NCBI GenBank assembly: GCA_002269645.1
Contig: NIVC01001389.1
Span: 1-64,000 of the forward strand
Origin: Macrostomum lignano
Lineage: Eukaryota
Length of the DNA stretch: 64,000 nucleotides
Reading direction: 5' to 3'
A program made the position numbers and the translations under genes. The notes beneath the pieces were generated by a model that did no database searches, was not told the DNA's origin, and worked only from the letters and a program-made list of their open reading frames with translations. How positions within the stretch are numbered: the first letter of the stretch is position 1; every line of letters starts with the position of its first letter. Shown in pieces: positions 1 to 64,000 of this stretch.

Positions 1-49
1 TCGGCACCTTCAACAGATAGCACTAGGTGATTATGTTTTTAGTGCCCAT

Positions 50-210
50 GCGAGCCCAATTTATATGTACGAGTACATCGGCCTACGTAAAATTCATGCA
101 ATTTAAGTGCGGCGATCCTTCACACCCCACCTGGTGACGGGATTTTATTCATCGTCTGAAAATAAATAAATATCGATCAGCCCAATTAGCAGGGCTCCAC
201 CTTTCGTCTC
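50..210 (+). repeat. LTR-like direct repeat, copy 1 (copy 2 at about 1810-1963)
   Basis: 131-210 matches 1885-1963 (ctggtg...gaaaataaa...tatcgatcagcccaa..agcag.gctccacctttcgtctc, contains AATAAA); weaker similarity upstream. The two copies flank the integrase fragment. Confidence 0.55.
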
Positions 211-229
211 CAAGGACTCCACGGACTCC

Positions 230-1700
230 AATGACGCGGATCTGAAGGACATCTGAGGCGTCAGGCACGAGCTGTCGGAGCACGAAGGCCTCCTATTGCG
301 CGACAGCCAGCTGTTCGTGCCTGAGGTGCTACGGTTCCGGTGCCTTCAACTGGCTCATCAAGGCATGCAAACTAGACCGCCTGTAATCGAAGGTCTGGTG
401 ACCGGGCATGCACTCGGCAGTGGAGACTCATGTGGCCGCCTGCATCAGCTGCGCGGCCTCCAACAGCGAGGCGACTACAAAGGCAACGCGCTTGAAGCCG
501 ACGGATCTACCGGATAGGCCATGGCTCGATCTCGACCTTGACTTCCTGGGCCCGTCAAAGGAAAATCGCTACTCGTCTGCACCGACCACTTTTCTCGGTT
601 CCGCTGGTTGAAGCTATGGCAGACACAACGGCCGCCGCCACCACACGCGTGCTCCGACGGTGATGTAGCATCATACATGCGCAACCTCCAAAATTCGGTG
701 CGACTTAGTTTTAACAAAAATGCGACGTAGTTTTTGGCCAAAAATGCGACTTACATGTAAAAGAAACCCTAACGCAAAATTAACGCAACTTTGGGTACAC
801 GGTAGGAGTAACTATAACTGTCTTATTAAGGCAAGATGCTTCGTCATCTACTTAGTACTACTTGGGTATTTATTCGGGTGGGCATTTTTGCGACTTACCT
901 TGGTTGGCCGCCAAATCGGTCGGCCGGATCGGCCGACTCGGCCGAATGTTGCGCATGTATGTGTAGCATTTTCGGCCAGCCGCTCAAGATGTCGACTGAC
1001 AAGGTGTCGCCCTTCTCATCAGCGGATTTAACCAACTTCCAGAAAGACCAAGGAGTCCACCATCATCGGATCACGCCGCTCTACCCGCAGGCCAACGGAG
1101 CCACCGAGCGCTGCAACGAGGGCCGCCTCAACAAAGCCATACGCGCAGCTTTCGCCGAAGGAAAAGACTGGACGGTAGCTGTCGACGAATACCTGGCCGC
1201 GCACGCCGCCAGCACAGCTCGACAGGAGTCGCCCCGGCAAACCTGCTCTTCGGACGCCAAGTCAATGACGCGATCCCCAGTCTTCACCACTCGCGACCTG
1301 TGAAAGTGTCGCGGGCCGCCATTGCCGGAACGGATCGGAAGGCCAAAGAGAAGATGAAGGACTACCGCGACCAGCGGGACCATCAAATCCAACCGAGCGC
1401 GTCCTACGGCGCCAGTAGCACCTTCGTTGAAACCGTACCGTGGACTGTGGCGAATTTCAGGAAAATGCCCTTGTTATTCAGCGCGGCGAGACCACTTGCC
1501 GACAGCACGCCACTCAGGTCAAGAAGCTGCCGGAGCCCCCCGGCCACGCAGCAGGCAGGCCGAGTCCATCGGCGAGACCGGCGGCCAAGAGGCGCCCGGC
1601 GAGCCCGCGGAGCCGATCGCGGCCAGGCCGCACCCACGCCAGGCCAAAGACGGGGCCAAGAACTACAAGGAGCCGGACCTCAGGAGGCATTAGGCCTCAG
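230..1700 (+). mobile_element. Degenerate Ty3/Gypsy LTR-retrotransposon integrase region (frameshifted, interrupted by a MITE at 672-961)
   Basis: ORF pieces: LFVPEVLRFRCLQLAHQG and HVAACISC (H2C2 zinc-binding), PWLDLDLDFLGP, and FGQPLKMSTD...ITPLYPQANGATER (DDE core). Several frameshifts. Confidence 0.85.
672..961. mobile_element. 290-bp non-autonomous DNA transposon (MITE), hAT- or P-like
   Basis: Perfect 14-bp TIR CATACATGCGCAAC (672-685) / GTTGCGCATGTATG (948-961). Exact 8-bp TSD TGTAGCAT (664-671 and 962-969). Splits the Gypsy integrase. Confidence 0.92.
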
Positions 1701-1809
1701 TGATTGCTTGGTAGCAGCAGACTTTGACAATATGTATTCTTTGTTACAATATTTTGTTTTTACCCCCTTATTACTAATCCGCGCGTGGAGAGAGATGTTG
1801 TGTTCTCGC

Positions 1810-1963
1810 TAGCCCAGTCTATATGTACATCGCCCTGCGTACAGTACGTACAATGCATGCACTTTACGATTCTTCACCTGCACTCTGGTGGCGTGATTTA
1901 TCCATCGTTTGAAAATAAACAAATATCGATCAGCCCAACTAGCAGCGCTCCACCTTTCGTCTC
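1810..1963 (+). repeat. LTR-like direct repeat, copy 2
   Basis: Similar to 50-210; lies just 3' of the integrase fragment. Confidence 0.5.
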
Positions 1964-3371
1964 AGCACACTCCAGCCTTTCCTACTATAGCCATTACAAT
2001 GGTTTTCTGGCAGAATCATTTAATTATCTCGACGGTCCGGAGGGCTGGCGACTTGATTCTTGCTCCAGAAGGTCGCGCTACAAAAAGTGAGTCCATGTTC
2101 TCGGGTTTTGTGTGCCTTCGTTGCTCTGTTCGGGCGCAGCAAAAAAAATTGTGTCTGGGGGGTTCCCCGAGGGCGAAAAAATGGATTGGAATTCCTGTTG
2201 CTAAACAGAAGGAAAATCCAATCATGAAAATATCTTCAGAAGTACATGATTTGAGACAATTGCCAATTTTGTCCCCAAGGCTGAACAATTTCCATCGTGC
2301 TAGCGCATTTTGAGACAAAACTGGAAGGAATCGAGTCCGTGAGCTCAGGACCTGAGTTGTCTGTCCGCCTGTCAGCTCGGTGGACCTGCCATAATGCAGT
2401 AATCTAATAAGCACAATGCGGGTTCTCCATTCAGGGTCTGACAGATGACACACAGACACTGCAGCACCTCCGCTTCCTGATTGATCACCCAGCAGCGGCG
2501 GGGAGATGTGATTAAAAAAGCAGTAAAATGAGGTGCGAAATTGCAAAACTGATTCTAAAGATTCAGTAAGTAGATTAGATTAAAATAAATATTTTTAGTA
2601 AACTTTTTGTTAACTAGCGGAAACTGTTTAGCATGCAAAACAGTACCTCGTAAATAAGAATCTTTAAGTACACCTGGGTGCGTTATAGATTCAAACAACA
2701 GGGTGGAAGGCATCCAGATGGTTGGGAGGGGGCTAAAAGTACAGGCAGAACTCAAGCTCAACCAGGCAGACTGTTAGAGGATTAACAGAGAGGATTTTAC
2801 TTTTAGCGTCCATAGGCTTGCAGGAGGCAGCTGCGTTCGATATGAGAAATTGATACTAAAATTGATACAGAAATTGATACTAAAAAGATGGAAACAGAAA
2901 TATTCAGAGTACAAAGTGAGCAAGCTTACAGCTCCAGCCACTGGCCACAGCCAGCTCACGCCACCGCAGAGAGACAGAGCAGCCTCCTGACCACCAGCCA
3001 AGGGTGACGGCAGCAGCGCATTTGACAAATGAGGCATGCTCCTGAACCAGCGTGCTTCAGGACTTACAATCAGGGATTCAGGAGCTGCTGAAGTTTGAAA
3101 ATTTGCTCTGCATATCTGCGAAAAGTTTCGGCTTGCTTGATTCAGCTGCAGGGGTTCTGGGCATCCGGATGCAGCGAGGAGGCGTTGCCGCCCATTTCGC
3201 AAACCCCTGGACACCCAGAGGCAACTACAAGTAGAGGCAAGAGTTAAAAATTCTAAAAACATTAGAAGGAAAAATTAGCATAAATCAAAACCATCATAAA
3301 GTCTGTTTATATATAGTCAATGTGTCACCTGACCATCGGCGCTCTTCTCCTCTGTCGCCCGCAGTCCGCCC

Positions 3372-3690
3372 AGTCCCTGTCACCCAGTCCCTGTCACCCA
3401 GTCCCTGTCACCCCAGTCCCAACCCCAGTCCTGTCACCCAGTCCTGTCACACCCTGTCACTCCAGTCCCCTGTCACATCAACCCCTGTCACTCCAGTCCC
3501 CTGTCACACCCCTGTCACTCCAGTCCCCTGTCACACCCCTGTCACTCCAGTCCCCTGTCACACCCCTGTCACTCCAGTCCCCTGTCACACCCCTGTCACT
3601 CCAGTCCCTGTCACACCCCTGTCACTCCAGTCCCCTGTCACACCCCTGTCACACCAGTCCCTGTCACCCCAGTCCCCTGTCACCCTGTTC
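3372..3690. repeat. Minisatellite, 27-bp unit (ccctgtcactccagtcccctgtcacac)
   Basis: Direct tandem copies; explains the TPVTPVPCH repeat ORFs. Confidence 0.95.
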
Positions 3691-3750
3691 TGTCATGAAT
3701 CTTTTACACAATTTAGCTCGTACACAAGCAGTATAGCTGATTAATCACAA

Positions 3751-6700
3751 ATGGCGACAAGTTCACACGGACGGATTCCGGAGCTCACACAAGACTCCGA
3801 CTTCGAGATTTACGCATAGAGAATGGAGCAGTATTTCATCTGCAACTAGGTTGAGTCCACCGAGGCCAAGCGTGCTACATTTCTCACTGCCATTGGAGAG
3901 AAACACTACAAACTGCTTCGGGACCTGTGCCATCCGTACTGACTAGCTGACCATCAAGACATACGAGAATCGCAGAGATGTCCTCAAGAATCACCTCCTT
4001 CCAAGATTGCTGCCAGATTCAAGTTTCAGCGCAGGATTCAGCAAGAAGGCGAATCGTCCACAGCCTTACTTAGCAGGTCTGAAGTCTGATGTGGTGCACT
4101 GCAATTTCAGCTCAATAATGAATTAATGAACGATTTCGCAATAAGTTTGAATTCAGCATGAGTAGCGATGCGATGCGCTCCAATTTTTTATAGAGTGCAA
4201 GCAGCTCCCACCAGACTCTGACCACCCTGACTAATTCATTGGAGACTTCGCAGAGAACTTCAAGCGAAATGTCGCAACCGTCGTCTACGCACCGAGTCAC
4301 AGCTCAGCTGCGACCGCACGCCCCGGCAGCAGGCAAGCCAGCTCAATGAGACCATTGGCATCACCCAAGGCTAACCGTTGCGACAGCTGCAGAGGCTCTC
4401 ATTCACGACAGACCTGCAGGCATCGCAGCGCCAAGTGCCACGCCTGCGGCAGGCTCGGTCATCTCAAGAAGGTCTGCCGTTCATCCAATGCCTCCATCAA
4501 AATGGTAGACGAGTCTGACTCCTCCACAGAGGACGAACAGGAGGAGGAGCCCATCTTCCACGTATCGAACGCCTCCCGGTCGGCCATCATGGGGCCCCTG
4601 CAGGTGGAAAAGACGCTGACACAGTTTGAGTGGATATCGGATCAGCTGCCAGCTTAGCACCAAAGTCCTTCTACGACCAGCATCTCAGCCACCTACCGCT
4701 GCGCCTATCGAGGACCACCCTGCGCACCTATACTGACCAGGCACAACCAGTGCCTTACGCCCCGCGTGACAGCGTTGACAAGGAGCTGCAGCGAATGGAA
4801 GCGGAGGGCATCATCAATCCGATCACCACCTCCGACTGGGCGGCGCCAATTGTTCCGGTCATTAAGAAGGATGGCTCGGATACTACAAAAGCACCTTCAA
4901 ACGCGTGGCCAAGCAGGAGCACTATCCATTGCCGAGGATCGAGGACCTGTTCGCACGGCTGGGCGGCGGCTACAAGTGGAGCAAGCTCGAACTGGCCAAG
5001 GCGTTTCTGCAGCTGCCGATCTTTGAGGATAGCAAGCAGTTTATCGTCATCAACACCCAGCGAGAACTGTTTCAAGTCAACCGCCTGTTACCTTTAGGCA
5101 TCCGCTCGGCCAGCATCATCTTCCAGCGCGTGCTCGATACCCTGATGGGGCACCTTGACGGTGTTCGAGTCTACCAGGGCGACATCTTGGTGACGGCCCC
5201 ACACTGGCTGCGCACAAGGCCAACCTGATGCAAGTGCTGCGCAAGCTGCAGGAGACTGGTCTGCACATCAAAGTGGCCAAGTGCGCCTTCTTCAGAGATT
5301 CGATCGACTACCTGGGTCACCGGATCGACCATCACGGTTTGCGGCCACTCACGACTGAGCCAGCGAGCCCGACAGACCGATGTGAGTCAAGTGCGCTCCT
5401 ACCCAGGCATGCTGACTCTATGCGAAGATCCTGCCCAACCTCGCATCGGTCGTAGCGCCTCTCACCAAAGGAGTGACATGGAAGTGGGGCGATCCCAGGG
5501 ACCAGGCCTTCAAAGCAGCTGCTGCTGGACTCTGGCGCCCTTGTGCACTTCAACCCGGAAGTGCCTCTTCGATTGGAGTGCGACGCGTCAGCATACGGCA
5601 TTGGCGTCATGCTCAGCCACCGCGAGAAGGCTCGGACTATGCCATTGCTTTTGCCAGAAAGTCGCTGACCTCAGCCCAGCGCAATTGCTCCTAGCTGGAC
5701 AAGGAGGTGCTGATCTCAAGTCGGCGTACAGCGCTTTTATCAATTCCTAAACGGTCGCCATTTCACCATCGTGACGCATCATCGGCCGCTCCTCAGACTG
5801 CCGGGCCCGGACAAGGAAATCCCGACACGCGCTGCTGTCAGAATGCAGAGGTGGGCCATCCGATTGTCAGGCTACCAGTACTCCTTGGAGTTCAGGCCGA
5901 CCGAGAAGCCTGGAAACTGCATTTCCCTCTCCCGCCTGCACGTCGAGGAAGCCGCAGTGCACTCGCTCACTCTGGGGGACGATTCGAGCCCCCCATTCGA
6001 CTGCTGCCGCCAGTGCCAAGGCAACTCAAGCCAACACGATACTGTCGAAGCTGCTGTGGGCCCTGCGATCGGGACAGGAACTGCCAGCTAAAAACTTCCA
6101 AAACTTTGCCCGACGTCAAACAGAGCTTTCTGTCGAAGCCGGTTGTGTACTGAGGGGGTCTTGCGTCGTCATCCCGGACACCTGGACAGCTGTACTTGAC
6201 GCATCCTGGTGCGAGCCAAATGAAGGCCATCGCACGGAGCTTCGTCTGCTTGCCCAGACTCGACAAGGAACTGGAGCAGCTCGGAAGAGAGTGCGTCACC
6301 TGCAGAGCCCATCAGGCAGACCCAACAAGGCTCCAGTGCATCCCTGGCTGTTCCCCAAGGAACCATAAGGCAGCCTAAATTTCGATTTCGCCGGCCCTGT
6401 CAACGGTCGAATGTACGAGCGTACATCGTTATTGTCGACGCTGCTGTCGAGCGGGACGTCTGCTGGCCGGACCATCGTGCACCTCCATGACGTATTCTCC
6501 CACCTGGGGCCTACCAAGTATTCTCATCTCAGACAACGGCCCCCAGTTCGCCTCTCGGGAGTTCGCTGACTTCATGCGTAGCAACGGCATCCGGCACGTG
6601 ACTTCAGTGCCCTACCACCTGGCTGCCAACGGGCAGGCCGAGAGATTCGTGCAGATGCTCAAAGCTCACATCAGGAAGTCAGAGGCACTCTGCAGAAGTC

Positions 6701-7224
6701 ATGCAGCGCTTCCTGTTTGCCTACCGGATCGCGCCGCATTCAAGCACCGCTGCCTCACCAGGCGAACTGCTATTTGGAGGTCGCCTGTGATCCCATCTGG
6801 ACCTCCTGCGACCGTCCCTGGTTGAGCAGATGCGAGACTGACTTGACGCACCGCCAAGTGCGATCCTTCGAATTCGGTGACACCAAAGAGCTTCGGCAAG
6901 AACGCCGGCTGGCGGCGTGGCTTCGTCATGGCGGCGGGCAAACGAAACTACGACGTTGAGGTCGGCAAAGGTCAGGTCGGCGCCACATCGACTAACTACT
7001 GCCAGAGAAGTGTCAGCAGCCGCCAGCAGTACCGGCCGTCGCGGCACCCGAGCAAGCACCAAAATCAATCTCGGAACTCTGAGGTGGGCCCCGACAGCTC
7101 AATTTCAGAAACTTCAGCAGCGGCCCCGATAGCTCTCGCTGGACCTGCTCCGGTCACTGAAGTCACTGGACAGCATGCCGCTCTCGCCTGCCAGGTTTCA
7201 GGCGGGCCAGTGATTGAACTTTGA
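3751..7224 (+). mobile_element. Decayed Ty3/Gypsy (K02A2.6-like) gag-pol retrotransposon
   Basis: gag start MATSSHGRIPELTQDSDFEIYA*RMEQYF...TFLTAIGEKHYKLLRDLC at 3751; knuckles CDSCRGSH / CHACGRLGHLKKVC; protease (DIGSAAS); RT (TSDWAAPIVPVIKKDG, YPLPRIEDLF, YQGDIL); RNaseH (RMQRWAIRLSGYQY); integrase (ISDNGPQFASREF, PYHLAANGQAERFVQ). Many stops and frameshifts. Confidence 0.93.
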
Positions 7225-7299
7225 GACACTGACTTGACTCATCAACAGATCTTTAATCACCGTGAGTTTTTTTAATTCCATGTTAAGTGATTAAAAACC

Positions 7300-7724
7300 T
7301 ATTTATAGAAATCTCCAGTGGCCAAAGGGCATATCATATTGTAATCAAAGACAAATCGTTTATTATCAGCGCCTGACAGGCCAATCTTCTTTGTCGAATT
7401 GTAATAAACGGCGTGATCTTTAGACTGCAGTTCAGAAAATTCATTAATACTGTAGTTCTCCTATTGTGACACAAGGCATCTCTGTATGCAGCTTCATTTA
7501 ACTCATTCCTAACTACATGTTTAGGAACACCCTTTGATTTTTAGTGGGATCTGATGGCTACATTTTACAAAATAAGATTTTGCTCTCAACCCGATAAATT
7601 CGGTGATGATTTTGCCAGCATTCTTATCCTTTATTTTCCTAATCACTTTCTTGTTACTAGGGCCAAACATTTGATTGCCATTCTGCGTTTTGAATGATTC
7701 TGAGTATTCAGATAGGTCATGCAA
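7300..7724 (-). pseudogene. C-terminal fragment of a protein-primed family B DNA polymerase (Polinton/Maverick or adintovirus-like)
   Basis: NKKVIRKIKDKNAGKIITEFIGLRAKSY, then with frameshifts KGVPKHVVRNELNEAAYRDAL and SKDHAVYYNSTKKIGLSGADNKRF. These match the pPolB C-terminal pattern (KDE..G.II.EFVGLR.K.Y; KGV.K; K.ALS..DDKR). Confidence 0.75.
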
Positions 7725-8805
7725 GTCCTTCTACGTCAAAAGACTTGTCACCCCTTTTTTGCGTCCTTTTTTTGTCATTGAGAGTCACCCCCCCTGCGTA
7801 TGCCACAGCCAGTGGCTTAATCGGTTGTTTATTTATCCCGGGCTGTGCGCTATGATTGGCCGTGGCCATGTCGCCAGCTTTTCCCTTTGGCGGGTTAGTG
7901 ATTGGCTGGGCCGGGCGGCGGTCTCGGGGTTGCCTCCCCCGGGCGGGGTGGTTGGCTGGGAGGTTGGGTCGGTGGTGGGGTGGTGAGTTGAAGAGCTTGT
8001 GGCCCTCCCCCTCCGCGCAGGCGTTGGCTATCTGGGTGGGTAGTAAACATTGCAGAGGAAAGAGTTCCTAGTCCAGCAATTTAAAGCGGGGACAGACAGA
8101 TACGGGATAAACTGCGCAATTTCACACAGCAGGCCTTGCTCTCTCTTTCCACTTCTCTCTACACTGAGTGATGCCGCTAGAATATAATATGTTTTCCATA
8201 AATAATTATATATTATAGAATTTTCTAACAACGTTATAAAAACTTCTAAAGCCGCGTATTAGAGCAAAAACATTCACCACCCAGGCCTCTTCATGTCCAT
8301 GCCATCAACTGAACGCAAAACTGACGAGTCAAAAGCCTGCAATAAATTAGCATAACTAAAAAGATTTTTGCTGATGCCACGGTGAAAAACTTTGAAGAAG
8401 AGGAGAACAAGTTGTTAGACGAAATAATCGATTTCGGCGATTTGTATAACAGCAAAAATATGGATCAACACGTACAATGCGCTCACCAGGCGATTTCAAC
8501 GTGAAGAAATCGTCTTACCTACGTTTAGCGGTAATATAAAGAAGACCAAGATGCGAAGGAGGTAAAGGAAGAAGAAGCAGTAAAAAATTGCTTAAGAGCT
8601 TCGTGAATCAACCAAGATTGGAAGACTTCAAGTGCGGTCATCACCAAATCGAATCCGTAGTCGAGTAGATTAGGAAAATAAACTAAGGATTTTCCTACGG
8701 CATAAAAGCCGGCGGGATTCTGCAGCACGTAAGGACGACCTAAAAAAACAAAAATATAAGGCTTTATAAGAAATATAAAATTTTCACTCGCTTGGGTGAA
8801 TTTTT

Positions 8806-9030
8806 TTGATCCGCGTTGCGAAGCTCAGCCGCCAGCACCCATTACTGAAGTGCAGCGCAGTTTCTCTGTCACGCCTGCGATCTAAGATCAAGTTCGCAAC
8901 AGAGGCGCCTCAGCTAATTCAGGAAGAAGACGAAATCGAACTCCTACATCAACCAAATCAGCAGCTGGTGGAGGCTGAGCTGGGCAAGCTGGAGGCGGCT
9001 GGCATTATCGAGTGAGTCTAAGTGGACTGA
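8806..9030 (+). mobile_element. Gypsy RT N-terminal remnant
   Basis: LVEAELGKLEAAGIIE, typical of the start of the RT in this clade. Confidence 0.5.
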
Positions 9031-9539
9031 GAGCTTCAGTGCATAAAACCGAATACTGCAATATTCGATCCTTACAGTATTGAATTCAGAAAAATGGGAC
9101 CATTTTTTTTCCTTTACAACAAATAAGGAGTGGAAGTATTTTATGAGTAGAAGCTGTCCTGACAACTATGTACTGTACGTCAGGGATATACATCGTAACA
9201 TTTTTATATTTAGAATTGCACATTTAAACTGCAATTTCTTTCAACTGTCCTCCATTTTTTGGTACACGGGGGGGGAGTAAAAACCCTCACGGTTGATTCT
9301 TCACTCTCTTTCCCCAGATTTTTCTTCAACTTTATTATCCCATTCTCTCAATCACAACCGCTGGAGCAAACTCTTCACCATTAAAATCCTCTCAAACTCA
9401 GAGTTTGAAATGTTAAACAGTATGTTGGCTCGTTTACCTTTAAACACCTAAAAGGTAAATTCAAATTTAAGTTGCTGCGAATTAAAATATTCAAACCTTT
9501 AACAAAATCAACAATTCAAACTATGAGGATGGACGAGAC

Positions 9540-11923
9540 AAAGCGGCATTTGGCGAGCAAGAGGCGGCATCCGCGCAAAGAAGCAGAAAAAGGGGTGCAA
9601 GCGAACTCCTAAGCCCAAGAAAGGATAAGACAGTTCGTCCGAGAAGAGAGGGAACATTACAAATGCTGGGACACCATCTGACCAACCGCCCGACGCTTGC
9701 GGGCCTCAGAGGCACAGTCACTGAAGTAGCGCCCCACACAGTCAGAGCGCCAGTCACCCAGGGCCATGGTGTCAGGCAGAGCCACCCCCGGAGAAGGCGA
9801 CCGGGATGAAACCGCAGTTCCAGTGCCTGACGCAGAAGCGAGATCAGCAGACGAGGCTTCAAACGCTGCCTCTGCGAGCCCACGCGGTAGGAGAACAGCG
9901 GGGCGGTGGCGCCGATGCGATTCTGGCGCAGGTGGCGCGACACAGCACTGACAGGGCAATAGGCAGCGCCGGCCAGACAAAGCAGCTGCACCGTGTGGAC
10001 ACGCTGGCCGAATTGGTTGGTCTTGGACCGCTGCAGCTGCAGCACCAGCCCGGAGCCGGAGCTGGATAGATGGCCAGAGCGCAGCTCCAGACCGGCAGCA
10101 GGTCGCCGACTCGGATCAGCCACCGCCGGCGCCAGGCCACCAGCAAGGCGGCGCAGAATGCAGACCACAGATTCGGGACAAAGCCGCGATGGGCCGCAGG
10201 GTCGTTCACCAGCCGCCGCAGGTGGTCAGGCTCGAGCGCAGTCGCCTGCTTGGTCCGAAGCCCCAGGAAGAGCCGAGCGCCCCTCGCAAGGAACTGCAGC
10301 CGTGCCGCCTCTCGAGCTAGGTCTGGCGAGCCGGCCAGCTGGTGGAGCACCGAGACGGAATTGATGATGGACCGCTGGGCTAAGAAGGCGTTGATCCGTG
10401 ATTGCACCAGGTGAACCAACGTACTGACACAGGTCGCTCTCGCTGGCGGTGGTCGGACCGATGCCCGCCCGATCACAGAACGCATGCCAGGCCTTGAATT
10501 GGCAACGGCAGGATCTCCAGGAGCTGTCTGCGAGAGCAAGGCGGCAGCGGAGACTGCTTTCTGGGGCGGCCCGTCCCGAGAGCGGAGGCGACCTGAAAGC
10601 GGAGGGCGGAGTGAGAAGACACCGAGAGCGCGTGCATGGAAAAATTTGTCAGACAAAAGGCAGATATGACCGTAAAAACAAAAGCAAAAGTTAAGCAATC
10701 CAGCACGAGAGCCAAGCATTTGAGACGCGGCGTCACGTCTCATATTTTTATAATTTTCATAAGTCCTGTCAGGTGATAAGCCTCAATACAAAGAGGTTGG
10801 GATGACTGCAGAACAAGTGATTAACCATGCTAACAGCGGCGGTACTATTAGACCAGAATCGAGCCAAACTTCGAAACCGTCAACAGTAGAGTCATGGCTT
10901 CCTTGAAGTTAATGTGTAAATTCATTAACTGGCCATCAAAGTCTCTCTCCCAATGGATTTAGACCCAGTCAGAGACGGTTGAGGTCCTCAGAATGCCTGC
11001 CGCACCTTCGGTGCAGCTGTCAGACTCAATCGCTGCAAGCTCTGGTACGAGCGTAGTTTGGCCAGAGACTACTAAGCGGCAACCAGGCCAGCGCTTTCTG
11101 CCATCAATCTAGGTGCATTTTCAGCTCAGACCTAAGCACAATTGGAGCCTTGCAGTCATAATCCATTGAGGTGATCACCTCCATGAAGGAAATGCCGCAG
11201 CTGACAATTGATTTGACACAGCCAACCAAGCTTCCTCGACAGCTTCTGCATGCGACCGCAGTCCCTCAGTAGGTTGTCAATCTCACTGGCTTTGCCAGCA
11301 GGAAGGCTCATCGTACCCTTGCGTGTATCGATGCTTATTCCCAGAAAAACCAGCTGTTGCAAAGGTTGAGTCGACTTATCCCAGTTAATAGTAAGTCCCA
11401 GCGACTGCAGCAGATTAGTAAGAAAATCATAGGCCCGCCGGGCCCCGCTCTCCGAGTCAACTGCCATTGTCAAATCGTCCAGGTAGTTGACGGTGGTGTG
11501 AAAACCGCACCGCACCATGTAGCGCTTCACCGCTGATGAGAGCCGATGAAAAATCTCACAGGAGGCGCACGAACCGAAAGGCAGCCTGTTATCGAACATC
11601 GCAGTCTCACAGTCCTGACCGTGAAAGCGCCACTTCAAGCCAGAAAGACGATGGTCATTGGGACTGATGGCGACGGACCTGTAGGCATCTTTCAGATCCA
11701 TTTTGGCCATGTAGGAACCGGGCTTTAAATGCTTTTTGAATTCTCGAACAGAGCCAAAACGGATGCCTTTTTCCTGCTGATAGTAGTCATTAACAGAGTC
11801 GCCGAGCCGAGCAGACAGATCGTGAATGAGGCGGACTTTCCCGTTGGATTCAGTCAAGGACTCAATGGGGTTCACTTTCACAGACTCCTTGGGTAACGGT
11901 GTAGCGGCCCGCTGAGCTTTCAC
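9540..11923 (-). mobile_element. Decayed DIRS/Ngaro-like tyrosine-recombinase retrotransposon (RT, RNaseH, YR)
   Basis: RT 11923-11156 (KVRLIHDLS, MAKMDLKDAYRSV, RLPFG, VNYLDD); RNaseH-like at about 11100-10850 (ESDSCTEG, LHINFKEA); YR 10420-9657 (GLRTKQATAL, LQRSKTNQFG, CPVSAV, LGDWRSDCVGRY). Confidence 0.88.
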
Positions 11924-12069
11924 CTTGGCGGCATTCTGGCTAGAATATTTAGTTATCTCTCAGAGCAGTAATATTAGGTTGCTTATCTTTAACCAAACGA
12001 AAGCCATGAACGATACCATTCATCAAATACTGCTTGTCTGGGTCGTAATTCAGCAGCTTCTCCCAAGCG

Positions 12070-13080
12070 AAGCCTTCAAATCTCCAGCAGAGGAGTTTAA
12101 GCAGACTATCAATCCGCAACTAGCTCAAGACAGTTTTCCGATGCCAACACCGGAGGAAGCTCTCTCCACAGTTGCCACAGGTGCACGAGGTACAGCATAC
12201 TTGATTTAGAGAAAGCGTATAACCAGATAGAGCTGGGTGAAGAATCGAAGGCCCTTACTTAAATGTCGACTCTGTTTGGTAACTTTCGCTATAATCGTCT
12301 GGTGTTTGGTTTAAAAACAGCACTTAGAATTTTCCAGCGCTACATTTCCCAAGTCATCCAAGGTATATCTGGGTCGATTGCTTATATTGATGATGCGCTG
12401 ATTGGAGGCAAAGACGAGGCTAAGTTGCAATGTCGAGAAGAGCAGGTGCTCAAATGGCTAGTCAGTGAAATCGTAGCAGGCTGTGGTTCCTAGGCCACAC
12501 TCTAGACAATGGTCGCATCTAGTCGAACGACGAGAAAGTCAGTGCAATCAAGGAGATGAAGCCACCAAAGAGCTTGGCAGAGTTAGTCATTTCTGGGATT
12601 AGGGATGTTCTGTTCTCGTTTCGAGCAGATTACCAGAAATACAAGAACAGGACTGTTCACGTGATCTTGAGCGCGAGTGAGCCACAGAGACCCACGATTC
12701 TCAAGGAATCGATTCTTTAAGTTGCTATGCTCATATGAGCCTATTTTGAATTATTTAAATTAAGGTCTCATCAAGGAGTCTCCAGGCTAGCAATCCAAGT
12801 AGCTAGTGTATATTGTGGTCAAGCGGTTCGCATTAGACGAAAGAAATTGTACCACGACTACGTGGCTGTCTGGTGGTCTTCGATTTTTTGTTACCACAGA
12901 CATTTCTATTTGTACTATGATGTCAAAATAAGCGACGTCATCTATTGCACCGAAATGGAGACTCACGTGAATTTACATTGGGGACTAACACACGAGGTGT
13001 CTATGGCCCAAGATAGACAGTTGGAAGTGTAAAGAGTCGGGACTAACCTAGAGGTTTTATCGGACAATTGGATTAGCGAC
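12070..13080 (+). mobile_element. Decayed Gypsy RT and integrase remnants
   Basis: EFKQTINPQLAQDSFPMPTPEE; FRYNRLVFGLKTALRIFQRYISQVIQGISGSIAYIDDALI; WISDNRTAF near 13070. Confidence 0.75.
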
Positions 13081-13629
13081 AATCGGACTGCATTTGCGGA
13101 CCCTTAAAAATCCCTTACAAGCCTTTAATTTGGCTACAAACTTTCAGTCATACGAGCCAAAATTAGAAATTAAAAATAAAATAATGTTTAAAACAATTAA
13201 TTTTCACAATTTAATAGTAAGGTAAGCTTCCATTGAACTACAGGCAAGCACAGAATGAATTATGAAGCTGTCAGCCCATCCAATACCAAGCTAAACAGCT
13301 CCTGTCCAGTTCCACTGTACACTTGGCTGCGTACACAGGAGGAGTGAATGTACACTGCCTGTCTTCTCTTCTTATTCGTAGCCTCCGCCCGCCCTGTTCT
13401 CTCCTCTCGGTCGTCCTCAGGCCTTTCTCACCCCAGCCCCACAACCCACAGCTCCGTTGCCATTGGCAACGCTATGAGGCAGGCGGCTCAGCGTACAGCA
13501 GAGAGGACAGAGGTAGGTATGGAGGCATAACTAATGAAAGAGTGTAAAGGAGAGTCGCAGGAATGCGCAGGCTTTGAATAACTAACTAGTTTGAGAAGTC
13601 TGTCAAGAAGGAGCAGATAATTGACGCAA

Positions 13630-16600
13630 ATGCTTGATCGGCATCGAATCATTGGCCTGCTGCGGCTGCTGCTGCTGCTTCTTCCGCTTCCGGCTGTGCT
13701 GGCCCAGTCGGAGACGCAGCTGCTCGACCCGCAGTACTACAACATCGCCCCGTGCCCCTGCGACCTGCAGCCCAGCACCTGCGACGTCGGCTGCTGCTGC
13801 GACACGGCCTGCACGGACAACGATAAGACCCTCTTCGACTGCGCTCAGGGCTTCTACGGCGGAAACACCAGCTCCCTCGAGCTGTACAGGAGGTGCAACT
13901 CAACTGACAGCGGTAATCCGGATTACCACCCCTTCACCTGCGTGCTGATCGAGAATTACAATGCCTACCTGGGCCGGTATTTCACGGTGCAGACCATCGC
14001 CACCGACTGGCAGGCGAAGAGGAGCAGCGGCTCCGCTGCGAGCCTGGCCGGCCAGTTTCCCGTGCAGACCATCCTGGGACTGCAGGTGCGTGGTTCGCGC
14101 TCCGAATCTCATGAAGATGTATTAGAGATTGCTCTGAGATTGGAATGCATAGTGCACTACCGATTGTATTTTTGATATTCAAAATTTCAATTGTTTGTCT
14201 ACTTTGTCTGTAAATCTCGAATGTGTCTGTATAGATCTCGAATGTGTCTGTATAGATCTCGAATGTTTCTGTATAGATCTCGAATGTTTCTGTATAGATC
14301 TCGAATGTTTCTGTATAGATCTCGAATGTGTCTGTATAGATCTCGAATATTCTGTATAGATCTCGAGTGTGTCTATAGATACTATATACGATATCAATAG
14401 ACTGTCTGTAGATACCTAGCGACTGTCTGTAGATACCTAGCGACTGTCTGTAGATACCTAGCGACTGTCTGTAGATACCTAGCGACTGTCTGTAGATACC
14501 TAGCGACTGTCTGTAGATACCTAGCGACTGTCTGTAGATACCTAGCGACTGTCTGTAGATACCTAGCGACTGTCTGTAGATACCTAGCGACTGTCTGTAG
14601 ATACCTAGCGACTGTCTGTAGATACCTAGCGACTGTCTGTAGATACCTAGCGACTGTCTGTAGATTCATTCACCAGCACGTTCATCCGCCGCGGTTTCCA
14701 GGAATCGTCACCAGCCACTGAGCAGCGCGCCGGCCTGCTGCTGCTGGAGGTGCCGGGCGGCGTCAACCCGACCTGGTTGAACTCCGGCAAGGCCGCCAAC
14801 AACCGCCTGGCCCTGCCGCAGCGGAGCCTCGCTGGCGGCTGCGACCGCAGCGCCGGAATCGCCTACCTGCAGGACTCTTCGGACAGCTGCGACGTTACGG
14901 TGTCGGCCGCCGTCTGTCAGGGCGGCGTGGCCTCGCCAATCGATGCAAACATCTTCGCCATCGCCTGCGCTGGCGGCAGCGCCTCCTGCAGCGTGTCGGT
15001 GCGCACAAACAGGTCGGCCTCCGCCCAGTCGGTGCCGGTCACCGTCACCTACCTGACTCTCAGCTCTGCCGTCGGCTATCAGAAAGGCCTGAGGGGCTCA
15101 AGTCCCACGACCTCGCCTGGCAGTCTGGCGCCGCCCAGCCAGACCGGCACCACCTGCAACAACGCCGTTCTGGACGTCCAGTACCGCTTCGTGTGGAGCG
15201 GCAGCAGCATCGTCAGCCTGACGGCCACCATCTACATGGCGGACGTGACTGTCGACTCGACTGTGTCGCAAAAGTTTAGCGTCACTTTTGTGCACCAATC
15301 GGCAGCGTCGTTGGCAACGGTTACTAAGCGCTCGGGACTGGTAGGATACGACACGGGGCGCCGCTGATCGGTGGAGTTCGCGGCTCCAGCGGCCCGGTGA
15401 GCCGCCGACTGACCAGCTTTGGGGTTTCTTCTGGGTAGCTGGATGAACAGGCAGCTTGCCTGGTGCAGAGAGTTGTCTCTGATCTGTGGATGATCTGTGA
15501 GCCTCAAGGTTCAGAGAGTTGTCTCTGATCTGTGAAGCGTCAGTGACCTCAAGGTTCGGAGAGTTGTCTCTGATCTGTGAAGCGTCAGTGACCTCAAGCC
15601 TCAAGGTTCAGAGAGTTGTCTTTGATCTGTGAAGCGTCAGTGACCTCAAGCCTCAAGGTTCAGAGAGTTGTCTCTGATCTGTGAAGCGTCAGTGACCTCA
15701 AGGTTCGGAGAGTTGTCTCTGATCTGTGAAGCGTCACTGACCTCAATCCTCAAGGTTCAGAGAGTTGTCTCTGATCTGTGGATAATCAGTGAGCCTCAAG
15801 GTTCAGAGAGTTGTCTCTGATCTGTGATGCGTCAGTGAGCCTTAAGGTTCAGAGAGTTGTCTCTGATCTGTGGATGATCAGTGAGCCTCAAGGTTCAGAG
15901 AGTTGTCTCTGATTTGTGAAAAGTCAGTGAATACAGTCTTCGCAGAATTCAGGTTTAATACAGCATTTTGGTTGATTCAATCTAGGAGGTTTTAGGCAGA
16001 ACACGCCACAAGTAGTTTTACAGTCGGTTCACACCTGCTGAACTCCCGCAGGTGAACGCCAGCTCCAGCTATTGGCCAACCCTGTGGCGGGCGACCTCAG
16101 GCGGAGCATGTCCCGCTGCCGGAGCCACCGGCGGCGACCCGGTGCTCTTCCAGTTCGACGCGACTTCCTACTGCACCGAGACGGTGTCGAACTTTACCGA
16201 CTGCTTCAGCCTTCGGCAGCAGCTGCAGGCCCGGCTGAGGCAGCAGTTCTCAGCCGGGGTCATCGGAGTGTTCGGCAGTGCCAACACCACCACCGCCAAC
16301 GACTGGGTGAGCGCGCTGACCTTTGCGACAGGGACACAGGCTCTGGGGTTGGGTCACTACCATAGCCGTCACACCATCGGGTAGTGAAATGAGTTTCCCA
16401 TGAAGACCCTTTCGCAATCGCAGGTGAACATCCTGGAGCAGAACCTCACCGACTACACGGGTCTGGACTTTGCCATCAGCAACAACAACGTGACCCCGCT
16501 TGGACCGAGATGCCGGACCTGTGCCTCGGCCTGCCCACCGAGATCGTGCTGTCGGTGCTGTACGCCCAGCAGGGCAAGGCAAACGACTCCAGCATCTGGC

Positions 16601-16917
16601 AGGTGGTGGGCGCCTACTTGAGCTACAAGCAGGTGCACGTGGCCGCCACCTGCGGGCCGACTGGCTGCAGCGGCACCCAGCTGCTGCTGTCCACCGGAGT
16701 GAAGTTCGTCCGCGTGCCGCCGGACTGGGCGGACAACAGCCAGGCCGGCCTCGGCCCGTACAAGACGCCCTGCTGGTGGGGCATCTGCTGGGACGAGCTG
16801 GCCTTCCCGCTCACCACCGACTTTGAGGGCGACAGTCGGGCGTCGAGCATCGCCTGGGTGCTGTTCATCGTGCTGGTCGCGGTGTACGCCTTCTGCATTT
16901 CCCGGCCCTGGTGGTAG
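13630..16917 (+). CDS. TCTN: Tectonic-family ciliary transition-zone protein (signal peptide, Cys-rich DUF1619 region, C-terminal TM)
   Basis: Exons 13630-14085, 14702-15396, 16052-16306, 16424-16917, all GT-AG, phase 0. Motifs: signal peptide LLLLLLPLPAVLA; IAPCPCDLQPSTCDVGCCCDTAC; KRSGLVGY; PVLFQF; FGSAN...DW|VNI; C-terminal IAWVLFIVLVAVYAF. Needs two 1-nt corrections (about 15357 and 16507). Possible 5'UTR exon at 13382-13510. Confidence 0.88.
14213..14663. repeat. Two abutting 21-bp minisatellites in tectonic intron 1 (gtatagatctcgaatgtgtct; gtagatacctagcgactgtct)
   Basis: Direct tandem copies; unit switches near 14390-14400. Confidence 0.95.
15465..15925. repeat. About 46-53-bp minisatellite in tectonic intron 2
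   Basis: Repeated agagttgtctctgatctgtg...cctcaaggttc units. Confidence 0.92.
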
Positions 16918-16947
16918 CTGCCGCCCAGACTGCTGAGCGCGTGCACA

Positions 16948-17540
16948 GTGAACACAACGATGCGGTCCAGCGTCTGTCTGATACCCACCCACCCGAACAC
17001 AATGATGCGGTCCAGTGTTTGTCTGATACCCACCTACTCGAACACAATGATGCGGTCCAGTGTTTGTCTGATACCCACCCACCCGAACACAATGATGCGG
17101 TCCAGTGTTTGTCTGATACCCACCCACCCGAACACAATGATGCGGTCCAGTGTTTGTCTGATACCCACCCACCCGAACACAATGATGCGGTCCAGTGTTT
17201 GTCTGATACCCACCCACCCGAACACAATGATGCGGTCCAGTGCCTGTCTGATAGAATACCCACCCACCCGAACACAATGATGCGGTCCAGTGCCTGTCTG
17301 ATAGAATACCCACCCACCCGAACACAATGATGCGGTCCAGTGTTTGTCTGATACCCACCCACCCGAACACAATGATGCGGTCCAGTGCGTCTGATAGAAT
17401 ACCCACCCACCCGAACACAATGATGCGGTCCAGTGCCTGTCTGATAGAATACCCACCCACCCGAACACAATGATGCGGTCCAGTGTTTGTCTGATACCCA
17501 CCCACCCGAACACAATGATGCGGTCCAGCGTCTGTCTGAT
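16948..17540. repeat. About 45-50-bp minisatellite just 3' of the tectonic stop
   Basis: gaacacaatgatgcggtccagtgtttgtctgatacccacccaccc units with length variants. Confidence 0.93.
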
Positions 17541-17959
17541 AGATAAAAAATGCTAATTTTCGAATCACTGGCAGAGCCAACTAGTATATAATGTTTACAA
17601 AAATTATATCATTACTATATCCATTCCTGCGCTACGTTTCAAGGTATTAAGTGTTCTTACGTGATGAGTGCTAAATATGCACTTTAGTTAAGAGACACTG
17701 TACTTTAGTTAGAATTTTATAATCCTTTTTGGGTTTTTTTCTATTTATTTGTTGCGTCTGTGTCTGCAGCGAGCTGTTGGTTGGGAAACTGCCAGCTCTG
17801 CCTCTGCAGGCTCATTTCGCAGTTGTAAAGTACACACCGAATTGAACAGCAACTGTGCCAAGTGTCAGGGTAGGGTTCTGCTTTTGCAAAGACAATGGGG
17901 AACCGTTTTAGTTGGGAAATTTATATATTAAGCTATAAACCTGAGTGCGTTTTGTGGCT

Positions 17960-18485
17960 CGAGTGGACACCCTCTCCTAGATCTCCAGGTTGTGGACACC
18001 CTCTTCTAGATCTCCAGGTTCGAGTGGACACCCTCTCCTAGATATTCGGGCTCGAGTGGACACCCTCTCCTAGATCTTCGGGCTCGAGTGGACACCCTCT
18101 CCTAGATCTTCGGGCTCGAGTGGACACCCTCTCCTAGATCTTCGGGCTCGAGTGGACACCCTCTCCTAGATATTCGGGCTCGAGTGGACACCCTCTCCTA
18201 GATCTTCGGGCTCGAGTGGACACCCTCTCCTAGATCTTCGGGCTCGAGTGGACACCCTCTCCTAGATCTTCGGGCTCGAGTGGACACCCTCTCCTAGATC
18301 TTCGGACTCGAGTGGACACCCTCTCCTAGATCTTCGGGCTCGAGTGGACACCCTCTCCTAGATCTTCGGGCTCGAGTGGACACCCTCTCCTAGATCTTCG
18401 GGCTCGAGTGGACACCCTCTCCTAGATCTTCGGGCTCGAGTGGACACCCTCTCCTAGATCTTCGGGCTCGAGTGAACACCCTCTT
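17960..18485. repeat. 32-bp minisatellite
   Basis: gagtggacaccctctcctagatcttcgggctc tandem; period checked at 18061 vs 18093. Confidence 0.95.
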
Positions 18486-18640
18486 AATCTACACAATCAG
18501 AAGGGAGTGCAGCAAGCAGAAGTGCAGAGAAAAACCAGTGTCACCTGAGGCAGCAGCCGCAGTTTGAATTACAACAGAAAAACAGGATTTTCAGTCTCTG
18601 GCGCATCTCAGGAAAGTGCAAACTGGGAGCGCGAAGCGCC

Positions 18641-25849
<7,209 letters not shown>

Positions 25850-25958
25850 GCTGCTGATAGTGCTGCTTCCGTAGCTCAATGCTGCTCTTCGCTCGGGTTT
25901 TCCCTGTCACTTTTTAACCCGCGCGTTGCAAAGCTGGCCTGATTGGCCCGCTAATTAC

Positions 25959-26007
25959 CTGAGCATCTATTGGTCGCAGCAGCCAGTCAGCAGCAGCAGA
26001 AACAGGG
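25959..26007 (-). other. Putative non-coding first exon of the sGC, starting at a 3' splice site
   Basis: Minus strand: ttttttttctgtttcaaccgaatgacacgctgcag| 49 nt |gtaattag. Next acceptor is CAGCAG directly before the ATG at 25849. Confidence 0.5.
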
Positions 26008-26508
26008 CTGCAGCGTGTCATTCGGTTGAAACAGAAAAAAAACTGATTTGAAAATTGAGCCAGCCGGAGCTCATTAATTTTCCCGCCAGCAGCCAGCATG
26101 GAAACGGCGACAGGAAATCGAGGAAGCGGAAAGCTGGATTTTAATTGCAGCAGTGAGTACCCTCTCAATTCACGGACAAGCAGCCCTTCCCAGGCCGCAA
26201 CAAACAAACCAAGACTTCTGATCGACTGCCTGCATAGCTTTGATAAATTAGCCAATGCGGGTTAAATGTTCAAGTATAATCGATTTATTTAGTTATACTA
26301 CTCGAACCATCTTCAATGATGGCTAGCAGGTAACTGTTGCATGCAGCACTGTATGACTCAAAGGTTATTAAAGGCAAAAGCTTACGAAATAAAATCGCCT
26401 GATTCGAATGCAGGTCTAGAATTGTGTCCTATACTACGTGTAGCTAAAATGCGAGCCGTGTTCCTAGAGTTTTCCATCCGACAGTCGAGTCCAAGCTGCA
26501 GCCGGGCA

Positions 26509-29240
26509 TCACTTCTTGTCCCCGCTCTCCGCCGCCTCGGTGGGATATTTCTCCCGGAAGTAGGCCCGGCTGGCCTCCGGGTCGGGCGCCAGGCCGGCGT
26601 CCCCCGAGTTCCAGTCGGCCGGGCAGACCTCGCCGTGCTCGTCGGTGAACCGGAAGGCCGTCAGCTGGCGGTACAGCTCGCCGACGCTGCGGGACACCTG
26701 CGGGCAGGCGATGAAGGGTGCCCGAGGGTCAGGGTGCACCGACCCGCATCCGGGATACATTTCCCATTCTTGGTTCGGCAAGTCCCCATGCAGATAAAAT
26801 CCGCCAATCAAGGCGAACCACGAACTCTCACAATCGCACGAGCTGTCTGCAATTTCCTTGGGTAGCCGATCAACCTTCAAGTAGCCCCGGCCAATTTAAT
26901 AGATTAATCATTTAACAACAATGAATGACTGAGGCCACTGATGAACCGTTCGATTTGGCAAATTAATGCAAATTTAGCGAGTCTTATAGAAACAGAGAAC
27001 GCTCGGGTGCCCACGCAAGATGAAGCTTGAAGCGACGAGCCATGCAATGCACTGAGGGAGGCCCTGCAATATCAGCAAATCCGAGACAACGGAAGCCTAA
27101 TCAAGCAGAGCAGGAAGAGTTACCTAGGCTACGGGGTTGTAGCCTAGTCGTTAGAGCATTGGACTCACGATTGAAGGGTCGGGGGTTCGATTCCCAATCC
27201 CACTGGAACAATTTGTGTCCTTGCATTTAACTCTGCATTGCTTCAGTTCACCCAGCGGTAGAATGGGTGCCAGCATAAGCTGGGGTAATTGAGGATGTGT
27301 GTGGCGACCCTCTAATCTGTGGACTGAACAGCCGCACGCAGCCTTCAGATGCGCCGCGCGCTAGCTGCGGCTGAGCTGTCGGTTGCACATCTGGCCATTA
27401 GGGCAGGCGTAATTATTGATAATAATAATTATTCCTAAATAAATGTACTCCTTCATCTACATTCAAGAGTTGGCAATAGTTCACAAAACATATTTTTTAA
27501 TTCTGCCAAAGCATTTACTCGTACCAGCAAACAGTGCAAGTCGTAAATAACATATTTTTTCGGCAAGTGCAAAAAATATATGAATCATTTTTTATTCTGC
27601 GCAGAGACAAAGTCGGTGAGATCAAAAGCACCAATGGCTCTAATGCAGTGATCGCCGTCAGGCATTTTCCCGAAATTCAAGAGAGCTGCAGCGGCCTGAA
27701 GCTGCAACTCAAAGGCCTCTGTTTGTTTTGCTGATACTGGACAGACTGCAAAACCTTGCGGACAAAAGCTGCCATATCCGATTGCAGAAAACTATACGGG
27801 TCAACAACTGACGGATAGGCGTTCCGCTTGAGCTTGGAGCAATTTATACAGAAGGCTGGGTAAACACAGGCGTTTATGGCCTTTCAAATGCCAAAGCATT
27901 GCTTCAAGACTGCGCGCAACCTTGAAAACGGAAAATAAAAAGCCCCACAAAGTCTCCTTGCGAAAGAGTGTAATCATGCCAAGAAAGTGCTGCGTTGCAG
28001 GATGCAGCCCTAATTATGTCATCAAAGAAAGGTGCATGCATTGTCTTATGTCTTCCCGAAAGAGGCCAAATGGCCCGGCCGACGCAAGTTACGTAAATAG
28101 CCCAAGCCGACTGTCTGACCGTTTGAAAGCAGCTTCTGCTCGCCCCGTTTCTATAAAAAGCTGCCGATTTTGTTTGTCGTAACGTTTGAATGAATAAACT
28201 TGTTAACGTGACAGCATTCAGCTTCAGTTTAACTTTATTGTCAGCCTGGATGCATCAGTGATGTCTTACATGAAAGTCCAGGCCTCGAGATAAAAAATTA
28301 CACAAGACGTCATGCACTCGTGGCTGGTCACCCCAAAGCACCTTTTAACTGAATCTGGATGAAAATTGGCCATGCAGTTTCTTTCCTCTTCTGGAGCGCT
28401 GATTGGCTGAATGGAAACTGCCCACTGTACATGTTCGCATAAGCTCCGGTTTCCTTTCTACCCTCCGCTCCACCAACTCTGAGCGTAAACGACCGTTTAC
28501 CGTATTTGGGACCCTGAGCTCTGTTCTTAATCTTACGTTTTTTTTTCAGTTTTGCAAGCGTCCCTGCTAATTCCCAGGGCCCCTTCCCTGAATGTCCGCC
28601 TCTGCTAAGTATGGAGAGTAGCTACAACCTTCGAGTTACTGGAGCCCAAGTTCAGTGGCGCTCTTGTGCAAGCATAAAAGTCTCAAACTTTCGTCCGCAA
28701 AGTAGCTCCCAAGCCCCTCACCATGGCATCGTTGATGGTGAGCTGGCGCACCACCCCCTTGTCGTCAAGAATGACGTGGGCTCGGTGCAGCAGCTCCGCC
28801 TTGGCGTTCCACACACCGGCGAAGTGGCAGCTGAACCGGCCGGCGCCATCGCAGATGACGGGGAACGGCAGTTCCTGCAGGCCGCCGCGGCTGGCCGGCG
28901 TGTCCATCCAGCGCTGCACCTGGTCGACGCTGGCGTCCACCACGCCGACAACGTAAGTCTTGTGCTGATCGTGCAGCTCCTTGACCATGTCCGCTGAGAC
29001 GGCGTGAAACTCATCGAAAAGGTCGCTGCCAGAGTCGGACAGGCGGTCGACGGCCGGGCCGTGGGTCGGCAGGAACAGCAGCAGGAGGTAGCTGTGCGAC
29101 AGGCGGTAGGTGCGAAGGCTCACCTCCTGGAGACTGCCGCCGGCAACCGCCACTGCGGTGGCGTCTTCCGGGGCGACTTGGCCAACCGAGACGGGCTGGC
29201 TGGAGCTGCTGCTGGCCGGTTTGCGATAATTCGACGACAT
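26509..29240 (-). CDS. Peroxiredoxin-like protein (Prx1/AhpC fold, about 235 aa) lacking the peroxidatic cysteine
   Basis: Exons 29240-28722 and 26697-26509, phase 0, joined as ...RQLTINDAM|VSRSVGELYRQLTAFRFTDEHGEVCPADW... Prx1 landmarks: VGQVAP, YLLLLFLP, WMDTPASRGGL, RAHVILDDKGVVRQLTIND, HGEVCPADW. Open frame with no lesions. Confidence 0.9.
27133..27360 (+). mobile_element. tRNA-derived SINE, copy 1 (inside the Prx-like intron)
   Basis: A box tagcctagtcg, B box ggttcgattccc, body tgtgtccttg...cacccagcggtagaatgggtgccagc. Matches the reverse complement of 55960-56179. Confidence 0.85.
27976..28100 (+). mobile_element. THAP-domain N-terminal remnant (possible P-like transposase relic)
   Basis: MPRKCCVAGCSPNY resembles the THAP start; similarity is lost afterwards. 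Confidence 0.4.
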
Positions 29241-29789
29241 TTTTGTAACTTGAATTACAAATTTACGAATGCCGTAGTGTACGTGCTGTTGTGTAGTCAC
29301 CAGGACTTGCGAGTGTGATCTGTCAGGATATATGCACTTGTAGGTCCTGGTGGCAATTGGCACAAATCCCGAGTCTATGGCCCAAGTAAACTTACCGCTT
29401 TGAAAGTACTTTTTTACGCAGCGAAAGGCAAGCAGAGCAAAAAATGTGATCACGATGTCACGCGCGAGCCTATCTAAACAATCTATTTTTGAGTTAAACT
29501 GATGAGCTGCACTTTCTACCGCAGCGAGTCGGCACGCACAATGTTACAGTTGTGCCATACCTCGACAACAGTTATTATATAAATAATGTGATGGTAAAGC
29601 TGAGACAAGATGTTTTGGAAGGCTTCCACGCTATCGTGATGCAGAATATTTTTGTTAGGATCAAAGGGAAGAAGAGTGATGGAATTAATTACAGTCTAGA
29701 TTTTCAGCCTCGAAGAAGCGTAGAGCATCGGCAGGTCGGTCGGGAATAGAAATAATTGCTGCATGCAATTCAAGGCAGCAAAAGAAGAT

Positions 29790-29930
29790 CTGTGTTAATC
29801 AAGCTTCCTTTTGCGAGCGTGATAACCAGACCCAATTTGGCAAAATTGTTCGAGGCTGTGTTGCTTTTGGTGTCAAAAAGCATCCTGAGTATGTCTTGAT
29901 GAACGCGGCATTTAAATCTAATTGATGATA
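29790..29930 (-). mobile_element. Possible hAT transposase dimerisation-domain remnant
   Basis: DILRMLF...TASNNFAKLGLVITLAKGSL weakly resembles ...TASAERSFSKLKLIKTYLRST. Confidence 0.3.
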
Positions 29931-31271
29931 AGTGAATGAATAATTGAATCGATATTTCTTGGTTTTTTTCATTGCATGCGGAGGCATCGCCACCGGGAGG
30001 GGGGCGCAGGGTCCCCCAGTAAAAGAAATGGAGGGACAAGACAATGCTTTAGACATTTAGACATTTCTTGGGTACAATTTTGAAATGCTCATAACTTTTG
30101 GCAGGTACATTGGTATTGCTGTGAAATTTTATGCTTCAAATAAAAACCAGCGTGAAAGAGAATGTGGGTAAAGTTTTAACTTATTTAAACAATCCTGCTG
30201 TTCACGGTGAACAGAGTCCGGGAAACTGTTTTTCAAATTTTAGCACGGAAAAAGTCCGAGAGTCAATAAGGACTTGGTGTCAATCAACAACAGGATGAAC
30301 ACTGGCTAATGATCACGCACTTATTTCGCTTTAATTACTGCATGATCGACAGCTGAGTTAGTTGCATGCCGCATGACGCAGAACAACATCGGTACTGCGA
30401 AGACAAAAAATCGATCTCAAACTCAAGCTCAGTAGGAGGTCAATCGATCTCAGTAAACACCCTTATAAAAGGATGCTGTGTACCGACTAGCCGACCAGCA
30501 GCTCCTTCGGGAGCGGATGCATTTGCGGACTGGGGCAGGGATTGTACCGACCGATTCACTGCAGCTTTAATCCACTGTAGCAATCCAAGCAAGATGTGCA
30601 CAAAAGGACGAAGCTAATTTCCTGTTGGTGCAGCTTTAATTCGCTATAATAAAACATTGAGTTGTCCATTGGTGTAATAAAAGTAAGAGTATATTCGCCT
30701 CAATGGCACAGGACGAAGTCCGGGCTGCACAGCCTTACACAGGATGCACTTCTGCGCCGATAATTCTTGTTGACAGTGTCAGAGTGGGCGTTGCACACCT
30801 ACGCATTAGGGGTTGGCCCTCTGCAGCAGCGGGAATCGGATAGGCCCCAGGCGATGTCTCCAAGCTTGTATCAAACGAAGAATCCTCTACGAGGAAATTA
30901 CTCGTAGGAAAACGGAGCCTAAAGAATTTGTGGACAGGCAAGGCGATGATGGATAACGGGCATGCAGGAAAGTACTGAGCAAACTAAGGATTATCGCGGC
31001 ATGTTAAGCTGAGTGACACGTTTGATATTAGGAAGCCTTCTTAATTACCCGAACCAATTTACAAGCGATCTTATCAGAACTACCCTTATTTAAACATTTC
31101 GAGTTTAATTGCAGAATCAGATCAAGGCTGCACTGCCTTACTATAAGCAGTATGAGGCGGTCGATGTTAGTCAACGATTTTAAATCTACACTGTCTCGAA
31201 TGGCTCATGCTTTGTAAGTACATCATATTCTCATGGCGCATTAGGGGGCATCCTTCCAGTGTCGTCATGAC

Positions 31272-32065
31272 CCGATTACGGGCGATTCTTCTGATGTTCT
31301 CGTGGCGGATTACGGGCGATTCTTCTGATGTTCTCGTGGCGGATTACGGGCGATTCTTCTGATGTTCTCGTGGCGGATTAGGGGGGGGGTTCTTCTGATG
31401 TTCTCGTGGCGGATTAGGGTGATTCTTCTGATGTTCTCATGGCGGATTAGGGGCGACTCTTCTGATGTTCTCGTGGCGGATTAGGGGCGATTCTTCTGAT
31501 GTTCTCGTGGCGGATTAGGGTGATTCTTCTGATGTTCTCATGGCGGATTAGGGGCGATTCTTCTGATGTTCTCGTGGCGGATTACGGGCGATTCTTCTGA
31601 TGTTCTCATGGCGGATTAGGAGCGATTCTTCTGATGTTCTCGTGGCGGATTAGGGTGATTCTTCTGATGTGCTCATGGCGGATTAGGGGCGATTCTTCTG
31701 ATGTTCTCGTGGCGGATTAGGGCGATTCTTCTGATGTTCTCATGGCGGATTAGGGGCGATTCTTTTGATGTTCTCGTGGCGGATTACGGGCGATTCTTCT
31801 GATGTTCTCATGGCGGATTAGGAGCGATTCTTCTGATGTTCTCGTGGCGGATTAGGGTGATTCTTCTGATGTTCTCATGGCGGATTAGGGGCGATTCTTC
31901 TGATGTTCTCGTGGCGGATTAGGGGCGATTCTTCTGATGTTCTCGTGGCGGATTAGGGGCGATTCTTCTGATGTTCTCATGGCGGATTAGGGGCGATTCT
32001 TCTGATGTTCTCATGGCGGATTAGGGGCGATTCTTTTGATGTTCTCGTGGCGGATTAGGGGCGAT
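31272..32065. repeat. 34-bp minisatellite between RPL19 and the Prx-like gene
   Basis: gggcgattcttctgatgttctcgtggcggatta(c/g) tandem; period checked at 31280 vs 31314. Confidence 0.96.
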
Positions 32066-32403
32066 TTTTTGTTCTCATAACGGATTCGAGACAATCATTT
32101 GCTACTTTCAGGGTATAAAAGGGTATCCTTTCAATGTTCAAATTAAGGATTAAGGGCAGTTCTCAGCGGACTTTACTTAGGTGACTTGACTTGAAGTTGA
32201 GCCAACGCAAAGGAAAATCAATGAAATCAGCAACATCAAAACACGGAGAACAGAAAAAGTATTTCCAGTGAAAGCAACAGCCAAGTGAAACATGGGGCTT
32301 CAGCCAATTAGCATTCAATTATATTGTCCTAACAATTCCAGTCCTGCAAGTTCAGGTGCGGTCTCAGTGAACGCGCACCAAAAGTTGATTGATTTGAACA
32401 AAT

Positions 32404-35400
32404 TCACTCCAGGACCTCCGCTCGCTTCTGCGCCACGCGCTCCTGGCGCCGCTTCCTGGCCTCCCTGGCGCGGGTCCGCCTGGCCTCGGCCTGGTCCATA
32501 AGCTGCTTAGTGCGAGCCCGCTCCGCCTTCTTCCTGTGGATGTGCTCAACCAGGACGCGCTTGTTCTTGAATCCGTTGCCCTTGCAGCTCATGTACAGCT
32601 GGTGGTACAGGTGCTTGTCGAGCTTCTTGGCCTCGCGGTAGCGCTTGAGCAGGCGGCGAAGGACGCGCATGCGGCGCATCCAGAGCACCTTCTCGGGCAT
32701 GCGGGCGTTAGCCGTGCCCTTGCGCTTGCCCTGGCCCATGTGGCGGCCCTTGCGCCTGGCGATCAGGTTCTTGCGGCAGCGGGCGCGCGAGTGGACAGCT
32801 ACCGGCTTGCGGATGATCAGGCCGTCCTTGACGAGCTTGCGGATGTTCTGCCGGCTGTTGGCATTGGCGATTTCGCTGTTCTCGTTGGGGTCCAGCCAGA
32901 TCTTAGCTTTGCCGCACTTGAGAACCGCGGCGGCCAGGCGCTTCTGTAGGCGCAGGTTGCTAGGTGGTGGAGAGGGCAGGGGCGATTGGGAATGAGGATT
33001 AATATGATTGCAGCCTGAATTACAGTGGCATTTGCGATCTTGAGTACAGTGTTGAACAATAAAACAGAATACAACAATATATAAAAATAAAATATAATTT
33101 AATTTACAAACCAGCCAGTGTTTTTGTCTATCAGCTATGCTAGCCTATAGTGCAAGACCTTCACTATAGCAAAGCACTAAATTAGATACCAAAAGTACCA
33201 AGCATAAGATACAATAGAATAAAAAATTGCAACCATAGCTAAAACCAAAAGTACAGCAAAGCTTTTGAGTATTTTTGAAATCATATCCTATGATTTTATC
33301 CTAGCTTGGAAAGAAGTTTGAATTTATAATTTATAATATTTTGATATATTAAACCTAAACTACAAAACATGAAAATGTAATCTTTTTCAGTTACAGAGTG
33401 GCCTAAAGAGCTTTTTAAGAATCTGGGCAGTGTGGTAATTACTGTTTTAGCAGCTGTTTCTTGTTAGTTATATTATCATTATATACAGTCTATTATGCAT
33501 ACTAGAACAAAAATCTATATTAGGCAAATAAATGCCAGTTTATGCAAAAAACAGAACAATTCCTTAAAATACTGTATATGCAAAAATCTCTTAAAGGAAA
33601 TCAGCTGACTTTTTTATGAGAACAAAACTAAATGAACTCTTGGCTAGGTGATTCCCAAGGTTGCACATGTATGTGCACAAGCTTAGGAATCACCTGATTA
33701 TTTCTATTGGCAACATGCACATGTAAGTTGCAATTGGTTAAGAGTAATCATGTGACTACTAACTATTTTGTCCAATAGTAGCATGTTAATTTAGATTATA
33801 TAATAAGACACACACAGAGTTTTGATTTTTATAGGTTGAGATTTTTGTTAGCTTTAGTAGACTGAATACTAACTGAATAAGAAATTGATTGTCATAACTG
33901 CTTTGTGTGACTTTTACTTTTATTGACTTGATTTGAATGTTGAATTACAAGTGCTACAATTCATATTATTGAAACAAAAAAGAGCTAGCCTAGAAGTGAA
34001 CATACATGTGCAACAGTCGGCCGAGTCAGCCGATCCGGCCAACCGATTTGGTGGCCAACCAAGGAAGTCGCAAAAATGCCCACCTGAAAAAATACCAAAG
34101 TACTAAGTACCAAAAGTACCAAGCATAGTTTTTGAGTATTTTTACTAGCCAATTCCAACCCCCGTTGGGGCTTTCCGTCAGAACTCCTACCAAAGTTTTC
34201 CCACACAAAAGAAATTCACCCAACTGAACCCCCCATCCAAAGAATCTCTCTGATGCAAATAATCTCACATGCAAAAAACCCTCATCCAAAGAATCCCAAT
34301 ACAAAGAACCCCCCATCGACAGAATCCCCAAATCCGAAGAATTCCCCATTCAAGGAATCCTCTATCTGTAGAATTCCCTATTTAATGAATCGCCCATCCA
34401 TAGAATCTCACATGCAAAGAATACCAATCCTTCCCGTCCCATCCCCATCCCATCCCATTGATAGAATCCCCGATCCGAAGAATTTCCCATTCAAGGAATC
34501 CTCCCATCTGAAGAATTCCCCGTCCAATGAATCCCTTATTCAAGAAATCCCCCATCCACAGAAACCCTCTATCCAAAGAATCCCCCCACCCATCCCTATC
34601 CAAAGAATCGCCCATCCATCCCTATCTAAAGAATCCCCCATCTATCCCTATCCCAAGAATCCTCCTATTCATCCCTATCCAAAGAATTTCCCCATCCATT
34701 CCTATCTAAATAATCCCCCTAACCATCTATATCCAAAAAATTCCTTCTCTAAAAAATCCCCCCTCTAAAGAATTCACATCCTTAAATAATCCCCCATCAA
34801 AAGAATAATTGGCCAAAGAATCCAGAATCCCCTCATCTAAAGAACACCCGTTCAAATAACCCCCATCTAAAGAATCATTTATCTAAAGAACCCCCCATTC
34901 AAAAAACCCTCCATTGAAACAATGCCCCACCGAAGAAATTGCCCAAAAATTTATCCATTAGAAGCATCCCTCATCCAAAGAATCATCAATCCATAGAATT
35001 CCCCCAAGACTTAACATCTCAGAAATTTCCCCAAGCCTCGACACCTCAGAAATTTTCCCTAAGCATTGACATCTAAGCAATTCCGGCGCAAGCCTTGACA
35101 TGATACCAATTTCTCCCCGTCCAAAGCCTTGACATCTCAGTAATTCCCCTCCCCAAGCCTTGATATCTCAGTAATTCTCCCAGTAAGCCTTGATATCTCA
35201 GTAATTCCTCCAGTAAGTCTTGACATCTCAGCAATTTCTGCCCGTCCAAAGCCTTGGCATCTTAGCGATTCCCCTCCCCGAGACTTAAGACCTCAGCAAT
35301 TCCTTTTTAAGCCTTCACACCTCAGCAATTCCCCCCACAAGCCTTGACATCTCAGTGATTCCCCCACAAGCCTTGGCATCTCAGCAAGTCCCTCTTAAGC

Positions 35401-38400
35401 CTTCACATGTCATTAATTCTCCAAGGTAAGATTTTATACATGTATCTCAATAATTCCCCTTGTAAATCTTGACATCTTAAAATTCTCTTCCGAGCAAGCA
35501 TCCCCCAAGAGCAAGCATCCTTCCGATAGCAAGCATCCCCTGATAGAAAGTACCCCCAGCAAGATTAGTGAAGCAATTTCCTCAGCTAGCCAATTCCAAC
35601 TCCCGTTGGGGCTTTCCGTCCAAACTCCAGCCACAGTTTTCCTACGCAATAAAATTTCACCCAACTGAATCTCCCATACAAAGAATCCCTCATCCAAAGA
35701 ATACACCACCCATAAAATCCACGATACAAAGAATCTCACATGCAAAGAAGCCGCCATCAAAAAAACCTCCCATCGATAGAATCACCGATCCCAAGAATTC
35801 CCCATTCAAGGAATTCTCCTATCTGAAGAATTGCCCATCCATAGAATCTTACATGCAGAGAATCCCCATCCAAAGAACCCCCATCAATAGAATCCCCGAT
35901 CCAAAGAATCCCCCTATCCATCCCTATCCAAAAAATCCCCGACCTCCATCCATATCAAAAAATCCCCCATCCAAAGAACCCCTATCAATAGAATCCCGGA
36001 TCCAAAGAATTTCCCATTCAAGGACTTCTCCTATCTGAAGAATTTCCCATCCAATGCATTGCCCATCCATAACATCTGGGCAATGCATGCCTCATTCACA
36101 GAATCCCCATCGAAAGAATCCTCCACTCATTCATATCCAAAGAATCCCCCATCCATTCCTAACTAAAGAATCTCCCTCCAAAGAATCCCCATGCAAATAA
36201 TCCACATCCAAATAATCCCCATCCACAGAATCTCCATCCACATTATCCATTGATTCTCCCATCAAAAGAATAACTGGCCAAAGAATACCTTCATCTAAAA
36301 AACCCGTTCAAAAAATTCACGTCCAAATAATCCCAATCAACAGAATCCCCCATTCAAGGAATCCAAAGAATCTCCCATCCAAATAATCCACCCATTAACA
36401 GAATTCTTGGCCAAAGAATCCTTTCATCTCCTCGAGATATCCATTAGAAGCATCTCTCGTTCAAAGATTCCCCAATCCATAGAATTACCCCCCAAGACTT
36501 AACATCTCAGCAATTCCCACCAAGCCTTGACACCTCAGAAATTCCCTCCAAGCCTTGACATCTCAGCAATTCACTCTTAAGCCTTGGCATCTCAGTAATT
36601 CTCTCAGTAAGCCCTTATATCTCAGTAATTCCCCCAGTAAGTCTTGACATCTCAGCAATTCCCCTCACGTCTTGATATTTCAGCAATTTCCTCTCAGCCT
36701 TAGCATCTAAGTGTAATAAAAATTTTTGAATATGGACTACATGAATACTCGTAGCTTCTTTTCTACCTGATTTACCTGACGTTTTTTTAGTTTTCTTTAG
36801 CTAAAAAGTTTAAAATTAATTTTTTTAATAAAAAAGCTTTTACAAATTAAAAATTCGAACCCACGTCGCTGCATTAGCAGGTCAGTCTGTTTACCTCTAG
36901 GCTATCTCTCATCGTTTTGAAAACATAAATTGATAACATAAATTGTCGCACTTATATAACTCAACACTTTCAAAACTCCACGCACAGAGTAAATCACGTG
37001 AAGCAGTTATGACAATTTCTCAGGCAGTCTGTATCAGTTTCAATTTAAAGTCACCAATATAGTTACGCAATCTAAATCTAAATTCAATGGGGCTGGCTGG
37101 AATTGTGGAGTTTGCGATATTGGAGAGCGTACAATCAGTAAATAAAGTAAAGTTCATAGGAATCTTCTTTTTAATGCTGTGCTTTTAATTTTTCGAATCT
37201 CAGCAAAGAAATTATATTCCCGAACTCAGCGTTTCAAGCTCTTTCTTGCAATACAAGGCTCTCTTCTGAAAGTGAAAAACTCGAAGCACAAACAACGATT
37301 GAACATTCCTGCTTTAAAGCATTCAAATTCATAAGGTGTACATTCAACACTAGCTACAGTGAGAGGCTTTCAAGTTGATGCATTGAAATTAACAACTAAG
37401 CCAGCCCATGAATAATTGAATAGCGACACCTGCCCCTCAATTAAAATGTGTTGCGCAACCTTTCAATGCTTGCAGCTCTCCACGCGAGTGTGGAGAACCA
37501 ATGCTATAGTTGGCACTGAGTTATGATGCAATACAATTCCATCGGCAGTCAGACTGCTTCTCAATCGGAAAGAACTGTTTGAACTTTAAAAAAACAGGGA
37601 GAAAATCGAGTTTTTCGAATATTTAAGCCCGAAAAAATGAAGCAATTTCTTAGCAAAATGTTGTGTACCAGCGCACCATCAATACGCATCGAATGCAGAA
37701 AACCCCACGAAATTCCGACTATGTAGAGTCAAGTTAAGCAAAGGTTCCTATAGGTACATAGTTTTGATTTTTAGTATATTAGAAAATCATATACTATGAT
37801 TTTATCCTAGCTTGAGAAAGAAACTACTACTTGGTACTAACTCAATAGCTTAGTACTAAGTAGCTGACGAGGCATTTTGACTTAATAAGACAGTCATAGT
37901 TACTCCTGCTGTTTACCCAAAGTTGCATTAATTTTGTGTTAGGGTTTTTTACATGTAAGTTGCATTTTTGACCAAAAACTATGTCGCATTTTTGTTAAAA
38001 CTAAGTCGCATGGCCAACCGAATTTTGGAGGTTGTGCATGTATGGAAGTGAATAGATTGAACTGCTAATGTAGCAAAATAGCAATGCAGATTTGAATACT
38101 AAGGGAAACTTGCTATGGGAAGAATGCTAGCTATCTGGGGTTGCTTGCTTTATATAAGGGTTGTTTGCTTTTGGGGATGCTTGTTTGGGAGAATTGCTCA
38201 AATGTTGAGACTTACTAAAATAATAACCTGAATAACTGAGATATCAAGGCTTACTAGAGAAATTGCTAAGATATAATTTACTTATTATTATAATAAGTAT
38301 ATTATTAATATATTAATATTATTTATAATTATTAATATATTATTATTAATATTATTAATATAGAATTATTGAGATGTTAAGCCTTGAGAAAAAATGTTGA

Positions 38401-41400
38401 GATAGCAAGGCTTAAAAGGAAGTACTATGATGGCAAGGCCTAAATGGCATTGCTGAGATATCAATGCTTATAAAGGAATTGTTAAGATGTAAAGGCTTAT
38501 AGAAATGGAAATGTTCATCCCTATGGTCCCATACCAATAATTCCAATTTTATCCACACAGATCTGTCTTGATAATTTCCAACTTATCCCCACAGCAACTT
38601 ATTGAAATAGCTGCCACCATTCAAGTATTTAGACCGTGTCAATAATTCTAATTTTATTCACACAGATCCATGTCAATAATTTTCAGCTTATCCTCATGGC
38701 AGATTAGAAGAGAGAATCTTAAAATGAATCTGTAAAAAGCTGTCTATTTGTTTTCACTGTTTTACAAATCTTCCTATTCAAATAAACTACTGAATACTAA
38801 AAACTTTTTCATCATTGAAAGGGTTAATTTTAAATATTTGCTTAGCTGTCAGATTTGCTTAGAACAACTGAACAATCCTAAGATTGAGGCAAATAAGACT
38901 TGCAAAATTCAAAATTTAATATGTAATAATAATGATTAATAATACTAATAATAATGACAATATAGATTTAATGTTAGTATTATAAAACTAAATACAAACA
39001 ACTGCACAATCTTAGCTGTGGGGATAAGCTAAAAATTATTAACATGGATCCATGTGGATAAAATTGTAATTATTGACATGGCATATAGACCTGAATGGTG
39101 GCAGCTATTTCAATTAGCTGCTATGGGGATAAGCTTGAAATTATTGACATGGATAGGTATAGATAAAATTGAAATTATTAGTATAGGACCATGGGGATAA
39201 GCATTTCTTAGGGAAATTGCTAAGATATCAAGTCTTGGGGGGAATTACTAGGCCTAAGATATTAAGGCTTGCTAAGGGAATTACAAAAATGTCAAGTCTT
39301 ATAGAGTCTTGGGGTGGGAATAGCTGATGTCGAGGCTTTGAATTGCTTAGATGTCAAGGCTTAAGCTAAGGGCAATTGCTAAGATATAAAGGCTAAGGTT
39401 AGAAGCTACATATATAGTTATTAAAAAATTATTATATCCTTTGTTTGCTCCCTAATAGGAAAGAAGAGATTGCTAGTTTTATTCTAGACACTTTCAAATA
39501 AATAGCACTTAGGCCGACTATATTATGCAATTTAAACTCCTATATATCCTATTGAAAATGAGGGTAAATATTAAGAGGTTATTCAACTAATAGCCTGAAA
39601 GTTGATTAACAGGGTCCTAGTCATTTTGTCAACTGGCCATTTTGTCAACTTGGTTTTATCACTGGTTGTTTCGTCAACTAGCCAATGAAGCAATCTCAAA
39701 CCTTAGTCACTTCGTCAACTGGCCAACAAGAAGTGTTCCAACATTGGTCAGTTCATCAACTGCCAATAAACTACCCCCCGCAGCTGCAAAAAAGTAAAAC
39801 TGAACCCTGAAATGACTAAGTCGACAGGCTAATTAATATTCATACCCTTCTGCAACATCTGCCGACTTTCGATTGATGCATCTCTGTTATACACTTGTAC
39901 ATGTACTAACAAAATATAATGTGCTCATGTGTTTGAAATGTGTGCAGCACAACGAGGTTGACATCCCATGTTACACATTTGTATATGTTAAATTTTGAGT
40001 GCAGAAGTTAAGAAGTAGTACATATAGTTGAGGAGTACCCGGACCAAAGATAATGCTTAAAGTGGCCGGGTCCTCTATTCGCAAAACATACACATATAGA
40101 AAGCATTCCAAATCAAGCCATTATATACATTAATGTGGCCATGTATGACTGCGCAGCAGGTTGCTTGGATGGAACAGGTTGGCGTGGTGATACAAAAGCT
40201 GCGTTGTCACTTGCATAGGCAATCTTGAAGGCGGCACACAGCAGGCCAGCATGCACCACATCAACTTGTTGATTGAACAACTTCATCAGCGTCCAGGCAA
40301 TTGACAATGTATAGCAGGATGGTCTTGATTACTACCTCGCCTAGAACAATGCTGCCCTCAAGCAGTCAGCTGCATGTATATTAAGCTGGCTTTGCAGACT
40401 GCACGACTCCCCCAGACTACATGTAAATATACTGTAGCTCAAGCCAGTAGTGTTGGAACATACTATTTATTAGAACATACTATTTGATGAGAGGGCACAT
40501 TGCACATAATTTCTTCTAATCTAAGGGCACCCAACTCCTGCTGTTATATCAGTTTGTGGCATTATGACATAACTAGGGCCAATATCCAATTCTGTGTTGG
40601 AGTAGCCGAAAGTCTAGCTGAAAATGCTCAAATTTTCAACTAATTCAAACATTGTGCAACTGTACTGCACTCATTTCAAGGACTGCGCTTAAGTGACTTC
40701 AGTGGTCCAATTGACTGGGGCGCCAGTGCCATGAGTTTGCTGAAAGATGTCAATCTGTATCTCGCTCTATGGCTGGTGGGATAGCCACCTTGTCAGGGTC
40801 AGCAGTACTTTTGGTAGCTTAAAAGATTTCTTGCTCATGGTGCAGGGCTTGCAAAACATGGCCAAGTCTTGTGCAGCTACATGAGCAAGAATGCACGAAT
40901 CAAGAGTATGCCGCTGTGGTACTACACCCAATATTGCCAATCGGTTTGTGCATCTACCTGTGCCTTTGCATCTGTCTGCTTGTGTTTGCTTGTGCTTTCT
41001 TATAGTGCATTGTACATTTTAGTGTTAAGCATAACAGGAGTGAAATACCTTAATACATGTATGGCATAATCAATTGATGAGCATACATGAATTGTGTGTA
41101 ATTATATACTCTGATCAAGACTCAAGAGCATTACTAGATATCAAGATTCGCTGCAGGGGCTTCGGTTGACTATGCACAGCAGGGTGGAAGGGTGGGAAGG
41201 TGCACGTAGTCTACCAATTTTCACGACTCCATATATAGGGGACTTTATAGCAGTCCTTGATGCCTTTTGATAGGAGAAATACCCATGTTATGTAGTCGCA
41301 TGTATGGTCGCATAACAAACAAATACTCAAAGATTCATTAATCTTAAGGGTGACATATCTGCATAGAATATTTTTGCATTGAAACATTTAACCTAATGGA

Positions 41401-42065
41401 CATACAGTCTGATATTGCAAAATTGCAAAATTTATTCGTTTTTAAAAAATAATATAAAGCAATTAATAAAACAAGTCATTGATATAACAATAATTGTAGG
41501 CCTAAGCTATATACAAGATATGCAGCCGTATCAGCTACATACATATATCATTCATATAATGAAAATTTTAGTCACTTTGTCAACAAGCAAATGGGAAGGA
41601 CCTAGGTATTGGTCACTTCATCAACTACCAATAAAGTCGCCCCAACACTTTGGTCACTTCATCAACCAAGTTGACGGAATGCCAGTTGACGAAATGACCA
41701 TCACCCGATTAACACAATTTTAGACAAATAAGTTTCTAGTTTATTTGTCTGCTGAAATATTTATTATTTTCTTTTAAAATTGCTTGCTAAAAATTGTTTT
41801 TCTAAAAATTGCAGCAACTGAGCAAATATTTCAAGGACCATCAGTGGACATTGGTATATTGCATTGGAAAACAAATATAATATAATATGGATGGAGACGA
41901 AGTGTAGGCTAGGCTATGATAAAAAATTAAAAAAAAAATTAAATATAATTGGACACTTATTAGACAATAGACATCAGACTGGCAGTTTTCACAATAGGCC
42001 CTAGTTAGGCCTAATTCAACATGTAATTCAAGCAAATAAATAATGAAAGAGCAGTCTTACCTCAT
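32404..42065 (-). CDS. RPL19: 60S ribosomal protein L19 (eL19)
   Basis: Main exon 32959-32404: (MS)[26 protein letters not shown]...[10 protein letters not shown]...[23 protein letters not shown]... It begins at phase 2 after ccacctAG. The only matching ATG-AG|GTAAG exon I found is 42065-42061, preceded by a pyrimidine tract cttctttt. Confidence 0.93.
34001..38044. mobile_element. 4044-bp non-autonomous TIR DNA transposon, same family as 672-961
   Basis: TIR CATACATGTGCAAC (34001-34014) / GTTGTGCATGTATG (38031-38044). Exact 8-bp TSD GAAGTGAA (33993-34000, 38045-38052). Both ends align to the 290-bp MITE in reverse orientation. Confidence 0.92.
38508..39207. repeat. Foldback: about 200-bp diverged inverted arms (38508-38705 / 39008-39207) around an AT-rich spacer
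   Basis: gaaatgttcatccctatggtcccatac vs reverse complement gaaatgcttatccccatggtcctatac; tgaaatagctgccaccattca vs tgaatggtggcagctatttca. Confidence 0.85.
39612..41706. mobile_element. About 2.1-kb non-autonomous TIR DNA transposon with GGGT termini
   Basis: About 45-bp imperfect TIR gggtcctagtcattttgtcaactggcc...aacttggtt / rc gggtgatggtcatttcgtcaactggc...aacttggtt. Exact 8-bp TSD GATTAACA (39604-39611, 41707-41714). Subterminal gtcaact repeats. Confidence 0.85.
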
Positions 42066-42908
42066 TCTTCAAAAGAAGTATATGGCCAAATCAGGGCCTT
42101 TGCTAAAGAATGTATTGTACTCCTAATTCTGCTCACTAATGCTAAATTTAATATTTACATGTAAACGTTCCGTCATTTGTCTTGCACTAAGGTAATATTT
42201 TTTCCTTTACAAGGATAAAAAAGTTTAATTAAATTTATTTATTAAAGAGAATAAAAGCTTTTAAACAATGTTAGCTGAGCGAAGTGTTGTATTTTTTGTT
42301 AATATCGTTTGTCCTTAAAATTAAATGTGGCCGCACTTTTTTAAATATTTATCATTATAAAAATTTTTAAATGACTAACGTAAATATTGCCAATATATCT
42401 CTTTACATTTCGTCTTTCGATATTTGATATTGACTGATTAAGACCTATATACTTATTTTAAGCACCTACTGGATGCATTGCCCTCCATCAAGTTTATGCA
42501 GTACCCGTTTTATAATTCCTTATATGTACTTTTCGTTTAGTTAGCCGTTAAACTTGAAGTTCGAACGAAGATTCGTAGAAATTTTTTACAAAACTCGTAC
42601 TTTTAAGGTACCCTCCTGGCCTCTTGAATTACTATTAAATACATAGAATTATACTGGCCAAACATGATTTTTGCCTGAGCCAAACTTACTACTACTACTA
42701 CTACTTTCAATCCTAGGTTGAACCTTGAACTGTCTGTTCATATAGGCCTAGCCTGAGCCACAAAATCTAATTCCTATCTACTAAAAAACTTTAAATATTA
42801 TTTATTAACTAAGGCTTTGCCATTTTTACTTAATCGCTTTGCTTTTAGTATTAATGCTTCAAAGTTATAATGTTTACTAAAGCTGGCTTTTTGTCAAAGC
42901 CAATCTTG

Positions 42909-44712
42909 ATGCAGGGATTCCCCAAGTTATATTCAAGATTGATATTTGGAAATAACAAAATCTCTGCTTTTAAAGCACCAAATGCCATGATTTTTTACAG
43001 AAGAAACATCACCCACGAGATAAACTGACTTTATAAAAATACAGCTACAGATTGAAAGGATTTTTTACAATTTGCCAAAAACTGGTGCTTTTTTATCTCC
43101 ACACGACCACAGTGTAATAAATTGATATTCAATTTTGAGTACTTCTGCTTGCTCTCTGTTGCTGAAAATTGACATGCAGGACTTCACCCAGACACTAATC
43201 AATTATCATAACTCAAACTGAACTCAAAGCTTCATGCTCGAGAACTATTTGAGAAAAACTGATATTCCTTTTTATATAGCATAGTGTAACATTTTATATT
43301 GAGTTGAAAGTTTTTTTGCACTGAATAAATTATAATTTAGATGAAACTCAATTAGCTTTTTAGTCTTAATTGTTTAATTAAATAATAATTTAATAATTAG
43401 ATTAAAAAAAAGCAGACAGAATACTTGCCGATTGTGGAAAAAGTTTAAAAGGCATGTTAACTTATAGCATAGCACCTGCATTTTCATCTAGCAAAAATGA
43501 AGCAAAACAAGCAGTTTTTGTTCCTTTCTGCTGTTAAATGCATTCTATGGGTCACATTGTAGACCAAATGCATTTGTCTTAAGAATTGCTCTCTTTATAA
43601 TTTTATCCTGCTTGTCGAAGTAAGACATCATCCAAAAGGAATGTCTTGTTGTCTAGTAAAAGAGAACGAAGAAATTGACTACTCAGATTCAGTATGATAG
43701 TAGACCGGCTGATATACTAAAACTTTACCAAAAGCTAAAACTTTTTGCACAAATTCTCATGTATTGTTACATGCTTCTCTATAGACCAAAAATAAGACCT
43801 GCATCTATTTCTGAAGAGTCAGGGTCAAAAAAATAAAAAACTTGGCCTTCTAAACTTTTTGCACAAATTTGGAATGGTGTGTCCTTATAGTCTAGAAGTC
43901 CTTGAATAGCATACGCGTCATGCATATTTAATGCTGCACAAAGCTAAGCCTTTGAATTGTATGCTAATCAATCAGTTGAGTAAATTGGTGCAGTTCGAGC
44001 AGTAGAAGTTTGTCTCTTCTTGCGTTGTCAATGCACAGATGCAGTGGATCCAGTCTAGACAGGATAAGCACTCGATCTACCAGTAGTGCATGCACAAGAA
44101 TTAAAATTAAAAGTAAAGTGAATTGTGTGTATGCATGGATATTTGGCACAGAGGCTGTAGCAGGTATTTACATGTATATATGTACAAGAATTTTACAACT
44201 CACCTAATAAATTGTTGCTGCACTGTCTGCTTTTGGTGGCTCTTCTGCTTGACAAATGGCACAAGAACCTTGGTTGCTATCGACATCACTTTTGCTGATT
44301 ACTCGAGCAACGAAATCGAATATAGCTATATCTACATGCACATGTAATACACTGGAGATAGGAACATCATTTTTTCTCAAATAGTTCTCAAGCATGAAGC
44401 TTTGAGTTCAGTTTGAGTTATGATAATTGATTAGTGTCTGGGTAAAGTCCTGCATGTCAATTTTCAGCAACAAAGAGCAAGCAGAAGTACTCGAAATTGA
44501 ATATCAATTTATTACACTGTGGAGATAAAAAAGCACCAGTTTTTGGCAAATTGTAAAAAATCCTTTCAATCTGTAGCCGTAATTTTTTTTAAGTCAGTTT
44601 ATCTTGTGGGTGATGTTTCTTCTGTAAAAAATCATGGCATTTGGTGCTTTAAAAGCAGAGATTTTGTTATTTCCAAATATCGATCTTGAGTATAACTTGG
44701 AGAATCCCTGCA
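42909..44712. mobile_element. Foldback-type element with about 350-bp inverted arms (42909-43270 / 44370-44712)
   Basis: Arms are near-identical reverse complements (e.g. ggaaataacaaaatctctgcttttaaagcaccaaatgccatga); atgcaggg...ccctgcat at the ends. TSD not resolved. Confidence 0.85.
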
Positions 44713-45461
44713 TTCTTTATTGGCATTGCTAGGCCTAGTTAGTCAAATTGTGGCAATCCTCTAGTTTTGCACATTTAATCATTTTTCAAAAAAGTGACTT
44801 TATTAGTTACTGCGAGTAAATATTTGAACTTGCACAAGTGTAAAATATTGCAGTTATGTGGCAGATGTTGATATTATGTCTATGATTATGGTTATTATTT
44901 ATTAGGCCTAGTTTGAGATGGCTAAAGCCTAATATAAAAAATATTGTCAGGAGAATGATGGTATTTGTGAGTCTAATAGATGTATTGTATACAAAGTTTT
45001 TGCATCAATAGGACATCTGTGGATTACTATTTTTGGACCATCAACAGACCAAGCATATTTGCTACAATTCTACTTGTAGTAGCATAATGTGCATACCAAA
45101 ATTTGGCTTTTAAAATTTTTATTTAATTATTTTTAATTGCTTTTGCGATTATTAAAAACAAAGCAAGTTTGTTTTAGAATTGCTATTCATAGAAATTAAT
45201 GAATGTTATAATAAGTGCTAATAATAATTTCTTGTTTTACCTACCTAAATTATAATTATTCATTTGTATATAATAACTTTACAAACAAACTAAACCAAGT
45301 GGTATGAGCATATTAGAGAATATTAAAATATGTAGCAAACATATAGTAAAAATAAAACTATTATTCCATGAACCCGCAGATATAACACAATGTGAAGAAA
45401 AAGTAAGCAAAAAGTATATAAAATTTTACAACATATACTAATCAACAGTCATGACAAAAAG

Positions 45462-45613
45462 CAGTTGCGCAGCCAGAAAAGGGCATAGCCCCTCAAAGCT
45501 CTAAAAGTTTTGAAAATGCCATTGCTATTTATATAAAATACTGCTAAGTGGTGTCATTGTAGATAGCCACCTGCCTTCCCCCCCCCCAAAAAAAAATCCT
45601 GGCTGTGCCACTG
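45462..45613. mobile_element. Short degenerate MITE
   Basis: Ends cagttgcgcagccagaa / tcctggctgtgccactg are imperfect inverted repeats; no clean TSD. Confidence 0.4.
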
Positions 45614-46654
45614 ATAAAGTGTGTAAGACAAAGAAAAATGTATAAAATAAGGTATATAAAAAGTAAATAATTTTTAATAATCTAGCCTTTATTCCTTATC
45701 CTTATTGCTATTGCTGTTGCTAAATATATAAGAATATTTGGTTTCTTTTTCAACCTCAGCCTATTACTGGCTCTGCTTGCTGGTTCCCACTGTTGGCCAG
45801 CCACCTCTATTGTTGCAGTGACCAGTTGCACTGCAGCTTATCTTCTTGCTTCTTTTGCCCATTGCCTTTCTGCTGCGTGCTTCTCTTTTCTAGGTAAAGC
45901 TTAATGATAACTTTTGATAGGAAAGAGAATGTTGGGAAGTTTTGAAATTAAAATAAAGTACCCAAGTTAAATAGGGGAGAGAAACTGTCAGAGAGGGGAA
46001 AGAAACAGGTAGAGGGTTGAGAAACAAGAATCAGATAGGGGTTGATGGGTATATATAGATGGGTCATGGGTATATCTGACGCATTATCACATTGCACCTC
46101 GTTCTTGGCAGCTTCACTCTCTGAAGTTGTAACCTGCTGTTAGTATAAAGTGCAAACTTTGTGTTTGTTGTCCATACAGTCTGTTGCCTACATTCCCGAG
46201 ATTATGCTATGGACTTCTGTATACCTGGATGGAAGCAACTTGAAAAATGACCAAAATCCTATACCTAAAACATAGTACAGAGAGATGGGTAAAATCCTCA
46301 TGCTCAAATCCCATTAGTTCATAAGTGTAAATAGACAAAAATAGTTGGGTCCCCATGTGGTAAAGACTGTAAAATCCCCTTGAAACTATACTTATTTATT
46401 CTTTAAAATATACCTTATACCAGTACACACAGGCATGGTTCATTAGCAGTTTGCATAGCTTGGTTGTACCCACCCTACAGGAAAGACAACCATTCACAAA
46501 AGTGTATAGTAGAGCCCAGTTGATTTCTATAGACTTTCTAATTTCTAATTTCTATAGACTTGGGACTTCTATAGGTTGGGGTCGCATCCTTAGCTTTTTG
46601 CTTGTTAAAGCACATTGACATTGGTTGGTAAAACATTCAAACTGGATAGAAGCT

Positions 46655-46910
46655 TTCAGAGCCAAAATGTGTCACTTCATTGTCAAATTAGTTTTTGCCA
46701 TCTAATTGTGTGAGCAACTGTCAGAGCCAAAATGAATCACTTCATTATCAATTTAGTTTGCCATCTAATTGTGTGAGCAACTGTCAGAGCCAAAATGAAT
46801 CACTTCATTATCAATTTAGTTTGCCATCTAATTGTGTGAGCAACTGTCAGAGCCAAAATGAATCACTTCATTATCAAATAAGTTTTGCCATCTAATTGTG
46901 TGAGCAACTG
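46655..46910. repeat. 63-bp tandem repeat, about 4 copies
   Basis: cagagccaaaatgaatcacttcattatcaatttagtttgccatctaattgtgtgagcaactgt units. Confidence 0.92.
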
Positions 46911-46970
46911 CTCCAACCAATGCATGCCCAGTGCAAGACTCAATCGAACAGTTATGCCAGGCACTAAGCT

Positions 46971-49900
46971 ATGTCTGACAGCGATGACCTTGTAATCCTG
47001 AGTCCGCCAACTGCCCGGAAAGGATTTCAAGGCCACCTGCTAATCAGCCCCGAGCGGGTCAAGAAGGAGCCAGCTGTGCAGATTGGCATGGTCAGGCCCT
47101 CCCTGTCTGCAGCAGCCACTAGCAATATTAATACTCAGCCAGGTCTGTCAGTTCCTCTACTAAACTCTCAGTCTGCCTCCAGGACTTTGAGCATTCCTAG
47201 TTCGCGTGTTCCTGTTACTTCCAGGTGAGGAATTTAGTTTAACTGGGGGTCACAGCATTCCAGGCCCACGGTGGGCTCATTAGAAGTACAATAAGTACTG
47301 TGTTATCCAAAGCCACCAACCCCCACTCCACCGCAGGCACCCCGCCATCGTATCGGCAGCAGCTGCAGGCGGCCCCAGGCTCAACCCGGCTCTGCAGACC
47401 CCCGGCCCAGGACTGTATTATCGCACTGTGAATCATCGAGAGCAGCAGCTCGACCCGCAGCCTCATCAGCAGCTCCAGCAGCAGCAGCAGCAAGCAGCCA
47501 AGAGCTCACTAATTCAATCCGGAATGCCTGGCCCTCCAACCGCTCAGCTTCCCGGCCAGCCGGCCAGTTCCTTCGTCATCAACAGCCAGTCTGGGGCGCC
47601 TCGTGTTGACCAGACCGCCCCTGTGCTGCTGGACTCCCGCCTGATCCTGTCTCACGTGTCCCCGCTGGAGAATCACGACTCGCACCAGCTGCTCAACCAG
47701 ATCAAGTATCCGCACGAGCCCTCTGCCATTATCAAATGCATCGAGTGCTGCGACCAGTTCTACTTCCGGCACTGCTACCAGCATCACAGGTTTGCTCTTT
47801 GTCTGGGAGATTTGAGTATGGTGGATTGCTAACCTAGCCAATTTCAAATGAATTATAATCCAATGGATTGCTAGTCAGTCCGTCCATTTAATGCCCTTTA
47901 ATCCCTTTCCCTCGTCGCCAGGGAGCGCCAGGTGGTGTCCATCACCTACAACTGCGAGATCTGCAACCGCAAGCTGGCCTTCTACAACAAGTGCGCCCTG
48001 TTCGCCCACGTCCGCACGCACAAGCTGGGCTCCGTTGACCCCAGCAAGCTGACCATCTGCAGCCTACCGCTGCCCAAGCTCAAGACCCTGAGCGAGGTCA
48101 GCCTGAAGCAGGGAGTGTCCCAGCTGGAGCAGGCGCACGCCAAGTACCAGGAGGCGTTGAAGGCTCTCAACGCCTGCCTGCCGCCGGGCAGTCAGCAGCA
48201 TCAGCAGCAGCTGTTGCAGCAGGTCGGCCAGCTCGGCGCCAACTTGAACCTGACCGGCGCCGGAGCGTCCACTGCGGCCGCCTCAGCGTCCGCCACTACG
48301 GCTTCCGCCGCCACCTCCACGGCTGCCGCCACCGCCGGGCTTCCCGGGACGTCGTCAGGCAGCGCCGTGGTGCCGATCACCATCGACCTTGAAGAGGGCA
48401 GCGGCGCCGGTGGCGGCTCCGACTCCGCTGCCAACTCTGTTGCTGGAGATGTCGCTGCGACTGTCGCCACCGACATGAGCGCAGCTTCGACTGCCTCTGG
48501 GGCGGCCGGCCAAGAGGCCAAGGACTCCCGCCCGACTGCCGTTGTGGAGCCGGCTGTTCTCCAGGTTGGCGCGGGCTGAATGATATGGGGGAAAGCGTGG
48601 TGGCGGTTCCTCCCTCATCACTCATTCCCCACTGCTCCCCTGTCCCGCAGTCCCACCCTCATCACTTATTTCCCACTGCTCCCCTGTCCCACAGTCCCAA
48701 CCAGATCACTCATTCCCCACTGCTCCCCTGTCCCACAGTCCCAACCAGATCACTCATTCCCCACTGCTCCCCTGTCCCACAGTCCCCACCAGATCACTCA
48801 TTCCCCACTGCTCCCCTGTCCCGCAGTCGCTGGTCGTCTTCGGCCAAGGCGACGCCGCCCCGGCCGAAGCCGCGGCCTCCTCGGCTTCAACGATTCCTCG
48901 GCCGCGCCAGCAGCAAACCTGCGGAGTCTGCGGCGGCTCATTCGACAGTCTGGCCGTCCACCTGGGCGACAGCCTGAAGGAGTGCCCGCTGTGCAAGAAA
49001 TTCGTGCCCGACAGCCGCTGCGCCCTCCGAGCCCACTTCCGGCTGCACTTGTCCGCCCCAGGCCCGTGTCCGGAGTGCGGCGAGGAGGTGGCCCCGGCCA
49101 CCGCCACCCAGCTGGAGCGGGAGGTGGCCATGCGGGTTCACCTGAGGTCGCAGTGCTTGCACCTGCAGCGCTCCAAGGTGTTCATCTGCCTGAAATGCGA
49201 GTACCCGCCCAGGGCTTTCTCAGCTCTGAGGCAGCTGGCTGACCACATCATTCACAGTCACACTGAGAAGTTCTTCAAGTGTACCGTGTGCACCCTGGCC
49301 TTCAGGCACACCAACCAGCTGGCTGCCCACCTGGAGAAGGAGCACAACTCGCAGCTAACTGGTATGCGGCTTCTTCTTTAGCGGCCGTTCCCCAGTACTG
49401 CCCCACTGGATATGGTCCTATGAGCATGTCCCATTGACCCTATAGATATGTCCCCATTGATCCTTTAGATAAGATGTGTCCCCATTGATCCTTTAGATAA
49501 GATATGTCCCCATTGATCCTTTAGATAAAATATGTCCCCATTGATCCTTTAGATAAGATATGTCCCCATTGATCCTTTAGATAAGATATGTCCCCATTGA
49601 TCCTTTAGATAAGATATGTCCCCATTGATCCTTTAGATAAGATATGTCCCCATTGATCCTTTAGATAAGATATGTCCCCATTGATCCTTTAGATAAGATA
49701 TGCCCCCATTGATCCTTTAGATAAGATATGTCCCCATTGATCCTTTAGATAAGATATGTCCCCATTGATCCTTTAGATAAGATATGTCCCAATTGATCCT
49801 TTAGATAAGATATGTCCCCATTGATCCTTTAGATAAGATGTGTCCCCATTGATCTTCAGGTCCCTTGTTCTTGTCCTATGTACATCCCTCGGTCTTATGG

Positions 49901-51548
49901 ACATGCCACCTCAGTCCTATGTACATGTCCCCTCGGTCCTATGGACATGCCACCTCGGTCCTATGGACATGCCACCTCGGTCCTATGGACATGTCCCTCT
50001 CGGTCCTATGGACATGTCCCTCTCGGTCCTATGGACATGTCCCCTTGGTCCTATGGACATGCCCCCTTGGTCCTATGGACATGCCCCCTTGGTCCTATGT
50101 ACATGCCCCCTTGGTCCTATGGACATGCCGGTCATGCCCCCTTGGTCCTATGGACATGTCCCCTTGGTCCTATGGACATGCCCCCTTGGTCCTATGGACA
50201 TGCCACACCAGCTGTCTCTATGCTAACCAGACAAAATGGTTCCAACTGCTGTCCGCAGGCAAGCCGGCCAAGATCTTCAAGTGCCCTATCTGCGACCTGA
50301 TCTTCAACGACTCCAGCAACCTGGGCAAGCACCTGCTCACCCACCTGCCCCACCAGCTGTTCTGCAAGTCTGCCATGGCCTTTCGCTGCCTGGACAGTTG
50401 CCGCCAGATCTTCCTGGAGAAGAAGGGCCTCAAGCGTCACCTGAACACCTGCCGCAGCACGGTGGTCACCGACGCCAACCTGCCCTGTGTGCTCTGCGAA
50501 ATCAACGTCAGCTTCTTCAACAACGTCGCCGAGCTGCGTTCGCACGAGGAGACCCACCTGAACCAAACCGCCGGCGGCTGGTGCCCCAACTGCGAGACCG
50601 AGGTGCCCGCCAACCTCCTGGACCACCTGCGCCAGGAGCAGAAGGCCAAGGACATCAAGGAGGGCCGCATCCAGGAGGAGCAGCAGAAGCAGGAGAAGCC
50701 GCAGAAGCAGCAACAGCAAGTGCAAGAGCCAAAGCAGCAGAAACCGGATGCAAAGCAGTCAGAGCAGCAGCAGCAGCAGCAGGTCAAGGTCACGTGCCAC
50801 TGCGGTCGGGAAATGTCAGGCGCATCCGAGGTGGCCAAGTGAGTCTGGGAGTCTGAAATTTGAAATTCGAAATTTCTTCGTAAGCAAAGCTTTAAACTAA
50901 TTAGGTGGCGAGGCATTGACCCACCATAAAGGAGTTATATTTTCTCCCGCCTTGTACCCATGCAATAACCGTAGCACATGATTGAAATTGAACACCCATC
51001 GCCAGGCACACCTCGGAGGCCGCCCATCCCATCGTGCCGGAGGCCCAGCTGGTGAATCCGCAGTCGGGCCCCAGCGTGCTGTACCGCTGCCGCGACTGCC
51101 CGACTCAGCTGCCCTGCACTGAGCTCACCGAGCACATCTTTGCTCAGCACCCCGGCCTGTGCTACCTGTGCAACTCAGCTCAGCGCAGCTCCGCCCACCT
51201 GCTGGCCTGCCTCCTGGCCGGTGCTCGCATGGAAGGCAGTCAGCTAGACGACGACGCCGGCGCCTCGTCCGAGGCAGCGTCGGCGGCGCAAAGCCGGCCG
51301 CCAGGTCGGGGTTCAAGCGGCCAGCCGAGCGGGAGCAGCAACAGCAGCGGGAGCAGCAGAAGCCGGAGCCGGCCAAGATTGCCCGCGTCTCCTCGTCGGC
51401 CGCCGCTGAAGAGTCGGCGTCTCCGCCAGCCTCGGCCTCGGCCGCCACCGCGACATCCAGCGGCCTGGCCTGCGGCGAGTGCGGCATGCGCTTCCTGACC
51501 AAGTCCGCGCTGCAGGTGCACCGGGTGGCCACCAGGCATGATTTGTAA
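46971..51548 (+). CDS. Multi-C2H2 zinc-finger protein, ZNF532/ZNF592/ZNF687 family
   Basis: Exons 46971-47224, 47337-47789, 47922-48564, 48827-49361, 50259-50838, 51006-51548, phases consistent. Family motif CIECCDQF...HHR|ERQVVSITYNCEICNRKLAFYNKCALFAHVRTHK; further fingers CPLC..CALRAHFRLH, CTVC, CPICD. One 1-nt correction needed near 51290. Confidence 0.85.
48615..48826. repeat. 44-bp tandem repeat made of the 3' splice-site region, 5 copies
   Basis: cactcattccccactgctcccctgtccc(g/a)cag units, with CAG ending at 48650, 48694, 48738, 48782, 48826. Confidence 0.92.
49440..50205. repeat. 28-bp and 22-bp minisatellites in a ZNF intron
   Basis: gatcctttagataagatatgtccccatt (about 49440-49855); ggtcctatggacatgccccctt (about 49880-50205). 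Confidence 0.95.
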
Positions 51549-51584
51549 CTCCCTGATTGATTGATCGAATCGATGCACATGGAC

Positions 51585-53785
51585 TAATCAATTGATACAC
51601 TGTTGATCAATTGATACACTGACTATTTATCAATTGATACACTGACTATTGATAAATTGATTCACTGACTATTGATAAATTGATACACTGACTATTGATA
51701 AATTGATACACTGAATATTGATCAATTGATACACTGACTGTTGATAAATTGATACACTGACTATTGATAAATTGATACACTGACTATTGATCAGTTGATA
51801 CACTGACTGTTGATAAATTGATACACTGACTATTGATCAATTGATACACTGACTATTGATCAATTGATACACTGACTATTGATAAATTGATACACTGACT
51901 ATTGATCAGTTGATACACTGACTGTTGATAAATTGATACACTGACTGTTGATCAATTGATACACTGACTGTTGATCAATTGATACACTGACTATTGATCA
52001 ATTGATACACTGACTGTTGATCAATTGATACACTGACTATTGATCAATTGATACACTGACTGTTGATCAATTGATACACTGACTATTTATCAATTGATAC
52101 ACTGACTGTTGATCAATTGATACACTGACTATTTATCAATTGATACACTGACTATTGATCAATTGATACACTGACTATTGATCAATTGATACACTGACTA
52201 TTGATAAATTGATACACTGACTATTGATCAGTTGATACACTGACTGTTGATAAATTGATACACTGACTATTGATCAATTGATACACTGACTATTGATAAA
52301 TTGATACACTGACTGTTGATAAATTGATACACTGACTATTGATCAATTGATACACTGACTATTGATAAATTGATACACTGACTATTGATCAGTTGATACA
52401 CTGACTGTTGATAAATTGATACACTGACTGTTGATCAATTGATACACTGACTATTGATCAGTTGATACACTGACTGTTGATAAATTGATACACTGACTGT
52501 TGATCAATTGATACACTGACTGTTGATCAATTGATACACTGACTGTTGATCAATTGATACACTGACTATTGATAAATTGATACACTGACTATTGATCAGT
52601 TGATACACTGACTGTTGATCAATTGATACACTGACTGTTGATCAATTGATGCACTGACTGTTGATAAATTGATACACTGACTATTGATCAGTTGATACAC
52701 TGACTGTTGATAAATTGATACACTGACTGTTGATCAATTGATACACTGACTGTTGATCAATTGATACACTGACTATTGATCAATTGATACACTGACTGTT
52801 GATCAATTGATACACTGACTATTGATCAATTGATACACTGACTGTTGATCAATTGATACACTGACTATTTATCAATTGATACACTGACTGTTGATCAATT
52901 GATACACTGACTATTTATCAATTGATACACTGACTATTGATCAATTGATACACTGACTATTGATCAATTGATACACTGACTATTGATAAATTGATACACT
53001 GACTATTGATCAGTTGATACACTGACTGTTGATAAATTGATACACTGACTATTGATCAATTGATACACTGACTATTGATAAATTGATACACTGACTGTTG
53101 ATAAATTGATACACTGACTATTGATCAATTGATACACTGACTATTGATAAATTGATACACTGACTATTGATCAGTTGATACACTGACTGTTGATAAATTG
53201 ATACACTGACTGTTGATCAATTGATACACTGACTATTGATCAGTTGATACACTGACTGTTGATAAATTGATACACTGACTGTTGATCAATTGATACACTG
53301 ACTGTTGATCAATTGATACACTGACTGTTGATCAATTGATACACTGACTATTGATAAATTGATACACTGACTATTGATCAGTTGATACACTGACTGTTGA
53401 TCAATTGATACACTGACTGTTGATCAATTGATGCACTGACTGTTGATCAATTGATACACTGACTGTTGATCAATTGATGCACTGGCTGTTGATCAATTGA
53501 TACACTGGCTGTTGATCAATTGATACACTGGCTGTTGATCAATTGATACACTGACTGTTGATCAGTTGATACACTGACTGTTGATCAATTGATACACTGA
53601 CTGTTGATCAGTTGATACACTGACTGTTGATCAATTGATACACTGACTATTGATAAATTGATACACTGACTATTGATCAGTTGATACACTGACTGTTGAT
53701 CAATTGATACACTGACTGTTGATCAATTGATGCACTGACTGTTGATCAATTGATACACTGACTGTTGATCAATTGATGCACTGGC
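51585..53785. repeat. 23-bp satellite, about 2.2 kb, with a 782-bp higher-order duplication
   Basis: tgatcaattgatacactgactat units; variant patterns recur at offset 782. Confidence 0.96.
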
Positions 53786-54714
53786 TAAGCTACTGGACGA
53801 ACAATTCATAAATTTTTCAGTAACTATTGATAATTGATGGACTAATTGCTGTTTCATCTGATTTCAATTAAAAATTTAAATTCGCGAAATGTTCTCTCGC
53901 TTTTTCTGTTTTCCTTGCTGTTAAAAATCTTTCGCTTTTCACGCTGTCCTGTCTGTTGCTATGGCTTTATTTTGTTTTCTTTTGCATTCTCACTTCTAGC
54001 CCAGGATGCTGTGTGCTGCATCAAATTATTGTTTTTGTTATCTCCGTCTGTCAGCAGTGCTGTTTCCACCTGTTTAATTTTTTTCAATAGCCCCCCCCCC
54101 TCATTAAATCTGAATGCCAGCCGTTCTCCCGCATTATTGCCGTCTTTACATCACTATTCCCCCATATGCTACTATTAGTAATAACAAAAAATTAAACTTT
54201 TTTATTCCTTCTTTGTTCTGCTTTGAATTTTGATGATGTCTTGCTCCGCGCTTTGCGGTGACCCAAAACTCCTCGCATTGCTTGCTATTTGTATATAGAA
54301 TTGGCGCAACTCTCTTCTTGTTAAGACGTTTCACATTTCCTTTCTGCACTTCAACTACTGGAATTGCAGCAGTAGTATGATTTGCGTGCACTGCACTAGA
54401 TTTATTAGACTCACTGAATTTTTAACCGCTATTTCTCCAGTTTTCCACTCCACTTATGAAATGCCAAAAAAGCTTGGATCTTGCTGGCCTGACACTAACC
54501 ATATTTATCGTTTGCTTGTGTGCGTCCTTGAACTCTGTTGCGCATCCCTCTGTTCCTTTGACACTAATTTTCTTTTACTGGCTGAAAGTTGAATAAACTG
54601 CGTTAATTTCCATCTCTGTGTTTTCAATTCCTAGCTGTCTGTTTGCTATTGTTGATAATGAGCTTGTGCTGGATTGCCTCCTTGTCTTGCACTTGTTTTT
54701 GGTCTCACAGGGCC

Positions 54715-55085
54715 CTCTCTTTGATCCTTCAGTGCCCCTCTATGATCCTTCAGTGCCCTCTTTGATCCTTCAGTGCCCCTCTTTGATCCTTCAGTGCCCC
54801 TCTTTGATCCTTCAGTGCCCCTCTTTGATTCTTCAGTGCCCCTCTGATCATTCAGGGCCCCTCTATGACCCTTCAGGGCCCCTATTTGATTCTTCAGTGC
54901 CCCTCTCTGATCCTTCAGGGCCCCTCTTTGATCCTTCAGTGCCCCTCTGATCCTTCAGGGCCCCTCTGTGACCCTTCACTGCCCCATTCTCTGTGACCCT
55001 TCACTGCCCCACTCTGTGACCCTTCACTGCCCCACTCTGTGACCCTTCACTGCCCCACTCTGTGACCCTTCACTGCCCCACTCGC
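54715..55085. repeat. 21-bp then 23-bp minisatellites
   Basis: tttgatccttcagtgcccctc and tctgtgacccttcactgccccac units. Confidence 0.9.
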
Positions 55086-55959
55086 TGCCTGGTCACTGAG
55101 CGATGTTTAAAAATGCAGCCCCTGGCAACACCGCTGGGCAATCTGGATTCCCCAATCCGTCCACGTCTGTCCGATTTAGCGGTTTTTTTAGGCCGGGTCG
55201 GCCATGTTTCCTCCATCTATAATCCGGCTTCCAGTTTCCCAATTTTTGCCCCATCATCAACAATCCGTCCGGCATTCGCGACAGCCGGTGCAGCTGGCGC
55301 CCCCCCCCCGGGCCAGGAGATCTCCATCGGGGGGGGGGAGCCAGCCGGGCAATTATCCCCCAGCTCGGGCTCGTGTTGTTTTTCTGCCGGTCCAGTTTTG
55401 CTTTGGTGTCGGTTTGTTAGCCTTGGGGGCCGGAGCTGCTGGGCGGGCCTGGCGCTCCATAAACTTGCGCCGTTTCCGTTTACCGGCCGGCTTCGCTTTC
55501 TCTCGGCTTGTTGCTTCTGTAGCGTCTGTTGCTTTTTGTTGCTTCTGTGCTGCTTCCGCGTGCCCATGGATTCATCAGCGGGGGAGGGCGGCAGTCTTGC
55601 CATTCGGCCATCCGCGTGATAAATTATGCGCGACATCGTTCTCTGCCAGCTGCGGTCGTCTTATTGGTATTGCGCGAGTTGTTGAAAAACCGGAAGCGCC
55701 GGATGCTGTGTGACATCCTTGTTGCATATCTGGTAAGGGAATGTGGCTGCAAGTCGCCGCCGTCCCTGGAGTTCACAGTAGCTGGAGACTTTTTCGTTTC
55801 TAAGAAACTGTCAGATTGGTCATTTTCACCTGTCCATCATACGTGTGCTCAAGTACTGACTCATTTAGAGCTTCAACGCCAGCTCCCGTGGCACAAAATG
55901 ACTAAAAGTTCATGCCAGTGTAGTTTTTCCATGCCGCAGTTATTGCACGGCGTACCTGA

Positions 55960-56179
55960 ATTCTGCGTACGGCTGTTCAGTCCAAATACTGGGGGGTCGC
56001 CACACACAGCCTCAATTACCCCAGCTAATGCTGGCACCCGTTTTACAGCTGGATGAACTGAAGCAATGGAGAGTTAAGTGGTCTTGCTCAAGGACACAAA
56101 TTGTTCCAGTGGGATCGGGAATCGAACCCCCGACTTTCAAGTCCTGAGTCTGATGCTCTGACCACTAGGCTACAGCCCC
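55960..56179 (-). mobile_element. tRNA-derived SINE, copy 2
   Basis: Reverse complement ggggctgtagcctagtggtcagagc...ggttcgattcccgatcccactggaacaatttgtgtccttgagcaag...; same family as 27133-27360, including the ggactgaacagccg tail. Confidence 0.85.
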
Positions 56180-56664
56180 CTCTCCAACATCCAAGTACAT
56201 GATGGACTTATGAGATTGATCATTCTCAAGTAGGTCATTGGCATCGGCACGGTAGTGCAGTTTGGACTTCTCCACTTCTCGTTCATTGGTTTCATCAGCA
56301 ACACAACCTGCAGGAGCTTCAGCACAACGAGCGGTACTTTTTTGAGTTTTTTTCTTTAAAAAATCTGCGACAAGTTTGTTAAAACGCTCGGGGACTGCAT
56401 TCCACGCAACTGCGCTGATCGGAAGAGAAAGTACATCAGTGTTACCGGTGCCTGCATCCGTATTACAGTCTTTTCTATGCGAATTAACCGCCCTTGGATT
56501 GTCTTGAACTGTATGGGACAGAATTCTGCCCAAGCCAGAGACGCGCTGAAAGAAGCGCGTTAATACTTGAGCGGCTGGCACCGTTGCGGCACTGTAAAAT
56601 GCAGAAGTCAAGTCATTCTGATCAATTTTGGAGACTAAATAAACTTGTCAACGCGACAACCATT

Positions 56665-57450
56665 GTTCTTTACCTGTTTGTCCGAGTCTGTCAGCTGATG
56701 ATGGACAGGTAGCTGTTTACCTGTTTGTCCGTGTCTGTCAGCTGATGATGGACAGACAAGTAGCTGTTTACCTGTTCGTCCGTGTCTGTCAGCTGATGAT
56801 GGACAGGTAGTTCTTTACCTGTTTGTCCGTGTCTGTCAGCTGATGATGAACAGGTAGTTGTTTACCTGTTTGTCCGTGTCTGTCAGCTGATGATGGACAG
56901 GTAGTTCTTTACCTGTTTGTCCGTGTCTGTCAGCTGATGATGGACAGGTAGTTGTTTACCTGTTTGTCCGTGTCTGTCAGCTGATGATGGACAGGTAGTT
57001 CTTTACCTGTTTGTCCGTGTCTGTCAGCTGATGATGGACAGGTAGTTGTTTACCTGTTTGTCCGTGTCTGTCAGCTGATGATGGACAGGTAGTTGTTTAC
57101 CTGTTTGTCCGTGTCTGTCAGCTGATGATGGACAGGTAGTTGTTTACCTGTTTGTCCGTGTCTGTCAGCTGATGATGGACAGGTAGTTCTTTACCTGTTT
57201 GTCCGTGTCTGTCAGCTGATGATGGACAGACGGGTAGCTGTTTACCTGTTTGTCCGTGTCTGTCAGCTGATGATGGACAGACAGGTAGTTGTTTACCTGT
57301 TTGTCCGTGTCTGTCAGCTGATGATGGACAGGTAGCTGTTTACCTGTTTGTCCGAGTCTGTCAGCTGATGATGGACAGGTAGCTGTTTACCTGTTTGTCC
57401 GTGTCTGTCAGCTGATGATGGAATGGAGAGGTAGCTGTTTACCTGTTTGT
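56665..57450. repeat. 47-bp minisatellite with an internal hairpin (acaggta...tacctgt)
   Basis: Period checked at 56944 vs 56991. Confidence 0.95.
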
Positions 57451-58292
57451 CAGCTGGTGTCTCAACTCACGAAGAAGATCATACATGTAACGCCCGCCTG
57501 CTGACTTGAATGCGCGGGCGAGCACTGCACAGCTGTTTGAGAAGAGGCCTCTTGGCTGGGTTCAAGCCGAATCCAGTAAAAGACCTGCAAGACAATGTGA
57601 CGCAATGAGACTCCTGGAACACGCGGCTCGGCTCCCATAGACCGGCCGGATTCTCCCCGGCAGTCCCAAGAGGCCGGCCACAATGGTAAATCATCGCGTC
57701 GCTCCGCCGGCAGCAAATCATGACTGTTTCATGAGGCAGGCGAGGCAGTAGGTGCGGGCGAAATTAAATAAATCACTGCGCCCCAGCTGCCCCACCCCGA
57801 GTTTCTTACAAGCTACTGGTCCCCCCAGACACAGATTTGTCTAAGCTTTCAGCTTCTGCGCCCCATCACTGAGAGCTCTCCGCTCTTCCAGCCGCTGCCC
57901 GGAGTCGCCACCGATGTCTCCAAGGGGACTCGGCGAGCCACAATTGGATTATGGGGGGCTTGTGAGAAGGGCTTGTAAATTGTAGCTCTTTGCCCAATTC
58001 AGCGGCTTGTGTGGCGGCGGCCTGGCCAGCGCCTTGGCCTGCCTCTGCCGCGGAATTGCCGAGCAAATTGGCGGGCATTGGCTCTCATTCAGCCAATAAG
58101 GCGGAATCAATACCCGGCCCGCCTGGCCCGCCTCTGATTGGCTGGGCCGCCTGCCTGCCCATCATCTGCGCAGCGTACATTCATAATGCGATTCCCTCGG
58201 CCTCGAGTCCCGCAATAACTCTGCGCGGACTCACCGCCGCCCTGCTACTGGGAGCCACAGGCCAAGGCAGGCAGACAGACAGACAGCCAAGG

Positions 58293-61200
58293 ATGCCGCT
58301 GGGATATCCAGCTGGTGCTGTGAGATCTTTCAACGGCGGCTGGGCAACTCTGCTGCTCCTGATGGCCACGCTGCCAGCTGGTGAGTAATTTCACTTTGAG
58401 TCGATTCTCGCTGTTCAAGTAAATTCTCACATTTGTGTCCGCCACTTGCAGCCCTCAGCGTCTGGAAGGACAAAAACTGGAATGATCAGCTGGACGACTG
58501 GTGGCACTACAGGACTGGCATCATCGGGGGTGAGTCTTGCCCTATTAGGCCATTAGACTATTTCAACTGATAAGTCTCCTTCTATTAGGCAATTAGACTA
58601 TTTCAACTGATAGCAGTCTTGCCCTATTAGGCAATTAGACTATTTCAACTGATAACAGTCTTGCCCTATTAGGCAATTAGACTATTTCAACTGATAGCAG
58701 TCTTGCCCTATTAGGCAATTAGACTATTTCAACTGATAGCAGTCTTGCCCTATTAGGCAATTAGACTATTTCAACTGATAGCAGTCTTGCCCTATTAGGC
58801 AATTAGACTATTTCAACTGATAGCAGTCTTGCCCTATTAGGCAATTAGACTATTTCAACTGATAGCAGTCTTGCCCTATTAGGCAATTAGACTATTTCAA
58901 CTGATAACAGTATTGCCCTATTAGGCAATTAGACTATTTCAACTGATAAAAGTCTCCTTCTATTAGGCAATTAGACTATTTCAACTGATAGCAGTCTTGC
59001 CCTATTAGGCAATTAGACTATTTCAACTGATAACAGTATTGCCCTATTAGGCAATTAGACTAATACAACTGATAGCAGTATTGCCCTATTAGGTCATTAG
59101 AGCATTTAAACTCTCTTATTAGGCATTATTAGCCTCACATCCATAGTAACTGCTAGCTTTGCGAGTAAAAATGAAATTATGAAATTTGCACTCACTGGTT
59201 TCTGGAGCTGACAAGAGCACAAATGTACAAAACTGCTCACTCGCCCAGCTGCAGTGCCAATACGATCGATTCTGCAATCGAGGCCACCCGAGGTGCGAGT
59301 TCGGGGAGAAATTTGGGGGGGCACCCCAGGACACAAATATGGGAATAAAAACACTGAGATATCCTGAGCAGAGATTCCCAGCTCACCCATGACTGCCCGG
59401 TGCGGCCAGCATTCATCGCCAATAAGTATAATTTTCCCTGCTCATGCAGAATCCCCCACTTGTCCCAGCCATTGATTTGAGACCTGCTCAGATCTGCCTT
59501 GGCTCCGTCCGCGCCTCCTTCATCCCTTACAGCCTCTCGAACTCTCCCAGGCCGCCCCAGCTGGCCAGGAGGGTCAGTTATATAAGTTGAGGATCTGGGA
59601 TTTCAAAGCTGACCAAATTTGAGGCGCCTCATCGCCTATCAGCCTCCGCGGCTCTAATTGAACTCGAATGGCCGCGGTCTTCGCGCCCTGAAATCTCATT
59701 CGGCACGAGTTCCCACTCGCCTCCTTGATCCGCTGCCAAGAGTCTCTCCGTCTACGAGTGGCTGCGGGACTGCGATTTTCATTTTTTCCGCGATTTAATT
59801 ACGAGACTTTCGAATGGGGTTGCGGAGTTGCTGGGATCGCCGCCCGCGCATGCAGCCATAACTCTCTGCTGGAGATTTTTCTAATTTTCCCCAATTTCGA
59901 TTCGGCAACTGTCAGCGTCTCTGGTTCGCTCTGGCACTCAAATCACTCAGTTCTAGTCACTCCGTTCTAGTCACTCCGTTCTAGTCACCGCCTTCTAGTC
60001 ACTCCGTTCTAGTCACTCCGTTCTAGTCACCGCCTTCTAGTCACTCCGTTCTAGTCACTCCGTTCTAGTCACTCCGTTCTAGTCACTCCGTTCTAGTCAC
60101 TCCGTTCTAGTCACTCCGTTCTAGTCACTCCGTTCTAGTCACTCCGTTCTAGTCACTCCGTTCTAGTCACTCCGTTCTAGTCACTCCGTTCTAGTCACTC
60201 CGTTCTAGTCACTCCGTTCTAGTCACTCCGTTCTAGTCACTCCGTTCTAGTCACTCCGTTCTAGTCACTCCGTTCTAGTCACTCCGTTCTAGTCACTCCG
60301 TTCTAGTCACTCCGTTCTAGTTACTCCACTCTAGTCACTCCACTCTAGTCACTCCCTTCTAGTCACTCCCTTCTTAGTCACTCCCTTTTAGTCACTCCCT
60401 TTTTAGTCACTCCCTTCTTAATCACTCCCTTCTAGTCACTCCCTTCTAGTCACTCCGTTCTAGTCCCTGCCATCTAGTCACCATATTTTTCGACACTTTG
60501 TTCTAATCGTTCCATTCTCGTTAACCTATTCTATTCACCCCCATTTCTGTTCCTCTTTTCTTGTCACTATTCGATTATGCTGTCACTCTACGACGCTGCA
60601 ATCACTCTATCCTAGTCACTCCATTCTACTTACTCAACTCTAACCCTACTTTTCCGGTCACTATTCTCGTCACCCTACTCTAGTCACCCTACTCTAGTCA
60701 CCCTACTCTAGTCACCCTACTCTAGTCACCCTACTCTAGTCACCCTACTCTAGTCACCCTACTCTAGTCACCCTACTCTAGTCACCCTACTCTAGTCACC
60801 CTACTCTAGTCACCCTACTCTAGTCACCCTACTCTAGTCACCCTACTCTAGTCACCCTACTCTAGTCACCCTACTCTAGTCACCCTACTCTAGTCACCCT
60901 ACTCTAGTCACCCTACTCTAGTCTACTCTAGTCACTCTACTCTAGTCACCCTACTCTAGTCACTCTACTCTAAGTCACCCTACTCTCCGCAGGCCCGGAG
61001 CAGTGGGGCCGCAAGGCCTACATGACCTACAATCTGTGGCAGATCTGCCATCGAGGCAGGCACCAATCGCCCATAAACATATCGACTGCTAACCTGGTCT
61101 ACGACTCGAACCTGGGACCTCTGACCCTGACCGGAGCTGATGAAGCGGTAAGGAGAATCGAAGCTTCGTTGGTTAGTTGATCAACTCACGAAGCACCCAT

Positions 61201-63593
61201 TCCCATTGAACACTGTGGGTCAGCACGCATTCCCATTGAACACTGTGGGTCAGCACGCATTCCCATTGAACACTGTGGGTCAGCACCCATTCCCATTGAA
61301 CACTGTGGGTCAGCACCCATTCCCATTGAACACTGTGGGTCAGCACGCATTCCCATTGAACACTGTGGGTCAGCACGCATTCCCATTGAACACTGTGGGT
61401 CAGCGCGCATTCCCATTGAACACTGTGGGTCAGCACGCATTCCCATTGAACACTGTGGGTCAGCACGCATTCCCATTGAACACTGTGGGTCAGCACGCAT
61501 TCCCATTGAACACTGTGGGTCAGCACGCATTCCCATTGAACACTGTGGGTCAGCACGCATTCCCATTGAACACTGTGGGTCAGCACGCATTCCCATTGAA
61601 CACTGTGGGTCAGCACGCATTCCCATTGAACTATAGGCAGAGAACAGACTCAAGAATGACATCAGCTAGCAAAGGGCTGATGTGCTCTATAAATATTCTT
61701 ATTTGATCTTAGCGCTACAGAGAGACTCCAGTCAAAAGGGTATTGACTTTCCCAGCTTCAAGGTAACTCTGCAGCTCTGCCGCGCTACCTTGCTTTTGGA
61801 GTCTCTTTGACGCAAACAGCTTCTCCATTTTCCTCGTCGAAGGCGTGGCGTGGCTCTCTGCTCAAATCGATGAAGCCTTCTCTGACTCCATCAGCGATCA
61901 GCGATGGGCGGAACCACCCGGAAGCTGAGCTCCAAGTGCTCCGATAACGACTCTGGGGGAAGATGCCGCTGCTCGCCCACACCCAGCCTCCGCAGCCTCT
62001 GTTTTACAATTCTCCATCATCTACCCAGATTCCTGCCCAGTCAAGGACCCGCGGCCCTTGTCAGCACTGATTGGGGAGGGGGGATGAGGCTGCCAGACTC
62101 CTCCCAGATCGAGTCCGGGCAATTTTAGAGGCGAAAACTCGTGGCGGCTTTAACGAAATTTGAGTTGCGGCCCGACTTATTCATTCTCCCGCCTCTAATG
62201 ATTTGAGACGAGCCAGCCCAGTTGATGAAGCTGCTGCTGAGAGGCTGGGGGAGGCTGCGCAGAGCTGATGGGGCAGCTCTAGCAAGGCCGCACTTGGCAC
62301 ACTGAGGAGCAATGATTGACACATTCGCTGATGATCCGTGAAATGTGGATCCGGGAGTTGTGAAGTCCTCAACTGTTGCAATGAGTTTGGCGTATCATTT
62401 GGAATGGCTTTGGACAGTGGCCAGCCCATTAGAGAGGTGTGCGCACGAGAATGAGGGGGGGGGGGCTGCACGCTTGACAGGCGTGAGATTGGAGGGTGGG
62501 AAGTCAGGAAATGCAACCGGGATGATGACAAAACGATGCTGGGATAGAGGATAAATTGGGAAAAGAGGAGAAGAAGAGGAGAGAGGAGATCGGAGACTAG
62601 ATACAGTAAAGGAGAGAGGAGAGAGATGCGAGATATAGGAGAGGGAAGATGGGAGATAGGAGAGAGGAGAGGTGAGGGAGGAGAGGGGAGAGAGGATGGA
62701 AAGAAAGGAGAAGGAGAGAGTGGAAAGAAGAGAGGGGAGAGAGTGGGGAGAGAGAAGGGAGAGAGGAGAAGGGAGAGAGGAGAAGGGAGAGAGGAGAAGG
62801 GAGAGAGGAGAAGGGAGAGAGGAGAAGGAAGAGAGGAGAAGGGAGAGAGGAGAAGGAAGAGAGGAGAAGGGAGAGAGGAGAAGGGAGAGAGGAGAAGGAA
62901 GAGAGGAGAAGGGAGAGAGGAGAAGGGAGAGAGGAGAAGGGAGAGAGGAGAAGGGAGAGAGGAGAAGGGAGAGAGGAGAAGGGAGAGAGGAGAAGGGAGA
63001 GAGGAGAAGGGAGAGAGGAGAAGGGAGAGAGGAGAAGGGAGAGAGGAGAAGGGAGAGAGGAGAAGGAAGAGAGGAGAAGGGAGAGAGGAGAAGGGAGAGA
63101 GGAGAAGGGAGAGAGGAGAAGGGAGAGAGGAGAAGGAAGAGAGGAGAAGGGAGAGAGGAGAAGGAAGAGAGGAGAAGGGAGAGAGGAGAAGGGAGAGAGG
63201 AGAAGGAAGAGAGGAGAAGGGAGAGAGGAGAAGGGAGAGAGGAGAAGGGAGAGAGGAGAAGGGAGAGGGGAGAAGGGAGAGTGGAGAGGAGGGACTAGAG
63301 AATCTAATGCAGCTGTGAGTTAAAATGACGCGCACGCGCTGCACGAGTTTGCCGGGCCCAAAGCTGCCCCATTCCGGAGTCCTGCATGGTCGGCCCTCCC
63401 GGATCCGCAGATTTCCCTGTCGGTCCGCAACACGGGCCACGACATCGAGATCCGGCTGGGGTCGGAGCGGCTGGTGCTGTCGCAGGGCCCGCTCTCCTAC
63501 TCCTACACCATCTTCGGCGCGTTGATCAAGTTTGGTTCCAGATCGGACCGCGGCTCCGACCACTGGATTGACTCCAGGGCCTTTCCCGGCGAG
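58293..63593 (+). CDS. Alpha-carbonic anhydrase-related protein (CARP, CA10/CA11-like), 3' part beyond the window
   Basis: Exons 58293-58380 (hydrophobic leader), 58452-58529 (DDWWHY), 60993-61147 (GPEQWG...ICHRGRHQSPINI...YDSNLGPL), 63411-63593 (RNTGHD...GPLSYSY...IKFGS...GSDH.IDSRAFPGE|). Phases 1/1/0/0 consistent. Confidence 0.88.
58535..59100. repeat. 42-bp minisatellite beginning at the CARP exon-2 donor
   Basis: gcagtcttgccctattaggcaattagactatttcaactgata units. Confidence 0.95.
59950..60985. repeat. Two related 14-bp minisatellites (ttctagtcactccg; ctactctagtcacc)
   Basis: Arrays at about 59950-60480 and 60670-60985, sharing the tctagtcac core; the second runs into the exon-3 acceptor. 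Confidence 0.95.
61195..61632. repeat. 30-bp minisatellite
   Basis: tcccattgaacactgtgggtcagcacgcat tandem. Confidence 0.97.
62750..63290. repeat. 14-bp all-purine repeat (gagaggagaaggga)
   Basis: About 540 bp of A/G only on the plus strand. Confidence 0.96.
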
Positions 63594-63611
63594 GTGGGAC
63601 AGACATTTCTG

Positions 63612-64000
63612 CTGCTGACTCATTTCTGCTCCTGACTCATTTCTGCTTCTGACTCATTTCTGCTCCTGACTCATTTCTACTTCTGACTCATTTCTGCTCC
63701 TGACTCATTTCTGCTTCTGAATAATTTCTGCTCCTGACTCATTTCTACTTCTGAATAATTTCTGCTCATGACTCATTTCTGCTTCTGAATAATTTCTGCT
63801 CCTGACTCATTTCTGCTCCTGACTCATTTCTGCTCCTAACTCATTTCTGCTTCTGACTCATTTCTGCTTCTGAATAATTTCTGCTTCTGACTCATTTCTG
63901 CTTCTGAATAATTTCTGCTTCTGACTCATTTCTGCTTCTGAATAATTTCTGCTCCTGACTCATTTCTGCTTCTGACTCATTTCTGCTCCTGACTCATTTC
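63612..64000. repeat. 17-bp minisatellite (ctgactcatttctgctc), runs off the window
   Basis: Begins about 20 nt after the CARP exon-4 donor. Confidence 0.95.

What the first reader, a model, noticed from the sequence alone, without database searches (positions are those of the whole stretch)
26509..29240. Intact peroxiredoxin-fold gene with no peroxidatic Cys but a retained resolving Cys
Seen: a clean two-exon 235-aa ORF with Prx1 landmarks throughout. Where FYPxDFTFVCPTE is expected it reads FLPTHGPAVDRLSDSGSDLFDEF: no Cys, no Thr of PxxxTxxC, and an insertion of roughly a dozen residues. The Arg of RG/RA-F-IID and the C-terminal GEVCPADW are kept. Known: typical 2-Cys Prx catalysis needs PxxxTxxC. 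Inference: a maintained pseudo-peroxidase that could act as a chaperone, as a hetero-oligomer partner lending its resolving Cys to an active Prx, or as a redox relay.
Basis: partly seen in the sequence, partly recalled or inferred. Interest (0 to 1): 0.75.

Follow-up and report, generated by a model that had tools for sequence, protein, structure and literature searches.

The report
Peroxiredoxin gene without its catalytic cysteine
A flatworm (Macrostomum lignano) gene encodes a well-folded copy of the antioxidant enzyme peroxiredoxin that has lost the cysteine that reacts with peroxide but keeps, under selection, the partner cysteine and dimer-forming parts, so it is probably a non-catalytic helper subunit rather than an enzyme.

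Summary
Window 26509-29240 (minus strand) carries a two-exon, 235-aa gene. It is Macrostomum lignano Mlig020987.g1, on contig NIVC01001389.1.

- **Fold:** typical 2-Cys peroxiredoxin (Pfam AhpC-TSA plus 1-cysPrx_C; AF2 pLDDT 87; Foldseek TM 0.91 to reduced human PRDX2).
- **Lost:** the PxxxTxxC centre. Residues 1-129 contain no Cys, Leu74 sits at the peroxidatic position, and 11 extra residues are inserted.
- **Kept:** Pro58, Glu77, Trp111, Arg153, Arg176, GGL, YF and GEVC198PADW.
- **Not an artefact:** the window holds no other Prx-like exon, and the public annotation is built from transcripts and uses the same splice.
- **Selection:** the three subgenome copies differ 1.2-1.8% in the intron. 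In the folded core they show 0 non-synonymous and 2 synonymous changes.
- **Paralogue:** a 40%-identical M. lignano paralogue (Mlig026604/009355) forms a clade with it (100/100 bootstrap). It shares the remodelled block but keeps a Cys at the peroxidatic position.
- **Distribution:** no other clade member turned up in about 5.8 billion protein clusters. Independent Prx1-like proteins with the same loss and a retained resolving Cys exist in protists.

Verdict: a maintained pseudo-peroxidase, a new variant of a known kind. Its function is inferred, not shown; my best guess is that it donates the resolving Cys to a partner in a heterodimer.

The parts
28722..29240 (-). Exon 1 (codons 1-173): disordered N-terminus, beta1-beta7 of the Prx fold, the degenerate active-site loop, Arg153
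   Evidence: ORF, donor ATG|GTGAGG; tblastn of canonical Prx queries hits here
26698..28721 (-). Single intron, 2024 nt, GT..AG, phase 0. The paralogue Mlig026604/009355 has its last intron at the same position and phase (INDAM|VSRS against INHPE|ISRN)
26509..26697 (-). Exon 2 (codons 174-235 plus TGA): Arg176, helix alpha5, C-terminal arm with GEVC198PADW and the YF motif, acidic tail
29010..29069 (-). Codons 58-77 (PTHGPAVDRLSDSGSDLFDE). This replaces the PxxxTxxCPTE peroxidatic loop. It has no Cys or Thr in register. Residues 59-76 carry a net charge of -3. Residues 61-70 have mean pLDDT 50
29019..29021 (-). Leu74 codon (CTT), the position equivalent to the peroxidatic Cys
   Evidence: The pairwise alignment puts it opposite Cys58 of P0002. 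It lies in the first turn of predicted helix 72-80
28782..28784 (-). Arg153 codon, the conserved active-site Arg (canonical RGLFIID reads HRAHVILD here)
   Evidence: Invariant column in the 90-sequence alignment
26623..26625 (-). Cys198 codon, the resolving Cys in HGEVCPADW
   Evidence: Invariant column; read directly
26284..26289 (-). AATAAA, a possible polyadenylation signal about 220 nt after the stop codon (consensus match only)
   Evidence: read directly from the sequence

Best explanation
**What it is.** This is a real, transcribed gene of Macrostomum lignano. It encodes a protein of the typical 2-Cys (Prx1/AhpC) peroxiredoxin family whose peroxide-reducing centre has been dismantled. 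The peroxidatic Cys is replaced by Leu74, the Thr is gone, and 11 extra residues are inserted. The rest of the fold is intact and constrained: the active-site Arg153, Arg176, the beta7 edge strand, and the C-terminal arm with the resolving Cys198 and the GGL/YF motifs. It therefore cannot reduce peroxide by the peroxiredoxin mechanism and is a pseudo-peroxidase.

**Most likely mechanism (inferred, not shown).** It pairs through the conserved B-type (beta7 plus C-terminal arm) interface with a subunit that does carry a peroxidatic Cys. That partner would be its sister paralogue Mlig026604/009355, which keeps a Cys at that position, or the canonical M. lignano Prx1. It would lend its C-terminal arm and Cys198 to the partner's active site. 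The result would be an asymmetric dimer with one working site, whose intersubunit disulfide is resolved by thioredoxin.

**How likely.** I put about 0.85 on 'selectively maintained pseudo-peroxidase'. Given that, I put about 0.35-0.45 on the model in which it donates the resolving Cys within a heterodimer.
For: - **Fold.** Pfam AhpC-TSA and 1-cysPrx_C score above their cut-offs. PDB PRDX1/2 match at E about 1e-28. The AF2 model has pLDDT 87.3 and pTM 0.84, and Foldseek gives TM 0.91 and rmsd 2.3 A to reduced human PRDX2 7kiz.
- **Loss of the catalytic centre.** Residues 1-129 contain no Cys. A profile of 87 canonical Prx finds no Cys or Thr in register. No other Prx-like exon exists in the 64 kb.
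- **Expression and splice.** GenBank PAA68523.1 has the same exon junction. The Mlig_3_7 annotation was built only from RNA-seq and transcript assemblies (PMC5730564).
- **Recent selection.**
  - The three copies match the S, L1 and L2 subgenomes, whose reported divergence is 1.39-1.58% (PMC10733133).
  - Their introns differ 1.24-1.79% with 4-13 indel events.
  - In codons 15-224 there are 0 non-synonymous and 2 synonymous changes and no indel.
  - About 6-11 non-synonymous changes would be expected if the core were neutral.
  - All three amino-acid changes lie in the low-confidence termini.
- **Deep selection.**
  - The paralogue pair P0002/P0125 shows 2 non-synonymous against 7 synonymous changes.
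  - The window gene and P0002 form a clade in 100 of 100 bootstraps despite only 40% identity.
  - They share the intron position and the block MVKELH..KTYVVGVVDA.
- **Pattern of conservation.** Highly conserved canonical columns are kept at 9 of 10 in the C-terminal arm, 5 of 8 in beta6-beta7 and 7 of 11 in alpha5. Only 3 of 16 are kept in the peroxidatic loop plus alpha2.
- **Possible partners exist.**
  - P0002 keeps a Cys that the canonical profile aligns to the peroxidatic column. That Cys is the first residue of its predicted alpha2 helix.
  - A canonical prdx1 transcript (primers encode RGLFII and FQFTDK) is expressed in M. lignano (PMC5043416).
- **Recurrence.** Five other Prx1-like proteins lack the peroxidatic Cys yet keep the resolving Cys: Tritrichomonas musculus KAK8838833.1, P0197, P0228, P0148 and P0147. 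Each is closer to canonical Prx than to the M. lignano clade.
Against: - No biochemical, interaction or tissue-expression data were found. Searches of paper text and of five papers' supplements for the gene identifiers returned nothing.
- Only monomers could be modelled, so neither homo- nor hetero-dimerisation was tested.
- The resolving-Cys motif might be kept for structural reasons.
- The selection test among the three copies rests on few substitutions (2 synonymous). Gene conversion limited to the exons cannot be strictly excluded.
- RNA-seq reads cannot easily be assigned among three 99%-identical copies, so expression of this particular copy is not proven.
- The remodelled peroxidatic loop contacts the partner's C-terminal arm in canonical dimers. 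This could also disturb pairing with a canonical Prx.
Confidence: 0.4

Rival explanations
1. It is a peroxidase-independent holdase chaperone or scaffold that works as a homo-oligomer. Lacking an oxidisable peroxidatic Cys, it would be locked in the reduced-like, fully folded state, like the Cys-to-Ser mutants that crystallise as decamers.
For: - The AF2 model is closest to reduced, fully folded Prx structures and to Cys-to-Ser mutants (7kiz, 2z9s, 3sbc).
- Prx chaperone function in decameric or high-molecular-weight forms is established (reviewed in PMC7435893, which cites Jang 2004 and Teixeira 2019).
- The acidic residues around position 74 (D73, D76, E77) could mimic the negative charge of a hyperoxidised Cys. 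This last point is my inference.
Against: - As I recall it, the A-type decamer interface is formed by the peroxidatic loop and the alpha3 motif DSxFSHLAW. Those segments are the most remodelled parts here (3 of 16 and 1 of 3 conserved columns kept).
- A chaperone role does not explain why Cys198 and its motif are invariant, here and in the other lineages that lost the peroxidatic Cys.
Confidence: 0.22
2. It is a redundant duplicate drifting towards a pseudogene. The intact ORF would only reflect the youth of the three copies.
For: - The N-terminal half is strongly degraded relative to canonical Prx.
- The clade is confined to one species in the databases searched.
- Whole-CDS dN/dS among the three copies is about 0.5-0.6, on 3 non-synonymous and 2 synonymous changes.
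Against: - The ORF, the splice sites and the intron position have survived divergence to 40% identity from the sister paralogue.
- Blocks of 17 of 19 identical residues and an invariant C-terminal motif remain.
- The folded core has no non-synonymous change and no indel, while the introns carry 4-13 indel events per 2 kb.
- The sister pair has dN/dS of about 0.09.
- AF2 folds it with high confidence, and transcripts exist.
Confidence: 0.07
3. It is still a thiol peroxidase that uses another Cys (Cys130 in VICD, Cys138 in FSCH, or Cys198 itself) as the peroxide-reactive residue.
For: - Arg153, Arg176, Glu77, Trp111 and Pro58 of the pocket are retained.
- Cys130 is conserved in the sister paralogue (PVICD in both).
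Against: - Cys138 is not conserved in the paralogue.
- Cys130 lies in strand beta5 (predicted E128-130). As I recall the sheet order, that is two strands away from beta3, not at the N-terminus of alpha2 beside the Arg.
- The activating Thr is absent, and the loop that shapes the pocket is replaced by a low-confidence insert.
Confidence: 0.05
4. It is a gene-model artefact: the true mRNA uses another exon that carries PxxxTxxC.
For: - Exon 2 encodes only the last 62 residues, so in principle it could be joined to another 5' exon.
- An older UniRef model (A0A1I8GK59) mis-joins this gene to the downstream guanylate cyclase.
Against: - tblastn with canonical Prx queries finds only these two exons in the 64 kb. 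That span includes about 34.7 kb upstream. The one weak hit at 45.6 kb is low-complexity and contains a stop codon.
- The transcript-derived GenBank proteins of all three copies use exactly this junction.
- The paralogue has the same architecture.
Confidence: 0.03

Closest known systems
Typical 2-Cys peroxiredoxins of the Prx1/AhpC subfamily (human PRDX1/PRDX2, PDB 4xcs, 7kiz, 1qmv)
   Same: - The fold matches (TM 0.91).
- The beta7 dimer strand is kept (VVRQLTIN against ILRQITVN).
- Both Arg residues, the Trp of the LAW motif, GGL, YF and the resolving Cys in HGEVCPA-W are kept.
- Sequence identity is 34-39%.
   Different: - There is no peroxidatic Cys and no Thr.
- There are 11 extra residues around the peroxidatic loop and alpha2.
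- The alpha3 motif DSxFSHLAW is replaced by DASVDQVQRW.
- The conserved Gly of VGRS is Ser.
- The branch is long: Kimura distance 1.4, against 0.67 among canonical members.
M. lignano paralogue Mlig026604.g1 / Mlig009355.g1 (PAA52185.1, PAA88166.1; P0002, P0125)
   Same: - It is the sister clade (100/100 bootstrap).
- It shares the block MVKELH..KTYVVGVVDA, PVICD, SR in place of GR, and the last intron position.
- It also lacks the canonical PxxxTxxC motif.
   Different: - It keeps a Cys at the peroxidatic position (PSC58FAEL, the first residue of alpha2).
- Its loop insert is only 4 residues and is basic (+4) rather than acidic (-3).
- It has lost GGLG.
- It has 3 exons and 211 aa.
Engineered peroxidatic-Cys mutants of Prx (rat Prx1 C52S 2z9s, yeast Tsa1 C47S 3sbc, T. 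circumcincta Prx1 double mutant)
   Same: They lack the peroxidatic Cys but are folded. The mutant in PMC6617597 has no detectable peroxidase activity. The others appear among the best structural matches.
   Different: Those are laboratory point mutants with an otherwise canonical active site. This is a natural gene with a rebuilt loop, kept by selection.
Natural Prx1-like proteins that lack the peroxidatic Cys but keep the resolving Cys in other eukaryotes (Tritrichomonas musculus KAK8838833.1 = P0206; unnamed P0197, P0228, P0148, P0147)
   Same: Ser, Asn or another residue stands in place of the peroxidatic Cys, while the (V/Q)CP resolving motif is retained. All carry the AhpC-TSA and 1-cysPrx_C domains.
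   Different: - Their losses are independent. Each is 25-35% identical to the window protein and closer to canonical Prx.
- Most have simple substitutions without a loop insertion.
- P0148 is fused to an Mpv17/PMP22 domain.
- None carries a source name that goes beyond 'peroxiredoxin' or 'hypothetical protein'.
1-Cys peroxiredoxins (Prx6 subfamily)
   Same: The Pfam domain 1-cysPrx_C matches the C-terminal region.
   Different: Prx6 proteins keep the peroxidatic Cys and lack the resolving Cys. This protein is the reverse. Its best matches are all Prx1-type.

Membership tests
Peroxiredoxin, Prx1/AhpC subfamily (typical 2-Cys) | Thioredoxin-like Prx fold with AhpC-TSA domain and C-terminal extension | tested here: met
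   Pfam scores 38.1 and 38.8 bits, above the cut-offs. AF2 pLDDT is 87.3. Foldseek gives TM 0.91 to PRDX2.
Peroxiredoxin, Prx1/AhpC subfamily (typical 2-Cys) | PxxxTxxC motif with the peroxidatic Cys in the first turn of helix alpha2 | tested here: not met
   Only the Pro (P58) remains. Residues 1-129 contain no Cys, and Leu74 occupies the position.
Peroxiredoxin, Prx1/AhpC subfamily (typical 2-Cys) | Conserved active-site Arg (RGLFIID), and the second Arg of Prx1/Prx6 types (GRS) | tested here: met
   Arg153 and Arg176 fall in invariant columns of the 90-sequence alignment.
Peroxiredoxin, Prx1/AhpC subfamily (typical 2-Cys) | Resolving Cys in the C-terminal arm (GEVCP) | tested here: met
   Cys198 lies in HGEVCPADW.
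Peroxiredoxin, Prx1/AhpC subfamily (typical 2-Cys) | Thiol-dependent peroxidase activity | not testable with these tools
   This needs a recombinant protein assay. The sequence predicts no activity. An engineered Prx1 lacking both the peroxidatic and the resolving Cys has none (PMC6617597).
Peroxiredoxin, Prx1/AhpC subfamily (typical 2-Cys) | B-type antiparallel dimer, and A-type assembly into decamers | not testable with these tools
   Only monomers could be predicted. The beta7 strand and C-terminal arm are conserved, while the peroxidatic loop and alpha3 are remodelled.
Pseudoenzyme (non-catalytic homologue of an enzyme family) | Clear homology to an active enzyme family, with loss of essential catalytic residues | tested here: met
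Pseudoenzyme (non-catalytic homologue of an enzyme family) | Expressed and kept by purifying selection, as opposed to a pseudogene | tested here: met
   - The annotation is transcript-based.
- The folded core of the three copies shows 0 non-synonymous and 2 synonymous changes, against 1.2-1.8% intron divergence.
- The paralogue pair has dN/dS of about 0.09.
- Caveats: the substitution counts are small, and expression is shown only at the level of the gene cluster, not this copy.
1-Cys peroxiredoxin (Prx6) | Peroxidatic Cys present, resolving Cys absent | tested here: not met
   The opposite pattern is found. The nearest structures are Prx1-4 types.

The most novel reading that the evidence does not exclude
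Peroxiredoxins that keep only the resolving Cys could be a recurrent, so far undescribed class of regulatory subunit. In M. lignano the two divergent paralogues would divide the labour. Mlig026604/009355 would supply a non-canonical peroxidatic Cys. Mlig020987 would supply only the C-terminal arm and the resolving Cys. Their oppositely charged loops (+4 against -3) would favour an obligate asymmetric hetero-oligomer that acts as a half-site peroxide sensor or relay rather than a scavenger. The independent protist proteins with the same loss would work in the same way with their own canonical partners.
Probability: 0.15. Interest if true: 0.75.

Novelty: new variant of a known kind. Interest (0 to 1): 0.5.

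Why it matters
- **A gap in what is described.** Peroxiredoxins are defined by their peroxidatic Cys, and classification schemes are built on the active-site signature. Phrase searches of about 8 million open papers turned up only engineered mutants and no natural case.
- **A natural separation of functions.** A Prx1-type protein that has lost that Cys, yet keeps the resolving Cys, the Arg residues and the dimer elements under selection, separates the non-catalytic functions of the scaffold from peroxide reduction. Those functions are partner activation, chaperoning and redox relay.
- **Possibly a general solution.** The same pattern appears independently in protists, which suggests a recurrent evolutionary outcome.
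- **Testable in the organism.** According to the papers' titles and abstracts, M. lignano has established transgenesis. In vivo tests are therefore realistic.

Tried and rejected
- **Alternative exon.** tblastn with two canonical Prx queries and the paralogue found only the two exons. A weak hit at 45595-45666 is hydrophobic low-complexity sequence with a stop codon.
- **Orthologues elsewhere.** I ran a word-indexed search with the protein, a search with a clade profile, and an exhaustive phmmer over 1.84 billion representatives. Scores drop from 381-526 bits (M. lignano) to at most 131 bits (canonical Prx). Other Macrostomum proteomes are probably not in these databases, so this absence is weak evidence.
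- **Expression class.** Searches for Mlig020987, Mlig026604 and Mlig009355 in paper text and in the supplements of five M. lignano papers found nothing.
- **Literature precedent for a natural pseudo-peroxiredoxin.** Four phrase searches returned only engineered mutants or unrelated uses.
- **MAFFT placement of the insertion.** MAFFT put a 12-residue gap after KTY. I rejected this by register counting from the conserved Gly and Trp, and by HMMER alignment to a canonical profile. Both place the extra residues in the peroxidatic loop and alpha2.
- **THAP-domain guess.** An ORF in the intron (27922-28182, plus strand) has no Pfam match.
- **tRNA gene in the intron.** ARAGORN finds none. Rfam gives a marginal tRNA match, so it is more likely a tRNA-derived repeat.
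- **Active-site geometry.** Model coordinates are not exposed. I could not measure whether an Asp or Glu contacts Arg153, or how far Cys130 lies from the pocket.
- **Selenocysteine.** The exon-1 ORF has no in-frame TGA, so Sec at the active site is excluded.
Full report
**What is in the sequence**

On the minus strand, an ATG at 29240 opens exon 1 (29240-28722). Exon 1 ends at a GTGAGG donor. A 2024-nt intron (28721-26698) ends in CCGCAG. Exon 2 (26697-26509) runs to a TGA stop. Both junctions are in phase 0, and the spliced ORF is 235 aa. The exons are 66-71% GC in a window of 47% GC. The window is identical to the start of Macrostomum lignano contig NIVC01001389.1 (assembly GCA_002269645.1, Mlig_3_7). 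The gene is BOX15_Mlig020987g1, PAA68523.1.

**Family and fold**

- Pfam AhpC-TSA scores 38.1 bits and 1-cysPrx_C scores 38.8 bits, both above their curated cut-offs.
- The best solved relatives are human and rat PRDX1/PRDX2 at E about 1e-28. The alignment is much stronger after residue 110 than before it.
- An AlphaFold2 model built on a 90-sequence alignment has mean pLDDT 87.3 and pTM 0.84. Confidence is low only at the termini and in residues 61-80.
- Foldseek places the model on reduced, fully folded typical 2-Cys Prx structures. The best match is 7kiz, with TM 0.91 normalised to the target and rmsd 2.3 A.

**What is lost and what is kept**

Lost:
- Residues 1-129 contain no Cys.
- A profile of 87 canonical Prx sequences finds neither the Thr nor the Cys of PxxxTxxC in register.
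- Counting from the conserved Gly of strand beta4, the protein has 11 extra residues between Pro58 and beta4.
- Leu74 lies in the first turn of predicted helix 72-80, where the peroxidatic Cys normally sits. It aligns with Cys58 of the paralogue.

Kept:
- Pro58, Glu77, Trp111, Arg153, Arg176, GGL, YF and HGEVC198PADW.

Conservation of highly conserved canonical columns, by region:

| Region | Columns kept |
|---|---|
| C-terminal arm | 9 of 10 |
| beta6-beta7 | 5 of 8 |
| alpha5 | 7 of 11 |
| Peroxidatic loop plus alpha2 | 3 of 16 |
| alpha4 region | 1 of 6 |

**Not an artefact**

tblastn with canonical Prx queries finds only these two exons in the 64 kb. The single weak extra hit is low-complexity sequence with a stop codon. 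The GenBank proteins of all three genomic copies use the same junction, INDAM|VSRSV. The Mlig_3_7 annotation was derived exclusively from RNA-seq assemblies and a de novo transcriptome (PMC5730564). The splice and the expression are therefore supported at the level of the gene cluster. They cannot be assigned to this particular copy.

**Selection**

*Recent.* M. lignano has three subgenomes (S, L1, L2) that differ by 1.39-1.58% (PMC10733133). The three copies of this gene are the window copy, g2 on NIVC01002792.1 and g3 on NIVC01000319.1. All three have RPL19e upstream.
- Their introns differ by 1.24-1.79%, with 4-13 indel events.
- In codons 15-224 there are 0 non-synonymous changes, 2 synonymous changes and no indel.
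- The three amino-acid substitutions (S10G, S11G, K234N) and one Ser-codon indel all lie in the low-confidence termini.
- With about 475 non-synonymous sites, neutrality predicts about 11 changes at the intron rate, or about 6 at the exon synonymous rate. Zero observed gives a Poisson P of about 2e-5 to 2e-3. This arithmetic is mine.

*Deep.* A second M. lignano group (Mlig026604.g1 and Mlig009355.g1, 211 aa) is 40% identical to the window protein.
- It forms a clade with the window gene in 100 of 100 NJ bootstraps.
- Both lie on long branches: Kimura distance to canonical Prx is 1.4-1.7, against 0.67 among canonical members.
- It shares the last intron position and phase.
- It shares a block, MVKELH..KTYVVGVVDA, that is 17 of 19 identical yet unlike canonical Prx.
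- Its two copies differ by 2 non-synonymous and 7 synonymous changes.

A decaying duplicate would not look like this.

**The paralogue is informative**

The paralogue also lacks PxxxTxxC. It does keep a Cys that the canonical profile aligns to the peroxidatic column, after a 4-residue insert. That Cys is the first residue of its predicted alpha2 helix. Its loop is basic (net +4), whereas the window protein's loop is acidic (net -3). The likely order of events is this: the common ancestor first lost the canonical loop, and the Mlig020987 lineage later lost the Cys.

**Distribution**

No other member of this clade appears in 5.8 billion protein clusters or in 1.84 billion representatives. Other macrostomid proteomes are probably missing from these databases, so the age of the clade is unknown.

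Scanning the retrieved homologues for full-length proteins without the motif gave five further natural cases. They are Tritrichomonas musculus KAK8838833.1, P0197, P0228, P0148 and P0147.
- All five have lost the peroxidatic Cys and kept the resolving Cys.
- All of them are closer to canonical Prx than to the flatworm clade, so the losses are independent.
- P0148 is fused to an Mpv17/PMP22 domain.

Phrase searches of the paper library returned only engineered mutants.

**How it most likely works**

*Shown:*
- The Prx1 fold is intact.
- The catalytic Cys and Thr are absent.
- The core is under purifying selection.
- The dimer strand and the C-terminal arm with the resolving Cys are conserved.
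- Subunits that carry a Cys at the peroxidatic position exist in the same organism. One is the paralogue. The other is a canonical prdx1 whose qPCR primers encode RGLFII and FQFTDK (PMC5043416).

*Inferred from the established typical 2-Cys mechanism:* each active site of the B-type dimer is made of the peroxidatic Cys of one chain and the resolving Cys of the other. On that basis the protein cannot reduce peroxide itself, but it can complete the site of a partner. I therefore favour a non-catalytic subunit that donates the resolving Cys within an asymmetric heterodimer. I put about 0.35-0.45 on this, given a maintained pseudo-peroxidase at about 0.85.

*Main rival:* a redox-independent chaperone or scaffold homo-oligomer. 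The segments that I recall forming the decamer interface are the most remodelled ones here. A chaperone role also does not explain the invariant Cys198.

*Less likely:* peroxidase activity through Cys130 or Cys138, neutral decay, and a gene-model artefact. Reasons are given under the rival explanations.

**Verdict**

This is a new variant of a known kind, and possibly one instance of a recurrent class that keeps only the resolving Cys.

Noticed in passing
window about 21284-25849 (minus strand): A soluble guanylate cyclase gene (Pfam HNOB, HNOBA, Guanylate_cyc) starts at an ATG at 25849. This is about 660 nt downstream of the Prx-like stop codon, on the same strand. An older UniRef model (A0A1I8GK59, 940 aa) fuses the two genes. 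They may share a transcriptional unit, or the fusion may be an artefact.
   Followed up: partly
window 27133-27202 (+), inside the intron; second copy 56106-56135 (-): A tRNA-like element scores 33.7 bits against Rfam tRNA (gathering score 29), but ARAGORN does not call it. Its 3' 30-mer recurs once more in the window with 2 mismatches. It is probably a tRNA-derived repeat.
   Followed up: partly
window 32404-39310 and beyond (minus strand): A ribosomal protein L19e gene lies upstream of the Prx-like gene. The same neighbour is present at all three homeologous loci (L001, L003, L004).
   Followed up: no
window 29235-29300 against L003 and L004: The window copy has one extra Ser codon (MSSNY against MSNY). 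The window copy and g2 carry about 38-43 extra nucleotides just upstream of the ATG compared with g3. The GenBank protein PAA68523.1 (…ARIMSNY…) follows the g3-like transcript, not an exact translation of this locus.
   Followed up: yes
L002 4208-4303 and 10001-10096: The paralogue locus (Mlig026604.g1) contains exon 1 twice, inside a 404-nt repeat of 93% identity. Either copy splices in frame to exon 2.
   Followed up: partly
P0148 (ENA and JGI metagenome eukaryote, 441 aa): A Prx1-like domain without the peroxidatic Cys, and with His in place of the active-site Arg, is fused to an Mpv17/PMP22 membrane domain.
   Followed up: partly
L003 8815-11814 against the window and L004: The 3 kb downstream of the g2 copy aligns poorly with the other two copies (about 27% mismatches, against 2.9% between the window and g3). 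This suggests a structural difference or a repeat insertion in that subgenome.
   Followed up: no
(representative library): The paralogue P0002 scored 157 bits in the indexed search. It does not appear among the representatives, where only one protein had E below 1e-30. This is presumably an effect of how the clusters are represented.
   Followed up: no
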